The notes beneath the pieces are model-generated. The model searched no databases. It was not told the origin of the DNA and was given only the letters and a program-made list of their open reading frames with translations. Source: Candidatus Latescibacterota bacterium (GTDB lineage: Bacteria; Latescibacterota; UBA2968; GCA-2709665). From it: a stretch of 64,000 nt of DNA. The stretch is from assembly GCA_965237675.1 (NCBI GenBank), contig OZ250150.1:3648001-3712000 (forward strand). The letters run 5' to 3'. A program made the position numbers and the translations under genes. This document shows, piece after piece, positions 1 through 64,000 of the stretch. Each line of letters opens with the position of its first letter. The stretch's first letter is position 1.

Positions 1-729
1 GAACGGGGCGAGGTAATGCAGTGTGGCGCCGCCGTAAGCCGGGCCTTCGTAAAAGGCGCCCTCGCCGTCGTGACCCCTGTCGAGGAAGAGAAGGCACCGC
101 TTTTTGGCGGACTCCAGCGCCCGGTTGAATCGGGACTCGTCCAATACGCCGTAATTGCGTAACACCAGTCCGAGCAGGCCGAGGCCGATGCACCCGATGG
201 CGCCCATATTCCAATCGGGGCGGGTCTCTTCGGGGTCGGGCGGATTCTCCAGCGTGTAGTCGATAAACGGCAGACAGTAGGCTCCGATCTCCGTTCGTTC
301 CGCTTCCGACAGTGTCGGCCGAAGCAGGTCCAGTCCGATAGCCAGCACCGTGGAACTGGCGCCGGCATCCAGGCAGTTGTCCCGCCACGTGTGGTAGGGG
401 CGTCCGTAATTCGTGCCGCCGCAGTTTTCTACGATGCGATGCCTGACAATGGTACGCAGGATGTTGCAGGCTTCATCCGTGTACCCATCGTCCAGCAGAA
501 TGCCGCCGACGGAAAGGGTCTCGATCGATTTGGGAAGCAAACGGCCGCCGCTGCGGGTGAACCAGTAGTCCGCACTGCGTTCGGTATAGTCTATATATGC
601 CGGCGAGTCGGGATTGAGATGGTCTTCGCAGGCCTGCCGGAGGTTTTGTTTCAGCGAGCAAACAATGGGGTTGGGATCAACCCTTCGACTATCGAGAATG
701 GAGCGAAAGAGAGAGTCCGGAATTCTCAT
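1..729 (-). CDS. heparinase II/III- or alginate-lyase-like alpha/alpha-toroid protein, truncated at the window edge
   Basis: Open frame read manually from ATG at 729 to position 1 (MRIPDSLF...DWNMGAIG...HDGEGAFYEGPAYG); absent from the ORF track because there is no stop in the window; EGxxY motif typical of Hepar_II_III/DUF4962 lyases. Confidence 0.6.
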   Translation of the reverse strand, partial: MRIPDSLFRSILDSRRVDPNPIVCSLKQNLRQACEDHLNPDSPAYIDYTERSADYWFTRSGGRLLPKSIETLSVGGILLDDGYTDEACNILRTIVRHRIVENCGGTNYGRPYHTWRDNCLDAGASSTVLAIGLDLLRPTLSEAERTEIGAYCLPFIDYTLENPPDPEETRPDWNMGAIGCIGLGLLGLVLRNYGVLDESRFNRALESAKKRCLLFLDRGHDGEGAFYEGPAYGGATLHYLAPF

Positions 730-833
730 TGGCGGGTCCTTCCAAAGAGTGGATCGCCGCACTGGCGACGTTCCGGTTAGGTCCGGGCATAAATCCGTTC
801 GGCAGTATTGTCGCTTGACCGGACGACGCGGGA

Positions 834-1598
834 TCAGGTCCCGTCCATACCCGGTGGCATGAAGATTTCCCTTCGTCTGCCGTCGCGGTATCCCTCGACG
901 TCGCTGAGCACCGCGCCCGGGCTGGCAAACGCCGCTCTGACGATTTGGCGGTTGAAGGAATGGACGTGGTCTGACGTCAGATATTCTTCAATGGACATCC
1001 AGAGACATTCTTCGATTTCTTCGGGTTGGGGTATGATTTCGTAAGTGAGCGGTTTCAGGCGGCAGACAAAGTATATGTCGGATTTGCCGTGGCGGTAGCC
1101 GTGCCAGTGACGGAAACACACCATCGCCTCGAATGTGGTCCGGATTCCAGTCTCTTCGTGGATTTCCCGTACGACCCCTTCGGCCAGGTGTTCGCCCGGG
1201 TGCAGCGCGCCGCCCGGCAGCTTATAGTAAGGCCTGCTGCTGCCGCGGTGCTTTTCGCAGACCACCAGGATCTCATCGTCGTCGTTAACCACCACCCCGC
1301 CAGCGCCGATGTAGTGGGTGGCATAGCCGGGGATAAATGCATTTTCGATCAGCGGCCGCGTGAGCATCAGATAGGTTTCGCCGCTGTGGTGAAATGAGAA
1401 ACCTGCCTGCACTGCAATGGGAATGAATTCGGATTTCCCGATGGGCACTTCCAGCCACACAAGTTGATGCCCCGATTTTTTCCAGGTCTTCATGGACCGC
1501 GAGAGGCGTTCGCTGAAAATCCGTACCTCCTCGGGAAGGCTTTCGGGGTTGATTATGACACCGTTGAATGGATTGATGGTGTGTTCGAGGACTTCCAT
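834..1598 (-). CDS. NUDIX hydrolase, NUDT6/AtNUDT2-like with pre-Nudix N-domain
   Basis: Nudix box LPGGALHPGEHLAEGVVREIHEETG; N-domain VWLEVP...GFSFHH..ETYLML. Confidence 0.85.
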   Translation of the reverse strand: MEVLEHTINPFNGVIINPESLPEEVRIFSERLSRSMKTWKKSGHQLVWLEVPIGKSEFIPIAVQAGFSFHHSGETYLMLTRPLIENAFIPGYATHYIGAGGVVVNDDDEILVVCEKHRGSSRPYYKLPGGALHPGEHLAEGVVREIHEETGIRTTFEAMVCFRHWHGYRHGKSDIYFVCRLKPLTYEIIPQPEEIEECLWMSIEEYLTSDHVHSFNRQIVRAAFASPGAVLSDVEGYRDGRRREIFMPPGMDGT

Positions 1599-1731
1599 AG
1601 GAGGATCCCCCGGATCCGCGTTGGCAGGGATGTTGTCGAACTGAATGTAAACAGCCCGAAGCAGCTATACAAGTGGTTTTGATACGGAGAGGTTTTGGCT
1701 TGACAGGGTGAAGGCCGCGGTGGATATTAAA

Positions 1732-1843
1732 AAGCTGTCTTAAAACCCCAGCGGTCGTCGCGCCTGCCTGCGTGCTCCTCGCGCCTCAGAACCGACCCCA
1801 TTTCGCGCGCGCGGGAACGCACCGGGAATTTTAAAAACAGCTT
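1732..1843. mobile_element. MITE-like non-autonomous element (~112 bp)
   Basis: Terminal inverted repeats AAGCTGTCTTAAAA / TTTTAAAAACAGCTT; left end recurs inverted at 43523-43559. Confidence 0.5.
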
Positions 1844-1943
1844 CCGAGCGAAACGACGGTCGCTTTGGGTGTCCGATCACGGAATTGTCGTCTCTATATT
1901 TACGCACGTATGGCGTGCCGGATCAACGTTCAGGAGGGAGTAG

Positions 1944-3143
1944 ATGGCCAATGTGTATCAACGCCTCGGTGTTCGCACCATCATCAACGCAGCCGGACCC
2001 GCAACACGGTTGAGCGGGTCGATTCTGCCGGAGGAAGTGGCGCAGGCCATGGCGGAAGCCTCCCAGCACTGTGTGGACATCGCCGAGTTGCAGGCGTGGG
2101 CGGGCCAGGCGATCGCTCACATGACGGGCGCCGAAGCCGGGTACGTGACGTCGGGTGCGGCGGCGGGGATCATGCTGGGCGTCGCGGCGTGCGTGACCGG
2201 TCTCGACCCGGGCAGAATGAACCGGCTGCCCGATACGGAGGGGATGAAGGACGAGGTGATTATTCCACGGAGCCACCGGAACTTTTACGACCATGCCATT
2301 CGAGCGGTGGGCGTGAAGCTCGTCGAGGTAGGGATCTCCGACCGGTTCAGCGGAGCCGGAGTTCGGGATACGGAGGCCTGGGAGATTGCCGACGCGATTA
2401 CGGATCGGACCGCGGCGGTCGCATATGTGATGAATGCCCGGGCGCGTCCGCACCTGGAGGATGTGGTGGAAGTGGCCCGCCAGCGGGGGGTGCCTGTCGT
2501 GGTGGACGCCGCCGGACAGCTTCCGCCCCAGGCAAACCTGCAACGATTTGTCGAGACCGGCGCGGATGTGGTCTGTTTCAGCGGGGGAAAGGCCATACGC
2601 GGACCGCAGAGTTCGGGCATCTTATGCGGGCGGAAAGATCTGGTTTCCGCCGTCGCGCTGCAGCACCTGGACCAGGATGTGTTTCACGATCTCTGGAATC
2701 CGCCGTCTTCGCTGATCGAAAAGGATCGCCTGCCGGGTGCGCCGCAGCACGGGCTCGGCAGACCGTGCAAGGTGGGCAAGGAAGAGATTGTGGGCCTGAT
2801 CACGGCACTCAGGTTGTTTGTTGCGGAGGGGGATCAGGCGCGCCACACCCGTTGGACGGCAGCGATACAGAGCCTGGCCGAAGTCATGGGAGAATTACCG
2901 AACGTTCGCGTGACCACCAGCATTGATCCCGGTCGGCCGATACCCGGATTGAGGCTCGAGATCGACGAGGCTGCGGCGGGCATTACAGGGCTGGAACTGG
3001 CGCGCCGCCTTATCGGCGGGGAGCCGAGTATCCACTGCAATACGGCGGAAGTGTACGAGGGTGTGCTGGGGTTCGGACCCATGTGTCTCCGGGAAGGGGA
3101 CGTGGAGGCCATCGGAAAGAGGCTGGGAGAATTGTTGGCTTGA
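1944..3143 (+). CDS. SelA-like PLP-dependent enzyme (DgaE / D-glucosaminate-6-P ammonia-lyase-like)
   Basis: IINAAG..TRLSGS, TSGAAA, VDAA, PLP lysine motif FSGGKAIRGPQSSG, GRPCKVGKEEIVGL; SD GGAGG. Confidence 0.8.
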   Translation: MANVYQRLGVRTIINAAGPATRLSGSILPEEVAQAMAEASQHCVDIAELQAWAGQAIAHMTGAEAGYVTSGAAAGIMLGVAACVTGLDPGRMNRLPDTEGMKDEVIIPRSHRNFYDHAIRAVGVKLVEVGISDRFSGAGVRDTEAWEIADAITDRTAAVAYVMNARARPHLEDVVEVARQRGVPVVVDAAGQLPPQANLQRFVETGADVVCFSGGKAIRGPQSSGILCGRKDLVSAVALQHLDQDVFHDLWNPPSSLIEKDRLPGAPQHGLGRPCKVGKEEIVGLITALRLFVAEGDQARHTRWTAAIQSLAEVMGELPNVRVTTSIDPGRPIPGLRLEIDEAAAGITGLELARRLIGGEPSIHCNTAEVYEGVLGFGPMCLREGDVEAIGKRLGELLA

Positions 3144-3341
3144 GAGAAGAGAGAGAAGACACCGGGAAACACGTGCTGAACCACAACCATGTTTCCGGGA
3201 CGAACAGATGAGGAATCTCGTGGAGGCAGTCAAGCCGGCGAGCCCCTCGCGAGAATGGCGCGCCGGAACCGTCCCTTCCGCCGTGCCCGACGCGGAAGCC
3301 GGGGCGCGGGCAGAGACGGATCGGAATTTGGAGACACAACC

Positions 3342-4688
3342 ATGAACCTGGATTGGGAACAGGCGGGCAGGGAGGCGGTGGACTGGCTTTGCAGACTGCT
3401 TCGATTCGACACCACGAATCCGCCGGGGAACGAGATGCCTCTGGTACAGGATGTCGCCGGGGCGCTGGCCGCGGAAGGGCTGTCCCCTCGAATTCTGGAA
3501 TCGGCGCCAGGACGCGGGAATCTGGTTGTCCGTCTTGAGGGCGATGGATCGGAACGGCCCGTACTGTTGTTGTCGCACCTGGATGTGGTTCCGGCGGAGC
3601 CCGATAAATGGACCCACGCCCCGTTTGGCGGCGAGGTGGCGGCGGGGTATGTCTGGGGACGAGGGGCGATCGATTCCAAGCTCACGACGGCGGTGGGACT
3701 TCAGGTATTGTTGATGTGCAAGCGGCTGGGAATTCCGCTGTCGCGGGACCTGGTTCTGGTGGCAGCCGCAGACGAGGAACTCGGGGGGGTGCACGGAGTG
3801 CGCTGGCTTAACGCCAACCACCCCGAGGTGTTCGACGCCGAATACGGCATCAATGAGGCCGGCGGCTTTGCATTGCTGATCGACGGTCGACCGGTATACA
3901 CGTGCCAGGTGGCCGAAAAGGGAAGTGCCGAGTTGAATCTGGTTGCGCGGGGACAACCGGGACACAGTTCCGTGCCCCACAACGACAATGCGGTATTTCA
4001 CTTGGCAAGGGCCCTGGGGAATTTGAGCGAAACGAAAATGCCTCACCGCGTTACCGCCGCGGTCAGGGCGTTTTTCGAAGGCGCCGCGGGTGCGCAGGTC
4101 AGGGACGAGGTGGCGGATATGCTCCTGGGAGTACTGGACCCGGAACGCTGCGATGGCGCTTTGTCCGTCTTGCCGGTTGACGAGCCGACCCGGCTGATGT
4201 TCGACGCGATGGTGCGCAATACGTGTGCACCGACCATTCTCGAGGCCGGCGTGAAACGCAATGTGATCCCTTCCGAAGCCGTGGCCAGGCTGAGCGGCAG
4301 GCCATTGCCGGGGGCGGATGAGGCGGGGTTTGTCCGCGAAGTCCGCGACCTTGCGGGCGAGGGCGTTGCCTTGGAGATGGGAAGCGCCTTCAGGCCGGGC
4401 ACGGAGTTCGACCATCAGACGCCGCTGTTCGACGCCATCCGGGCGTCAATCGTCCAGTTCGATCCCGAAGGGGCCGTGGTCCCATATATGCAGACGGGTG
4501 GTACGGATGCGCGGTTTCTGCGGGATCGCGATATCCACGTATATGGATTCATACCCATGCGGTACGAAACGGGTGAGGCCTTTTTCGAACTGTGCCATGG
4601 CCACGACGAACGGGTGTCCGTTGCGAATGTGCGTTTTGGGGTGCAGGTACTATTCGATGCCGTGTGCCGGTTGAACGGTATTGTGTAG
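3342..4688 (+). CDS. M20/M25/M40 family metallohydrolase
   Basis: SHLDVVPA, GRGAIDSK, ADEELGG, NEAG, GGTD, HGHDER; start moved to ATG 3342 after GGAG. Confidence 0.85.
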   Translation: MNLDWEQAGREAVDWLCRLLRFDTTNPPGNEMPLVQDVAGALAAEGLSPRILESAPGRGNLVVRLEGDGSERPVLLLSHLDVVPAEPDKWTHAPFGGEVAAGYVWGRGAIDSKLTTAVGLQVLLMCKRLGIPLSRDLVLVAAADEELGGVHGVRWLNANHPEVFDAEYGINEAGGFALLIDGRPVYTCQVAEKGSAELNLVARGQPGHSSVPHNDNAVFHLARALGNLSETKMPHRVTAAVRAFFEGAAGAQVRDEVADMLLGVLDPERCDGALSVLPVDEPTRLMFDAMVRNTCAPTILEAGVKRNVIPSEAVARLSGRPLPGADEAGFVREVRDLAGEGVALEMGSAFRPGTEFDHQTPLFDAIRASIVQFDPEGAVVPYMQTGGTDARFLRDRDIHVYGFIPMRYETGEAFFELCHGHDERVSVANVRFGVQVLFDAVCRLNGIV

Positions 4689-4716
4689 CGACTGAGCGGG
4701 TGATCGCCCGCCGCGT

Positions 4717-5613
4717 CTACAGGTTCAATACGTGCCGCAGCGCGGCATCCAGTTCCGGGTGTCGAAATTTGTATTCGCTCTCCTGCAGCCGGGAGGGCAG
4801 TACGCGGGTGCCGGACAGCAGCAGGGCATCCGCCATTTCCCCGAAAGCCAACCGGGCGGCAAAGGCCGGCATGGGAAGAAGAGTCGGCCGGGAGAGTACA
4901 CGTCCCAGCGTTCTCGTGAATTCCCGGTTCGTAACCGGACCGGGCGACACGGCGTTGACCGGCCCCCGCAGCGTTTCCGTGTTGAGCGCGTGGCTGATGA
5001 TTCGAACCAGATCGCTCAGAGAGATCCAACTCATATACTGATCGCCGCTGCCAATCACACCCCCAACGCCCATTTTAAAGGGAAAGAGCATTTTGGCGAG
5101 GGCGCCGCCGTCGGCGCTGAGCACGATTCCGATTCGGAGGTACACGGTACGGATGCCCGCGCCCGATGCGGGCTGCGCGGCATTCTCCCAGGCGATGCAT
5201 GTCTCTGCCAGGAAGTCGGATCCCGGCGGGCATTCTTCGTTGAGTATTTCCTCGCCGCGGTTGCCGTAGTAGCCGATGGCCGAAGCGCAAACAAAAACCG
5301 CGGGAGGCGTTCGCATTTCCGCAAGGCCTTCCGCAAGAGTCCGGGTGCCATCTTCGCGGCTGCTGCGGATTCTGTTTTTCTTTGCTTCGTTCCACCTGCC
5401 TGAGGCAATGTTCTCGCCAGCCAGGTGTACTACCGCCTGGATTCCTTCCAGGTCGGCAGCCTTGAGTAACCCTGATTCAGGATCCCACTGGCGTTCGAGG
5501 TCGCTCTTCGGGCTCGTGCGAACGAGCCTACAGACACGGTGGCCGCTGGCTTCGAGATACGGAATGAGGGCCGATCCGACGAGCCCGGATGAACCCGTTA
5601 CGAGTATGGTCAT
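4717..5613 (-). CDS. TIGR01777 family NAD-dependent epimerase (YfcH-like)
   Basis: GSSGLVG, HLAGENIA, SAIGYYG, SWISLSD, GPVNAVSP. Confidence 0.9.
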   Translation of the reverse strand: MTILVTGSSGLVGSALIPYLEASGHRVCRLVRTSPKSDLERQWDPESGLLKAADLEGIQAVVHLAGENIASGRWNEAKKNRIRSSREDGTRTLAEGLAEMRTPPAVFVCASAIGYYGNRGEEILNEECPPGSDFLAETCIAWENAAQPASGAGIRTVYLRIGIVLSADGGALAKMLFPFKMGVGGVIGSGDQYMSWISLSDLVRIISHALNTETLRGPVNAVSPGPVTNREFTRTLGRVLSRPTLLPMPAFAARLAFGEMADALLLSGTRVLPSRLQESEYKFRHPELDAALRHVLNL

Positions 5614-5631
5614 GGGATGCCTCCTTATCTG

Positions 5632-6045
5632 TCAAAGTCGGTATAGCATCACGTAAACGATCACACCGGTGATACAGACGAACATCCAGATCGGCAACAC
5701 GTAGCGTGCCAGGCGTCTGTGGGTCTGGAACTTGCCCTGGACGGCAAGCCACACAACAGCCAGAACGAACGGCGCATTCAAGCCGGCAAGGATAACATGG
5801 GGTATCAGGATAGCAAAATAGACGCCGCGGGTCCAGTCGTGGTGAGGGTAGGGCACTGACCCGATCTGTAGATGATAGACGAGATACGACACCAAAAACA
5901 GAGCTGAGAAGATCAGGGCGAGAACCATCATTCGCCTGTGCTGCCGGATGTTGCCGCGCCTGATTTGCAGATAGCCCAGCGTGAGAAAGCCGGCGCTGAT
6001 CGTATTGAATATCGCATTGAGGGCGGGCAGATCGCTTACGGCCAT
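5632..6045 (-). CDS. DUF420 family membrane protein
   Basis: LPALNA..N, HRRMM, FLVSYLVYH, HVILA, HRRLAR..PIWM..TGV.VY. Confidence 0.85.
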   Translation of the reverse strand: MAVSDLPALNAIFNTISAGFLTLGYLQIRRGNIRQHRRMMVLALIFSALFLVSYLVYHLQIGSVPYPHHDWTRGVYFAILIPHVILAGLNAPFVLAVVWLAVQGKFQTHRRLARYVLPIWMFVCITGVIVYVMLYRL

Positions 6046-6231
6046 CCGATCCTCTTTAAACGGGGGTAGGGCTCCGAACCTAAGTGTACTCATTTTTACG
6101 TTTTTTTGCAACCGTATGAGCATCCGCAATCGGGAAATCCGCGGCTGCGAGGGTGTCGAACGACAGCATATGGAACCGCTGCGCCATGGCGGTGCGCTCC
6201 TGTTCCGTGATCCGCGGGCGTCCGTACCCGG

Positions 6232-6260
6232 TTGACAAAAGGCCGAAATTCGGTTATTTT
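6232..6260 (+). promoter_or_regulatory. sigma70-type promoter
   Basis: TTGACA-N17-TATTTT upstream of small ORF and nadB. Confidence 0.55.
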
Positions 6261-6309
6261 CATTTCCATGAAATGTATTTAAGCCGAATTAAAACAGGAG
6301 GATATCGGG

Positions 6310-6513
6310 ATGTCTGCAACGGGCGGCCTGTGGATGACACCCGGAGAGATCGACGAGGCTCTGGGACGAAGAAAGTCCAGAGAGGTATTTGAAGATCTGA
6401 TATACGACCGGCGCACCCGGCGTGAGATTCTGGATCTTCTGATCGAGGCCACCGGCTGCAACGGGTTTTCGGCCGAGGATTTCCTGAGGGAAATTGTGAA
6501 GACAAGGCAGTGA
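6310..6513 (+). CDS. small hypothetical protein (67 aa)
   Basis: SD AGGAGG, upstream promoter, amphipathic helical-looking sequence. Confidence 0.6.
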   Translation: MSATGGLWMTPGEIDEALGRRKSREVFEDLIYDRRTRREILDLLIEATGCNGFSAEDFLREIVKTRQ

Positions 6514-6695
6514 TTCCGGTTGTCGTGAAATTGAACGGCCGGCGCCGCGTTGTGTGCGGGCTGCCGGCGTGATGGACGAGGTCCCGTTGCGAGGAGGGCT
6601 TTGCAGGGCAGTGACGATCGATCGCGTTACGGAATACGGAGTTTCAATCTGTCCGCGCGCAGCCGCTTCAACGGTTCCGGAAGGGAAATTGGATC

Positions 6696-8351
6696 GTGTC
6701 CGACGTCTGGGAAACCGACTATCTGGTCATAGGCAGCGGTATCGCCGGCCTGTCCTTTGCGCTGAGAGCAGCGGAGTCTGCCTCCGTAGTCGTGATTACC
6801 AAAAAGGAGTCCGAGGAGTCAAACACCAACTATGCCCAGGGAGGCATTGCCGCCGTGTTCGATTCTGACGATTCTTTCGGCCTGCACGTGGAGGATACAC
6901 TCGCCGCCGGCGCCGGGCTCTGTCGCAAAGACGTTGTGGAGTTGGTGATTGGACAGGGGCCACGGATGGTCCGGGAATTGATGGCCTGGGGCGCCGCGTT
7001 TACGAAAGGGCCGGACGGCCGCCGCCTGGCGCTTGGGCGAGAGGGTGGGCACACCAGGCATCGGATTGTCCACGCGGCGGATCTGACCGGAAAGGAAATC
7101 GAACGGTCACTTACGGACGCGATCGAGGCCCATCCAAACATAACGCGGTTCGAACATCACATGGCGGTCGACCTGATTACGGAACACCATCTTTTCGGCG
7201 CCAAGAGTGAACCACAGGGACGGATCCATTGCTTGGGCGCCTACGTCCTGGACGCGGCATCCGGCCAGGTCAGGCGGTTTCTGGCGCGGATCACGCTTTT
7301 GTGTTCCGGCGGGGCCGGGCAGATCTACATGCACACAACCAATCCGGGCATTGCAACCGGCGACGGCATCGCCATGGTGTACCGGGCAGGCGCATCGATC
7401 GCCAACCTGGAGTTTATGCAGTTCCACCCCACCACGCTCTACCACCCGGAAAGTGACTGCTTCCTGATTTCCGAGGCCGTGCGCGGTCACGGCGGCGTTC
7501 TGGTTGACCGGAGCGGACGGCCGTTTATGGACGCGTATCACGAAATGGGAGGGCTCGCGCCGCGCGATATCGTCGCCAGGGCAATCGACAACGAATTGAG
7601 GAAAAGCGGCGCTCCCTGCGTATATCTCGACATTACTCACGTTCCCGCCGGCCAGATTCAAGAGCGTTTTCCGAATATTTACCGGCGGTGTCTGGCGTTT
7701 AATATCGACATCACCGAACAGCCCATCCCCGTTGTTCCCGCCGCCCATTATATGTGTGGCGGTGTGTCGACCGACGTCTGGGGCCGCACGGAAATCAACG
7801 GGCTCTACGCCTCCGGCGAAGTGGCCAACACCGGCTTGCACGGCGCCAATCGCCTGGCCAGCAATTCGCTTCTGGAGGCGCTGGTGTTCTCGGATCGGGC
7901 CTATCAACACGCGTCCCGGCACCTGGACGCCGGAATGGCCTTTCCCGCGGTACCAGACTGGCAGGACGACGACGTGTTCAACGCCGAGGAGTGGGTGCTG
8001 TTGGCGCACGACCGCCTGGAGGTTCGGCGATTGATGTGGGATTACGTCGGCATCGTGCGTTCCGACTTCAGGCTGAAACGGGCCGCGAGACGCATTGGCG
8101 TGATTGCCCAGGAGGTAGAGGAGTTCTACAAGCGGACCAAGGTCACGGAAGCACTGTTGGAGTTGAGAAACATCACCACGGTGGCCGCGCTGACGGTTCG
8201 CTGCGCGTTGAGACGAAGAGAAAGTCGTGGGCTCCACTATAACGTCGACTGCCCGGCGGATGGTTCGGCGACGCCTAACGATACGGTTTTGTCCGCCCGT
8301 GAGACCTGGCAATCTTCCGATATCGTCTGGCAGGCCGCCATGGAGATCTGA
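6696..8351 (+). CDS. nadB: L-aspartate oxidase
   Basis: GSGIAG, YAQGGIA, REGGH, QFHPT, SEAVRG, HGANRLASNSLLE, ESRGLH. Confidence 0.95.
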   Translation: MSDVWETDYLVIGSGIAGLSFALRAAESASVVVITKKESEESNTNYAQGGIAAVFDSDDSFGLHVEDTLAAGAGLCRKDVVELVIGQGPRMVRELMAWGAAFTKGPDGRRLALGREGGHTRHRIVHAADLTGKEIERSLTDAIEAHPNITRFEHHMAVDLITEHHLFGAKSEPQGRIHCLGAYVLDAASGQVRRFLARITLLCSGGAGQIYMHTTNPGIATGDGIAMVYRAGASIANLEFMQFHPTTLYHPESDCFLISEAVRGHGGVLVDRSGRPFMDAYHEMGGLAPRDIVARAIDNELRKSGAPCVYLDITHVPAGQIQERFPNIYRRCLAFNIDITEQPIPVVPAAHYMCGGVSTDVWGRTEINGLYASGEVANTGLHGANRLASNSLLEALVFSDRAYQHASRHLDAGMAFPAVPDWQDDDVFNAEEWVLLAHDRLEVRRLMWDYVGIVRSDFRLKRAARRIGVIAQEVEEFYKRTKVTEALLELRNITTVAALTVRCALRRRESRGLHYNVDCPADGSATPNDTVLSARETWQSSDIVWQAAMEI

Positions 8352-8502
8352 GCGTGGTCGACAACGTGTGGCGAGCGCCTGTCCATTGCGGCGGCAATGG
8401 GTCGAAAGACCCCATCCGCACAGGCCGGTGCCCCGGCCCCGTCGCATCGGAGCCGCCCGTCTTGTTCTTCAGTCGGGACCGCTGCCGCATGGAGGAGTAT
8501 GC

Positions 8503-10302
8503 ATGAAAAACGGCATTGCCGTGCTGGATTTCGGCGGGCAATACGCCCACCTGATTGCGAACCGCATACGTCGGATGCGGGTCTATTCGGAAGTCTTCGT
8601 TCCCACTGTCGATCCTTCTGACATCGATGGTTTTTCAGGTCTGATTTTCTCTGGAGGTCCCGCGAGTGTCTACGATCCGGATCAGCCCGCGTTCAATCCT
8701 GCACACCTGCATTCCGGGCTGCCCGTGCTTGGGCTCTGTTACGGCCATCAACTGGTGTGCCAGGAACTGGGCGGTGAGGTAGCCCGGGGCGATATCCGGG
8801 AATACGGATCGGCGGAGCTACGGATTCGATCGAGCACCGGGCTCTTTGAGGGTATGGAGGCGTCTCAGGTGGTGTGGATGAGCCACGGCGACGTTGCCAG
8901 CCGCCTGCCGGAGGGGTTTGAGGTGCTGGGTACGACGGAAGATTGCGCAACGGCCGCAGTGGGGGACGTACGTCGCGACATCTTCGGGCTTCAATTCCAC
9001 CCCGAGGTTGCGCATACCGCTCGCGGAATGGAAATGCTGGATAATTTCCTGAATATTTGCAATGCCTCGCGTACCTGGACTATGGCTGGATACGCTGAAT
9101 CGGCGATGGAAGAGATTCAAGAGCAGGTCGGTCACAAACGTGTGTTTCTGCTGGTTTCAGGCGGTGTGGATTCAAGCGTGGCCTTCGCGCTGTTCAACAG
9201 GGCGTTGGGACCGGAGCGGGTGCTGGGACTGCACATCAACAACGGGTTTATGCGCAAGGGGGAGTCCGACGCGGTGGCGGAAGCGCTTCGGGCGGAGGGA
9301 TTCGAGAATCTGATTGTCGAGGATGCAACCGAGGAATTCCTGCTGAGTGTGGAGGGCCTGGTCGAGCCCGAACGGAAACGGCTGGCGGTTGGCCGGGCGT
9401 TTCTCGAAGTCAAGGACCGCGTGCTGGGCCGGATGGAACTGGATTCGGACGGCTGGCTGTTGGGGCAGGGAACACTCTACCCGGATACGATCGAGTCTGG
9501 AGGCACCGAGCACTCGGCGGTAATCAAAACCCACCACAATCGCGTGGATAGGGTTGAAGAACTGATCGCCCGCGGACTGGTGATCGAGCCGTTGGTGCAT
9601 CTGTACAAAGATGAAGTGCGCGAACTGGGGCTCGCGCTCGGCCTGCCCCCGCATCTGGTCTGGCGTCAACCCTTTCCCGGACCGGGGCTGTCCGTGCGCT
9701 GCCTCTGCTCCCGTGGCGAACGGTCTGGTGCGGCAGATGCTGATGCCGAGGAAGCGGCGCACGATATCGCCACCCGGGCCGGGCTTGGGCTCCGTGTGCT
9801 GCCGCTTCAGAGCGTGGGCGTACAGGGAGACTTCCGTACCTACGCACACCCGGCGGTGGTTTGGGGAGACGCGGATTGGACGATGCTGGAGGATGTTTCC
9901 ACGCGAATTACGAATGCCGTACGTTCGATCAATCGGGTGATTTATCTGCTGGCGCCAGCGTCACCACCGCCACTGAAGCTGAAGCGGGCATTTCTGACGC
10001 GGCCCCGTCTGGACCTGCTGAGAGAGGTGGATGCGCTCGCGATGGCTGCCCTGGAGCGTGAGGGCCTGTTGATGTCGGTCTCTCAGATGCCCACCGTCTT
10101 ATTGCCGCTGACATCCGACGGCATCGCGGAAACCGTGGCCTTGAGACCTGTGGAGACGCCGGACTTTATGACGGCGCGGTTTTCCGCGCTGTCGTTTGAT
10201 TTTGTGCGGAAACTTGCAGGTGAGATTCTGGCTGAAGAGGGCATCGAGGCGGTGTTTTACGATGTGACGCACAAACCGCCCGGTACGGTCGAGTGGGAAT
10301 AG
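8503..10302 (+). CDS. guaA: GMP synthase (glutamine-hydrolysing), long form
   Basis: LDFGGQY, GLCYGHQ, QFHPEV, SGGVDS, QGTLYPD.IES, IKTHHN, KPPGTVEWE; SD GGAGGAG. Confidence 0.95.
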   Translation: MKNGIAVLDFGGQYAHLIANRIRRMRVYSEVFVPTVDPSDIDGFSGLIFSGGPASVYDPDQPAFNPAHLHSGLPVLGLCYGHQLVCQELGGEVARGDIREYGSAELRIRSSTGLFEGMEASQVVWMSHGDVASRLPEGFEVLGTTEDCATAAVGDVRRDIFGLQFHPEVAHTARGMEMLDNFLNICNASRTWTMAGYAESAMEEIQEQVGHKRVFLLVSGGVDSSVAFALFNRALGPERVLGLHINNGFMRKGESDAVAEALRAEGFENLIVEDATEEFLLSVEGLVEPERKRLAVGRAFLEVKDRVLGRMELDSDGWLLGQGTLYPDTIESGGTEHSAVIKTHHNRVDRVEELIARGLVIEPLVHLYKDEVRELGLALGLPPHLVWRQPFPGPGLSVRCLCSRGERSGAADADAEEAAHDIATRAGLGLRVLPLQSVGVQGDFRTYAHPAVVWGDADWTMLEDVSTRITNAVRSINRVIYLLAPASPPPLKLKRAFLTRPRLDLLREVDALAMAALEREGLLMSVSQMPTVLLPLTSDGIAETVALRPVETPDFMTARFSALSFDFVRKLAGEILAEEGIEAVFYDVTHKPPGTVEWE

Positions 10303-10404
10303 AGTCAGGATCCCGGAACCTCATCCCGGCTGCGACGGTTTCATCCGTGGCGCGGTCCGGACCATCGCAACCTGGCAATACATCCGCAAGTGGAGGAGCG
10401 GACC

Positions 10405-10842
10405 ATGAATGAAGTCAACTATATCGCTGTCTTGATTGCCGGTATTGTACCGATGATCGTTGGCGCCATCTGGTATGGCCCGCTGTTTGGAAAGCGGTGG
10501 CTTGAATACATGGAGACGACCGAGGAGGAGATACGGAAGGACTTCAACCCGGTCAAGACATACGGCGTGAGCTTTTTGCTGGCGCTTATCACCGCGTACA
10601 TCCTGGCTCAGCTTCTCGCCGGTATGGGCGGGCCCGGGAATGTCTCTTCAATGACGGGCAGCGGAGGGAATGGGATGGTTGGCCTCCACCTGGCGCTGAT
10701 GGCGTTGATCGCCTTTGTGTTGCCCGTGGCGTACCAGTCTGTGGCGTTCGAGGGGCGGAAGTCGGGCCTTTTCTGGCTCAGCCTGGGGTACAACGGGGTC
10801 GCGCTTTTCGGACAGGCGCTGGTCATCGGGATTTGGATCTGA
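10405..10842 (+). CDS. DUF1761 family membrane protein
   Basis: NYIAVLIA...GAIWYGPLFGKRW; four hydrophobic segments; SD GGAGGAG. Confidence 0.8.
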   Translation: MNEVNYIAVLIAGIVPMIVGAIWYGPLFGKRWLEYMETTEEEIRKDFNPVKTYGVSFLLALITAYILAQLLAGMGGPGNVSSMTGSGGNGMVGLHLALMALIAFVLPVAYQSVAFEGRKSGLFWLSLGYNGVALFGQALVIGIWI

Positions 10843-11037
10843 CGCGATGCCCCCGCCGTCTCTCAGTTCACAGCGGCTCGAATCGTGGTCGGACCGGGCG
10901 ACGGCGCGATCCGTCACGCGGTGCGCCTGAGATGAAGCGCGAATACGGGAAAGGGGGATGGCAAGAAGCCGGGGGAGAATACAAAGACGTCGATTCGGAA
11001 CGGGAGAGGTATCGAAGTCGGTTGTGGATCCGACCGG

Positions 11038-11712
11038 TCAGTCGGAGGCGACGGCCGTTTTTTCGTCCAGTGCAAAGCGATCAACTGAGACGGATTGCTC
11101 AAGAAGCCGGTGGCGGGCGGCAAAAGCGGCCTTGACCCTGGAACCGAGAAGGACGCAGGTGAAGAAGACGGCGCCGCCGGCGAGCATGAGGTTGGTCAGG
11201 TTGAGCAGGTTGCCAATCATGACAATGAGCAAATACCGCGGAAATCGACCGAGGAACACGGCGACGAGGTATCTCGGGAAGGGATAACCGCTTGCGGGAC
11301 TGAGAATCCGGAATATGTAGAACGGTATGAACGGAACCAGCGCCGCGAACCAGATCGAAAAAAAGGGCGCTTTCATGAAATAATGGACAGCGCCCTTGTA
11401 GACATCGCTCTCGCGGGTCCGCTTGATCCTGGGGTTCCGAAAGGCGAAGTTGATGGCCCGATAATCCACGAAGCAGGCGATCATCGTGCCCGCAACGGCG
11501 GCGAACGCGGCCACGACGGGATGGTAGGATCGGCCGAGGAAAACGAGCGCGGCTTCATGGGGGAAGGGAACGAAAGAGTTGGCGGGAATGCTGTAGAAGA
11601 AAAGAAGCGAAAGGTTGCGGTAATCCGGCAACAGGAGCGCCATAACGCCGGCCACTGTGAACAGGCCGGCGGACGCACCGAGAAACCTTTTCCAGCCCTG
11701 ACTGATTTTCAT
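11038..11712 (-). CDS. VTT/DedA (SNARE-associated) family membrane protein
   Basis: NSFVPFPHE, AGTMIAC..DY, PFIPF, FLGRFPRY. Confidence 0.7.
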   Translation of the reverse strand: MKISQGWKRFLGASAGLFTVAGVMALLLPDYRNLSLLFFYSIPANSFVPFPHEAALVFLGRSYHPVVAAFAAVAGTMIACFVDYRAINFAFRNPRIKRTRESDVYKGAVHYFMKAPFFSIWFAALVPFIPFYIFRILSPASGYPFPRYLVAVFLGRFPRYLLIVMIGNLLNLTNLMLAGGAVFFTCVLLGSRVKAAFAARHRLLEQSVSVDRFALDEKTAVASD

Positions 11713-11856
11713 AGCGGACAGACCCGTGTTCGGAAGGGAAATTCAGACGTCATAATATAAGTAGATCTTTTGAATGTGTCAATGTGTTTTTAGTGGGCGT
11801 TCTGAATGGTACCGATTTGGCGACGTAATACCGATGCTGTCCGCGGTGTACGATAC

Positions 11857-13209
11857 CTAAAACGTGCTATCCGTTGTGGTTTCCGGGCACCAGCGGGCCG
11901 TGGTCAACGCCGGGATGAGGGCGTTCAGCGCAGCGGAAGTACCGATTCGTCTGAGCGCTTCGGCCGCGTTGCCGCGCACGTACCGGTTGCAGTCCGCAAG
12001 CGCAGCGAGGAGGTCCGGAACGGCGGATTCCGCTCCCGGTCCAAGCTTGGCCAGGGCCAGTGCAGCGGTGCGACGCGTGTCGCCCGAGGCGTCGTCCAGT
12101 TGTTTGCTCAGGCCTGAAATCACGCCAGGTTCAGCAACGGCGATATTGCCCAGGGCCTCCGCAGACCAACGGCGGACGTCCGGATTTCCGTGTTCGAGCG
12201 CGTCGACCATGGGGGGTACGGCCTCGTTGGCGCCTCCTCCGATATCCGCCAGGATCTCTGCGGCGATGGCCGGGCCGTTTTCAATCCTTTCAATCACACT
12301 GGGAACCGCTGGCGCACCCATCGCACTAAGGGCATAGGCCGAGTTGCGGCGAACCGATTCCGTCTTGTCTTCCAGAAGTTTCATAAGGGTCGGTATGGCG
12401 GGTGTCCCGATCGCGGCGAGCCGGTAGGCCGCATTCAGGGCGATGTCTTCGTGTGCGTGGCAAAGGTCGCGCGCAATACCGTCCACCGGAGCGTTTACGG
12501 CACTTGTGGAGGAACGTCCCCGGTGCCAGTGCCAGAGGTGGTCCCAAAGCCGGGAGCGTGGTTCCGCGTCATTCCAGCCATTCAGCGTCCGGCACCCGGA
12601 CGCTGAATGCTGCCAGCTTGGACTGACAGGTTCCTGCATTCGCACAAACAGGAATTTCATCATGTAACGGGACCGGTCGGCGGTATTCGACATCGCACGG
12701 TGCCAAAGGTCGTAGTGTACGATCGTGACGTCACCCGCCTCACCGCAAAGTGGCAGTTCGTCGCTATCGTCTGCGCTATAGGTGTTGTTGAAGTGACTGC
12801 CCGGCACCACGCAGGTGGGGCCCAGGCGCTCCGGCGTCGGCTGAGGATAATAAAACGCCATGGCCCATCGTGTATGGTGGTGCCGCCGGCTCCAGCCGTC
12901 CTTGTGCATGCGTTGGCCGGGGCTATCCGGCGGGTTGCGATGGCAGTGTCGATGAGGATGCATATAATAGTCGGTACCCAGAAGACCGGTGAGCGCGCCG
13001 GCCACGTTCGGGTCATCGAAGACCTGCCTTATTGCGGGTAACCTGGGCAGAAGGTTATTGCCGGGGTTACCCTCTTTTGTGAATATGCAATCGGTACGAT
13101 CGTAGATGTCTTTGTGAAACTCCGGAGGAAGATCGGTCCCAACGGTAATGAAACCGTTGACGACGTAGAACCGCATCTGTTCGTCTGTGAGCAGCTTGAT
13201 TTCCCGCAT
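11857..13209 (-). CDS. phytanoyl-CoA dioxygenase (PhyH) family domain fused to HEAT/PBS-lyase repeats
   Basis: HKD...GPT.VVPGSH...WHRAMSN..RYMMKF 2-His-1-Asp set; C-terminal VRR.AA.AL repeats. Confidence 0.85.
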   Translation of the reverse strand: MREIKLLTDEQMRFYVVNGFITVGTDLPPEFHKDIYDRTDCIFTKEGNPGNNLLPRLPAIRQVFDDPNVAGALTGLLGTDYYMHPHRHCHRNPPDSPGQRMHKDGWSRRHHHTRWAMAFYYPQPTPERLGPTCVVPGSHFNNTYSADDSDELPLCGEAGDVTIVHYDLWHRAMSNTADRSRYMMKFLFVRMQEPVSPSWQHSASGCRTLNGWNDAEPRSRLWDHLWHWHRGRSSTSAVNAPVDGIARDLCHAHEDIALNAAYRLAAIGTPAIPTLMKLLEDKTESVRRNSAYALSAMGAPAVPSVIERIENGPAIAAEILADIGGGANEAVPPMVDALEHGNPDVRRWSAEALGNIAVAEPGVISGLSKQLDDASGDTRRTAALALAKLGPGAESAVPDLLAALADCNRYVRGNAAEALRRIGTSAALNALIPALTTARWCPETTTDSTF

Positions 13210-13231
13210 GGAAGAACCTCTCCTTCCGACT

Positions 13232-14419
13232 TTACATCGGCCGACGACCGGATTGCCGAGGGTGCGCCAGCAGGGCTTCCTCGACGACTTCCGTGCCCCA
13301 GCCCGCACCGGCGGGGATGGCCATACGCCCATCGACGATCCGGGGCGGGTTCGTAACCAGGTCGTCTTTCCACGGCACGTCGTCGATGTCGATCTCCATG
13401 ATACGAACGTTGGGCAGCACGGCGCAAAGGCTCGCGCTGATGAACGATGCGAGATGGCTGTAGTAGTTGTGCGGTGCCACGTTCAGCTGATAGACTTCGG
13501 CGAGGTCTCCAATCTTCTTTGTCTGCGCGAAGCCGTTCCACGGTACGTCAACCATGAACACGTCGGCCGCGTGGCGTTCAAAATACGGGATATAGCCGCG
13601 CATGTGGAATAAATTTTCGCCGGTGCAGATGGGGGTGGTGGTGGACTGTTTGATCCGCAGGATGGCCTCAGGGTTGTACATGTCTATTTCAAGCCAGAGC
13701 AGTCTGAACGGTTCCAGGGTTTTCGCGATGCGCATGCACGCTTCCGGTTTGAAGTTGAAGTTGAGATCCAGGTTGAGGTCGAAATCGGGCCCCACGGCGT
13801 CCCTGAGGGTTCCCACGAGGGCTTCGATATGGGTCAGCATGCGTGTGGAAATGGCCTGGTCGGTCGTCCCGGGTCCCCCGGAAAAACCGGGAAAGTAGAC
13901 CGAACCGGGATTGCCTGGCAAAAGGATGTTGGTCTTGAGCGCGGTGAAGCCGCGTTGAACGACTTCCCGGCCCAGCGCGGCTACGTCACTCAGGTCTCGC
14001 ACCGGCGGCGTTCCGATGAGTTCGTGCGCCCGGATGCGGCTCGTGCCGCAGTGCGACCAGTAGAGACGGATATCGTCACGGGTCGGACCCCCGAAAAGCT
14101 CGGTTACGGATATCCCGAGGGACCGTGCTTTAATGTCGACGAGGGCCAGTTCTATTCCGGCGATGGCTTTGGCGGTCGCGCCGTCCGGGCTCTGGCGGCC
14201 CCACCGGGCCATATCCCAGAATCGCATTTCAAATGGACGCGGATCCCGGCCGATGAGCACGGGCTTGAGGTCTTCGATGGCGCCCTCGATGCTGAGGGGC
14301 ATTTTGTCGTCGCTGCATTCGCCCCATCCGGTGATACCGCTGTCGGTCTCGACCTTGACGAATAACCAGCAACGCCAGCCCGCGTCGACGTGGAACGTCC
14401 GGATGTCGGTGATTCTCAT
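13232..14419 (-). CDS. mandelate racemase/muconate-lactonising (enolase superfamily) acid-sugar dehydratase-like
   Basis: FVKVETDSGITGWGE, ALVDIKAR, KxN, ICTGE, APHN. Confidence 0.85.
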   Translation of the reverse strand: MRITDIRTFHVDAGWRCWLFVKVETDSGITGWGECSDDKMPLSIEGAIEDLKPVLIGRDPRPFEMRFWDMARWGRQSPDGATAKAIAGIELALVDIKARSLGISVTELFGGPTRDDIRLYWSHCGTSRIRAHELIGTPPVRDLSDVAALGREVVQRGFTALKTNILLPGNPGSVYFPGFSGGPGTTDQAISTRMLTHIEALVGTLRDAVGPDFDLNLDLNFNFKPEACMRIAKTLEPFRLLWLEIDMYNPEAILRIKQSTTTPICTGENLFHMRGYIPYFERHAADVFMVDVPWNGFAQTKKIGDLAEVYQLNVAPHNYYSHLASFISASLCAVLPNVRIMEIDIDDVPWKDDLVTNPPRIVDGRMAIPAGAGWGTEVVEEALLAHPRQSGRRPM

Positions 14420-14633
14420 TGTACCTGCCCTTTCCGCGATTCAGTACCGCCCGGTGGTGTACCGCGATTCGACCCGTCCGCCAGTGTCCGCGTTTCCGTT
14501 GTCACGCGATGATTACCGCGATCGGGTGGGGAACGGCGGCTAACTGGTTTCTATCCGGTTTTTCGCTTTCGTTACGCACTCTGTTCAATGAAATGATACT
14601 TCAGGGTGAGGCCCTGCTCCGTTAGGCGCCACA

Positions 14634-14673
14634 TAAAGAAACAGGGGGTGCTGTTCGCCCCCCTGTTTCTTTA
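14634..14673 (-). terminator. intrinsic terminator downstream of glnA
   Basis: TAAAGAAACAGGGGG...CCCCCTGTTTCTTTA inverted repeat. Confidence 0.75.
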
Positions 14674-14698
14674 ATTGCGTGTTGTCTGCTGTTGGGAA

Positions 14699-16117
14699 CT
14701 ACGCGTCGAAATAAAGCGCGAATTCGTAAGGATGCGGCCTCAGTCGGAGCGCGTCGATCTCGTTCTCCCTCTTGTAACTGATCCACGTATCGATCACGTC
14801 TTTCGTGAAAACGTCACCCTTGAGAAGGAATTCGTGATCGGCTTCCAGCGCGTCGATGGATTCGGCCAGCGATCCGGGAGTCTGGGGAATCTTGGCCAGT
14901 TCTTCGGGCTCCAGTTCGTAGAGATCCTTGTCCAGGGGTTCGCCCGGATCGATCTTGTTCCGGATCCCATCCAGGCCGGCCATAAGCATGGCTGCGAATG
15001 CCAGGTAGGGGTTACACGTGGGGTCCGGACAGCGAAACTCGATCCGCTTGGCCTTCGGGCTGGGGGAATACATCGGGATGCGCACGCACGCGCTTCGATT
15101 GCGCTGGGAGTACGCCAGGTTGACCGGGGCCTCGTATCCGGGTACGAGACGTTTGTAGGAGTTCGTGGTGGGCGCGGCGAAAGCCAGCAGCGCCGGTGCG
15201 TGCTTGAGGATCCCGCCGGCGTAATGGAGCGCCGCGTCGCTCAAGCCCGCGTATCCGGAGCCCGCGAACAGGGGGTCGTCGCCGTTCCAGAGGCTCTGGT
15301 GGACGTGCATCCCGGTGCCGTTGTCTTCAAAGAGCGGCTTGGGCATAAATGTGGCGGTCTTGCCGTGCCGTTTTGCGGTGTTCTTCACGATCCACTTGTA
15401 CTTGATGAGTTGATCGGCGCACGATACAAGCGGTGCGAAGCGGAAATCGATTTCGCATTGGCCGCCGGTCGCCACTTCATGGTGGTGCGCTTCCACATTG
15501 ATTCCGCAGTCGATCATATGCAGGATCATTTCGCTCCGGATATCCTGCAGGGTGTCGGTGGGAGGCAGTGGAAAGTACCCCTCCTTGTAGCCGGGCTTGT
15601 AACCCAGGTTCGGGCCCTCGTCGCGACCGGTATTCCATCGGCCTTCCACGGAATCGACGTGGTAGTAGCCCGAGTTGGGGGTCTGGTCGAAGCGGATATC
15701 GTCGAAAACGAAAAATTCGGCCTCGGGGCCGAAGGTGGCCAGATCCGCGATTCCCGTGGATTGCAGGTAATTCTCGGCCTTTCGCGCCACGGTTCTCGGA
15801 TCGCGTGTGTAGCGTTCTCTCGTGATCGGGTCTTCAATGTCACAGATCATCGCGAGCGTGGGGATTTCAAGGAACGGATCGATAAACGCCGTATTGGAAT
15901 CGGGCACGACGAGCATATCGCTTTCGTCGATGGACTGCCATCCCCGGATGCTGGAACCGTCGAAGCCGAGGCCGTCTTCGAAGGTGTCCGCATCGACTTC
16001 GCCCGCGGGCAGGGAAAAGTGCTGCCACTGCCCCGGAAAGTCCGTAAACCGGAAGTCTACGATTTTAACGTCGTTTTCCTTGATCATGTCCAGGACTTCT
16101 TGAGACGTTCGGCCCAT
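14699..16117 (-). CDS. glnA: glutamine synthetase type I
   Basis: [53 protein letters not shown]. Confidence 0.97.
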
Positions 16118-16356
16118 TCTGCGGCTCCTTTCGCGCGTTGGGAGTTTATGCGGTCTTTATATTTATGTCAGAACGAATCCGTTACGGAGCAAATATACGG
16201 GACATATATTTCGTTTATATTTCTATTTTATTAAATCTATGTTAATAGATGCGTCTGCGGGCCAGGCAGGGATATCGTGGCAGATGCATTGCCACCGGCA
16301 TTGCGGCACAGGCGCAGGGACTCGATTTTCCCCGTTCCGCCGCTGCCCCAAAAGGC

Positions 16357-16385
16357 TTGACAATGCAGTTGCATTCGTTTATCAT
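16357..16385 (+). promoter_or_regulatory. sigma70-type promoter of hrcA-grpE-dnaJ
   Basis: TTGACA-N17-TATCAT; palindrome AATGCA-GT-TGCATT in spacer. Confidence 0.65.
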
Positions 16386-16599
16386 TTCTTGGAATATGGC
16401 GTTAGCCAGGTTCCGAAAACTGAAACAGCCTCCTGCCATCCGGGTTGGTGTTGCCGTACGGTATGCATTGAACGCCGCCCTTCATGCATTGTAATTCTCC
16501 CCCGGAAGAAGCCGTCGAAGGGTTATTTTCTTCTACTTAACGGGCATCTCCCCCGGCCCCCGCGGTTTTTCTCTGACTCCAGGAGAAGGGGTGGGTCGT

Positions 16600-17631
16600 A
16601 TGTTGCAGTTACAGCAGCGGGAAGTAGCTATTCTGGATATTCTCGTCAGTACGCATGTCAGTACCGGTGAGCCCGTCGGATCGCGGGCCATCGCCAGGTC
16701 GGGGATGGGTCTCAGTTCGGCCACGGTGCGCAACTCGATGGCCGACCTGGAGGATAAGGGCCTGCTCACCCAGCCGCATACGTCGGCCGGCCGCGTGCCC
16801 ACGGATAAAGGCTACCGCTATTACGTCGACAGAGTGATGCCCAGAGAGATGCTGGAGGAAGAGGAATGCGATCAGATTCGCGAACGGGTACGTGCCGCCG
16901 TCCGGAAGGGTGATGTCGAGGTATTGCTCGAGCAGATGTCCAGAGTGATCGCCGATCTCTCAATGAATCTGGGAATGGTTCTCTCGCCGAGGTTCGAGCA
17001 GGGGGTTTTTGACCGCCTGGAAATAGTCCATCTTTCCGAGGGCAGGCTCCTTCTGGTGCTTGCGATCAGGTCCGGGCTGGTGAAGACGATGGTGATGGAG
17101 GTGGACTCGGCCATCACGCCCGGCGAATTGGACGAGACGTCACGAGCGGTAAACGAACGCCTATCCGGTCTCAGTGTTGCGGAGATTCGAGATTCGGTCG
17201 CCGAGCGGCTCCGGGCGGTTTCGCATGGGTCTCCCAGGCTGCTGCGTGTGCTGTGTGATAGCGCGCCAAACCTTTTCCGGTTCCATAGCGGGATGGATCT
17301 GCATTTCGGCGGGGCCGGCAACTTCATTATGCAGCCGGAGTTCAGCCGCAAGAAAAACGACCTGGCCGCACTGATGGAATTGCTTGAAGCGCGGGAACCG
17401 ATGATTACGATCCTGGACGAACGGACCGAACAGGACGGAATATCCGTTACGATCGGCACCGAAAACGGTCCGCCGGAACTCCGTGGCTGCAGCGTACTTA
17501 CGTCAAGATATAAGGTTGGCGCCATCTCCGGGGTCATCGGGCTGATCGGCCCCACCCGTATCCCGTACGCGAGGCTGATTCCTTTGACGCGGTATATGGC
17601 AGCCCTGGCCGAGGAAATGTTGGATCATTAG
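16600..17631 (+). CDS. hrcA: heat-inducible transcription repressor HrcA
   Basis: EPVGSR, SSATVRNSMADLE, QPHTSAGRVPTDKGYRYYVD, IGPTR. Confidence 0.95.
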   Translation: MLQLQQREVAILDILVSTHVSTGEPVGSRAIARSGMGLSSATVRNSMADLEDKGLLTQPHTSAGRVPTDKGYRYYVDRVMPREMLEEEECDQIRERVRAAVRKGDVEVLLEQMSRVIADLSMNLGMVLSPRFEQGVFDRLEIVHLSEGRLLLVLAIRSGLVKTMVMEVDSAITPGELDETSRAVNERLSGLSVAEIRDSVAERLRAVSHGSPRLLRVLCDSAPNLFRFHSGMDLHFGGAGNFIMQPEFSRKKNDLAALMELLEAREPMITILDERTEQDGISVTIGTENGPPELRGCSVLTSRYKVGAISGVIGLIGPTRIPYARLIPLTRYMAALAEEMLDH

Positions 17632-17652
17632 CAGGAGGAAACACGGGCGCAT

Positions 17653-18246
17653 ATGGTAAATTCTGACGAAGTGAGCGGCGAGGAAACCCAGGAGGAAACC
17701 ACCGAAGCGGAAGCTTGCGAGGAAGCGGAGGCGCCGGATCCTCTCGCAGAGGCCCTCCGTGAGTCGGAACAATATAAGGATCGGTGGCTGAGGCTGGTGG
17801 CCGAGTTCGACAACTACAAGAAACGGAGGTCAAGGGAGTTCGATGCTCTGGTGCGTTCGGCCAGCGAGAACCTGATTCGAGACTTGCTGCCGGTTCTCGA
17901 TTCGGTTGCTCGAGCACTGGACCATCGCGCCGGCGGCCAGGAGGATTCCGAGGGATTCAAGCAGGGCGTCGCCATGATTATGGAGCAATTCCCCAAAGTC
18001 CTCCAGCGCCGCGGTCTTTCGGAGATCGAGGCCGCGGGCGAGCCGTTCGACCCGAACTTTCACGAAGCGTTGATGCAGATGCCTTCGGACGAACACGCCG
18101 AGGGGCTGGTGATGGACGTGGTGGAACGAGGGTACTGTCTCGGCGATAAGGTGATCCGGCCCGCCAGGGTTGTTGTGAGCGGGGGGAGCGCGGCGGAGGA
18201 ACCCGAAAGTGACGATGAAGCGGAGAACGAGAGTGAAGCGCGTTAA
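17653..18246 (+). CDS. grpE: nucleotide exchange factor GrpE
   Basis: AEFDNYKKR, LLPVLD, FDPNFHEA, RPARVVV. Confidence 0.95.
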   Translation: MVNSDEVSGEETQEETTEAEACEEAEAPDPLAEALRESEQYKDRWLRLVAEFDNYKKRRSREFDALVRSASENLIRDLLPVLDSVARALDHRAGGQEDSEGFKQGVAMIMEQFPKVLQRRGLSEIEAAGEPFDPNFHEALMQMPSDEHAEGLVMDVVERGYCLGDKVIRPARVVVSGGSAAEEPESDDEAENESEAR

Positions 18247-18303
18247 TCCTGAGCAGGGCCGGAATTCGGCTCTGTTGTCTGTTTTGCCCGACAGGAACGG
18301 ATA

Positions 18304-19461
18304 ATGTCCAAACGGGACTATTACGAGGTTCTCGGATTGCAACGCGAGGCAACCGAGAGCGACATCAAAAAAGTCTACCGAAAACAGGCGATGAAATTTC
18401 ACCCCGACCGAAATGCGGGGGATGAAGAGGCCGCGGCCAAATTCAAGGAGGCCGCCGAAGCATACGAGGTCTTAGGCGATGCCCAGAAACGGCGGGTCTA
18501 CGACCAGTATGGGCATGCGGGCCTGGGCGGCCCGTTCCAGGGCGGCGGATTTCAATGGTCCGACTTTACCCGTGCAACCGATTTCGAGGATATCTTCTCC
18601 AACCTCGACGACGTGTTCGGTGGCGGCATCCTGGGGGATCTGTTCGGCCGTCGCGGCGGGCGGCGGGCCCCCCAGCGCGGGGAAGACCTCCGTATTCCGC
18701 TCAGGTTGAGCCTGGAGGAGATTGCATCCGGCGTCCAGAAAAAGATCCGGTTTGCCCGGATGGACAGGTGCGACACCTGCGGTGGCAGCGGAGCTCGATC
18801 CGGCGCGGGCGCCAGGACATGCGGCGTTTGCAACGGGATGGGCCAGGTGCGCCAGGCCACGCGATCTTTATTCGGTCAGTTTGTGAATGTAACCACGTGC
18901 CCCCAGTGCAACGGCGAAGGCAAGGTGATCGGCGACCGCTGTCCCGACTGCGGCGGCGAGGGAAGGGCGAAAAAGACCGTCAGTCTGGCCGTCAATATTC
19001 CGGCGGGCGTCACCGACGGCAACTATATTCCGTTGCGGGGGCAGGGCAGCGTCGGACCCCGAGACGGCGCCGCCGGAGATTGCATGGTTCTGATCGAAGA
19101 GGCGGAGCACGATCATTTCGAGCGGCACGGCAACGATATCCTCTATGAGTTGCCCATCGGCTTCAGCCAGGCGGCGCTGGGCGCCGATGTGACGGTGCGC
19201 ACGTTGAACGGCAGGGCGGAAATGAAGATTCCGGCAGGAACCCAGTCCGGGCAGATTTTTCGCCTGAAGGGCAAAGGGATTCCCGAAGTGAATGGATATC
19301 GTACCGGAGACCAGCTTGTCCGTGTGATGGTCTGGACACCTGCACGTCTCAATGACGAAGAGAAGGAGCTGTTCCGGCAACTCGCGCAACTTGAGAATAT
19401 ACAGCCGCCGGAGGGCGGAAAAGGCCTATTTGAACGCATGAGGGAGGCGTTCAGCGGGTAG
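18304..19461 (+). CDS. dnaJ: molecular chaperone DnaJ
   Basis: J-domain HPD, four CxxCxGxG zinc motifs. Confidence 0.97.
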
Positions 19462-19601
19462 GGGGAACCCCCTCAATAACTCCAGGGCCGCATCGCGAAA
19501 GCCGCCAACGACCGCGCTGGCGCCGGATTGCGATCCGGATTACCGGCGCCTGGCGCGGATGAGCCGGGTGGGTCCGGCCGTTCGTCAATTTTCCCGGACC
19601 A

Positions 19602-21038
19602 TCAGGTCAGCCTGGGGAAGAGCGGTTGACTCTTCCGGATCACGGGTCTTGAGAAGCTGCTCTCGATTCTCCCGGCGGTTCGTGGAAGAAAGGGTTTCAG
19701 GCTCCATGCTATGGCGTGGACCGACCCGACCCACGCCGAGAGGTGTTGTCTTAACCTCTCGGCTTTTTGTTGTTTCAGAAGTTCCCATGGGCGGGCCGCG
19801 TCGATTTCCCGGTTCAGTTGAGCGATCTGCCGCCAGATGGACCGGAGGGCCGCGGCGAAGTCGAAGCTGTCCCGGACGTCCTTCAGGTCCGGTGAAATGC
19901 GGGTGCGAGGCGTTTCCGCACGACCGTAGCCGGCCTTTTCGCAAAGGGCTTCGAGCCGGCGAACGAGGTTGCCCAGGCCGTTCGCAAGGTCCGAGGTGTA
20001 GACTTCCCGGAGCCGGGCTTCGGAGACGTCTCCGTCCCCTCCGGAGCGGACGGCGCGGAGCAGGTAGTACCGGACGGCGTCAGCGCCGTACCGCTCGATC
20101 AGCGGGAATGGATCGACGGCGTTGTCCAGCGACTTGCCGATCTTGCGGCCCTCTACGGTCAGGTGGCCATGGACGAAGATGGCCCGGGGCAACGGCAGGC
20201 CGGCCGAAAGCAGCAGGGCTGGCCAGTATACCGCGTGGAATTTGAGGATATCCTTGCCGATTACGTGGATCCTGTTGGGGCAGTTGCGCCAGTACCGTTC
20301 GAAATCTTCGAACCTGGAGCCGTAGCCCAGGCCGGTGAGGTAGTTGGTCAGGGCGTCGAACCAGACGTACATGACTTGGGTGGGATCTCCCGGCACAGGC
20401 ACCCCCCAGCCTCCCGAACGTTCCCGATTGCGGGAAATACTGAAGTCGTGCAGGCCCTGCCGGATGAATCCCAGCGCCTCGTTTCGCCGTGTTTCCGGGA
20501 GAATGCGGAGCTTTCCAGACACGATCAGGGCCTCCAGCGGCTTCTGATAGTTGGAAAGACGGAAGAAATAGTTCGTTTCTTCGACGTTCTCGGGTTCGAC
20601 ACCATGTACAGGGCACCGTCCATCCGCCAGGTCCGGTTCCAGATAGAAGTCCTCGCAGCCCACGCAATACAGACCGCGGTACTGTTTGAGGACAATATCC
20701 TCTTGCCGGCAGGCCGTCCAGAATCTGGAAGCGCCGCGGAAGTGGGCGTCGGAGGAGGAGCGGATGAAGCGGTCGGAAGCGATGTCGAGGGCCTCGACAA
20801 GGTTCAGGAAGACAGCGGCGTTCCGATCGCAGAACTGGCGGGGGGCCAGGCCTTCCCTTGCAGCGGCCTGCACGTTCTTGAACGCGTTCTCGTCGGTTCC
20901 GGTCAGGAAAAAGGTGTCGTCGCCCAGGAGCCGGCGCCACCGGGCAATCGCGTCGGCCTGTACGAGTTCCAGAGCAAAGCCCACGTGGGGGCGGGCGTTG
21001 ACGTAGGGGATGGAGGTCGATACATAGAAGGTGTTCAT
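19602..21038 (-). CDS. metG: methionyl-tRNA synthetase, short single-knuckle form with variant signature motifs
   Basis: IPYVN, HVGF (HIGH), TGTDEN, CxxC...CPVH, YVWFDAL, GKDILKFH, KIGKS (KMSKS), DLANGLGNL. Confidence 0.9.
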   Translation of the reverse strand: MNTFYVSTSIPYVNARPHVGFALELVQADAIARWRRLLGDDTFFLTGTDENAFKNVQAAAREGLAPRQFCDRNAAVFLNLVEALDIASDRFIRSSSDAHFRGASRFWTACRQEDIVLKQYRGLYCVGCEDFYLEPDLADGRCPVHGVEPENVEETNYFFRLSNYQKPLEALIVSGKLRILPETRRNEALGFIRQGLHDFSISRNRERSGGWGVPVPGDPTQVMYVWFDALTNYLTGLGYGSRFEDFERYWRNCPNRIHVIGKDILKFHAVYWPALLLSAGLPLPRAIFVHGHLTVEGRKIGKSLDNAVDPFPLIERYGADAVRYYLLRAVRSGGDGDVSEARLREVYTSDLANGLGNLVRRLEALCEKAGYGRAETPRTRISPDLKDVRDSFDFAAALRSIWRQIAQLNREIDAARPWELLKQQKAERLRQHLSAWVGSVHAIAWSLKPFLPRTAGRIESSFSRPVIRKSQPLFPRLT

Positions 21039-21277
21039 GGCAAGTCCTTTCCATTTGCGGACTGAATAAGGATAAAGCGACGCATTTCGGCTCGGAACAG
21101 GACATGCGCATGTAAGAGATACCGCCGGTGCTGTGAGATAAACAGTTGAACATTCGGTTTTCCCCCATAAAATTGGAGCGGTTCAGGCCTTGGGACACCG
21201 TTTCGTCAATTTGCGATCCGGACCCGTGGCGTCAGGCGCGATACGTGGCCAGAAATGAATGAGGACTGTTTTTGCAC

Positions 21278-21314
21278 AAATTAAAACCCACCGCCGATCC
21301 GTCGGCGGTGGGTT
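21278..21314 (-). terminator. intrinsic terminator between leader ORF and metG
   Basis: 13-bp stem AACCCACCGCCGA-CGGA-TCGGCGGTGGGTT followed by TTAATTT on minus strand. Confidence 0.85.
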
Positions 21315-21343
21315 GGTCGATTCAGGTACAGGTGTGATTCAGT

Positions 21344-21502
21344 TCAAGTCAGGGGATGGTCCGCCGCCGAAAACCCGGTAGAAAAGGAGGCCATCATGTA
21401 CATAGATATATCGTCGACACGTGTCGACGGCGTGCCGTTGAAGGCGGGAAAAGCAGACGTGTTCGAACTCGTTGCTTTATTTGGCTTCAGATCCGGCGTC
21501 AT
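21344..21502 (-). CDS. 52-aa small ORF, candidate Met-rich leader peptide
   Basis: SD AGGAG 6 nt before ATG, consensus promoter upstream, terminator downstream; ...DISMYMMASFSTGFSAADHPLT. Confidence 0.55.
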   Translation of the reverse strand: MTPDLKPNKATSSNTSAFPAFNGTPSTRVDDISMYMMASFSTGFSAADHPLT

Positions 21503-21530
21503 GGCAGGCTCCTGTCTTTGCGTTCGCGGA

Positions 21531-21559
21531 AATATAGAATGCTGGGTGGGAAATGTCAA
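21531..21559 (-). promoter_or_regulatory. sigma70-type promoter of leader ORF/metG
   Basis: TTGACA-N17-TATATT on minus strand. Confidence 0.7.
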
Positions 21560-21837
21560 GTCTGCCGATCGCATTTCGGTTTTTCGGCTGGCGCCGCGAT
21601 CGCACAGGTAACCGTTCAATGTCCGTGAATATCGTAGCTATTTGGCATGAGTGTGTTCCCGGCCCATCCGGGTTGCGCCCGTCGCGGGATTTTCATCTTC
21701 CCCTTGTCCTTTTGGCGGGATGGGCTTACATTGTCGCAGATAGGAGACCTGGTGGTCGGCTTGCCAGTTGTCTGGTTTTAAGCCTGTACCAGGTGTGCAT
21801 CGACTTTCGCGAACATTACAAGAATAGGGACTCGGTC

Positions 21838-22887
21838 GTGCTTTACTGGTTGGGGGAGCGTTTCGCGGATATTTACGGGCCTTTTCGGCTGTTAACGTCC
21901 TATCTGTTTCTGGCCGTTCTCGGCACGGCGCTGGCAGGACTGTTTACCTGGCTGCTACTTCCAAGATTGTGGATGCGGTTGCCCAAAGACCGGGGCCGCG
22001 CGTTTGCCGTCGAGAACGAGCAAAGCCACGGCAAGCCCGTTGGCGCGGGCGTTATTTTCATCCCTATCTATCTGGTCGTGTGTTTGCTGATTCTTCCGCC
22101 GGGATCCCAGTACTGGCAGATTCTCGGCTGTGTTTTCCTCGCGATGCTGGCCGGTTTTCTGGACGATCGAAGCCCGGGAGGGTGGGGCGAGTATCGCGTG
22201 GGGGCCATCGACCTGGGCATTTCGTTACTGGGCGCGATGGTCATTTGCCAGTTGGCGTCCGTCGACGTCTGGTTGCCGCTGATGAAGACGCCGGTATCGG
22301 TTCCGCCGTGGATTTTTGTGCCCGGAGCCGCATTGTTGATCTGGGTTTCAATTAATGCCACCAACTGTACCGACGGCGTGGACGGGCTGTCGGGCAGCCT
22401 GAGTGTCATGGCTTTTGTCTATCTGGGCACGATTCTATACGGGATTGTGGGGCACCGGGACATTGCCAGGTATCTACTCGTGCCGCATTATCCGGATGGT
22501 GCGGTCTGGGCGCTGTTTGCATTTACAATGGCCGGATGTCTGGCCGGTTATCTGTGGTACAACGCCTATCCGAGCGCCGTACTGATGGGAGACGCCGGTT
22601 CCCGGCCAATGGGCCTCTTGCTCGGGACGCTGGTTCTGGCCTGCGGCAATCCGTTTCTGATCGTCGTCGTTGCCGGGGTGGTTCTGGTGAATGGGGCTAC
22701 GGGGCTCCTGAAAGTGGCGTTGCTGCGGTTCTTGAAAATCGGGATCTTTAAGACGGTTCGTTATCCGCTGCACGATCATTTTCGGCACAAAAAAGGTTGG
22801 TCGAACACCCATGTGCTTGTGCGGTTTATTCTGCTTCAGGCGTTTGTGACGCCAATTCTGCTGGTTCTGCTGGTCAAGATCCGTTAA
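21838..22887 (+). CDS. mraY: phospho-N-acetylmuramoyl-pentapeptide transferase, outside a dcw cluster
   Basis: GKP.G.G, GFLDD, NATNCTDGVDGL, LWYNAYP..VLMGDAGS, PLHDH; GTG start inferred. Confidence 0.85.
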   Translation: MLYWLGERFADIYGPFRLLTSYLFLAVLGTALAGLFTWLLLPRLWMRLPKDRGRAFAVENEQSHGKPVGAGVIFIPIYLVVCLLILPPGSQYWQILGCVFLAMLAGFLDDRSPGGWGEYRVGAIDLGISLLGAMVICQLASVDVWLPLMKTPVSVPPWIFVPGAALLIWVSINATNCTDGVDGLSGSLSVMAFVYLGTILYGIVGHRDIARYLLVPHYPDGAVWALFAFTMAGCLAGYLWYNAYPSAVLMGDAGSRPMGLLLGTLVLACGNPFLIVVVAGVVLVNGATGLLKVALLRFLKIGIFKTVRYPLHDHFRHKKGWSNTHVLVRFILLQAFVTPILLVLLVKIR

Positions 22888-22920
22888 GGCGCGCGGCGAC
22901 GTGGTGCGTGAGAGGTGTAT

Positions 22921-24279
22921 ATGGACGGAAAAGAGACGTTGAAGCGGAAAATCTGCGAGGCTATCGACCGGCGGCGCGGACAGATTGAGCGGATCGGGGA
23001 CCACATCATGGCCCATCCTGAAACCGGTTTCAAGGAATTCGATACCTCCAGGCTGGCGAAAAGTACCATGGAGGAGTTCGGGATTTCGCCGGAGACCGGG
23101 CTGGGGATTACAGGCGTGAAGGGTACCCTCCGCGGCGCGAGGCCGGGGCCAACGGTGGCCCTGATAGGTGAGCTGGATTCGCTGGTGGTGTCGGATCATC
23201 CGATGGCGAATCCCGAAACAGGAGCCGCCCACGCCTGTGGGCACAACGCACAGGTCGCCGGACTCCTGGGCGCGATGATGGGTATGATCGACAGTGGCTT
23301 GGCCGAATCCCTGGCCGGTAACGTCGTGTTCTTTGCCGTGCCGGCGGAAGAGTACGTCGAGGTCGAGTACCGGATGGGGCTTGTGAAGGAAGAAAAGATT
23401 GAATTCCTGGGAGGGAAACCGGAACTCGTCCGGCTCGGGCATTTCGACGACATCGATATGGCAGCGATGATCCACACGCACAGCGACGCCAACATGAAAA
23501 AGGTGGCGATTTCCGCGTCGTGCAACGGGTGTCTCGTGAAGATGATCCGTTTCATTGGCCGGGCGGCGCACGCCGGTGGGGCCCCACACAACGGGATCAA
23601 CGCATTGAACGCCGCCCAGATCGCTTTGATGGCAATTCACGCGCAGCGGGAGACGTTCCGGGATACAGACTCGATCCGGGTGCATCCGATTATTACCAAA
23701 GGCGGCGATATCGTGAACGTGGTGCCGGCGGAGGTTCGGATCGAGACCTACGTCAGGGGGAAGACCAACGAAGCGATGTTGGACGCCAATGAAAAGGTGG
23801 ACCGGGCGATCCGAGCCGGGGCGATGGCGGTGGGCGCGCGGGTGGAGATCCAAACGCTGCCGGGGTACTTGCCGCTTCGGAACGATCCGGCGTTGAGCGC
23901 GGTATTCGAAGCGAACTCGAAGGCGTTGTTCGGGGACGACGAGTTCTGTGAGGTCTCACATCGAACGGGATCGACGGATATGGGGGATCTATCCCACATC
24001 ATGCCGGCTATCCATCCATATATGTCCGGTGCAGCCGGCGCGGGTCACAGCGCGGAGTGGCATATATCTGATAAGGAAATGGGGTATCTGGCTCCCGCGA
24101 AATCGCTGGCACTGCTGGCGGTCGACCTGTTGTACGGCGACGGAGAAACAGCGAAGGGCCTTCTCCGGGAATTCAAACCGGCGATGTCGAAGGACGAATA
24201 CCTGGCTTTTCAGCGGGGGCTGTTCAAGACGGAGATGTACGACGGGACGCGTGGCGGGGAAAGCAGGAATCAGGATTGA
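22921..24279 (+). CDS. M20 amidohydrolase (AbgB/ACY1L2-like)
   Basis: HPETGFKE, GELD, HACGHN, PAEE, AAHAG, GSTDMGD. Confidence 0.85.
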   Translation: MDGKETLKRKICEAIDRRRGQIERIGDHIMAHPETGFKEFDTSRLAKSTMEEFGISPETGLGITGVKGTLRGARPGPTVALIGELDSLVVSDHPMANPETGAAHACGHNAQVAGLLGAMMGMIDSGLAESLAGNVVFFAVPAEEYVEVEYRMGLVKEEKIEFLGGKPELVRLGHFDDIDMAAMIHTHSDANMKKVAISASCNGCLVKMIRFIGRAAHAGGAPHNGINALNAAQIALMAIHAQRETFRDTDSIRVHPIITKGGDIVNVVPAEVRIETYVRGKTNEAMLDANEKVDRAIRAGAMAVGARVEIQTLPGYLPLRNDPALSAVFEANSKALFGDDEFCEVSHRTGSTDMGDLSHIMPAIHPYMSGAAGAGHSAEWHISDKEMGYLAPAKSLALLAVDLLYGDGETAKGLLREFKPAMSKDEYLAFQRGLFKTEMYDGTRGGESRNQD

Positions 24280-24396
24280 AGGTCTGAAATGGGCGGCGGC
24301 TGAAGCCAGTCGCGGCTGAGGCATCCAGTTCAAATTTGGATACGCGCGGCGGCGAGTCAGGTAGACCGAACTCGCGACGAGGTTCTTTACTTCTGC

Positions 24397-25575
24397 TCAG
24401 ACAACGTTGATCTCGCGCGTGTTGGCGCTCCCGATCCGTTTCGGACCATCCCTCTCGAGTACGGCCAGTTCTTCCACCAGCCAGGACCCCTCCAGAGAGA
24501 GGACGTTTCCCTCCTCGAATACGATTTCAGGAGCGATGCGTTCGTGACCCGTGGGGTAGGCGGAACTCATCCTGGGTTCCTCGTGAACGTCCATTCCCAC
24601 CCCGTGAATCAACCACAGGGGAGCATCCGTTTTTTCGGCGCCGAACTCACGCCGGCAGGCGTCGTAGACTTCCCGTTTGGTTTTTCCGGGACGTACGACG
24701 TCGTACATGAACGCCACGCGTTGGACGTGGGCATTCACGGTTTCAACCGCTTTCAGTGGCGGCTCCTTGAAACACAGGGGAAGTTTAAAGTCGCTTACAT
24801 ATCCCTGGTAGCATATGTTCCAATCAAGGCGGGTTGTCCCGACGTCTCGTGGAGACGCCTGTGGCGCGGGCCATCGGGTAAGACCCTCGGGTTCCCAACC
24901 CATGGCGTCCGGTGTCGGGCCCTGTACGGGCGCCTGGTTGAGGATTGGCGAGTGCTCGAAATCGGTGCAAATGAAGTCGAAGGGGTTGATCTGGTGCGGC
25001 GCCGCTCCCAGGTTCAGGACGGCCCGGGCAACGGCCCGCCCTGCGGCCGACCAGGACTTCGCACGTCGCATTTCGTCGCGGGCGTCCTCGAATGCCTGTT
25101 CGGCAATGTGTACCGCTTTTCGCATACACGCGATTTCTCGTGGGGTTTTCACGGTTCGCGTCCGGACCATCAATGACTCCGCGTCTTCGAACCGGGCATC
25201 GGGCAGGCCATCCTGCAAGGCGAACATCATCCCCGGAGCCAATCCAGCGTCCAGACCGATTCGGCCTCGATGCAGGTTCCGGTTTTTCAGTTGCTCGATC
25301 ACCACGGCAAGATAGTCGTGCAGATAGTCGTCGGTCCCGTAGGTTTCTGCCGGTAGGCCCGGCAGATTCAGGCCACGGGCACCCACGGTAAAGGAGTTGT
25401 CGGGCGGTGCGATCACGCAGAGCATCAATATCCATCCGTCGTTGGTGCTGTTGTACATCGCATCCCTGAAGAGGAGGTTGCTGCGTAGGTACAGGGTGTT
25501 CTTGCGTCCGGCAAGGATCAGGGCATCGATTCCGCTCTCGGCGATCAGCGATTTCAACCTCTGAATATTGGCCAT
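24397..25575 (-). CDS. M24 family (Xaa-Pro peptidase/creatinase-like) protein
   Basis: RTVKTPREI, D....YQGYVSD, HGVGMDVHE, LSLE...EE. Confidence 0.75.
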   Translation of the reverse strand: MANIQRLKSLIAESGIDALILAGRKNTLYLRSNLLFRDAMYNSTNDGWILMLCVIAPPDNSFTVGARGLNLPGLPAETYGTDDYLHDYLAVVIEQLKNRNLHRGRIGLDAGLAPGMMFALQDGLPDARFEDAESLMVRTRTVKTPREIACMRKAVHIAEQAFEDARDEMRRAKSWSAAGRAVARAVLNLGAAPHQINPFDFICTDFEHSPILNQAPVQGPTPDAMGWEPEGLTRWPAPQASPRDVGTTRLDWNICYQGYVSDFKLPLCFKEPPLKAVETVNAHVQRVAFMYDVVRPGKTKREVYDACRREFGAEKTDAPLWLIHGVGMDVHEEPRMSSAYPTGHERIAPEIVFEEGNVLSLEGSWLVEELAVLERDGPKRIGSANTREINVV

Positions 25576-25656
25576 GCTGGTGTCTCCGCATTACCGATTC
25601 TTGTTGTCATGAATCGGTCAGAAGGAAGAGGTAAGAGGTAAGACGGCGCCGCTCGG

Positions 25657-25776
25657 CGCGGGGCCGGTTTTTCCGCGAATTTCCCTAAGGGAAACAACAA
25701 GCGTCATTGCCCTGCGACCGCTTGGAGCGATTCAGAACAACGTTGCTGGACGGAACAGCGCGGAAAACCCCCCCAC
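25657..25776 (-). repeat. ~120-nt structured dispersed repeat, copy 1
   Basis: About 80% identical by eye to 31022-31138 in opposite orientation; long hairpin. Confidence 0.75.
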
Positions 25777-26098
25777 TCCACCGTTGTTGCATTTTGCGTC
25801 CATTTTGGTCGCGTCAAAAGGAACTCGCCGAAGGCAGGGAATTTGGGGAGCAGTGGATGTTGAACAATGTATCCATACAAGGAATTCGAAACAAGCGGTT
25901 TGTGGCCCGAATGCGGCTTCCTTGCGCGCACGTGGGGAATTTTGGGTGGGGATAATATCCATGATTGATTGTCGCATTCCCATCTTGCCAATAGGATCCG
26001 TGGGTGGCGCGTCAGTTGGCGGTTGTGCTGAGAAGCCAGCCACCCGATGGTTGCAGAACGGCGATTGGGGCGCGGGCGTCCGGTAAAGGAGAGAGAGT

Positions 26099-27727
26099 AT
26101 GTCGCATAGGAATGGCGGAAAGATAGGCTGGAATGCTGTCAGCAGTACCGGCGTTGTTGCCGCGGGCGGTGAAGGGGCGGTGGCGGCTGGAATCGGGATC
26201 CTCGACCGGGGCGGGAATGCGGCCGACGCGGCGGCAGGCACCATCCTGGCGCTGAATGTGACCGATCACGGTGCGTGCTCCATCGGCGGCGAGGTTCCCG
26301 TAATGATCTACGATGCGCGCAAACGGGAGGTCAAAACGCTCTCCGGGCAGGGCCGTGCGCCGCTCTCGCGGGAAGCGATTGACTGGTACATGAAAAACGG
26401 CATTCCCGACAAAGACATCAAGATGGCGCCGGTCCCGTCGGTCGTGGATCTGTGTACGACGCTGCTCCGGCGGTATGGTACCAGAACGTTTGAGGAGATT
26501 GTTACGCCGACGCTGGCGATCCTGGATGCCGGGGAGGAGTCCTGGCATCCCAGACTCGCCGTGACGCTGCGCAGGCTGGTCGACGCGGAGCAGGCCGCAC
26601 GCGGCAGCCGGGAGGAGAAATTGACGGCCGCGAGCGACCGCTTCTATGGCCGGAACGGAGCCAGACAGGACGTCGCCGATGAGTTGGAGGCGGATTATAT
26701 CGAAAAGGGTGGTTTCCTCCGCAAAGCAGACCTCGCGGCGCACCGGACGCTGATTGAAGATCCGGTTGTGGTAAACTACAGAGGATACGACGTGTATAAA
26801 TGCGGTCCGTGGACACAGGGGCCCTATCTGTGCCAGGCTCTGCGCCTGCTGGAGGGCTTTGATCTGAAATCCATGGGCCACCTTTCTGCGGATTACGTAC
26901 ATGTGGCAGTCGAAGCGATCAAGCTGGCGATGGCCGACAGGGACGCGTATTACGCGGACCCGGACTTCGTCGCCGTTCCGTTGTCCGAACTGCTGTCGGA
27001 CGCCTATTCCGAAATTCGCCGGCCGCTGATCGATATGGACGAGGCATCCGTGGAAGCCCGTCCCGGCGATCCGTACGGACTGAAGCCACTTGGGGGGAAG
27101 GGTGTATTCGAACCGGGTATCGGCGGTACGACCACCTGTGTGGTCGCGGACCGCTGGGGGAATGTTGTCGCGGCAACGCCGAGCGCGAATGTATACCGTG
27201 GTGAAACACCCCTGGGCGGGCGGACGGGGGTTTCTTACGGGAACCGCTTGAGAAGCCTCAATACGACCCCGGGTCATCCGAACTGTATCCAGCCGGGGAA
27301 GCGTCCGCGTATCACGTTGACCCCGACGCTGGTTTTAAAGGACGGTCAGCCGGTTCTGGCGATCAGCGTCGCGGGCGGAGATTTGCAGGACCAGGCAACG
27401 CTGAATCTGCTTCTGGATTTTATTGAGTTCGACATGCTTCCCGAAGCGGCCGTCACCGCGCCGCGCTTCGCCACGGCGCACCACGAGGACTCGTTCGATC
27501 CCAATCCGGATCGGGCCGCAACGTTTAAATCGGTCGGTTCCCTGTCGATTAGCGACCGTGTCAGCAGGGACGTCCGTGCCGAACTCGCCGGGCGCGGGCA
27601 TCGCGTCGCGTCGAGCGCGTCACCGATCGCGACACCCGTGATGCTCTTCGTGGACCGGGAGAGCGGGCAGTTTCACGCCGCGGGCGACCCCGACGCCGGG
27701 CGTCACGCGGCAGGACTGACGGGATAA
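26099..27727 (+). CDS. gamma-glutamyltransferase family protein
   Basis: GGNAADAA, SIGGE, DRDAYYADP, nucleophile TTT.VVADRWGN, PGKRPR.TLTP. Confidence 0.9.
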   Translation: MSHRNGGKIGWNAVSSTGVVAAGGEGAVAAGIGILDRGGNAADAAAGTILALNVTDHGACSIGGEVPVMIYDARKREVKTLSGQGRAPLSREAIDWYMKNGIPDKDIKMAPVPSVVDLCTTLLRRYGTRTFEEIVTPTLAILDAGEESWHPRLAVTLRRLVDAEQAARGSREEKLTAASDRFYGRNGARQDVADELEADYIEKGGFLRKADLAAHRTLIEDPVVVNYRGYDVYKCGPWTQGPYLCQALRLLEGFDLKSMGHLSADYVHVAVEAIKLAMADRDAYYADPDFVAVPLSELLSDAYSEIRRPLIDMDEASVEARPGDPYGLKPLGGKGVFEPGIGGTTTCVVADRWGNVVAATPSANVYRGETPLGGRTGVSYGNRLRSLNTTPGHPNCIQPGKRPRITLTPTLVLKDGQPVLAISVAGGDLQDQATLNLLLDFIEFDMLPEAAVTAPRFATAHHEDSFDPNPDRAATFKSVGSLSISDRVSRDVRAELAGRGHRVASSASPIATPVMLFVDRESGQFHAAGDPDAGRHAAGLTG

Positions 27728-27819
27728 TATAAATGCAAGAAATACGGCAACACCTGGAAGTGTCGCCTGAATACAGCATGGGCGGCACCGCCGCATTTTC
27801 GGACTCTGTTACAAAACGA

Positions 27820-27850
27820 CGGCCCTGCTGATATTCAATCAGCAGGGCCG
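27820..27850 (-). terminator. hairpin terminator downstream of tRNA-Glu
   Basis: CGGCCCTGCTGAT...ATCAGCAGGGCCG inverted repeat. Confidence 0.65.
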
Positions 27851-27870
27851 ATTCGATTGGCAGACTGATC

Positions 27871-27946
27871 TGGTGACCCCGAGGGGAGTCGAACCCCCGT
27901 TTCCAGGGTGAGAACCTGGTGTCCTAGGCCACTGAACGACGGGGTC
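27871..27946 (-). tRNA. tRNA-Glu (anticodon CTC)
   Basis: Cloverleaf GACCCCG...CCAGG-TTCTCAC-CCTGG...TTCGA...CGGGGTCA-CCA. Confidence 0.95.
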
Positions 27947-27965
27947 ACCCGGTCAAAGCGGCGGA

Positions 27966-27994
27966 AATGTACCAAAAACAGCCGGGTGTGTCAA
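27966..27994 (-). promoter_or_regulatory. sigma70-type promoter of tRNA-Glu
   Basis: TTGACA-N17-TACATT. Confidence 0.65.
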
Positions 27995-28054
27995 GGGAAT
28001 TAAGAATAAAGGAGTTAGACGCCATCTCGGCCCCTGGCGTCAGCTGCCGGACTT

Positions 28055-28426
28055 TCAATCTCGTGGTGGAACGGCGCACAGGAAGCTGAAGGGTTCTTCG
28101 CCCGTGTTCTCGAACTGATGTTGCTCGTTCGGGGGTATGTACACAATATCGCCGGGGCCGATTTCGAACACCTCCCAACCCATCAGAAGGCGGGCGGTGC
28201 CCCTGAGGACGTAGACGCCGTGGTCGTGGTCGTGGCGATCGAAGGAGGTCTGCCCGCCGGGGGCGATTTCGTAGTACCTCATGCCGAAGTTGACGGCGCC
28301 GTCTTTCTTGCCGATCACGACCTGTTTCGTGCCCCCCACGGCCCCGCCTTTGTCGTACGGCTCGACGTTGACGCCTTCCCACGTGTAGCAATCTTCCGTG
28401 CCGGAAAAACGGTGTAACACGCCCAT
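28055..28426 (-). CDS. cupin_2 domain protein
   Basis: MRYYEIAPGG.T..D.HDHDH, PGD.VYIPPNEQHQFEN. Confidence 0.85.
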   Translation of the reverse strand: MGVLHRFSGTEDCYTWEGVNVEPYDKGGAVGGTKQVVIGKKDGAVNFGMRYYEIAPGGQTSFDRHDHDHGVYVLRGTARLLMGWEVFEIGPGDIVYIPPNEQHQFENTGEEPFSFLCAVPPRD

Positions 28427-28528
28427 GGGTATCCCTGGGGGAATCCGTCCCCTTGCAATGCATCCGGATCGGTTTGAGGTCGGAAAACGGGTAAAGCGGC
28501 AAAGCTGGCTATTGGGGTGCCAGGACAC

Positions 28529-29572
28529 TTACATGAAATTCCTTACGCCGCTTCCGTGGAGTTCGGAAATGCGGGCGGCGGTTTCCGCGTCGAAGCCCAC
28601 CTGGATCAGTTCACGAATACGTTTGTTGTGCATCATACTGTAAAGGTCGCGCACCAGGTCACGGCCCTTTTCGATTTGTTCCGGTGAGGACCCGCCGCCG
28701 GCGAGGGTCATCATCGCGTTCAACACAAAGGGGCTGGCTCCCGAAACCTGCTGCAGAAAGGCGGTGCGTTTTTCCGCGGCGCTGGCGAGCCGGTCAATGA
28801 CTTCGGGGCGTTGCTGGACGTGGTAGCCGATGTGGGAAAGACCGTAACCGACGTGCCGGCCCTCGTCCTGGCGGACGAGTTTGAAGACCCGCGCGGTCAC
28901 GGGGTCGGGAGACACTTCCTCCAGGAACCTGAGCAGTTCCATAAAGGTGCCTTCGCCCAGCACGTGGAGGAGGAAGGAGGCGTCCGTGAAGTCGTCCTGG
29001 GCGAGCAGGCTCTGAAGAGACCATTCCGTGGCGGAGGAAACGTATTGAAGGCCCCCGCCGTTGGCCAGCGCCCGTTTGGTGAAGACTTCAACGTGCCTTG
29101 CCTCGTCCATTATCTGGCTGGAGAGAAACAGGATGACTTCCGAAAAGCATGGGTCGATGCGTCCGATGAACTTGGCGGGAAGGTACAGGGCCAGGTATTC
29201 GTTCTGGATCATGAAGGTGCAGATTTGACAGACCGCGCGTTCCAGGTCTTCGGGAAGTTCGGACAGGTCGTGCCATGGGATATCCGTAGTGGCATTCCAC
29301 TGACCCTGTTTGGCCTGTTCCACCAGGTCGGCGATATTCTCCGCCCACACCTCGGTTTTTTGGTCGATGCCGAAGTCGAAGGCGGGGGTTTTGGGGTCCA
29401 CAACCGAACCGCGTTGCGCGAGGCCGTGGTTGGGCGGCGCCCGGTCCGGGACGCTGCCGGATTTGCCGACAAGACAGTCGGGCAGGAGAATTCCCCGGCC
29501 GTCGCGCGGCGGTACTTTAATACCCCAGTCCGGGTCGCCCCACGAGGATGTATCGGGAACGATTGGATCCAA
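28529..29572 (-). CDS. ferritin-like di-iron protein
   Basis: QW.ATTDIPW, E...DEARH, E...DEGRH paired ExxH motifs. Confidence 0.75.
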   Translation of the reverse strand: MDPIVPDTSSWGDPDWGIKVPPRDGRGILLPDCLVGKSGSVPDRAPPNHGLAQRGSVVDPKTPAFDFGIDQKTEVWAENIADLVEQAKQGQWNATTDIPWHDLSELPEDLERAVCQICTFMIQNEYLALYLPAKFIGRIDPCFSEVILFLSSQIMDEARHVEVFTKRALANGGGLQYVSSATEWSLQSLLAQDDFTDASFLLHVLGEGTFMELLRFLEEVSPDPVTARVFKLVRQDEGRHVGYGLSHIGYHVQQRPEVIDRLASAAEKRTAFLQQVSGASPFVLNAMMTLAGGGSSPEQIEKGRDLVRDLYSMMHNKRIRELIQVGFDAETAARISELHGSGVRNFM

Positions 29573-29620
29573 GGACGGTTACTCCTCTGATATGCGGAGG
29601 GCCCGGTACCGCGCCTTCCG

Positions 29621-30787
29621 TTATTGCCCGTTGTTGAGAACAAGCTTGACGAAGTCGCCGAAGTCGGTTGTCTCATAGGTCCTGAAGGAGGTCAGCATGG
29701 ATGGCGTCCACTCGTCGTGCCAGATCCAGGCGGTCCATCCGATGCTGCGGGTCCGGCAGAAATCGATCAGGGGCCGGCCGTAGTCCTGTCTGATTCTTCC
29801 GGGATCTTCCGAATGTCCGTACCCCCATTCGCCCAGGAAGACCGCTGCGGTTTTATCCAGATCCCCAAGAACGCCCTTCCACGCTTCGCCTTTCCAGGGA
29901 TAGGGATGGGTTTCGTAGACGACGTTGGGGCGGTCCACCGGGTCGTCGAGGGCCCCGCTCAGGTCGTACCCCCAGTCGGTGCCGGAAACCAGGACGAGCG
30001 CCAGGGGATCGACGGCGTGGATGACGTCCACCAGCGATTCGGCGATGGGGCGCCATTCGTTCCAGGTGATGAATGCGGGTTCGTTGAACGTGCCGTATAT
30101 GACGTTGGGCACGTCCCGGTATCTTCGGGCTAACTCGTCAAGAGCCTCAATTGCCAGGGTCAGGTCAGGGTTGTACGGATTGCCTCGCCAGGGGTGCCGG
30201 TACCCCCATTCGGGGTGTTCCGTCTGCCCGGTGAGCGGGTTCCCGTGCGCGTGCCAGCCAAGGAAGATGTAGACGCCACGCCGTTGTCCCCATGCGACGA
30301 TCGGATCGACGAACGCGGGCAGGTAGTCCCGATACCGTTGCCAGAGGCCGGGATGAATGGGCACCCGGATAACGTCCACGTTCCATTCGTCGGCCAGGAT
30401 GTCGAGTGCGTCCGTGCCCCGGCGGGTGGCGGCGGCCAGAAAGTACGGATCGATCACGGCAACGCCGCGCAGGACGGCGTCAACACGCTGACCGAACGCG
30501 TCCGCGAACGCCAGAAAGTCGGCGAAATCGACGCTGCCGCTGCTGTCGAGGTCGTAATAGACGTTGAACGAGCCGTAGGCGTCCGCAAACAGCAGAAAGT
30601 CCGAAAGGTCCACGTGCCCGTGGCCGTCAAAGTCCGCGGCTGCGGCGTTCACACTGATTATTCTGTTTCCTTCAACCCGCAGTCTCGACGGGTTTTCGCC
30701 TGCACCCGCCAGGGCCGGCGTGAGGGTCAGGGCCAGGATCAGTATTGCAAAGACATAACTTCTGATTTTCCAGACGGAATTGGACAT
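29621..30787 (-). CDS. secreted GH5 glycoside hydrolase with inserted dockerin/EF-hand-like module
   Basis: Signal peptide; VIRVP, WH, FNEP acid/base, HPY, LGEWG nucleophile, WTAW; two DxDxxGxVDxxDFL repeats. Confidence 0.85.
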   Translation of the reverse strand: MSNSVWKIRSYVFAILILALTLTPALAGAGENPSRLRVEGNRIISVNAAAADFDGHGHVDLSDFLLFADAYGSFNVYYDLDSSGSVDFADFLAFADAFGQRVDAVLRGVAVIDPYFLAAATRRGTDALDILADEWNVDVIRVPIHPGLWQRYRDYLPAFVDPIVAWGQRRGVYIFLGWHAHGNPLTGQTEHPEWGYRHPWRGNPYNPDLTLAIEALDELARRYRDVPNVIYGTFNEPAFITWNEWRPIAESLVDVIHAVDPLALVLVSGTDWGYDLSGALDDPVDRPNVVYETHPYPWKGEAWKGVLGDLDKTAAVFLGEWGYGHSEDPGRIRQDYGRPLIDFCRTRSIGWTAWIWHDEWTPSMLTSFRTYETTDFGDFVKLVLNNGQ

Positions 30788-30810
30788 ACCGGAACGTGAA
30801 CTAAACGCAA

Positions 30811-30928
30811 TGTCATGCTGAGGAAGCCGCCAGGCGGACGAAGCGTCCGTCCGTATTCGTTAGCGAGGGCTCTTGCCGCACTTACAATGGAATGGACGGG
30901 AGATTCTTCGACTACGCTCAGAATGACA
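30811..30928. repeat. REP-like palindromic element (TGTCATNCTGAG family)
   Basis: TGTCATGCTGAG...AGATTCTTCGACTACGCTCAGAATGACA ends with internal inverted repeat. Confidence 0.7.
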
Positions 30929-31021
30929 GCGCAGCGGATCATCAGGTCGGCGAAATCCCTTCAATGATCCCTGAAATGCATCACCGGATTATGCGCGAAA
31001 TGCGTCCGTCCGGTCCGGGTG

Positions 31022-31138
31022 GTGGGGGCTTTTCCGCGTTATTCCGTCCAGCATCGTTGTTCTGGCTCGATCCAAACGTCCGCAGGGCAACGACGCTCGT
31101 TATTTCCGTGAGGCGATTTGCGGAAAAGCAGCCCCGCG
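31022..31138 (+). repeat. ~120-nt structured dispersed repeat, copy 2
   Basis: See 25657-25776. Confidence 0.75.
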
Positions 31139-31402
31139 GCGCCCTTCTTTTTCGCCCTTTTTCTTGGGCGATGCAAGAAAAAGGGCAGGGGATAGGGGAC
31201 GTTAGAGGGTGGTGGAACTTCAACCTCACGGGTAGCGTAGAGCGCATCTCGACAGGCTTAATCGAAAGAACGGTGAAATATCGCTGGGACTAGACCCGGC
31301 GCAGCAGGCAAGCCGGAAATACCACGCTCTACCCTTGGCCCTTTATCATTAACACGAATCCCTGAACAAGCAGCGTGAACAAATATATACACATTTTGCA
31401 AG

Positions 31403-31427
31403 GTGGAGCGGACATTCTTGTCTGCTC
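31403..31427 (+). repeat. GTGG-type REP singlet
   Basis: GTGG followed by hairpin AGCGGACA-TTCT-TGTCTGCT. Confidence 0.45.
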
Positions 31428-31696
31428 ACATACATCAACCCGAATCCTGGGAATCCTGTGTCCGGACACACCACGACTCGTCGCCGTCTCACCCACTGCA
31501 AAACGGACGGCGCTATTTATCGGATCACCTTAAACTCACGGGCGTCACCGGGACTTTCCGGCTCGACGAGCCATTGTACCGGGGCGTAAGATGATCGATT
31601 TGCGAATAACCCAACTTAGCATCCCGTCTGCGAAAGATAGGGATAAACATGGTGCCTGGCAAGGTCGAATGGGATTTCGACAATGGTTGGTGAATC

Positions 31697-31725
31697 TTGA
31701 CTTCGCAAGATAAACATCGTAATTT
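31697..31725 (+). promoter_or_regulatory. sigma70-type promoter of two-gene module
   Basis: TTGACT-N17-TAATTT. Confidence 0.5.
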
Positions 31726-31761
31726 GAAAAAGTAGACATCAAGAATACAGATGGGGGCCGT

Positions 31762-31989
31762 GTGATTGCCGAACTCACCTCGCGCATGATTTCTTTGTCG
31801 CGTGTGATTGCCAGAGGCGAGCGAATCCGCGAACTTCGGCGATTGGTACATACTTTTGGCGGTAGGAAATCCAGGTGGACAAAGAAGAGCAGCCCGCGTT
31901 TTGAGATAGATGGTCACCTGTATGAGTATCACTGGTACGAACATCCCGATGTGGGCCGGGTCGAACTGAAAAGGAAAAGGGTCGCCTGA
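31762..31989 (+). CDS. small basic protein, putative toxin (HWYE motif)
   Basis: VIARG..IRE..RL...GG....W.KK...YHWYE...GRVE.K.K; 1 nt from next gene. Confidence 0.65.
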   Translation: MIAELTSRMISLSRVIARGERIRELRRLVHTFGGRKSRWTKKSSPRFEIDGHLYEYHWYEHPDVGRVELKRKRVA

Positions 31990-31990
31990 A

Positions 31991-32323
31991 ATGACGGTTA
32001 AATTTCGAAACCAACGCGCAGATTACCCTGATTTGACTCCAGGGCAGGAATACGGGGTCATTGGGATCGAAGCGGATGATTTGCGGGTTTTGAGCGATCA
32101 AGGTCGGCCGTACCTGTATCCCGCGCACTTGTTCGAGATGGTGGACACTCGTGAGCCCGGAGATTGGGTGACGGAATACGGAGAAGAAGGTGAGCGGTAT
32201 GCTTATCCCCTGCCGCTGAATGACAACGGTTTCTTTGAAGACTTTTTCGATGACGACAAGGAGGCTGTTGCCGTCTTTTGGCGAATTGTAAACCAGCGTT
32301 TGGCAGCCACGATGGCGGTTTAG
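31991..32323 (+). CDS. small acidic protein, putative antitoxin/immunity
   Basis: LTPG.EY.V.....LRVLSD.G.PYLYP..LF; acidic tail FFEDFFDDD. Confidence 0.7.
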   Translation: MTVKFRNQRADYPDLTPGQEYGVIGIEADDLRVLSDQGRPYLYPAHLFEMVDTREPGDWVTEYGEEGERYAYPLPLNDNGFFEDFFDDDKEAVAVFWRIVNQRLAATMAV

Positions 32324-32344
32324 TCCCTGTCAGGAGATGCAACT

Positions 32345-32373
32345 GCCCTGCTCCGGACGGCAGGGCTTTTTTA
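32345..32373 (+). terminator. intrinsic terminator
   Basis: GCCCTGC-TCCGGACG-GCAGGGC-TTTTTT. Confidence 0.8.
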
Positions 32374-32690
32374 TTTGTACTGGCGAAGGATCGAATCAGG
32401 AAGGATATTCACTTAGACAACGACCACCGATGAACACTGGGCCGGTCAGGGATCCGGATCCGTGAACGCCGGGCATGTGGTCCCTGTGGTTGTCCGGTCT
32501 CGAAAGGCGTGTACAGAGCCGCAGGGGTGGCTGAAGTTCTGACAGACGTGGACTACTGATACGGCGCATGGTTTCAGGAATTGGCTTGTAAGCCTGCCCG
32601 GTTGGCATTATATTTAAAGCTTTTGGGTGTAACCCCACGGGACGCACGCCGGCATGCCCGTGGGATCTTGATTTTACCGGAGAGCTATTG

Positions 32691-33677
32691 ATGTTGAAAT
32701 ATATCGCGTGGCGAATTCTGATGATGATTCCCACTCTCTTCGCCATATCAATCGTGTCGTTTTTGATTATCCAGCTTCCGCCCGGAGACTTCCTCACCTC
32801 GTACCTGGCGCAACTCACGTCAATGGGTGAAACGGTGAGCGAGGAGGTCATCGAGGCGCTGAGGGCGCGGTACGGGCTGGGCAGTCCGGTTTACGTACAG
32901 TACTGGACGTGGATAACGGGAATCGTCACAAAGGGAGATTTCGGGATGTCGCTGCTGTGGGGGCGGCCGGTGAGCGATCTGCTGTGGGATCGGGTCAGCC
33001 TTACCGTGATGGTGAGCGCGAGTTCGGTGCTCTTCATATGGGTGGTCGCGATTCCCATCGGCATCTATTCCGCGGTCCGGCAGTATTCAATCGGCGACTA
33101 TATTTTCACGTTTCTGGGATTCCTGGGACTTGCGACGCCGCCATTCATGCTCGCACTGATTGCGCTATGGATTGTCTTTGTGTCCACCGGAAGCGTGCTG
33201 GTCGGGCTCTCTTCTCCGGAGTTCATCGACGCGCCCTGGTCAATCGCGAAGGCATTGGACCTGCTCGCCCACCTGTGGATTCCCATGGTGATCCTGGGAA
33301 CCGCGGGGACTGCCGGGACGATCCGCGTGATCCGTGCTCAGATGCTGGATGAATTGCACAAGCCGTATGTTGTGACCGCCAGGGCAAAAGGGGTGTCGGA
33401 ATTGAAGCTGCTCTTCAAGTATCCCGTGCGGATTGCCCTGAACCCCTTCTTCAGCACCCTGGGCTGGTTGCTGCCCAGGCTGATCGCGGGAGAAATTCTG
33501 GTGTCCATCGTGTTGAATCTGCCCACAACGGGGCCGCTCCTGCTGGGGGCGCTCACCAACCAGGACATGTACCTGGCCGGAAGTTTTATGCTGATCCTGA
33601 GTACGTTGACGGTGATCGGGACGCTGATTTCGGATATTCTGCTCGCCTGGGTCGATCCTAGAATACGGTACTCATAA
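32691..33677 (+). CDS. ABC transporter permease (DppB/OppB-like)
   Basis: IQLPPGD, GDFGMS, TARAKG, DILLAWVDPRI. Confidence 0.92.
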   Translation: MLKYIAWRILMMIPTLFAISIVSFLIIQLPPGDFLTSYLAQLTSMGETVSEEVIEALRARYGLGSPVYVQYWTWITGIVTKGDFGMSLLWGRPVSDLLWDRVSLTVMVSASSVLFIWVVAIPIGIYSAVRQYSIGDYIFTFLGFLGLATPPFMLALIALWIVFVSTGSVLVGLSSPEFIDAPWSIAKALDLLAHLWIPMVILGTAGTAGTIRVIRAQMLDELHKPYVVTARAKGVSELKLLFKYPVRIALNPFFSTLGWLLPRLIAGEILVSIVLNLPTTGPLLLGALTNQDMYLAGSFMLILSTLTVIGTLISDILLAWVDPRIRYS

Positions 33678-33765
33678 GTCTCCAGGGTGCGCCGGGGACG
33701 GACGGGAGTCGTTCGGGATTCCCGCAGAACCGCACAATAGTGGAAGCTCAGAGGGTCTGTCGCCA

Positions 33766-34953
33766 ATGATGAAGCCGTTGATGGATGTTTTTCGAAAGCT
33801 GCAGGCGGACGGTATATTCGGATATCGCAGGCGCCCGCACGCGGGCCCCCCCGAAGAAGAATCCGGGGCGCGGGTGCTCGTGGCTTCTCAATGGCGGCTG
33901 ATGTGGTGGAAATTCCGGAAACACCAGCTGGCGAAGATCGCGGGCGTGGTGCTGATTCTCTTTTATCTCGTGGCGGGTTTCTGCGAATTTGTGGCGCCGC
34001 ACAATCCGCACCTCTTGAATACGAAGTACATTCACGCGCCTCCTCAGACGGTTCGATTTTTCGACGCCGGGGGGGCGTTTCATTTAAGGCCCTTCGTGTA
34101 CCGGAATATCCAGCACCGGGATCCGGTCACGCTCCGCCTTTCCTATGTCGAAGATCGCTCCCGGCGCTTCCATATTCGGCTCTTTGTCGTGGGGGATCCG
34201 TATACCCTTTGGGGGTGGATCCCCATGCATCGCCGTCTGCTCGGTCTCGAGAACGGGGAACGCCTGTTCCTGCTGGGGGCGGACCGGATGGGCCGGGATC
34301 TGCTGTCTCGAATCGCCTACGGCGCGCGGATTTCCCTTTCCATCGGATTGATCGGGATATCCATCAGCTTTGTGCTCGGGCTGATTATGGGCGGTATTTC
34401 CGGCTACTTCGGCGGTAGAATCGACGACGTGATCCAGCGATTGATTGAGTTCATTATGGGAATTCCGGGCCTGCCGCTCTGGATGACGCTCAGTGCGGCG
34501 CTGCCCTCGGACTGGCCGATCATCCGTGTATATTTCGGCATTACGATCATTCTGGCCTTTGTGGGCTGGACCGGTCTGGCCCGTGTCGTCCGCGGGCGGT
34601 TTCTGGCGTTGAGGGAAGAGGATTTCGTGATGGCGGCGCGCCTGGCCGGCGCCCGGGAGAGCCGGATCATCGCCAGGCACATGGTGCCTTCGTTTATGAG
34701 TTACATCATCGCCGCGCTTACGCTGGCGGTTCCGCAGATGATTCTGGGCGAGACGGCGCTGAGCTTCATCGGGCTGGGGTTGCGATCGCCGGCCATCAGC
34801 TGGGGTGTGCTGTTGCAGGATGCGATGAATATCCGGGCTGTGGCGCATTTTCCATGGCTGCTTCTACCGGGCCTGTTTGTTATCGTCGTGGTGCTGGCGT
34901 TCAATTTTCTGGGAGATGGGCTGAGAGACGCGGCCGATCCATATACCAGGTAG
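33766..34953 (+). CDS. ABC transporter permease (DppC/OppC-like)
   Basis: LGADRMGRD, EDFVMAAR.AGA, GDGLRDAADP. Confidence 0.92.
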   Translation: MMKPLMDVFRKLQADGIFGYRRRPHAGPPEEESGARVLVASQWRLMWWKFRKHQLAKIAGVVLILFYLVAGFCEFVAPHNPHLLNTKYIHAPPQTVRFFDAGGAFHLRPFVYRNIQHRDPVTLRLSYVEDRSRRFHIRLFVVGDPYTLWGWIPMHRRLLGLENGERLFLLGADRMGRDLLSRIAYGARISLSIGLIGISISFVLGLIMGGISGYFGGRIDDVIQRLIEFIMGIPGLPLWMTLSAALPSDWPIIRVYFGITIILAFVGWTGLARVVRGRFLALREEDFVMAARLAGARESRIIARHMVPSFMSYIIAALTLAVPQMILGETALSFIGLGLRSPAISWGVLLQDAMNIRAVAHFPWLLLPGLFVIVVVLAFNFLGDGLRDAADPYTR

Positions 34954-34962
34954 GGGACAACG

Positions 34963-35964
34963 ATGGATCCATCGGTGTTGCTCGAAGTCCGGGATTTGCA
35001 CGCGTATTTTTTCTCCGATGAAGGTACGGTGCGGGCCGTGGACGGCGTGGATTTTCAGATGATGAAGGGAGAGACGCTGGGGGTGGTGGGCGAAAGCGGC
35101 TGTGGCAAGAGCGTGACGGCGCAGTCTATTCTCCAGATTCTGCCCAAGAACGGACGGATTGTCAAGGGCGAGGTGCTGCTGAACGCCAATGGACGGGTTG
35201 TGGATCTGGCCGCGTTGAAGCCGAACGGAAGGGAGATCAGAAGAATCCGCGGCAAGGAAATCGCCATGATGTTTCAGGAGCCGATGACGTGTCTGAGCCC
35301 GGTCCATACGATAGGGAATCAGATCGAAGAGGCCATCCGGCTGCATCGGCGCGCGGATCGGAAGGAGGCCAGGGAGATCGCCATCGATATGTTACACAAG
35401 TGCGGTATCCCGGAACCGGAGCGGAGGGTGGATGCCTATCCCCACCAGTTGAGCGGAGGCATGCGCCAGCGGGCGATGATCGCAATGAGTCTGTCCTGCC
35501 GGCCGCGTCTGCTGATTGCCGATGAGCCAACTACGGCGCTGGACGTGACCACACAGGCGCAGATTCTGGATCTGCTGAAGGCGTTACAGGAGGAGATCCA
35601 TACCTCCATTATGATGATCACGCACAACCTGGGGGTGGTGGCGGAAGTGGCCGACCACGCGATGGTCATGTACCTGGGTAAGGTCGTGGAGTTTGCGCGG
35701 TGCGAGACCATCTTTAACGAGCCCGGGCATCCCTATACCCGCGCCCTGCTGAAGTCCATTCCCCGGCTGGGACGCAAGGCGAAGGAAGGACTTCTGTCCA
35801 TCGAGGGATCGGTGCCGAATCCGTACGAGTTGCCCTCGGGCTGCAAGTTCCATCCGCGGTGTCCGGACCGGATAGACGGTGTCTGCGACCGGTATGAGCC
35901 GGCGTTGACGACGATCGGTTCCGGGCACGGCGTGAGTTGTTTCCTGTATTCCGACCCGACATAG
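34963..35964 (+). CDS. ABC transporter ATP-binding protein (DppD/OppD-like)
   Basis: [25 protein letters not shown], oligo_HPY tail. Confidence 0.95.
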
Positions 35965-36126
35965 CGTCCTGTCCCAGAAATATGTCACCGTTCGGCCGCC
36001 GCTTCATCCCGTCTCGCTGCGTTGCCTTCGCTCGCCGACCTTGCGCAGGTCGCCTCGCTCAGGCGCCTTGCGAACTGAGCGACTCGACGGCCGAAATTAG
36101 GCGATCTATTTCCGGGACAGAACACT
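35962..36126. mobile_element. MITE (~165 bp) inside ABC operon
   Basis: 17/20 TIR AGCGTCCTGTCCCAGAAATA / TATTTCCGGGACAGAACACT, starting at upstream TAG stop. Confidence 0.7.
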
Positions 36127-36171
36127 TGTGCTCCCATCGACGCAGGCATCCATCCACAAAGAAAGAAGACG

Positions 36172-37200
36172 ATGCCCCACAACGATACCGCACTGCTGGA
36201 GGTGAAGAACCTGCGCAAGTATTTCCCCATCACCGAAGGGTTTATGAAACGCGTGGTGGGTCAGGTGAAGGCGGTGGACGGGGTCAGTTTCGCGGTAAAG
36301 AAACAGGAGACGCTGGGCCTGATCGGCGAGAGCGGGTGCGGCAAGACAACGGTCGGCCGGAGCATTCTGAGGGCGATCGAACCGACCGACGGGGAGGTGC
36401 TCTTCGAGGACGGAGGACGGATGATCGACGTTTGTCGGCTGTCCAGGAGGCAGTTGAGGAAGTTTCGCCGGCATATGCAGATGGTGTTTCAAGATCCGTA
36501 TTCATCGTTGAACCCCCGGATGACGGTATTTGATATCGTGGCGGAACCGCTTGTGGTGAACCGGGTCGCGAGGGGCGCCGAATTGGAGGATCGCGTTGCG
36601 GAGCTACTCAGAGTTGTCGGGCTGGACCCGCAGTTTATGCGCCGATATCCTCATGCGTTCAGCGGGGGGCAGCGGCAGAGGATCGGAGTCGCCAGGGCCC
36701 TGGCATTGAACCCCAGGTTGATTATCGGCGATGAGCCCGTATCGGCGCTGGATGTGTCGGTTCAGGCCCAGGTGCTGAACCTGCTCCAGGAACTTCAGGA
36801 GCGGATGGGACTTACCTATCTGTTCATTTCCCACGACCTGGCGGTGGTGGAACACATCAGCGACCGTATCGCCATCATGTATGTGGGTCAGATCGTGGAA
36901 CTGGCAGACGAAGAGACGCTGTTCGTCACTCCCAAACACCCCTACACCGAAGCGTTGCTGTCCGCCGTCCCCAAGCCCGATCCGGCGTACAAAAAACGGA
37001 AGATACTGCTGCAAGGGGAAGTGGCCGATCCGGCCAATCCGCCTTCGGGGTGTTATTTCCACCCCCGGTGCCCGTACGCCGAGGACGTGTGCCGGGAGGA
37101 ATCGCCGGAACTCGTGAACGTCTCGCCGCCGGATAGAGATCCGCATTACGTGCGCTGCCATTTCAGCGAAACACTTCGGTTGGTGGGTATTGAAGCATGA
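36172..37200 (+). CDS. ABC transporter ATP-binding protein (DppF/OppF-like)
   Basis: [28 protein letters not shown]. Confidence 0.95.
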
Positions 37201-39128
37201 ATATATCCCGGAAATCGCCCTGCCGGAAGGCTGGCCTTGCGTTAACCCCGGTCATTTGGGTCGCCTGGCTCTGTTCCTCGTTCGCGAATCCCGTCCCGGC
37301 GCCTCCGGAGGCGTTGAATGAAGCGCCGCTGCTCCGTGCGCGCGTCCAGGCGGGACAGCTTCCGCCGCTGAGGGAGCGGCTGCCCGACGTGCCGGCGGTG
37401 GTGCATCCCGTGGAGCGGATCGGCCGGTACGGCGGAACGTGGCGGCGGGTACACATGGGCATGCCGGACCGGGCCGGATGGATGCGGCTGACGTACGATC
37501 CTCTCCTGCGCTGGTCGAAGGATTACACCCGGGTGGAGCCCAATCTCGCCCGCTCGTGGGAGGTTTCCGAGGATGGACGGGAATTTACGTTTCATTTGCG
37601 GAAGGGACTCCGGTGGTCCGACGGGACGCCGTTCACCGCCGACGATTACATGTTCTGGTACGAAGACGTTATCCGTAATGACGATCTGAATCCTGTCAAG
37701 CCGAGCTGGCTCACGATCGCCGGCGAACTGGGCGTTGTCGAGCGTTTGGACGACCATACGATTCGTTTTCGCTTCGTGAAATCGAACGGCGTGATCCTGC
37801 AGTGGCTGGCATCGTGGACGGACGTGGTCGCCGGTCCGCCGCCGAAGCACTATCTCAAGCGCTTCCATCCCAACTATGTTTCGGAAACAGAACTGGACGC
37901 CATCGTTGCGGCGGAGGGATACGACACGTGGATGGCGCTGTACGAAACCAAGAGCAATGCGTTTCTGAATCCGGAACGGCCCGTCCTGTGCGCCTGGCAG
38001 GCAAGGACGGGAGCGGATGCGGCCATCTTTATCGCGGAGCGCAACCCGTATTACTGGAAGGTGGATCCGGAGGGCAACCAGCTTCCCTACATCGACAGGG
38101 TGGAAATGACGCTTGTACAGAGCGCGGAAACGGTGACCCTCAAGGCCATTGCCGGAGAGATCGATATGCAGAGCCGGCGGGTCGAATTCATGAACTATCC
38201 GCTACTGATGGAGCACCGGGAGAGTGGCGGATACCGGATTTTTCGCTGGAAGCCGGCAACCACGGGGCAGGGCACCGTGTATTTAAATCAGAACTACACC
38301 CACCAGGATTCCGTGATGGGCGCGCTGCTCAGAAATCGCACCTTCAGACGGGCGCTGTCTCTCGGTATCGACCGCAGGCAGATGATCGATCTGTTCTACA
38401 TGGGGGTGACCGAGCCCAGGCAGGTTGTCCCTTATACGGATGAACTCCACGGAGTACCTAGTACCGATACAATGTACACTTCGTTCGACTTGGATCAGGC
38501 GAACCGCCTCCTGGATGAGATCGGACTCGACAGACGGGATAGCGCGGGATACCGGCTGCGTCCCGACGGCAAAAGGTTGAAGTTCGCGATTGCTGGATTC
38601 ACGCCCGGAAACGCCTACATTGACGTGGCCGAATTGCTGGCTTTTCAGTGGACGGCGCTGGGCATCCAGTCCACCGTCAAACCCGAGGACGTGGCGTTGT
38701 GGGTGACCCGCGCGACGGCGGGGGAACACCACGTATCCGTCTACGCCGCGTCGGGTGGGTTTCGTCCGCTGATGGATCCGGTCTGGTTTTTCCCTTCAGC
38801 GTCGACGGCCTACTGGGCGCCCCTTCACGGCCTCTGGTACAGCAGTGGGGGCAGGGCGGGTGAAGAACCGACCGGCGAAATCGCGCGCATCGTGGAGATT
38901 TACGAGAAGGCGATGACCACGGTGGACGAAGCAGAGCAGGTGGCGCTGGTCAAGAAGGCGGTGCGGTTGCACGCGGAAAATCTGTGGCGCATTGGCGTTT
39001 GCGGCGGATTCGACGCGTTGTTCGTGGTCAGGAACGACTTCCGGAATGTACCCGAATTCGGCCTTAGCGATAACCCGTTGCTCACGCCAGGCTATACACA
39101 TCCTGAGCAGTATTTCTTCGAGCGGTAG
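37197..39128 (+). CDS. ABC substrate-binding protein family 5 (oligopeptide/oligosaccharide)
   Basis: [43 protein letters not shown]. Confidence 0.9.
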
Positions 39129-39413
39129 CGCCCTGAGGGATGCCGTCAATGACGACGGCCGACGATTCATCGCGGGAGATGTGGGAGGTGCGAAACTCGT
39201 TCTGCGGGAAGGATATCGGTCCCTGATCCGTTCACGAAACGCGTTTCCCGGCGTCTTCGACGTGCAGATGATCGGACGGGCGATCTGCAGGCATTATCGC
39301 AGTAACGATGGGTTCCGATGTTTTCATGACCGTTGGGGATCGTCCCGTTTTTCCTCTGGTTGTATACAATTAAAAAGGAAGTTGAGAATGGCTCCCGACT
39401 TCCCGATATAAAC

Positions 39414-39490
39414 TGGTGCGGATGCCAGGATTCGAACCCGGAACCGCCTGGTCCGTAGCCAGGTGCTCTATCCAGTTGAGCCACATCCGC
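39414..39490 (-). tRNA. tRNA-Arg (anticodon ACG)
   Basis: Cloverleaf GCGGATG...CCTGG-CTACGGA-CCAGG...TTCGAAT...CATCCGCA-CCA. Confidence 0.95.
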
Positions 39491-39536
39491 ACCGTTTTGA
39501 ATGGCCTTAGCGCGATTTTCGAAAATTCGCGCACAT

Positions 39537-39565
39537 AAATTAACCAAAACACACGGCGGTGTCAA
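39537..39565 (-). promoter_or_regulatory. sigma70-type promoter of tRNA-Arg
   Basis: TTGACA-N17-TAATTT. Confidence 0.6.
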
Positions 39566-39675
39566 GGAATCCGGTATGCCATGCAGGCCCGGTTCCAGGG
39601 GTGTGCGTCGCGTCGGCCGGATCAAATCGGGTGAGCGCTGCCGTCCGTCCGTGAACCTTTCATCAGGAGCCCGCG

Positions 39676-41760
39676 ATGGCTGAATTTGAAGCGCCTGTAT
39701 ATGAAGCAGGGGAATTCTGGGAGCAGGTGAAACGCGGCGTTTCGCGGCTGGATCTGCCGGAAAATGTGTCGGAGCCGGCGGACGAAGCGTCCGCCTGGCG
39801 CGCGTGGCATGCCTATCTGGCCGGGAGGCCGGAGCCCACGTGGCACTTCGATTCGGAGCGATTCGGCGATACCGTTCGCACGCATTGGCCCGGGTTGGCG
39901 GGCGTGTGGATCGAGCAGTCGGACCTTCTGATCGACGGGAAGATGATTTACGGCGAGAACGCCGTTCCCTATGTGCCGGGGGTCGGGCTGGACTGGAACG
40001 CGAACCCGCACAAGACGATGAACTGGGGCGGGTTGCACTATATGTTTTTCATGAGATGGCCGATACGGGCGGCGATGTTGACCGGCGAAGGGAAGTACGT
40101 TCGGGTGGTGGCGGACTGTCTGCGAAGCTATCTCGAGCAGATGGACGACATCCGTGACGAAGGGGGAGTGATGGGGCGCGGGGCGAAGGAGGGCGGATTT
40201 TACGCGGTCTGGAATACGCTGGCCGTCGGGCTGAAGCTGAAGGCCCTGGGCGAGGCGCTGTACGCACTGCGCGCCCATCCGGACTGGACGGTGGCCGATT
40301 GCCGGGCCGCGTCCATCATGATCTGGCGCCTGGCGCGGCATCTGTACGCGCAGGTGGAATCACAGACCGCGGTCGAGTGGCAGCAGCAACTGAATTTTAT
40401 CGCCTCCGGCAGTGGTGGATTGGGGAGCGTCGGCGCGTTGCTTCCCGAATGGGAGGCAGCGGAGGGATGGCTTGAAACCGGGCGTCAGATCCAGGAGGTG
40501 CTGCTCCTGAACCAGGTGTATCCGGACGGGTTTCAAAAGGAAATATGTACGCAGTATCACAAGACGGTCATCCGGTCATTTGCCACCCTGCAGATGATAC
40601 TGACCCGCCGGGGGCTGCCGAGCTTTTACGATACGGAACCGTACCGGACGCGCTTTCTTGCGATGCACCGCTTTCTGGCTGAAATTCTGACGCCCGACGG
40701 GTTTACGCCGGCCATCAATTCGGCGGTGTACGCTCAGGACTGGCCGGCGTTTCTGGCCGCGGGAAACTCCTTCTTCAAGGACCCGGTGCTTCAGTGGCAC
40801 ATCGATCGTGGGTATCATCCCCTACTCGTACCGGTTCAGAAGGGCGGCCCGGGTTGGGGCAATACCATTTTAAACGACCTGTGTGTTCCGAAACCGGAGG
40901 GGGTGCAGGCTCGAGCGCCCGCGCCGGTTTCGCGCCTGTTTGCCGATTCCGGCGTCGCGGTTCTGCGCGACGGATGGGGCCCCGAGGCGAACGTACTGGT
41001 CCTGGATTTCGGGCATCCGGAGGGGGGACATGCCTACGGAGCGCAGGCTTCGTTTTCGGCCTGGGTGAAGGGTCGCCCGGCGGCTTTGTCTCCGGGATCC
41101 CCGTTCGCATACAGCGATCCGGACTATCGGCCCTGGTATTACAGCACGCAGGGGCAGAATACGGTCTGGATCGACGGGGATGACCAGGAATTCTGGCGCC
41201 CCGGTCAAAAGCGTCGGATCTGGGGTCGGATGCTGGAATGGCGAGAGAACGAAGCAGAAACTTACATACGCATCTCTCACGAAGGATACCTGCGTTCGAA
41301 GGGCGTGAGGCACGAACGTACGGTGCTGTTGAAAAAAGGGAGATATTTTCTGATTTACGACGTGCTGGATGCAGCGGCGAGTGACGATTCGCGCACGCTG
41401 CGCTGGACGCTGCGTTGTCCGGATGGACTGCGTGCGGCAAGCGATCGCACGGTCGTAAGCAACGGGGCTCCGGGCGTCAGGCTGGCGCCGGCGTGGACGG
41501 AGGCGATCCGCGACGTGGAGATCGGTTGGGGGCCGAGCATGGTCCCGTTGAGCTATCGACCTGATATGTCGGCTCAGAAAGCGCAGGTCTGCCACGTCAG
41601 GTTCGTCCAGGAGGTCGACGCCGGGGGGCAGGCGCGTTTTCTGGTTCTGTTGGTGTCGGGGGACTGTTCGGACGGGGCGGTTCACGCCGAATGGGTCGAC
41701 GGCGGGGTTGTGGCCACCGCAACAGCGTGGGGCGAAACGGATCGCATAACGCTGAAATGA
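39676..41760 (+). CDS. heparinase II/III family protein (PL12-like)
   Basis: QVYPDGFQKE....YH, SGVAVLR.GW, GGH, N.V.IDG.DQ, HEGY..H.R; no signal peptide. Confidence 0.75.
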   Translation: MAEFEAPVYEAGEFWEQVKRGVSRLDLPENVSEPADEASAWRAWHAYLAGRPEPTWHFDSERFGDTVRTHWPGLAGVWIEQSDLLIDGKMIYGENAVPYVPGVGLDWNANPHKTMNWGGLHYMFFMRWPIRAAMLTGEGKYVRVVADCLRSYLEQMDDIRDEGGVMGRGAKEGGFYAVWNTLAVGLKLKALGEALYALRAHPDWTVADCRAASIMIWRLARHLYAQVESQTAVEWQQQLNFIASGSGGLGSVGALLPEWEAAEGWLETGRQIQEVLLLNQVYPDGFQKEICTQYHKTVIRSFATLQMILTRRGLPSFYDTEPYRTRFLAMHRFLAEILTPDGFTPAINSAVYAQDWPAFLAAGNSFFKDPVLQWHIDRGYHPLLVPVQKGGPGWGNTILNDLCVPKPEGVQARAPAPVSRLFADSGVAVLRDGWGPEANVLVLDFGHPEGGHAYGAQASFSAWVKGRPAALSPGSPFAYSDPDYRPWYYSTQGQNTVWIDGDDQEFWRPGQKRRIWGRMLEWRENEAETYIRISHEGYLRSKGVRHERTVLLKKGRYFLIYDVLDAAASDDSRTLRWTLRCPDGLRAASDRTVVSNGAPGVRLAPAWTEAIRDVEIGWGPSMVPLSYRPDMSAQKAQVCHVRFVQEVDAGGQARFLVLLVSGDCSDGAVHAEWVDGGVVATATAWGETDRITLK

Positions 41761-41786
41761 CGGACTGATACCGGGGAGAGCAGGCG

Positions 41787-43475
41787 GTGTCCAGGCAGGT
41801 GGCGAAATTGCAGGTTCGCATCGAGCGCAACGTTGAAGCAAGCATGCGGGATGGCGTCATTCTTCGAGCCGACGTGGCGCGGCCCGCCGCACCGGGGAAG
41901 TTTCCCGTGCTTGTTCAGCGTACCCCTTATGGCAAGGCAGTAAATTCCAAGCTCGCCGAGGCTGGTTATGTAGTCATTTCACAGGACATGCGGGGGAGGT
42001 ATGCTTCAAACGGAGAGTTCACACCGATGTTTATGCCGGGCTATCAGGATGCCGCGGATGGCTACGATAGCGTGGAATGGGCGGCGGCCTTGCCGTATGC
42101 GGACGGAAAGGTAGGGGTGTACGGGATTTCCTATCCGTCCTGGGCGTCGTGGGAACTCGCGTCTGCCAGGCCGCCGCACCTGGTCGCCATGTTCAACGGA
42201 GGGTACGCGACGCGGTTGACGGACTGGGAACTCGGCGGCGTGCTGCGCACCGGACGCGTGCAGCAGTGGCTCTTTCGATCCCTGGGCCCGGATCTGCGTC
42301 GCCGCAGCGGGTTGCCCGAGCCGCATACGCCGGCACAGGCAAAGGAAATGGCCGGCAAGGATCGGGAGAAACCGTTGTGGTTCGTGCCGCTGAAGGAGGT
42401 GCCGGAGGAGTACGCAGGGGGCTGCCGGGAGATATGGCACTACTGGATGGACCACCATCACGACGATATTTTTGATTTCGAGAAACGGCACGCGCAGGTG
42501 GACGTGCCAGTGCTCCACATTACCGGTTGGCATGACCGGCTGGTCCTGACGGTCGATCACTTTAAGGGGATGCGCAGGAGCGGGCGCACGCAGGCCACAC
42601 AAATGGCGCAGCGGCTGATTGTCGGTCCATGGCCCCATGGGTCGCAGGGTCCGCGGCAGGTCGGCGAAATGGACTTCGGAAAATCGGCGGCGGTCGACTT
42701 CAACGCATTGATGATCCGATGGTTCGATTACTGGCTCAAAGGCAAACCCAATGGAATGATGCGGACTGCGCCTGTCCGATATTTCGTGATGGGTGAGAAC
42801 CGGTGGCGAACCGCGGCGGCCTGGCCGGTACCCGAAGCGAAGCCCGTGTCGTTCCATCTGGTCTCGGACGGCGGCGCAAACGGTGCTTCAGGGGACGGGA
42901 GGCTGGTAAGAAGACGTCCACGGGAATCCGGCAGCGACCGGTACGATTACGACCCGCGCGATCCGGTGATGTCACTGTTTTACGAGAGCTGCCAGGACGC
43001 CCCGTACGATCAGCGGCGGCTGGACGGCCGACGGGATGTACTTGTGTATCAGAGCCGCCACCTGCGGAAGGGCGTTCGCCTGGTCGGCCGCCCGGAAGTG
43101 GTGCTGCACGCGGCTTCCAGCGCCAGGGACACGGACTTTATCGTCAAGTTGATGGATGTCCGCCCGGACGGATTTGTCCACCAGGTGAGTTACGGAATCG
43201 TGCGGGCGAGGTTTCGGGCCGGGTTTGACAACCCTGAGATGCTGCTGGAGGGGCAAATCTATCAATACCGGATCTCGATGCTCCCAACGGCGGTATTGTT
43301 CCGGCCCGGTCACCGGATCCGGCTGGACGTGACGAGTTCGGACTTTCCGAATTTCGACCGGAATCACAACACAGGTGGAGACGACTACGGGGAAGCCACA
43401 TTCGTGATCGCCCATCAGGTGGTATTCCATGGACCCCATCACCACTCGCATGTGATTCTACCGGTGGTCAGTTGA
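41787..43475 (+). CDS. CocE/NonD family hydrolase (peptidase S15)
   Basis: MRDG, RTPY, QDMRGRYAS.G, GISYPS nucleophile, GPWPH, SSDFP.FDRN.N. Confidence 0.92.
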   Translation: MSRQVAKLQVRIERNVEASMRDGVILRADVARPAAPGKFPVLVQRTPYGKAVNSKLAEAGYVVISQDMRGRYASNGEFTPMFMPGYQDAADGYDSVEWAAALPYADGKVGVYGISYPSWASWELASARPPHLVAMFNGGYATRLTDWELGGVLRTGRVQQWLFRSLGPDLRRRSGLPEPHTPAQAKEMAGKDREKPLWFVPLKEVPEEYAGGCREIWHYWMDHHHDDIFDFEKRHAQVDVPVLHITGWHDRLVLTVDHFKGMRRSGRTQATQMAQRLIVGPWPHGSQGPRQVGEMDFGKSAAVDFNALMIRWFDYWLKGKPNGMMRTAPVRYFVMGENRWRTAAAWPVPEAKPVSFHLVSDGGANGASGDGRLVRRRPRESGSDRYDYDPRDPVMSLFYESCQDAPYDQRRLDGRRDVLVYQSRHLRKGVRLVGRPEVVLHAASSARDTDFIVKLMDVRPDGFVHQVSYGIVRARFRAGFDNPEMLLEGQIYQYRISMLPTAVLFRPGHRIRLDVTSSDFPNFDRNHNTGGDDYGEATFVIAHQVVFHGPHHHSHVILPVVS

Positions 43476-43487
43476 CGGTTCCGGGGC

Positions 43488-43516
43488 TTGACACCACGCA
43501 ACCCGCGGCTTATTTT
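43488..43516 (+). promoter_or_regulatory. sigma70-type promoter
   Basis: TTGACA-N17-TATTTT. Confidence 0.5.
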
Positions 43517-43522
43517 GCATTC

Positions 43523-43559
43523 GCGCGAAGACCGCTGGGGGTTTTAAGACAGCTTCTAA
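43523..43559 (-). repeat. solo end of the MITE at 1732
   Basis: Reverse complement AAGCTGTCTTAAAACCCCCAGCGGTCTTCGCGC nearly identical to 1732-1763. Confidence 0.65.
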
Positions 43560-43576
43560 GGAACGGAGAGAAGGCG

Positions 43577-44821
43577 ATGATCGATCTTTCAACCAATCGG
43601 CCGATAACGGCGCGCAAGGAAATGGTGTTGACGGTGGGGCAGGACGAAGGGGATCTGCGTGGAACCGACGACAAGGTACTGCAGGCCGGCGCGGACTATC
43701 TCCGCCGGCTTGGAGGCGGAATCCTGCAGATTCTCCCCGGTGTGTATACCATGCGCAACGCGCTTTATCTGCATCCGAACCTGACGGTGCGGGGTGCGGG
43801 GGAAGCAACGGTGCTGAGAAAGGCGCCAGGGTTCAGGACGGATCTGGTGCGGGATTCGGACTGGTACGAAGCGCGGGTGGCCGTCCAGGACGCGGACGGG
43901 TTCGGTATGGGGTGCGGTGTGATGTTGCGGGCATTTCGGGGCGGAGACGGCCGGATGGAAGTCGTGAAAGATACGGTGACCGCGGTGGAAGGCAACCTGG
44001 TTTCCCTGAGCAAGCGGATCTACAAGAATATGTGGCTGGAAGAACGAGCCACGCTGGCAACGGTTTTCCCGATTCTGACCGCGGAAGAGGGTGTACATGA
44101 TGTTCGGGTTGAGAACCTCGTACTGGATGGGAACCGTGAGGAAAATGAGGAGATAAACGGGAACTATTCCGGTGCGGTGTTCCTGCAGCGCTGTCACCGG
44201 TACCGGTTTTCGAACGTAACCGCACGGAACTACAATGGGGACGGGTTCAGCTTTCAGGTCTGCGACGATTTCGTCTTTGAGAACTGCGTGTCGCAGGGGA
44301 ACGCGAATCTGGGTTTCCATCCCGGCAGCGGGTCACAACGGCCGGTGTTTCGGAACTGCCGGTCCACCGGCAACAGCCAGGGTATCTTTTTCTGCTGGGG
44401 GGTGTCGGACGGCTTCGCGGAGAATTGTATCTGCTCGGACAATCTCGACTTTGGCGTCTCCATAGGACACAGAGACACCGACAATCGGATTCAGCACTGT
44501 ACCATCGAGCGCAACCATAAAGTGGGCGTGCTTTTTCGCGAGCCCCAGGCCGAATTCAGGGGTGCTCACCGGAACGTCGTGGCGGCCTGCCAGATTCGGG
44601 ACAACGGATTCACCGAAGACGGAACGGGTGTGGACATTCGCGGGGAGACGCACCAGGTGGAAATTCGCGACTGCCGGATCGAAGACACCGGTGAGGGAAA
44701 ACAGAAAATCGGCATACGGATCGACGAACGGGCAAAGGAAATCGTCGTCGAAGGGAATCGGTTCCGAAATCTGGAAGAAAACGTCAGAGCAGGAGGCGTC
44801 AGGGAGGTCGCGCAAGTTTAA
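43577..44821 (+). CDS. right-handed parallel beta-helix (pectin-lyase-like) protein
   Basis: LQAGAD..GGG..ILPGVY; repeated ENC..N..G motifs. Confidence 0.8.
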   Translation: MIDLSTNRPITARKEMVLTVGQDEGDLRGTDDKVLQAGADYLRRLGGGILQILPGVYTMRNALYLHPNLTVRGAGEATVLRKAPGFRTDLVRDSDWYEARVAVQDADGFGMGCGVMLRAFRGGDGRMEVVKDTVTAVEGNLVSLSKRIYKNMWLEERATLATVFPILTAEEGVHDVRVENLVLDGNREENEEINGNYSGAVFLQRCHRYRFSNVTARNYNGDGFSFQVCDDFVFENCVSQGNANLGFHPGSGSQRPVFRNCRSTGNSQGIFFCWGVSDGFAENCICSDNLDFGVSIGHRDTDNRIQHCTIERNHKVGVLFREPQAEFRGAHRNVVAACQIRDNGFTEDGTGVDIRGETHQVEIRDCRIEDTGEGKQKIGIRIDERAKEIVVEGNRFRNLEENVRAGGVREVAQV

Positions 44822-44984
44822 CAGTCCGTTGATAAAGTCGCTCTGCAGGCGAGGCCGAGTCATTGTGGCCGAAGACAAGGCGCGCGACCGCGTCGAATCG
44901 GGGGATTCGGAGAGGGAGTGCAACGCAGTAATTCGGCCACAAGGGCCGGACGTAGCCCGGATGGACTTTTTCAACGGGCTGCTA
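44819..44984. mobile_element. MITE (~166 bp) with IS5/IS1182-like ends
   Basis: 18/21 TIR TAACAGTCCGTTGATAAAGTC / GACTTTTTCAACGGGCTGCTA; TTAA/CTAA flanks. Confidence 0.75.
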
Positions 44985-44995
44985 AGGAGCTAAAC

Positions 44996-45229
44996 ATGGC
45001 GGAATCGTTGAGCGAAGTGGAAATGAAGGACAAAGCGATCCGGTACCTGAAGTCGCAGTACGGCGAGGATACGGTGCGGATGGACATTCGGAACAACGGC
45101 GTGGAAGATGGAAGCGGGGTACTGCAGGTGGACTGTACCGTGAGCGTGGGCGGGTCGCTTTCCGATTGGACGAAGTGGTTCACGTTCAGGCAGGGCGAAG
45201 TGGCGGGCATGCGCTGGCAGATGCGGTAG
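44996..45229 (+). CDS. small hypothetical protein (77 aa)
   Basis: SD AAGGAG; helix plus beta-strand-like pattern. Confidence 0.65.
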   Translation: MAESLSEVEMKDKAIRYLKSQYGEDTVRMDIRNNGVEDGSGVLQVDCTVSVGGSLSDWTKWFTFRQGEVAGMRWQMR

Positions 45230-45390
45230 GATCCAACGGACATTCGCGGACCGGCGTTCTGCACCCCACGGTGCGCCCATTCCGTGCGGAGACTTGCATC
45301 CTGCGCGGCGTTAAGCCTGCTGAGGCGCTGGCGGTAGCCGGCAGCCGCGGGCACGTCCGAGCTTCGGAGCATGAATTCGGAGGATCGCAC

Positions 45391-46242
45391 ATGTCGGTAA
45401 AAAACCGAAGTGTTCGCATCGGAATGTTGAAGGCGACGCCCACCAAATGGGACCTTGAGGCGAATTGGGCCGTGTTCGAGGACCAGTTCGCGCGGTATCG
45501 TGACAGCGGTCTGGATCTATTCGTTACGCCGGAGTGTTTTCTTGACGGATACGCCGTGACCGAGGCGGATTGGTCGGTCCCTAAGTTCCAGGGCGCGGCG
45601 CAGACCGTGGGGGAGAGCCCATACGTCCGAAAGGTTCAGGAACTGGCCCGGCGGGCTCAAACCTACATCGTGTTCGGATTTACCGAACTGAAGAATGGCT
45701 GTTTCTACAACGCGGCATTGCTGGCCGGCCGTACCGGCGAGATTCTGGGAACGTATTACAAGACCCATCTGCAGAACCACGACCGCCGCTTCGCCGTGGG
45801 GCGGGATCTTCCCGTATTCGAACTGGATTTCGGGACCGTGGGCCTGGCGATCTGCGCCGACCGCCGATGGCCGGAGTCCATCCGCGTGCTCCGATTGAAG
45901 GGCGCCGAGGTCTGTCTGATGCCGACGTACGGGATGTGGCATCTGGAGAACGAGTGGTGGATGCGCACGCGGTCCTACGAGAACCAGATGTACGTCTGCT
46001 TCGCGCATCCGAACGTGGCGTTCATCGCCGGGCCGAAGGGGCAGCTGGACGCGAAGCTCCAGTCGAACGTACCCGATGTACTGGTGCATGAGATAGACCT
46101 TGAAACCGTGACCGGCGGGAACCATCTGGCAGACCGCAGGCCGGAATTGTACGGGATTCTGTCGGACGGAACCCATCCGTCCCGCCAGGTGCCGTTCGAG
46201 CCGGCCACAACCGATGGTGAATGGAGGAAATCAGGTGACTGA
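45391..46242 (+). CDS. carbon-nitrogen hydrolase (nitrilase superfamily)
   Basis: PECFLDGY (E), YKTHL (K), ICADRRWPE (C). Confidence 0.88.
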   Translation: MSVKNRSVRIGMLKATPTKWDLEANWAVFEDQFARYRDSGLDLFVTPECFLDGYAVTEADWSVPKFQGAAQTVGESPYVRKVQELARRAQTYIVFGFTELKNGCFYNAALLAGRTGEILGTYYKTHLQNHDRRFAVGRDLPVFELDFGTVGLAICADRRWPESIRVLRLKGAEVCLMPTYGMWHLENEWWMRTRSYENQMYVCFAHPNVAFIAGPKGQLDAKLQSNVPDVLVHEIDLETVTGGNHLADRRPELYGILSDGTHPSRQVPFEPATTDGEWRKSGD

Positions 46243-47266
46243 AGGCAAGTTGGGCGCCGCAATTATCGGCTGCGGGAATATGGGAAAAACCCATGCGCTG
46301 TCGCTGACGGGCTTTGAAGATGTGTCTCTGCGCGTGCTGGTGGATACTGACGAGGGCGCGGCCCGATCGCTGGGTTCGGAGGTCCCGGCTGCGGCGGTAG
46401 GCACGGAATTCCAACGGGCGCTGGACGATCCGACGGTCGACGTCGTGTTTGTCTGCACGCACCACGATCTTCACGCGCCCATGTGTGTGGAGGCGGCGGA
46501 AGCCGGTAAGGATATCTTTTGTGAGAAGCCGCTGGCGATCTGTATCGAGGATTGTGAGGCGATCGCTGACGCTGTAAATGCGGCGGGCGTCAAGTTCATG
46601 ACCGGTTTTCAGGCGCGGTTCTCGCCGTTTGTCTTGAAGTTGAAGGAGGTCACGCCGCGGCCGTGGTTGACGATCGCACAGTATTTCGATCCCAGGTGGG
46701 GAGAACAGAGCTGGGCGAACGACCCGGCTGCCGGCGGAGGCAACGTGTTGAGTCAGGGGTGTCACTGCTTCGACGCGGTTCGTTTTCTGAATCCGTCCGA
46801 GGTGGTATCGATTTACGCGGCCGGTGGGAACTATCATCATCCAACGTTGCCCATCACGGACGCCGTGGCGTGTACGCTGCGGTTTGCGGACGGGGCGGTT
46901 GCCAATGTCGCGATCGGCGACGTGGGCAAGCCGGCGTTGATGGGAAAGGCGGCCTATCAGGTCTTCGCCGGCGACGCGACCGCCAGTCTTTTCAATTACC
47001 ACTGGAATCCCGAGATCCGCCTGTGGGGCGCCGAGCCCGGCCGGCTGACAACAGCCGATATTCCCGGATGTGACGATAGGGATTTTGCACATGGTTATAC
47101 TCAGCAGATGCGGGCTGTGGTGGACTGGTCGCTCAGGGGGGTCGAACCGGCGAACGCGGCGAAATTGGACGACGGCGTGCGGGCGACAACGCTTGCCCTC
47201 CGGGCGATTGAAGCGATTCGCACCGGTGAGGTGCAGGAATTGAACTGGGTGCAGGCGCCTTCCTGA
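46235..47266 (+). CDS. Gfo/Idh/MocA oxidoreductase
   Basis: IGCGNMG, CEKP, GG.....CHCFD. Confidence 0.9.
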   Translation: MTEGKLGAAIIGCGNMGKTHALSLTGFEDVSLRVLVDTDEGAARSLGSEVPAAAVGTEFQRALDDPTVDVVFVCTHHDLHAPMCVEAAEAGKDIFCEKPLAICIEDCEAIADAVNAAGVKFMTGFQARFSPFVLKLKEVTPRPWLTIAQYFDPRWGEQSWANDPAAGGGNVLSQGCHCFDAVRFLNPSEVVSIYAAGGNYHHPTLPITDAVACTLRFADGAVANVAIGDVGKPALMGKAAYQVFAGDATASLFNYHWNPEIRLWGAEPGRLTTADIPGCDDRDFAHGYTQQMRAVVDWSLRGVEPANAAKLDDGVRATTLALRAIEAIRTGEVQELNWVQAPS

Positions 47267-47345
47267 GTACGGCGCAGGCCACGGTAAGCAGACAGTCGGT
47301 GTGGTCTCTGCACCCCTCCAAGCAGCGGACGAAAGGAACTTGAGA

Positions 47346-48401
47346 ATGAGTTACGGTGTCGGATTGGTCGGAAACCGGGCCCATCAGATGAGCTATGGCC
47401 CGATCCTGGAAGCGCGAGAGGATTGCCGGATTGTAGCGGCAGCAGAACACAGGGCTGACAAGGCCAAACCTCTTGAGGAGCGATTCGGAGTCACGTGCGT
47501 CGCGGACTACGAAACGGTACTGGAAAATTCGGACGTGCATATCGTGTCCATTGCCACCGACTTTTACTTGAAGCGACCCCTGATCGCAAAGGCAGTGGCA
47601 TGCGGCAAACACGTTCTGGTGGACAAACCCCTTTCGCGCACCGTTACGGAAGCCCGGGAGATCGTCACCGCAGCTGAGGGGTCGGGGGTCAAGATTGTGT
47701 TGAGCTACCCCATCCGATACCTGCCCGGGCTGGCCGCGCTCGCCCGGGGAATTCGGTCAGGAACGTATGCGAATATAACGTCCTACACCCATAATTTCGT
47801 GCGCCAGTTCAAGGACAGCGACCTGATGCAATACGTGAGTTACCCCACGCCGGTTGACGTGAACGGAGGGGGCGAACTGATGAATCTGGGCAGTCACGCG
47901 GTGGATTATCTTCACCATCTGTTCGGTATGCCCAGACGCATATTCTGCAGAATGCGCAATGCTTATTGGGACGAATACCTGGCATTCGGTACGGAGGATA
48001 TGGCGACTGTCGTGTGCGAATACGGAGGTTTCGTCGCCACGCTGGTGACGGGGCGAAACAAACTCGAGGAGGAGGGGCCATCGGTTAACGCGGTGGACGT
48101 GACTGCCGAGGGCTACTGGATCCACGCGGAGCCTGAAACGATGGGGCTCAACGGCGTGGCGCTGGAATTGCCGCCCTCGCCCACGTCTTATTCGGAATCG
48201 TGCGCGCAGGAGTTGATCGACTGTATTGAAGAGGATCGGGATCCGGTGATGGGCGTGGCGGACGGTTTGGCTGTGGCGGAGATGACAACGGCGGCGTATC
48301 AGTCTGCGCACACCGGCGAGTTTGTAGCAATACCGCTTGAAAATGCGAACCATCCGATGATTCACACCGATAGGCAGGTGATTGAGGGCTATCTGGACTG
48401 A
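47346..48401 (+). CDS. Gfo/Idh/MocA oxidoreductase
   Basis: GKHVLVDKP, GGELMNLGSHAVD. Confidence 0.85.
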   Translation: MSYGVGLVGNRAHQMSYGPILEAREDCRIVAAAEHRADKAKPLEERFGVTCVADYETVLENSDVHIVSIATDFYLKRPLIAKAVACGKHVLVDKPLSRTVTEAREIVTAAEGSGVKIVLSYPIRYLPGLAALARGIRSGTYANITSYTHNFVRQFKDSDLMQYVSYPTPVDVNGGGELMNLGSHAVDYLHHLFGMPRRIFCRMRNAYWDEYLAFGTEDMATVVCEYGGFVATLVTGRNKLEEEGPSVNAVDVTAEGYWIHAEPETMGLNGVALELPPSPTSYSESCAQELIDCIEEDRDPVMGVADGLAVAEMTTAAYQSAHTGEFVAIPLENANHPMIHTDRQVIEGYLD

Positions 48402-48592
48402 ATTCTCGCGCCTGAAGCCACGTCCGAGCGCCGGTGGATTCAGTCCTGTCGCGGAATACCCCGGATCGACCAACCTGTTGAACCGGGCCGGACGAATCTT
48501 CCCCGCCGCCGGGGTCATTTTTCGGCGGATGCTTTTCAAAGGGACGGCAACTCCGTCGATGAACGGCCCGGGAGGTCAGCTTCCGGGCCGCG

Positions 48593-49951
48593 TTAGTCCA
48601 TCAGACGGGCGTTGTACTGGCGGGGACCTGGACAGTAGCCGGAGTAGGCAGGTGGGTGAAAGGGCGCGGGTGTGTAGATGTACACGGCGTCCGCCCACGG
48701 GTTGTAAACGAGCAGGTCCTCGCGTTCATCTCCGCAGAGGTTGGCGGGCACGGCGTGGTACCAGCCCATTTTTTCAGGACCGACGGGGCGGGGAAGATCC
48801 GGTAGGGTCACCGCGGGTTCGCCGTTTCCGTCGAAGAGGATGCCGCCGTTGTAAAGCATTGCGGGCGCATCGAATCCGTTCCAGTAGACCGTTTCCATAC
48901 CGGTTTCGTTTGGCGACCGGTTGAGTCGAAAACGGCGGACAATTCGACCGTTATTGTCTGCCAACAAAACGTCGGGCCGGTGCCCGAGGTAGCGGATGGC
49001 CATTTGTGGTGCGGGTTCTTCAGGCAGGAAGGTGGCCACCCGGACTTCCTGTCCGTGGGGGACAATTGTTTCGCCCAGCGCCAGAATAACGCCGCCGTCG
49101 ACGTCCAGAATATACCCTCCGCCGGAGCAGATGGCGCGCATCCGACCGTTGTCCCACGGTTGGATAGATACGGAGTCCATATTGCGCGCAAGCTGGCGCT
49201 CCCAGCGGGGCGCGCCGTCCGAATCGAGAATGAAATAGCCGCCAAGGATTTCGTCGCGCCCGTCACCGTCCAGATCGCCCACGGCCGGAAGATAGGCGGA
49301 GCAGTGGCCGTAGACGTTCCAGGGGATGGCGTAATCCCACAATAGGTCCAAGTTGTGGTCGAATGCCAGGACCCTTTCACCCAATTTGACCACGATATCC
49401 TGGGGAACGGCGGCGCCTCTGAGGTTGGCAATGAACAGGCGCTGGTGAAACCAGTTGGCGCCCCAACCACGGCAGGCCTTGAGAATCTCCGGGCGAGACT
49501 CCTTTTTGAGTGCTCCCGTCGCGCCGTCGCGTATCTGGACGGTGACATCCGCAAGAGATTCTCTGTCGGTGACGCCGTCCGGACGATGGAAGAAACAGAT
49601 CACTTCGCTCCGGCCGTCCCCGTCCACGTCGTGGATCGAGACGGAACAGGGGCGGAGGGGCTGGGCGCCGCCGTCGCCATCCTGCCACAGAATCTCGCCG
49701 TCAAGGGTGAAGGCGCCCAGAAAACAGGGTTTGAGTTCGCTTGCCGTATCGCAACGGTAAACGAGCAGATCGGCCCGGCCGTCTCCGGTGAGATCTCCCA
49801 GCCGGATATCTCCTCCAAAACGAAGGTTCCGTCCTTCAACCTTTGTCTCCGTCAACAACGTGCCGGGAATCTCAACTCGCCGGAAAAGGATCGCCGGAGC
49901 CGGGTCCTGATCATGTGAATGGCCGGCGGAGGGCTCAGGGAGGGTTGGCAT
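48593..49951 (-). CDS. FG-GAP beta-propeller, rhamnogalacturonan lyase (PL11/YesW)-like
   Basis: GDLTGDG, HDVDGDGRSE, GH....GDLDGDGRDEI, HGQ, NLCGDEREDL, QYNA. Confidence 0.65.
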   Translation of the reverse strand: MPTLPEPSAGHSHDQDPAPAILFRRVEIPGTLLTETKVEGRNLRFGGDIRLGDLTGDGRADLLVYRCDTASELKPCFLGAFTLDGEILWQDGDGGAQPLRPCSVSIHDVDGDGRSEVICFFHRPDGVTDRESLADVTVQIRDGATGALKKESRPEILKACRGWGANWFHQRLFIANLRGAAVPQDIVVKLGERVLAFDHNLDLLWDYAIPWNVYGHCSAYLPAVGDLDGDGRDEILGGYFILDSDGAPRWERQLARNMDSVSIQPWDNGRMRAICSGGGYILDVDGGVILALGETIVPHGQEVRVATFLPEEPAPQMAIRYLGHRPDVLLADNNGRIVRRFRLNRSPNETGMETVYWNGFDAPAMLYNGGILFDGNGEPAVTLPDLPRPVGPEKMGWYHAVPANLCGDEREDLLVYNPWADAVYIYTPAPFHPPAYSGYCPGPRQYNARLMD

Positions 49952-49989
49952 GTCAACGCTTCGAACCCGTCAAGAAAAGTGGGTGGCAG

Positions 49990-50295
49990 CTACTCCTGCC
50001 GGCTTGCTTCGTGCTCTCGCCGACGCACGAGTACGCGCTCGAATCTCTCAGAAAGGCTTTCTCCCGGTCGAGAGAACCGAAGCATGCTTTCGCGAGACAT
50101 TACCATCATCGTGCCCAGCGCAGGATCGGGATAACGACAGAAGCTGTGTTTGACTGCCTCCCCTGTTATACAGCAGTGGGTTTCAAGCGGGAATTCGAAA
50201 TCGCCGTCGAGTAGACTGCTGGACTTGGTTCCGACTTCCGGCGCGTTATCGGCCGGAAGTTTGTAGTCAGGGTAGAACTGATCTTTTTCAGACAT
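49990..50295 (-). CDS. hypothetical protein (101 aa)
   Basis: SD AAGGAG, upstream promoter. Confidence 0.6.
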   Translation of the reverse strand: MSEKDQFYPDYKLPADNAPEVGTKSSSLLDGDFEFPLETHCCITGEAVKHSFCRYPDPALGTMMVMSRESMLRFSRPGESLSERFERVLVRRREHEASRQE

Positions 50296-50530
50296 CGGAT
50301 ATGGACTCCTTGAGCAAAACGTTGCTTGTTGGCCGCGGTGTGTCCGCGGACTGTACCCGTGCCATCAATTGACCTGGTAACCGGTTCGCCAGGCGCGTCG
50401 TACGTTTACAAGTGCCGCGGGTCCGCGGATGCGGTGTCTACACGTCCGGGCGCTGTCGATGAACGACGGTCGGTTCGCGTGCGTACCGCGACGCGACCAA
50501 CAACCCGGGTGCGTAAACACAGAAGCAGGA

Positions 50531-50560
50531 AATATAAATCGGAAGACCGCTGATTGTCAA
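50531..50560 (-). promoter_or_regulatory. sigma70-type promoter
   Basis: TTGACA-N18-TATATT. Confidence 0.5.
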
Positions 50561-50920
50561 CAGAAACCGGAGCAACGCGGGGAAACTCATGACCGTTTTT
50601 CCGGACGGGCCTGGCATTGAGGGTCGCGTCCATGAAGCACACCCCGCGAGCAAAACCCCCGCTCTCCCGAGGGTTCGGGCGGATTCGAGCGATTGCTTTG
50701 GGCTTGATTTTTGGGTTCGGAATTGCTTATTGTTTTGAGGAATGCGTTCAAGATCGTCCATATATCGGGCAGCGGAGGCGGCGAAATCAATTGATCAATC
50801 CCCGCATCCCCGGTGCGTGTCCACGTCGGCGGATGGTGCCAAACCGGCTGAGGTGGCGTCACATATGTAGTCCTGGTGTGCCCCCGCACAGGATCGAGGC
50901 GCGTTAGGGTTGGAGGGTTC

Positions 50921-52441
50921 ATGAATGTCGAGATGCTGATCACCTGGTTTCAGGCGGTTCTATTGATTCTCTATAGCGTGACGCTTGGCCTGCTGATGAT
51001 CTTCAGTTTGCACCGGCACGTGATGGTGCGGCTGTACTTCAAGAATCGGCGTAAGCGGCCGGTCCCGGTCGGCCGGTTTGAGGAATTGCCCCGGGTGACG
51101 GTGCAGTTGCCGGTTTACAATGAACTATACGTGGTGGAGCGGCTGATCCGCGCGGTGGCTGGCGTCGACTATCCACGGGACCGAGTGGAAATTCAGGTTT
51201 TGGACGATTCGTCCGATGAGACGACCGACGTGGCGAAGCGGTGCGTGGCGGAGTTAAGGAAGTCGGGACACGATATCGTCTGCCTCCATCGAACGAATCG
51301 CGAGGGCTTCAAAGCGGGCGCCCTTGCCGAGGGGTTGCGGGTTGCAAGCGGCGAATATGTGGCGGTATTCGACGCTGATTTTTTGCCCCCCAGAGAATTC
51401 CTCAGGAAAACGATTCACTATTTCACGGATACGGGTGTGGGTCTGGTGCAGGCAAGGTGGGACCATCTGAACCGCGATTATTCCCTGTTGACGCAGGTGC
51501 AGGCGATTTTCCTCGACGGGCATTTTATGATTGAACACGGCGCCCGCAGCCGATCGGGTCTGTTCTTCAATTTTAACGGCACAGCCGGCATCTGGCGCAG
51601 GCGGTGTATCGAAGATGCCGGAGGATGGGAGAACGACACCCTTACGGAAGATCTCGACCTGAGCTATCGGGCGCAGTTGGCCGGATGGCGATTTCTGTTT
51701 CTCGACGACGTCGTTGCGCCGGCCGAGTTGCCTGTGGAGATGAATGCCTGGAAGACACAGCAGTTCCGCTGGTCCAAGGGGTCTGCGCAGACGGCCCGTA
51801 AACTGGTCGGGCGGGTCCTGCGCGCGAGATTGCCGTGGCGGGTGAAGCTGGAGGCGCTGATCCATTTAAATGGAAATTTCTCTTATTTGCTGATGGCCCT
51901 GCTGGCGGCTCTGATCTTCCCCGCAGTGCTTGCCCGTCTGGACCTTGGGTGGTTTCGTGTTGTCTTCGTGGATCTGCCATTGTTTGTTTCCGCGACGGGG
52001 GCGGTGTCCCGGTTTTATATCTACTCACAAAAGGAACTCTATCCGGACTGGAGACGACGTATCAAGTATATGCCCTGCGTGCTGGCGGCCGGTATGGGGA
52101 TTTCGTTCAACAATGCCCGAGCGGTGCTCGAGGGTCTGGCGGGACACCAGACTGAGTTCCGGCGTACGCCGAAGTACCAGGTTGTGGACCGCCGGGATAC
52201 CTGGCGTGGCAAGCGATACGCCGTGCACAGGAATGTGCTGTCTATCGTAGAACTCGGTGTCGGGTTGTATTTTTTGTGGGTGATCGGGTTCGCCATCAGT
52301 CACCGGATCTATTTTCCGATTCCGTTTATCGCTCTGTTCAGCCTGGGATTCTTCTATGTGGGATGGATGTCACTTTTTCAGGGGCGTTTTCAACGGTTGC
52401 GGGCGTTTTTTTCGAGAGAGAAAGCGCCTGCGACGGATTGA
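50921..52441 (+). CDS. GT2 glycosyltransferase, cellulose-synthase-like (CslA-like)
   Basis: QLPVYNE, LDDS, KAGAL, DADF, TED, QQFRW. Confidence 0.92.
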   Translation: MNVEMLITWFQAVLLILYSVTLGLLMIFSLHRHVMVRLYFKNRRKRPVPVGRFEELPRVTVQLPVYNELYVVERLIRAVAGVDYPRDRVEIQVLDDSSDETTDVAKRCVAELRKSGHDIVCLHRTNREGFKAGALAEGLRVASGEYVAVFDADFLPPREFLRKTIHYFTDTGVGLVQARWDHLNRDYSLLTQVQAIFLDGHFMIEHGARSRSGLFFNFNGTAGIWRRRCIEDAGGWENDTLTEDLDLSYRAQLAGWRFLFLDDVVAPAELPVEMNAWKTQQFRWSKGSAQTARKLVGRVLRARLPWRVKLEALIHLNGNFSYLLMALLAALIFPAVLARLDLGWFRVVFVDLPLFVSATGAVSRFYIYSQKELYPDWRRRIKYMPCVLAAGMGISFNNARAVLEGLAGHQTEFRRTPKYQVVDRRDTWRGKRYAVHRNVLSIVELGVGLYFLWVIGFAISHRIYFPIPFIALFSLGFFYVGWMSLFQGRFQRLRAFFSREKAPATD

Positions 52442-52721
52442 GAGCGCCATCGCCTGATGCATGGGGAGCGGACCCCCGCCCTTACCCCGAGGAACGGATA
52501 TCGGGCCCGGCAAGGCTGCTGCCGTCGGGCCTTTTGTCTTGCAGGGCGGACATCGGAAGGCGTGAAGACACCGATAGACAGCAAGCGTACCTGGGGTCCC
52601 GGTCGCCAGCCCTGTATGTTTCGCCCGGCCATGCGGGTCATCCGGGGCTTTATTCTTGTTTATCTTCCAGGTTCCACTATATTTGTTGCACGCCGGGGAC
52701 CAGTTACCAACGTGGGTTTTT

Positions 52722-53618
52722 ATGATAGCGCGAATCGGCGGACTTCTCGCCAATCGTTACACCCTCGCGTACGGGGCGGCGCTGGTTGTGCATCTGCTGT
52801 TTTTTGTCCTTTACGTCCCTCTGTCGAGCCTCGTTCCGCAACCGCGGACCGATGTACCGGCCCACGAGTCCCGGCCGATGTCTTTCGAATTTGTCGAGTT
52901 GCCCCATCAGGCCCCGGACGAACAGCCGCCGGATGCAACATCGGTGCGGTCAGACCGGGTCTCGCGGGCGAAGGACCTCGAAGATGCGTCCCTGCCGGAT
53001 TCGCATCTGCCGTACACCGACGGGCTGGTACAATCCACGGCACAGCCCCGGTCTGATATCGGACAGCAAGGCGAACGGGGTGAGCGCGGGAAGGCCCGCG
53101 CGAGGTCCCACGCCGATCAGAAGGACCGCGCCGACACGGAACACGATGTGGTTTCGACGGATTTCGCGTCGTTGTTGAAGCAACGAGAAAAATGGTCCCC
53201 GCAGCAGCCGAAAGGGACATTGTTCGGACGCCCGGACGCCCCCGGTGTATTGCCGATGAAGAACCTGCAAAGCCACGCCCTCGGGCAGGGGGGTTTGCAG
53301 TTGAGTACGTATGACTGGGAATTCGCCCCGTATCTTGCATATCTCAAACGCCACATTGGCGACCATATTCATCCGCCGGCTGCGTTCACACAACTGGGGC
53401 TCATTCAGGGTCGGACCCGGCTGAAATTCAGGGTTATGCCCGATGGCAGCCTTGCGGACCTGGAGGTAATCGACTTCGACGGTAGCCCGTACCTGCGGGA
53501 TACCAGCACGCGCGCGGTGGAACTGTCGGCCGATTTCCGGCCGCTGCCGCCGCATTTTCCGGAGGACTTTCTGGAAATTACCGCCCTCTTCCACTATATA
53601 ATACTGGATTCGCAATAA
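52722..53618 (+). CDS. TonB/TolA-like energy transducer
   Basis: N-terminal TM with AxxxH, low-complexity linker, C-terminal G....F..PDGS..S..LRD..RAV..F.PLP; adjacent exbBD. Confidence 0.7.
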   Translation: MIARIGGLLANRYTLAYGAALVVHLLFFVLYVPLSSLVPQPRTDVPAHESRPMSFEFVELPHQAPDEQPPDATSVRSDRVSRAKDLEDASLPDSHLPYTDGLVQSTAQPRSDIGQQGERGERGKARARSHADQKDRADTEHDVVSTDFASLLKQREKWSPQQPKGTLFGRPDAPGVLPMKNLQSHALGQGGLQLSTYDWEFAPYLAYLKRHIGDHIHPPAAFTQLGLIQGRTRLKFRVMPDGSLADLEVIDFDGSPYLRDTSTRAVELSADFRPLPPHFPEDFLEITALFHYIILDSQ

Positions 53619-53633
53619 CACGGGAGCTGCTGC

Positions 53634-54260
53634 ATGGGATGGGAGTTGTTTGTGCAGGGGGGACTGGTTATGTATCCCCTTGCTTTATGTTCAATCCTTA
53701 CGCTGGCCATCACACTGGAGCGGGCGTTCAGTCTGCGGCGCAACCGGATCATTCGAGTCGAAATTGCCAGCCTGATCGAGAACATAAAGGGCCCGGAAGA
53801 TATCGGCCTGGCGGTGTCCGTATGCAACCAGTACGAAGGGCCGTTCGCGCAGGTTGTCCGCGCGGGGCTCGACAACCGCCACCTGCCGCCAGATGAGATA
53901 AAAGAGAGCATTGTGGATCAGGGCCGCCAGGAAATGGGGAAGTTGCAGAAGGGGATGGTTGTTCTGGAAACCGTTGCCAGCGTTTCCCCGCTCCTGGGGC
54001 TGTTGGGTACGGTTCTGGGGATGATTAAGGTTTTTCGTGAGATTTCAGAGGTGGGCGTCGGGCAGGGCAACCTGCTTGCGGGCGGTATCTCGGAAGCGAT
54101 ATTGACGACCGGCGCCGGGCTGTTTATTGCAATTCCGTCACTTGTTTTTTTTAACTATTTCAGCAGCAAGGCGGAGAGTCTGGTTTTGGAGATCGAGAAA
54201 TATTCCAATGCGCTTCTGAAAAAGCTACGGAGATTCCAGGTGGGTGAACCGAACGAATAG
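53634..54260 (+). CDS. MotA/TolQ/ExbB proton channel
   Basis: QGGLVMYPL, SPLLGLLGTV.GM, GISEAI.TT..GL.IAIP. Confidence 0.92.
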   Translation: MGWELFVQGGLVMYPLALCSILTLAITLERAFSLRRNRIIRVEIASLIENIKGPEDIGLAVSVCNQYEGPFAQVVRAGLDNRHLPPDEIKESIVDQGRQEMGKLQKGMVVLETVASVSPLLGLLGTVLGMIKVFREISEVGVGQGNLLAGGISEAILTTGAGLFIAIPSLVFFNYFSSKAESLVLEIEKYSNALLKKLRRFQVGEPNE

Positions 54261-54271
54261 AGGGCGGAGAA

Positions 54272-54685
54272 ATGCAGTTGTTTCAGAAACCCAAACGACG
54301 GCCGTACATCAATATCACGTCATTGATCGACGTGCTGTTCTTGCTGCTGACGTTTTTTCTCGTGACCACATCGTTCATCGAGCAGTCCGCGCTTAAAGTG
54401 GAACTGCCGTCGATGGAACACTCCGACCGGGTTCAGCAGCAGAAACGCTTTGTGCTGGATGTTGCTCCGGATGGCGAGATTCAATATGAAGGCGAGCCCG
54501 TCGAACGGACCGCGTTGGGCGTCCGGTTGCGGGGGGCTTCAAATGAGATCAACGCCGGCGGCGGCCTTGTCTTGCGGGCCGATCGGAACCTTCCCCATGG
54601 CGAGGTGATGAGCGTCTTGGATATTATCCGGGGGGCAGGAGTCAGGCGTTTCGTAATTGCTACGGTGGCCTCCGGGCCCGGATAA
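54272..54685 (+). CDS. ExbD/TolR
   Basis: INITSLIDVLFLLL.FF, VLRAD. Confidence 0.92.
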   Translation: MQLFQKPKRRPYINITSLIDVLFLLLTFFLVTTSFIEQSALKVELPSMEHSDRVQQQKRFVLDVAPDGEIQYEGEPVERTALGVRLRGASNEINAGGGLVLRADRNLPHGEVMSVLDIIRGAGVRRFVIATVASGPG

Positions 54686-54907
54686 AAATACGGTCGCAGT
54701 CAGCACGGGATCGGGGGCTAATTCTCTTTGGGTATGGATCTTCCGATGATCAGACTCGGTCGAACTCGAAGCCGGCCGCTCGCGCCGCGCAATGCCGGAC
54801 AGTCGGCGGGACGGAACGCGGAGAAAATAAGCTGTGAATTGTGTTTCATATTGCGCAGGTTGTAAGTAACCATTTACTTACTCGGACCCGGGTCCGCGGG
54901 GGGATGC

Positions 54908-56248
54908 ATGTTCAGGTGTCTACGTATCGTTTTTGTCGGCGTTTTTGCGGTTCTATCGGGATGCGGTGAGGGTGACATGGGATCGGCGCGTCGCGGGGAA
55001 CAGCGCCGGGGTGCGGCGGTGCCCGTCAGGGTGGAGCCGGTGAATCGTCGCGATATTTCCAGTTATATTCTGGCCAATGAAAAACTGGAGGCGTTTCAGT
55101 GGGTCGAAGTGCGTTCCAGGACTTCCGGGCAGGTCGTGGCGATACTCAGGGAAGAGGGTGATCCCGTCCGGGAGGGCACGGTGCTGGCGCGGCTGGATTC
55201 GGAGGCGGCGCGGTTGCAGGTCAAACGCATGGAAGTGGCTTACCACGACGCGCGTCGCGTCTTCGAGCGAGACGAAAAGATGTATAAACGGAACCTCCTG
55301 AGCAAAGAGAGGTATGAGAATTCAAAAGGGCAGATGGACCGCGCGCATACCGAGTTGGAGCAGGCGAGGTTGAATTTGAGCTATACCACCATCGCTTCGC
55401 CTCTGGAGGGCACGCTGACCATTCGAAGCGTTGAGGTCGGAAACATGGTGACCGCCAATCAGCCGGTGTTTTCGGTGGCGGACTTCGACCCGCTGCTTGC
55501 GCGCATCCGAATTCCGGAAAAGAACATGGGCAAAGTGGCGGTCGGGCAGGGCGCGAAAGTCGCGGTGGAGTCCGCTCCCGGTCGGGTTTTTCGCGGCGTG
55601 GTGAAGATGATCAGCCCGGTCGTGGATCCGGAAAGCGGAACCATCAAAGTCACCATCGAAGTTCCCGGCGGCGGAAAGGGAATCCTGCGGCCGGGCATGT
55701 TCGCCTCGGTGCATATCATTACCGAGGTGCACGAAAACACACTGGTGATTCCCAAAAAGGCGCTTTTTCTCGAAGGGGAGGGGAATCAGGTCTTCGTATA
55801 CGAAAAGGATGGCGAACGAGGTGCGGGGAAGGCGGTTCGCAAGAAGGTCGGCATGGGGTTTTCCGATAACGAACACCTGGAGATTCTGAGCGGCCTGTCG
55901 GAGGGGGAACAGGTCATTACCGTGGGGCATGAAGGGCTGCGGCCGGGGACGGCCGTGCGTCTTGTGGGCGAGGGGGTTGCGGACGAAACGGCGGACGCGA
56001 AGAAGACCAACGGCGGGATTGCGGGGCCGGGGGGCCGTGGCGATATTCAGCGGGCTGGCGGCGACAACGACCAGCTCGAGGCAGTGAAGGAACGGATGCT
56101 CGCGCGGTTTCCTGACCTCAAGAAAGCGTATGATGCACGCGTGAAGAAAGATCCGGATCTGGCGACCAGTCGTGAAAAGTGGCGGGCATTCATGGGTGAA
56201 ATGCGTCGGAGGGGTATCGTACCCGCCGGAGGCGGGAGACCGCAATGA
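54908..56248 (+). CDS. RND efflux periplasmic adaptor (lipoprotein)
   Basis: LSGC lipobox, EGD.V..G..LARLD, I.SP..G, LRPGMF. Confidence 0.9.
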   Translation: MFRCLRIVFVGVFAVLSGCGEGDMGSARRGEQRRGAAVPVRVEPVNRRDISSYILANEKLEAFQWVEVRSRTSGQVVAILREEGDPVREGTVLARLDSEAARLQVKRMEVAYHDARRVFERDEKMYKRNLLSKERYENSKGQMDRAHTELEQARLNLSYTTIASPLEGTLTIRSVEVGNMVTANQPVFSVADFDPLLARIRIPEKNMGKVAVGQGAKVAVESAPGRVFRGVVKMISPVVDPESGTIKVTIEVPGGGKGILRPGMFASVHIITEVHENTLVIPKKALFLEGEGNQVFVYEKDGERGAGKAVRKKVGMGFSDNEHLEILSGLSEGEQVITVGHEGLRPGTAVRLVGEGVADETADAKKTNGGIAGPGGRGDIQRAGGDNDQLEAVKERMLARFPDLKKAYDARVKKDPDLATSREKWRAFMGEMRRRGIVPAGGGRPQ

Positions 56249-59200
56249 AGCTGATCGCGTTTTCGACCCGCCGTCGGGTCACGGTAACGATGTTTGTCGT
56301 GGCGGCCGTGATTTTCGGTCTGGTTGCGTTTCGGCGGCTTTCTATCAATCTGCTTCCGGATATCACGTATCCCACACTGACGGTGCGGACCGATTACGAA
56401 GGCACCGCGCCTTCGGAAATGGAACGCCTGGTTACGGAACCCGTGGAGGGGGCGGTGGGGGTGGTGACGAATGTGATCCGGGTGAGTTCCACGTCCCGTC
56501 CGGGCGTGTCTGAGGTGGTTGTCGAGTTTTCCTGGGGCACGGATATGGACTTCGCATCCTTGGATCTCAGGGAGAAATTGGACCGGTTGCAGCTTCCGCA
56601 GGGGGCGGAAAAACCGGTTCTGCTGCGTTTTGACCCGTCCCTGGATCCGATTATGCGGATCGGGCTCTACGGACAGGAGAGCCTGGTCGCCCTTCGTCTA
56701 TTGGCCGAGGAACAAATCAAGCTGGATCTGGAGAGCCTCGAGGGAGTCGCCGCGGCGCGCGTAAACGGAGGGCTTGAAGAGGAAATACACATAGAATTGG
56801 ATGAACCCAGGCTGGCGTCGCTGCGAATTCCGGTCCAACAGATCACCAGACGCCTGGGACAGGAGAATGTGAATCTGACCGGAGGGCAACTCAAAGATGG
56901 CGAGGCGGAGTACGTGGTGCGCACGGTCAATGAGTTTCGCTCGGTTCAGGAGATTCGGGACATCGTTGTGGGAGAACGACGGGACGCCGCGATAACCCTC
57001 TCCGACGTCGGTCGCGTTTTTCGGGGACACAAAGAACGCACCGTGATTAACCGAATCAATGGACGCGAGAGCGTGGAACTGGCCGTCTATAAAGAGGGCG
57101 ATGCCAATACCGTGACGGTCGCAGATCGTGTCACAGAGGCGCTCAGGGGTTTTCAGAAAGAGGCTGGCGCGCTAGGGGGCAACGCGCAAATAGATGTTGT
57201 GTTCAGCCAGGCGACGTTCATCAGGGCGTCTGTCTCGGAGGTGCTCAATACGGCAATTATGGGCGGGGTGTTGGCGGTGGTCGTGTTGTATCTGTTCCTG
57301 GGCAACCCCAGGAGTACCGCGATCATCAGCCTGTCTATTCCGATTTCCGTCGTATCCACGTTTCTGCTGATGTTCAGTTCGGATGTCAGCCTGAATATAA
57401 TGTCCCTGGGCGGGTTGGCGCTGGGCATCGGGATGCTGGTGGACAACTCCATTGTCGTACTGGAAAGCGTTCAGCGGTACCGCGACGAGGGTCTGTCTTC
57501 ACTTGAAGCGACCGTGACGGGGGCCAGCGAAGTGGGGAGAGCGGTGGTGGCTTCCACCCTGACCACAATCTGTGTCTTTGTGCCCATTGTTTTTGTTGAA
57601 GGGATCGCTGGTCAGTTGTTTCGAGATCAGGCGTTGACGGTGACGTTCTCCCTCGCGGCCTCCCTGCTGGTCGCGCTGACTCTGATTCCGATGCTGGCGT
57701 CTCTCGAGTTTGGCAGGAGAGATGACGCGGCCGGGGTCCAGCGTCGGCGCTGGAACTTGCCTTCCGGCTCTACAGCGGGTCTGGCAAGGGGGATCCGTTT
57801 CTTCCTGCGCGCCGGGCGGGCGTTGGGCAGAGGCGCTGTCGCCCTCCTGTACCCGGTTATCTGGCTCTTTGATCAGATAATGGACAGGACATACCGGTTC
57901 TATCCACGGGTGATCGGCTGGGCGCTGGGTCATCGCGCCGCCGTGCTTCTTTTCGCGCTGGCGCTTGCGGGCGCGTCATGGTTGCTGGTCGGCTTTCTGG
58001 GAAGTGAACTGATTCCCGAGATGAGCCAGGGTGAATTCAGCGTCTCCGTGAAGATGCCGGTGGGCACCCCGCTGGTCGCCACCGAAAGGACGATACGTGG
58101 CATGGAGCGGATTATTCAGGCCCAGCCCGAGGTGGAACTGGTTTATAGTACCGTCGGCTCAAGCGGGGCATCCGATGGGTCCGCCGGAGAGGAGCGAGAG
58201 AATATCGGACAGATCCAGGTGGCGCTGAAAGAGGGCATAATACGGGCTCGGGAAGACGCGGTGATGGATCGATTGAGGCAGGCGTTTCGGGGCATGCCGG
58301 CAGCGGAGTGCAAATTTGCCCGGCCGTCGTTTTTTACTTCGAAGACGCCGATCGAGGTGGAGATTTCCGGATATAATCTCAACACTTTGCGGACGTTGTC
58401 CGACGAACTTGCACGCAGGTTGGAGGACGTCTCGGGGCTCGTCGACGTGAAGACCAGCGCGGAGGGCGGCAATCCGGAGGTGCAGATCCGCTTCAATCGG
58501 AAGTGGGTCGCGCAAATGGGGACAACCATCAACGCGATCGGGACGCTTATAAGAAATAAGATCCAGGGCGAGGTGGCTACGGAGTTTGCTCAGGGCGACA
58601 GAAAGGTGGATATTCGCGTGCGTGCGGATGAGCAGCACCGGGCTACGGTGGAAGATCTCAAACGTCTCATTGTGAGTCCGGCCGATGCGTCGGCGCCCAT
58701 CCCCCTTGCGGTGGTTGCGGACCTGACAGTAGAAATGGGGCCCGCAGAGATCCTTCGAGCGGATCAGGAGCGAGTGGCGGTTGTTTCCGCCAACCTTGAA
58801 GGACGCAGTCTGAGCGAGGTGGTGGACGACATTGAAGCCGTGATACGAGACATGGACTATCCCCCCGACTATCACGTCAAGATTGGTGGTCAGAACGAGG
58901 AGCGTAAACGGTCGTTCGAGAGTATGCAGTTGGCGATTTTGCTGGCCGTTTTTCTGGTATACCTGGTAATGGCCTCCCAGTTTGAGTCGTTGATCCATCC
59001 CTTTGTTATCATGTTTTCGATTCCATTTGGCTTGGTTGGTGTGGTCTGGATGCTATTGGCTACGGGGCAGACGGTGAGCGTGGTGGTTTTGATCGGCCTG
59101 ATTATGCTGGCAGGAATTGTCGTGAACAACGCGATTGTGTTAATCGACTATATAAACGCCCTGCGTCGGGATCGGGGAATGGCAAAGCGAGAGGCCATAG

Positions 59201-59517
59201 AGCGGGCATGCCAGGTCAGGCTGCGCCCGATTCTGATGACCACGTCAACCACGGTGTTGGGGTTATTGCCCATGGCTCTGGGGATCTTCGATTTCAGGCC
59301 CTTTGTCGGGAGCGTGGAATCCGGCCTTGCAAATGTGTTGCCGGGTGGCGCCTTACAGTACGTAATGGGGGCGATGAACGTCGTTTTTCCGGTGGGGCAG
59401 GGTGCGGAAATCCGTGCGCCGATGGCCATAACCGTTATCGGCGGCCTCGTGATTTCCACACTGGTGACACTGGTACTGATCCCGACGCTATATTCCCTGG
59501 TTGATCGGAGAGAATAG
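56245..59517 (+). CDS. RND efflux permease (AcrB/AcrD/AcrF family)
   Basis: GMLVDNSIVVLE, STLTT..VF.P, GIVVNNAI.LID, RLRPILMT. Confidence 0.95.
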   Translation: MKLIAFSTRRRVTVTMFVVAAVIFGLVAFRRLSINLLPDITYPTLTVRTDYEGTAPSEMERLVTEPVEGAVGVVTNVIRVSSTSRPGVSEVVVEFSWGTDMDFASLDLREKLDRLQLPQGAEKPVLLRFDPSLDPIMRIGLYGQESLVALRLLAEEQIKLDLESLEGVAAARVNGGLEEEIHIELDEPRLASLRIPVQQITRRLGQENVNLTGGQLKDGEAEYVVRTVNEFRSVQEIRDIVVGERRDAAITLSDVGRVFRGHKERTVINRINGRESVELAVYKEGDANTVTVADRVTEALRGFQKEAGALGGNAQIDVVFSQATFIRASVSEVLNTAIMGGVLAVVVLYLFLGNPRSTAIISLSIPISVVSTFLLMFSSDVSLNIMSLGGLALGIGMLVDNSIVVLESVQRYRDEGLSSLEATVTGASEVGRAVVASTLTTICVFVPIVFVEGIAGQLFRDQALTVTFSLAASLLVALTLIPMLASLEFGRRDDAAGVQRRRWNLPSGSTAGLARGIRFFLRAGRALGRGAVALLYPVIWLFDQIMDRTYRFYPRVIGWALGHRAAVLLFALALAGASWLLVGFLGSELIPEMSQGEFSVSVKMPVGTPLVATERTIRGMERIIQAQPEVELVYSTVGSSGASDGSAGEERENIGQIQVALKEGIIRAREDAVMDRLRQAFRGMPAAECKFARPSFFTSKTPIEVEISGYNLNTLRTLSDELARRLEDVSGLVDVKTSAEGGNPEVQIRFNRKWVAQMGTTINAIGTLIRNKIQGEVATEFAQGDRKVDIRVRADEQHRATVEDLKRLIVSPADASAPIPLAVVADLTVEMGPAEILRADQERVAVVSANLEGRSLSEVVDDIEAVIRDMDYPPDYHVKIGGQNEERKRSFESMQLAILLAVFLVYLVMASQFESLIHPFVIMFSIPFGLVGVVWMLLATGQTVSVVVLIGLIMLAGIVVNNAIVLIDYINALRRDRGMAKREAIERACQVRLRPILMTTSTTVLGLLPMALGIFDFRPFVGSVESGLANVLPGGALQYVMGAMNVVFPVGQGAEIRAPMAITVIGGLVISTLVTLVLIPTLYSLVDRRE

Positions 59518-59547
59518 AAGCAGGATCATGAATCTGCAGGAGAGGTT

Positions 59548-60318
59548 ATGGAACAGGGTCCGAAGACGGGTCCACAGGATGAAACTTACCAGGAACGCAT
59601 TCAGTCCAGTACGTTGTCGGAACTGGAGGATATGTACGCACATGTGGACCACGGCGAGTATCCGCAACGGGCGGAAGGTCTACGGACCGAAATCCGCAAT
59701 CGGCTGACCGATTTGGAACGTTGTCGCAAACAGCATACCCCTCAAGACGCTGCATGGGCGGGCCTGATTCGGCGTCTCTGGGCAAGCCTGATCGATCTCT
59801 TCATTCACCTTCTGGTTCTAGGCACGTTGTTTCTGGCGGGACGGTTCTTGATTCTGCTCGTAACGAGTTTCGGAAACGACGCGCCGCCGACTGCGGCCGC
59901 GTCCCCCCGCCGCGGTCCGTCGCCGCTGCAGGAATTCGGCGCCGGTCTGCTGGCTGGAGATCCGGTGGCCTGGAAGGACACGGAACAGTGGTTGCGCGTG
60001 GGTTTGGTTACGCTGTGTTTCTTGTGTTACAAGGCGTTGCTGATTGTTCCGGCCTGGAGGCATACCGGGAGTACGCCCGGCATGCGGGAGGCGGGCATCC
60101 GGCTCACACGACGGACAGGTGGACCCATCGGCGCAAAGCGGGCGCTGGTCCGATTCTGGGGACAGTACCTGCTATTCGGACTGACACTGGGCATCAGTGT
60201 GCTTTGGATGATCTGGGACAAGCGGAGACAGACGCTTCACGACAAATTGGCGGACACGTACGTCGTTCGGGAACACCGCACCTGGGAAAAGCCGTTTGAG
60301 ACCCGGGTCTACGATTAG
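59548..60318 (+). CDS. RDD family membrane protein
   Basis: RRLWA.LID, G.TPGM..GIR, RQTLHDKLADT.V. Confidence 0.88.
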   Translation: MEQGPKTGPQDETYQERIQSSTLSELEDMYAHVDHGEYPQRAEGLRTEIRNRLTDLERCRKQHTPQDAAWAGLIRRLWASLIDLFIHLLVLGTLFLAGRFLILLVTSFGNDAPPTAAASPRRGPSPLQEFGAGLLAGDPVAWKDTEQWLRVGLVTLCFLCYKALLIVPAWRHTGSTPGMREAGIRLTRRTGGPIGAKRALVRFWGQYLLFGLTLGISVLWMIWDKRRQTLHDKLADTYVVREHRTWEKPFETRVYD

Positions 60319-60614
60319 AGGGCTTTGATCGGACGTTTTACGGTTGCCTTTTACCACGTGTTTTGTTATACTGTTCTATCTTTTCCTCCAAGGTCAACGC
60401 CCTGCTGCCGCACGTACCTCCCGCCATGAAGTCAATACCCGGCCCATTTAAATCGCATGCTTTATTTTTCGACCGCCCCGGGATGCGTCGCCCATCTCGA
60501 CAAAGCGCCAGCGTCTGAGTAGAATCCACGAAACTTTTGCGTCAATCATGCTGTCTAAACGTACTGACGGTCCCACGGAAGTGAGAAAGGTTTCCGATTT
60601 GCAGGAGTCTGGTT

Positions 60615-61052
60615 ATGCGTAAGCGGGTCCCGCAGGCGATTTGCTGCTTGCTTGTATTTGTGGTCGGAATGACGGCTGAACCTGTTCAGGCGAAGTCTTT
60701 TTTTACGTCGCGCCGGACATTTGGCGTGCTATTTCTGGGCGGAAGCGCTGTCTTGGCCAAAAAGGCCGTTGATTTCCGCCGGGACGCCAATAGGACCTAT
60801 GACGCCTATAAAATAGCCCGCACATCGGAAGAGGCGCAGCGGTTGTTCGACAGGACGGGCGACTACGATACCAAGAGCAAAATGAGTGTCGGCCTGTCTG
60901 TCGTTCTGCTCGCAAGTGGGTTGCGCCTGATACTCTCAAGTGGTGTGGACGACGACGTTTCCAAGATCCATCGGACGAGGAAGTTCAATCTGGATATGAC
61001 AAACGACGTCAACACAAAAACGGTCAAAGTAACCGTCAAGAGGCGCTTTTAG
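60615..61052 (+). CDS. hypothetical exported/membrane protein
   Basis: Signal peptide, two hydrophobic helices flanking A..YD.Y..A motif, terminal F. Confidence 0.65.
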   Translation: MRKRVPQAICCLLVFVVGMTAEPVQAKSFFTSRRTFGVLFLGGSAVLAKKAVDFRRDANRTYDAYKIARTSEEAQRLFDRTGDYDTKSKMSVGLSVVLLASGLRLILSSGVDDDVSKIHRTRKFNLDMTNDVNTKTVKVTVKRRF

Positions 61053-61122
61053 TCGTACAGAGTGGGGCCGTCAACCGGCGGCCCGCAAATATCCGTAGCT
61101 CGTGTGCATGAAGGAGAGGTTT

Positions 61123-63399
61123 ATGGCGCGCTGGAAAATTAGCCCCCTCCGACTGGGGGTGTGGGGCATGCTGGCCATGGTCCTGGTCGGCGTGGGTCGT
61201 TGCGGTCGGGAGAGGGAGAATCCCATCGATCCCAATTTTCCCGGCGGTGGGGCGTTGAACTCGCCCGGTAACGTCCGGGCGCAGGGAGACATCGGTCGGA
61301 TTCTGCTAACCTGGGATGCCGTGAAAATCAGCGATCTGGCGGGGTACGGCGTGTGGCGCGCCGCATCGGCCACGGGCGAATATGCCCGGCTGCGCGGCGA
61401 GTCGAACGTCGCGAATGTAACGACCGGACGTACGGTCTTTGTCGACTCCACGATGGACGTTTCGGCGTCAAAGGTTTATTTCTACAGGGTCAACACGGTG
61501 GATGTCAACGGACAATCCAGCGAGAGGTCCGCCTTTGTGAGCGCTGAGATACGCGAAGACAAAAGGCCGCCGGGGTCGCCTTCGAATCTTTCCGCCGTAA
61601 GAGACGAGAATACCGGGCACGTGGCGCTTGTCTGGAATGCGCCCAAAGTGGATGAGGGCAACGAGGATCTGACCGGTCTGGACGGATACCGGGTCTTCCG
61701 GGCGAAAGACTCCGAAGACGCTTATGTTCAGATTGCAACGGTTCCCGCGGGACAGACCGCGTTTACGGATTCGACGCGTCTGGAGGCCGACGTCCGATAT
61801 TTCTACCAGATTTCCGCGATCGACAGGTACGACAACGAAAGCGCGCGTTCCCGCTCCGCGTCGGTCAACACGGCGGTAACAGGAATTGCCGCGCCGGGTG
61901 GGCTGCGTACCGTAAGCAAGGTCGGCAAGATCGAGTTGCATTGGAACGCCTCGAACGAAGACAATCTTCTGGGCTATCTCGTGTTGCGGTCCACGTCTAC
62001 CCAGGCGCCGTTCGAGCCGGTATCCTCGAATATTCCGTTTACAACAGCCCAGACCGTTTATGTCGATACGGATGTGAAGGTCGATGTGGTTTATTTCTAC
62101 CGTGTCCACGCGGTTGTGCAGGATCCCGACCGTGGTGTTGTACTTGGCGAGGCGTCACCTTTTGTCGATGGGCAGGCCGAAGTGGATGAGGCACCTCCGT
62201 CCGCGCCTACGGACATAAGCGTCAGTCTGGATGACGACGATGCTGGCGTTGTCTTGCTGAGTTGGGCGCCACCGACGACGGATAACGGTGGCGGAGACTT
62301 GACGGGGCTTTCCTATTACCGGATCTTCCGATCTAAACAGACCACCAGTTCTTTTGTGGAAATGGCACAGGTTCCAGGAACGCAGACCACGTTCCGGGAT
62401 ACCACGGTGGAGCCGCTTACGATGTATTATTACACCCTGAACGCGGTTGACTTCGCGAAAAACGGCGGGCCCCGGTCCGCGCCGTTATCCGTCAGCACGC
62501 CTGGTCTTGCCACGCCTACCCAGGTTACGGCCATTCCCGGAAAGGGCAAAATTACACTTGTCTGGGCGCCGAATTCGGAGCCGCAACTGAGCAGTTACGA
62601 AGTGATGCGCTACGGCGACCCACGGCAGCCAGAGGCTCTCGCTACGTTCAATACCGTGTGGCCAACCTATGTAGATTCGCCTCTGGTTGGGGGCCAGGTC
62701 TATGCATATCGCGTGCGCGCGTTGGGCTCCGGCGGGCTCAAGAGCGAGTTGTCAGATTTCGTTCTGGCTACCGTGTCCGACGACGACCTGGCGCCTGCCC
62801 CGCCAGATTTCCTTTATGCGAAATTATCGGGCAATACGTCTATTCAGCTGACATGGCGGGCTTCCACGACGGATGAGGACGGCTCGGAACAGACCGGCCT
62901 GCACCAGTACAGGATCTACCGGTCGGAGGAATCAGCATCGGCCGGGTTTGAGTGGATCGCGACGGTTGACTCGACCACTCTGACTTATCTTGACTCCGAT
63001 CTGGAGACGTCGACAACCTACATTTATCAGGTGCGCGCGATCGACGCCAGTGGAAACGAAGGCGAGGCTTCCAGGTCAGTGTCGTTGCAGACGGGTCCGG
63101 ACAGCAGGATTGCCAGACCGACCAATGTCGCCGCGGTCGTGCGTGAGCTTCCTGGGGAAGGAACAGTCGTGGTCGTCACGTGGACGGCGCCCAGGGGCAT
63201 TACGCGCTTCCGAGTGAATCGCCAGCGGGTGAGCACGTCTTCGAGCGACCGTTTCGAGACCGTCTCGTACAAGCTGAGAGACACCAAGTATATCGACACC
63301 AACGTCGATTCGGGCAACACCTATATCTATCGCGTTGTTGCCGTGAAAGGACTCGATATCAGCCATCAGTCCGATCCTGTGGTTGTGTCGGTTCCGTAG
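61123..63399 (+). CDS. fibronectin type III repeat lipoprotein (7 domains)
   Basis: Signal with Cys followed by RENPIDP; seven P..L...W...GY.V.R...D...Y.Y.V.A units. Confidence 0.85.
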   Translation: MARWKISPLRLGVWGMLAMVLVGVGRCGRERENPIDPNFPGGGALNSPGNVRAQGDIGRILLTWDAVKISDLAGYGVWRAASATGEYARLRGESNVANVTTGRTVFVDSTMDVSASKVYFYRVNTVDVNGQSSERSAFVSAEIREDKRPPGSPSNLSAVRDENTGHVALVWNAPKVDEGNEDLTGLDGYRVFRAKDSEDAYVQIATVPAGQTAFTDSTRLEADVRYFYQISAIDRYDNESARSRSASVNTAVTGIAAPGGLRTVSKVGKIELHWNASNEDNLLGYLVLRSTSTQAPFEPVSSNIPFTTAQTVYVDTDVKVDVVYFYRVHAVVQDPDRGVVLGEASPFVDGQAEVDEAPPSAPTDISVSLDDDDAGVVLLSWAPPTTDNGGGDLTGLSYYRIFRSKQTTSSFVEMAQVPGTQTTFRDTTVEPLTMYYYTLNAVDFAKNGGPRSAPLSVSTPGLATPTQVTAIPGKGKITLVWAPNSEPQLSSYEVMRYGDPRQPEALATFNTVWPTYVDSPLVGGQVYAYRVRALGSGGLKSELSDFVLATVSDDDLAPAPPDFLYAKLSGNTSIQLTWRASTTDEDGSEQTGLHQYRIYRSEESASAGFEWIATVDSTTLTYLDSDLETSTTYIYQVRAIDASGNEGEASRSVSLQTGPDSRIARPTNVAAVVRELPGEGTVVVVTWTAPRGITRFRVNRQRVSTSSSDRFETVSYKLRDTKYIDTNVDSGNTYIYRVVAVKGLDISHQSDPVVVSVP

Positions 63400-63876
63400 T
63401 CTTCTCAGTCAAAAATGTGGTTGGCTAACGGCAGAGCGTTGTCCCATACAGCGCTCTGCTGTTTTCGTGAGTGGTCCGGTGGCGGGAGAGACGGGTCAGT
63501 GGGGAAGCCGGGGTTTCACCGTTCCGTCCGCCTCGACGGATTCAACCAGCCGAACCCGAACCCGTCCGAGGGGCAGGAACGATACGGCTTCCGTTGTGAT
63601 CGGTCCGCTCTTCTGATATTTCACGGTCTCGTGTCGCATTCGAGGCATTCGTCTCCATGCCATGCGGAACACGTCAGTCCGGAGGTCTTCTGTCCGGTGT
63701 AATCCGACAGACGTTTATGTGCGAAGACATAGGGAAATCCTGACGTTTGTATTGTAATTTCTGTAAAAACACGACTTGCGGTATTTTCTCCAAAACAAGT
63801 GCCTCGCCGGTACGCGGTCTGCATTGCCACTTGGGGTTCATCTGTGGTGTCCAGGTCAACAAACGGAGGTCCGTCT

Positions 63877-64000
63877 ATGCAGTGCGTGCTTCTGGTGGAT
63901 GGCGACGTACAATTCCGCAAGGAAATGAAAGACCGGTTGGAAAGGCGGGGCGTGAGCGTTACGTGCGCGGGAACCGCGCGGGAAGGCTTGAGGATGTACA
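63877..64000 (+). CDS. response-regulator receiver domain, truncated at the window edge
   Basis: SD GGAGG; MQCVLLVDGD..FR....LERRG.SV..A....EGL. Confidence 0.6.
   Translation, partial: MQCVLLVDGDVQFRKEMKDRLERRGVSVTCAGTAREGLRMY

Follow-up and report, generated by a model that had tools for sequence, protein, structure and literature searches.

The 5' leader of metG, the methionyl-tRNA synthetase (MetRS) gene on the minus strand of a 64,000-nucleotide stretch of Latescibacterota DNA (the window), is probably a ribosome-mediated transcription attenuator of the leader-peptide type that is keyed to Met codons. Judged from its sequence, its most likely role is to raise MetRS output when charged methionine tRNA runs low. 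A promoter, a Shine-Dalgarno (SD) sequence, an open reading frame (ORF) carrying a Met-codon cluster and a copy of one terminator arm, the terminator itself and metG follow one another where the original prediction had placed them (Table 1). The central idea of that prediction, a Met-codon leader-peptide attenuator for metG, passed the comparative tests described below, while its "atypical MetRS", its masking of the antiterminator by a ribosome at the leader stop and the anticipated covariation were not supported.

Table 1. Features of the metG leader, the spacer and metG in the window
Feature	Positions	Strand	Basis
Leader promoter, TTGACA (21559-21554), 17-nt spacer, TATATT (21536-21531)	21531..21559	-	11/12 consensus positions
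AGGAG Shine-Dalgarno of the leader ORF, 6 nt 5' of the ATG (21502)	21509..21513	-	read in the sequence
Leader ORF, 52 codons and TGA	21344..21502	-	reading frame, conserved in relatives
Met-codon cluster ATG-TAC-ATG-ATG, codons 34-37, the sole internal Met codons of the ORF	21392..21403	-	
Intra-ORF hairpin, 7-bp stem and 4-nt loop, codons 25-30	21412..21429	-	consensus helix, alignment columns 106-123
Region 1, Met-codon segment, predicted partner of region 2 (anti-antiterminator 1:2)	21389..21406	-	RNAalifold consensus, columns 129-146 with 159-174
Region 2, with CGGCGGCGG (21369-21361) complementary to the terminator 5' arm (predicted antiterminator 2:3)	21361..21376	-	
Intrinsic terminator (regions 3:4), 13 pairs (9 G-C), 4-nt loop, stem 21314-21285, U-rich tail	21278..21314 (with tail)	-	
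Possible second upstream ORF start, SD-like GGGGGA (21166-21161), ATG (21153-21151)	21151..21166	-	aligned start codon
Unit 2 5' strand CATGCGCATGTCCTGTTCCG, complementary to the metG ribosome-binding site and start codon	21093..21112	-	
Unit 2 3' strand, metG SD GGAAAGGA (21052-21045) and ATG (21038-21036), sequestered in the predicted helix	21036..21053	-	
metG, methionyl-tRNA synthetase, short form, 478 aa, the regulated gene, ATG at 21038	19602..21038	-	PF09334, E 4e-91

The leader promoter is the sole minus-strand promoter-like site across 20800-21900, where both strands together hold 2 such sites versus 0.8 ± 1.0 in shuffled sequences. A scan for sigma-70-like sites detected none on the minus strand of the spacer at 21040-21270, in line with the assumption of the original prediction that metG has no separate promoter there. 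Four-codon windows with at least three ATG codons are found 3 times among 127,978 when all six frames of the whole window are counted. The sequence TCGGCGGCGG at 21370-21361, a 9/10 copy of the terminator 3' arm, begins 22 nt past the last Met codon. A repeated or mobile terminator was considered and rejected, since a search tolerating 3 mismatches finds the 26-nt terminator core a single time in the window, and among 80 loci this core is confined to metG leaders. The leader ORF matched no Pfam or NCBIfam family. As for the regulated product, its score on TIGR00398 (metG) is 394.9, above the cut-off of 336.35, and its nearest solved relatives are ordinary short forms of about 500 aa (2csx_A, E 5e-108; also 4dlp and 1a8h). 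By these profile and structure matches, the MetRS of the window is an ordinary short form, and calling it atypical fails.

We compared the window with the 6 closest metG loci, the MetRS of which is 78-88% identical, giving 7 sequences; all compared sequences come from uncultured genomes. The full unit of promoter, SD, ATG, 52-codon ORF, M-x-M-M, GCGGCG, stop and near-identical terminator lies directly 5' of metG in 5/6 of these loci. The sixth, L004, possesses metG without the leader unit, and neither a promoter nor a terminator was found between thrS and metG there. Promoter hexamers occupy matching alignment columns in 6/7 sequences (they are missing from L004), with an identical TTGACA-17-TATATT in L003, and a GGAG or GGGG motif stands 6-8 nt ahead of the ATG in 6/6 leader-bearing sequences. 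The ORF retains the same length, start column and stop column in all six, free of indels; in L002 the stop is TAA, replacing TGA at the same column, though a predicted base pair is broken by the exchange.

The alignment indicates that the leader frame has been kept open, with the peptide not under purifying selection. It contains 0 in-frame stops, versus 19 and 6 in the other two frames, and the column-shuffle test of ORF openness gave 49/20000. Variable columns are distributed over the three codon positions as 39/30/31 in the whole leader and as 13/8/8 in codons 33-52, in neither case with a third-position excess. Among the four closest leader sequences, 13-20 non-synonymous changes compare with 6-9 synonymous ones; in metG itself synonymous changes outnumber non-synonymous ones. 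A frame that is kept open yet displays no third-position excess is the signature of a leader peptide. The Met cluster, which was expected to be conserved in relatives, retains Met34 and Met36 in 8/8 known copies and Met37 in 7/8, the third Met being absent from L003, and invariance of the AUGs extends to unpaired and wobble-paired positions. GCGGCG is the longest invariant run within the ORF. At the peptide level, a C-terminal motif S-M-x-M-M-x-S-F..A-A-x-H-P is common to most copies, with A46, A47 and H49 invariant.

The terminator, a stem of 13-14 bp followed by a U tract, is present in 6/6 sequences with 12/14 pairs invariant. Its end lies 20-31 nt from the metG ATG in L042, L001, L002 and L005 and about 240 nt from it in the window. 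The short distance in these four loci leaves no room for a separate promoter, indicating that metG is transcribed there only via read-through. The linkage of the small ORF to metG also held, as the ORF was found only directly 5' of metG in 5/5 loci carrying it. An nhmmer search with the leader profile returned six known copies only, and homologues of the leader peptide number 2 among 5.8 billion proteins; the ORF is annotated as a protein in two metagenome records (P0001 and P0002). The 8 leader copies known belong to a single clade.

Folding of the leader gave a trp-like layout, in which the Met-codon segment (region 1) is predicted to pair with CGGCGG in region 2, and CGGCGG alternatively with the terminator 5' arm. 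The first of these pairings, an anti-antiterminator in which the Met-codon segment itself takes part, emerged from the comparative fold and had been missed by the original prediction. Duplex energies are −11.9 to −19.3 kcal/mol for 1:2, −15.3 to −20.6 kcal/mol for 2:3 and −26.3 to −27.9 kcal/mol for 3:4, and the alternative helices are compatible with such a layout. In helix 1:2, 81-90% of cells are paired and changes are one-sided only, while the window's own 1:2 is weak (−13.2 kcal/mol) and in a different register from the consensus. With a ribosome stalled at the Met cluster, every fold (6/6) has CGGCGG paired to the terminator 5' arm, region 2 engaging 6-10 of the 14 nt of that arm, in agreement with the claim that stalling frees the antiterminator. 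By contrast, the claim that read-through to the stop masks it is doubtful, because a ribosome at the stop reaches at most the last nucleotides of the segment and the pairing persists in constrained folds.

Thermodynamic folds do not separate the states of the switch. The minimum free energy (MFE) fold without a ribosome retains 2:3 in 3/6 sequences (window, L002 and L005), and when MFE folding is constrained by a ribosome placed on M34, M36, M37 or the stop, the terminator forms regardless once its 3' arm is present. No covariation was detected for 1:2, 2:3 or 3:4, with the paired percentage and the covariation score reached by 61/500 and 196/500 shuffles, respectively. With so little variation in these segments, covariation between antiterminator and terminator could not be demonstrated. 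The only leader helix with compensatory changes is the intra-ORF hairpin, in which 2 pairs are altered on both sides; it is possibly an RNA polymerase pause hairpin.

From this arrangement we infer the following switch. The transcript would begin at the conserved promoter, and a ribosome would translate the 52-codon leader. With Met-tRNA(Met) plentiful, the ribosome would clear codons 34-37 and region 1 would pair with region 2 behind it, allowing the terminator 3:4 to fold and ending transcription ahead of metG. With charged tRNA(Met) scarce, either MetRS activity or methionine being limiting, the ribosome would stall on AUG36 or AUG37 and cover region 1, leaving region 2 free past its leading edge to pair with the emerging terminator 5' arm and permitting read-through into metG. 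MetRS would in this way be under homeostatic feedback. In the present genome, as in L003, the read-through RNA would then face a second checkpoint, a 17-bp helix over the metG SD and start codon.

The E. coli trp attenuator is likewise built from four segments, with its regulatory codons in segment 1, a terminator more stable than the antiterminator and a stop codon just before segment 2. The metG leader shares the four-segment architecture, the placement of the codons (here Met) inside segment 1 and a terminator more stable than the antiterminator, and the latter property means that the decision must be kinetic. In trp, the terminating ribosome covers segment 2, whereas the stop of the metG leader lies 15 nt past this segment, and termination must therefore rely on 1:2 re-forming behind the ribosome. 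The leader is long, with its Met codons 15 codons ahead of the stop, and little of region 2 is covered by a ribosome that has reached the stop; this counts against an attenuator, as do the loss of the third Met from L003, the existence of L004 without the unit and the derivation of all 8 copies from one clade. Another difficulty is that MetRS charges the initiator tRNA too, and a severe shortage would be expected to block initiation of the leader and favour termination.

Three other explanations were weighed. The leader could act purely as RNA, as a riboswitch, a T-box-like tRNA(Met) element or an operator bound by MetRS, the last of which would call, as in the thrS type, for a hairpin imitating the anticodon arm of the cognate tRNA. 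The frame would then be incidental and the AUGs would function by pairing, for instance with the anticodon of tRNA(Met) or with the CAUG at the metG start. Nucleotide conservation in the 3' half of the ORF indeed does not depend on codon position (13/8/8), base pairing to the metG start would explain the AUGs on the 5' strand of unit 2, and threonyl-tRNA synthetase is described in a passage of PMC2965389 as autoregulating through its own mRNA. We nevertheless consider an RNA-only switch unlikely, since the ORF stays open to a degree that chance does not explain (49/20000), relatives share its SD, ATG and stop, the TGA-to-TAA exchange preserves the stop while breaking a predicted pair, A and U of the AUGs do not vary even where unpaired, and other phyla have Met-rich ORFs with terminators that are unrelated to this one. 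Furthermore, Rfam searches at gathering score, T-box RF00230 and SAM/Met riboswitches included, found nothing in the window, the six close loci or eight distant loci, and at E values up to 5 the segment 20950-21700 gave one meaningless lncRNA match only, with no T-box, SAM or other element.

That the promoter (11/12) and the terminator are both strong, that the ORF has been called as a protein in P0001 and P0002, that 240 nt separate the terminator from metG in the window and that L004 has metG without the unit raise the possibility of an independent small gene, encoding a 52-aa protein or a small RNA, that merely neighbours metG, with metG served by constitutive leakage or an unrecognised promoter. 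Such a gene is quite improbable, as the substitutions lack coding-type constraint, the ORF belongs to no Pfam or NCBIfam family and has just 2 relatives in a set of 5.8 billion proteins, only 20-31 nt separate the terminator from the metG ATG in 4 loci, the spacer is without a minus-strand promoter-like site, and no other copy of the unit turned up in the window or across the 80 loci. Nascent peptides can also act as arrest sensors, as TnaC and SpeFL do, and a conserved C-terminal half could stall the ribosome on a small molecule (free methionine or S-adenosylmethionine) rather than for want of charged tRNA. The shared C-terminal motif with invariant A46, A47 and H49 and a leader that is long for a classical attenuator would fit this. 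However, codons 33-52 carry no third-position excess (13/8/8), the invariant Ala-Ala codons are the very GCGGCG that matches the terminator arm, and leaders of other phyla share Met codons but not the peptide, making an arrest sensor very unlikely.

In addition to the Met-codon attenuator, a further layer of control is suggested by the spacer. The gap of about 240 nt, a caveat of the original prediction, is real in the window, and it bears a second conserved regulatory module (unit 2), a predicted 17-bp helix in which the SD and start codon of metG are buried. Separate MFE folds of three loci (the window, L003 and L004) show this helix, as does RNAalifold, and it contains 1 compensatory pair (C-G / U-G / U-A). 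In 3/3 loci no other segment pairs as well with the metG TIR as its 5' strand (−22.8, −24.0 and −23.3 kcal/mol), the margin being 6-10 kcal/mol. AUG-N3-AUG appears again in this strand, and a putative second upstream frame crosses it as Y-M-R-M-S. The start-codon column and a purine-rich upstream stretch of that frame match in the window, L003 and L004, with an in-frame 9-nt insertion in L004; the frame has no stop ahead of metG and continues out of frame into it. Its openness is not significant, as there are few stops in any frame there, and we keep a second translated ORF as a possible element of the module. Our guess is that unit 2 would be opened by a ribosome dwelling on the 5'-strand AUGs in this frame. 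Two further ideas were discarded. Homology of unit 2 to region 1, suggested by an AUG-YGC-AUG-UCC resemblance, was not demonstrated, as the nhmmer leader profile did not detect it, and an anti-SD role of region 1 at metG, considered for the four loci that lack unit 2, was dropped because region 1 ranked second or lower among TIR partners there (−10.8 to −14.7 kcal/mol).

In translational attenuation of the ermC/cat type, a ribosome dwelling in an upstream frame opens a helix that sequesters the downstream SD and start codon. The unit 2 helix similarly hides the metG SD and start, with its 5' strand inside a possible upstream frame, but this frame, the translation of which is putative, lacks a stop before the metG start, and the module has no antibiotic link. 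ermC is among the cases cited in PMC2965389.

Classical leader-peptide attenuators of aminoacyl-tRNA synthetase genes include pheM-pheST of gamma-proteobacteria and the predicted trpS and leuS leaders of Streptomyces, as described in a section of PMC1262725. The metG leader resembles them in its short translated ORF with clustered cognate codons, its intrinsic terminator before the synthetase gene, its mutually exclusive (here predicted) 1:2, 2:3 and 3:4 pairings and the proposed feedback on cognate tRNA charging. It differs from them in using Met, in its 52 codons with the regulatory codons 15 before the stop, in belonging to the phylum Latescibacterota, in that MetRS also charges the initiator tRNA that starts the leader, and in the second, translational module that follows. 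His leader peptides 5' of hisS paralogues in bacilli, found computationally according to an excerpt of PMC2965389, similarly combine a leader ORF with a cognate-codon run and a premature terminator before a synthetase-family gene; they differ in amino acid, phylum and sequence, and neighbouring species there use T-boxes, none of which was found at metG. The same excerpt states that leader-peptide systems had previously been shown only in Proteobacteria and Actinobacteria. In the passages of PMC1262725 and PMC2965389 that treat the subject, such attenuation is described for Trp, Phe, His, Thr, Leu, Ile/Val and Cys, and methionine genes are assigned in those of PMC1262725 to S-box riboswitches, T-boxes or repressors. 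We found no report of a leader-peptide attenuator for methionine in the literature. A Met-codon leader at metG would add an amino-acid specificity and extend the mechanism to uncultured phyla, and it poses the question of how a sensor works if a shortage of MetRS also limits the Met-tRNA that its own initiation needs. In annotation, these 52-codon ORFs could be labelled leaders instead of hypothetical proteins, and the leader unit could be usable as a natural reporter of Met-tRNA charging.

To see beyond this clade, upstream sense ORFs with at least 3 Met in 8 codons were counted, and they were present at 11/78 metG loci compared with 1/78 in antisense. In Chloroflexota, L027, L035 and L043 (together with L030, which has 2 Met) possess Met-rich leaders with terminators, in-frame 6-nt indels and an aligned stop. 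In Alphaproteobacteria, Met-rich leaders occur at L058 of Pelagibius sp., with a terminator, and at L032 of Rhizobium sp.; the plasmid collection yielded no match for additional alphaproteobacterial copies. Met-codon leaders may, we suggest tentatively, be an unrecognised and recurrent form of metG control with independent origins in at least three phyla (Latescibacterota, Chloroflexota and Alphaproteobacteria), here in a two-tiered version in which an attenuator and then a helix burying the ribosome-binding site would both be opened by ribosomes dwelling on AUGs. If so, elongator Met-tRNA charging would directly set MetRS synthesis, though MetRS also supplies the initiator tRNA. The units of Chloroflexota and Alphaproteobacteria are unrelated to the leader of the window and represent independent test cases, and of these organisms at least the Alphaproteobacteria are culturable.

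We consider that metG is probably controlled by ribosome-mediated attenuation sensing Met-tRNA; the core of the original prediction is supported, and its details are corrected. Promoter, SD, leader ORF, Met cluster, TCGGCGGCGG, terminator and metG all lie where it had placed them. The leader promoter is the sole minus-strand promoter-like site between 20800 and 21900, the terminator core occurs once in the window, and only 3 of the 127,978 four-codon windows in all six frames of the window hold at least three ATG codons. A comparison of the leader with Rfam gave no family match, even at E-values up to 5. The MetRS had been called atypical, a description that is not supported because the protein (short form, 478 amino acids) scores 394.9 bits against a TIGR00398 cut-off of 336.35 and its nearest solved structures (2csx, 4dlp and 1a8h) are ordinary enzymes of roughly 500 amino acids.

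Coordinates of the metG leader features and of Met-rich metG leaders in other phyla
Feature	Position	Strand	Basis or remark
Promoter TTGACA-17-TATATT	21559-21531	minus	11/12 positions match
SD AGGAG	21513-21509	minus	sequence read
Leader ORF, 52 codons	21502-21344	minus	sequence read
ATG-TAC-ATG-ATG, the ORF's only internal Met codons	21403-21392	minus	sequence read
TCGGCGGCGG	21370-21361	minus	sequence read
Terminator, 13 bp, 4-nt loop	21314-21285	minus	U-rich tail after stem
metG start	21038	minus	PF09334
Hairpin in codons 25-30	21429-21412	minus	RNAalifold
Helix 1:2	region 1 21406-21389 with region 2 21376-21361 (ends CGGCGG)	minus	RNAalifold
Terminator, regions 3:4, invariant		minus	RNAalifold
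Long-range helix, codons 3-7 with stop region	21482-21496 with 21339-21351	minus	RNAalifold
Chloroflexota metG leaders	L027:3813-3956, L035:152-302, L043:3735-3900, L030:872-1112, L063:3755-3926		
Alphaproteobacterial metG leaders	L058:2651-2778, L032:3756-3960		

A MetRS scan with one genome per species yielded 585 relatives; the 80 best were retained. Six metG loci stood out as close by their MetRS (L042, 88%; L001, 82%; L003, 80%; L002, 79%; L005, 78%; L004, 75%), the next best among the retained 80 reaching at most 57%; five of the six are labelled Latescibacterota and L002 Gemmatimonadota. Searching with the leader peptide by tblastn gave matches directly upstream of metG in L001, L042, L002, L005 and L003 (E 6e-7 to 7e-4) and none in L004. 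In the alignment of the window with these five relatives, promoter hexamers, SD, ATG, ORF, Met cluster, GCGGCG, stop and terminator are all in register. Because just 20-31 nt separate the end of the terminator stem from the metG ATG in L042, L001, L002 and L005, metG in these loci can, as judged from sequence, only be reached via terminator read-through. These four loci carry the leader and terminator (unit 1) alone, L004 carries only a second element (unit 2), and the window and L003 carry both, indicating that the two units are separable. In L004, a gene on the same strand upstream of metG (3301-3747) resembles by eye the C-terminal part of a class II aminoacyl-tRNA synthetase; since no promoter-like or terminator-like site was found between the two genes, metG may be co-transcribed with it.

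In all six sequences the leader ORF keeps its ATG, an SD 6-8 nt before it and exactly 52 codons, running from start to stop without an indel. The stop codon stays at one column; in L002 it is TAA in place of TGA, a change that preserves it at the cost of a predicted base pair. Counted over the six sequences, stops are absent from the leader frame but number 19 and 6 in the two alternative frames, and column shuffling of the alignment left all six frames open in 49 of 20,000 trials. An independent small gene is an explanation we regard as quite unlikely. Variable columns of the ORF are spread over the codon positions as 39/30/31. Among the four closest sequences, 13-20 codon differences are non-synonymous and 6-9 synonymous, the opposite balance to the first 100 codons of metG, where synonymous changes predominate. 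At unchanged length, the window's ORF is almost wholly different from the other copies in its 5' half, and only two further copies of the leader, P0001 and P0002 (52 amino acids each), were found among 5.8 billion predicted proteins. Frame, SD, length and stop being kept while the peptide lacks protein-type conservation, this pattern is the signature of a leader peptide, with selection on the act of translation rather than on its product.

A switch made of RNA only or bound by a protein we hold unlikely. Two U residues of the Met codons lie in G-U pairs of the consensus fold and are invariant, as are the unpaired A of AUG34 and A and U of AUG36, which argues for a constraint on codon identity rather than pairing. 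M34 and M36 are present in all eight copies and M37 in seven, position 37 being Pro in L003 and Met in its close relative P0002. A sensor acting through nascent-peptide arrest, for which the peptide sequence would matter, seems to us very unlikely.

For attenuation, the consensus fold (RNAalifold on six leaders) gave four elements, among which only the hairpin of codons 25-30 shows compensatory changes, at 2 pairs. The predicted pairings of the leader are arranged as in classical four-segment attenuators, segment 1 containing the regulatory codons. An alternative partner of region 2, the segment ending in CGGCGG, is the terminator 5' arm (region 3): the relatives can form 6 bp with this arm, the window 7+2 bp. 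Within the ORF, no invariant run is longer than GCGGCG. Duplex energies were -11.9 to -19.3 kcal/mol for 1:2, -15.3 to -20.6 for 2:3 and -26.3 to -27.9 for 3:4. When the RNA under a ribosome with AUG37 in the A-site was removed and the 3' arm was not yet made, region 2 paired with 6-10 of the 14 nucleotides of the terminator 5' arm in all six sequences. Helices 1:2, 2:3 and 3:4 showed no covariation among the six leaders; neither the percentage paired (91.1 versus 90.4 ± 0.5; reached by 61 of 500 shuffles) nor the covariation score (reached by 196 of 500) was above controls. Because the terminator formed in every constrained fold with the 3' arm present, and ribosome-free MFE folds kept 2:3 in three of six sequences, we infer that the modelled switch between 2:3 and the terminator must be kinetic, as in trp. 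Masking of the antiterminator by a ribosome at the stop codon, as originally proposed, is weak: with 15 nt between region 2 and the stop, such a ribosome would cover no more than the final nucleotides of region 2; termination would more likely proceed by 1:2 re-forming behind the ribosome. As a conceptual caveat, MetRS also charges the initiator tRNA needed for leader initiation, and extreme MetRS shortage should thus block that initiation and favour termination. The long-range helix has 87-94% of cells paired in the six sequences and no compensatory changes.

The 240-nt spacer between terminator and metG holds unit 2, common to the window, L003 and L004, in which 17 bp join 21112-21093 to 21053-21036, the metG SD and ATG. 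All three loci show this helix in their separate MFE folds as well as in the consensus fold, and it includes one compensatory pair. Its 5' strand is by a wide margin the strongest partner available to the metG initiation region (-22.8, -24.0 and -23.3 versus -13 to -17 kcal/mol for the next best); the four loci lacking unit 2 showed no comparable sequestration of that region. We conclude from these folds that unit 2 would repress metG translation by occlusion. Its 5' strand reads AUG-CGC-AUG-UCC; these AUGs are partly accounted for simply by the metG start, whose CAUG is complementary to them. In the frame through them, all three loci have a start codon at one shared column and an SD-like stretch, and L004 has an in-frame 9-nt insertion; this possible second upstream ORF meets no stop before metG and continues out of frame. 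We hypothesize that the predicted helix is opened by a ribosome dwelling on its AUGs. The continuation of this second ORF is a 372-codon open frame overlapping metG (20080-21198, minus); it is also open for 48 to >200 codons in the relatives, and base composition is the probable cause. The 5' strand also contains a perfect 12-bp palindrome, ACATGCGCATGT (21102-21113, minus), imperfect in L003 and L004, which could equally be a DNA-level protein operator.

Nearest among described systems are synthetase-gene attenuators of the classical type: pheST in gamma-proteobacteria and, as predictions, trpS and leuS in Streptomyces (PMC1262725), joined by the His leaders that precede hisS paralogues in bacilli (PMC2965389). 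For methionine operons, PMC1262725 gives S-box riboswitches as known regulation and no RNA structure in Actinobacteria. A full-text literature search covering few subscription journals found no Met-codon leader peptide described for metG or methionine genes. The mechanism class is already established; new would be its specificity for methionine, its occurrence in these phyla and the translational module in tandem.

Among 78 metG loci with at least 300 nt upstream, 11 have a sense-strand upstream ORF with at least 3 Met within 8 codons, and one has such an ORF antisense. Latescibacterota leaders make up four of the 11; the rest are Chloroflexota (L027, L035, L043, less clearly L057 and L068) and Alphaproteobacteria (L058, Pelagibius; L032, Rhizobium), while L030 and L063 have 2 Met and a terminator. 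The Chloroflexota leaders are mutually alignable, with 2-4 Met codons directly 5' of a conserved GC hairpin (GCGCGG..CCGCGC), two in-frame 6-nt indels, a stop (TGA or TAA) at one column and an intrinsic terminator before metG. In L058 a 22-codon ORF with M-M-M precedes a 10-bp terminator and metG, and L032 has a short upstream ORF with M-M-P; both contain ATGATGCCG in the ORF and a CCGCTTC..GGGGCGG hairpin, followed by a clear U tract only in L058. No Rfam family was found at these loci. Because the units of these phyla have no sequence in common with the Latescibacterota leader, placing a Met-rich leader and terminator before metG seems, on sequence grounds, to have arisen more than once.

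Downstream of metG lies a convergent hrcA-grpE-dnaJ cluster, and upstream of the leader a divergent gene for an MraY/GT4-family membrane protein. The first ATG of that ORF (21553, plus) falls on the complement of the leader -35 hexamer (21553-21559); its true start is probably further downstream, which would leave leader and divergent gene with back-to-back promoters. Between the divergent gene and the leader promoter, repeat-like insertions absent from the window occur in L042:3400-3700, L001:3380-3690 and L003:3520-3590, with a common core ..CCTGAGGAGGCC..GCAGGC..
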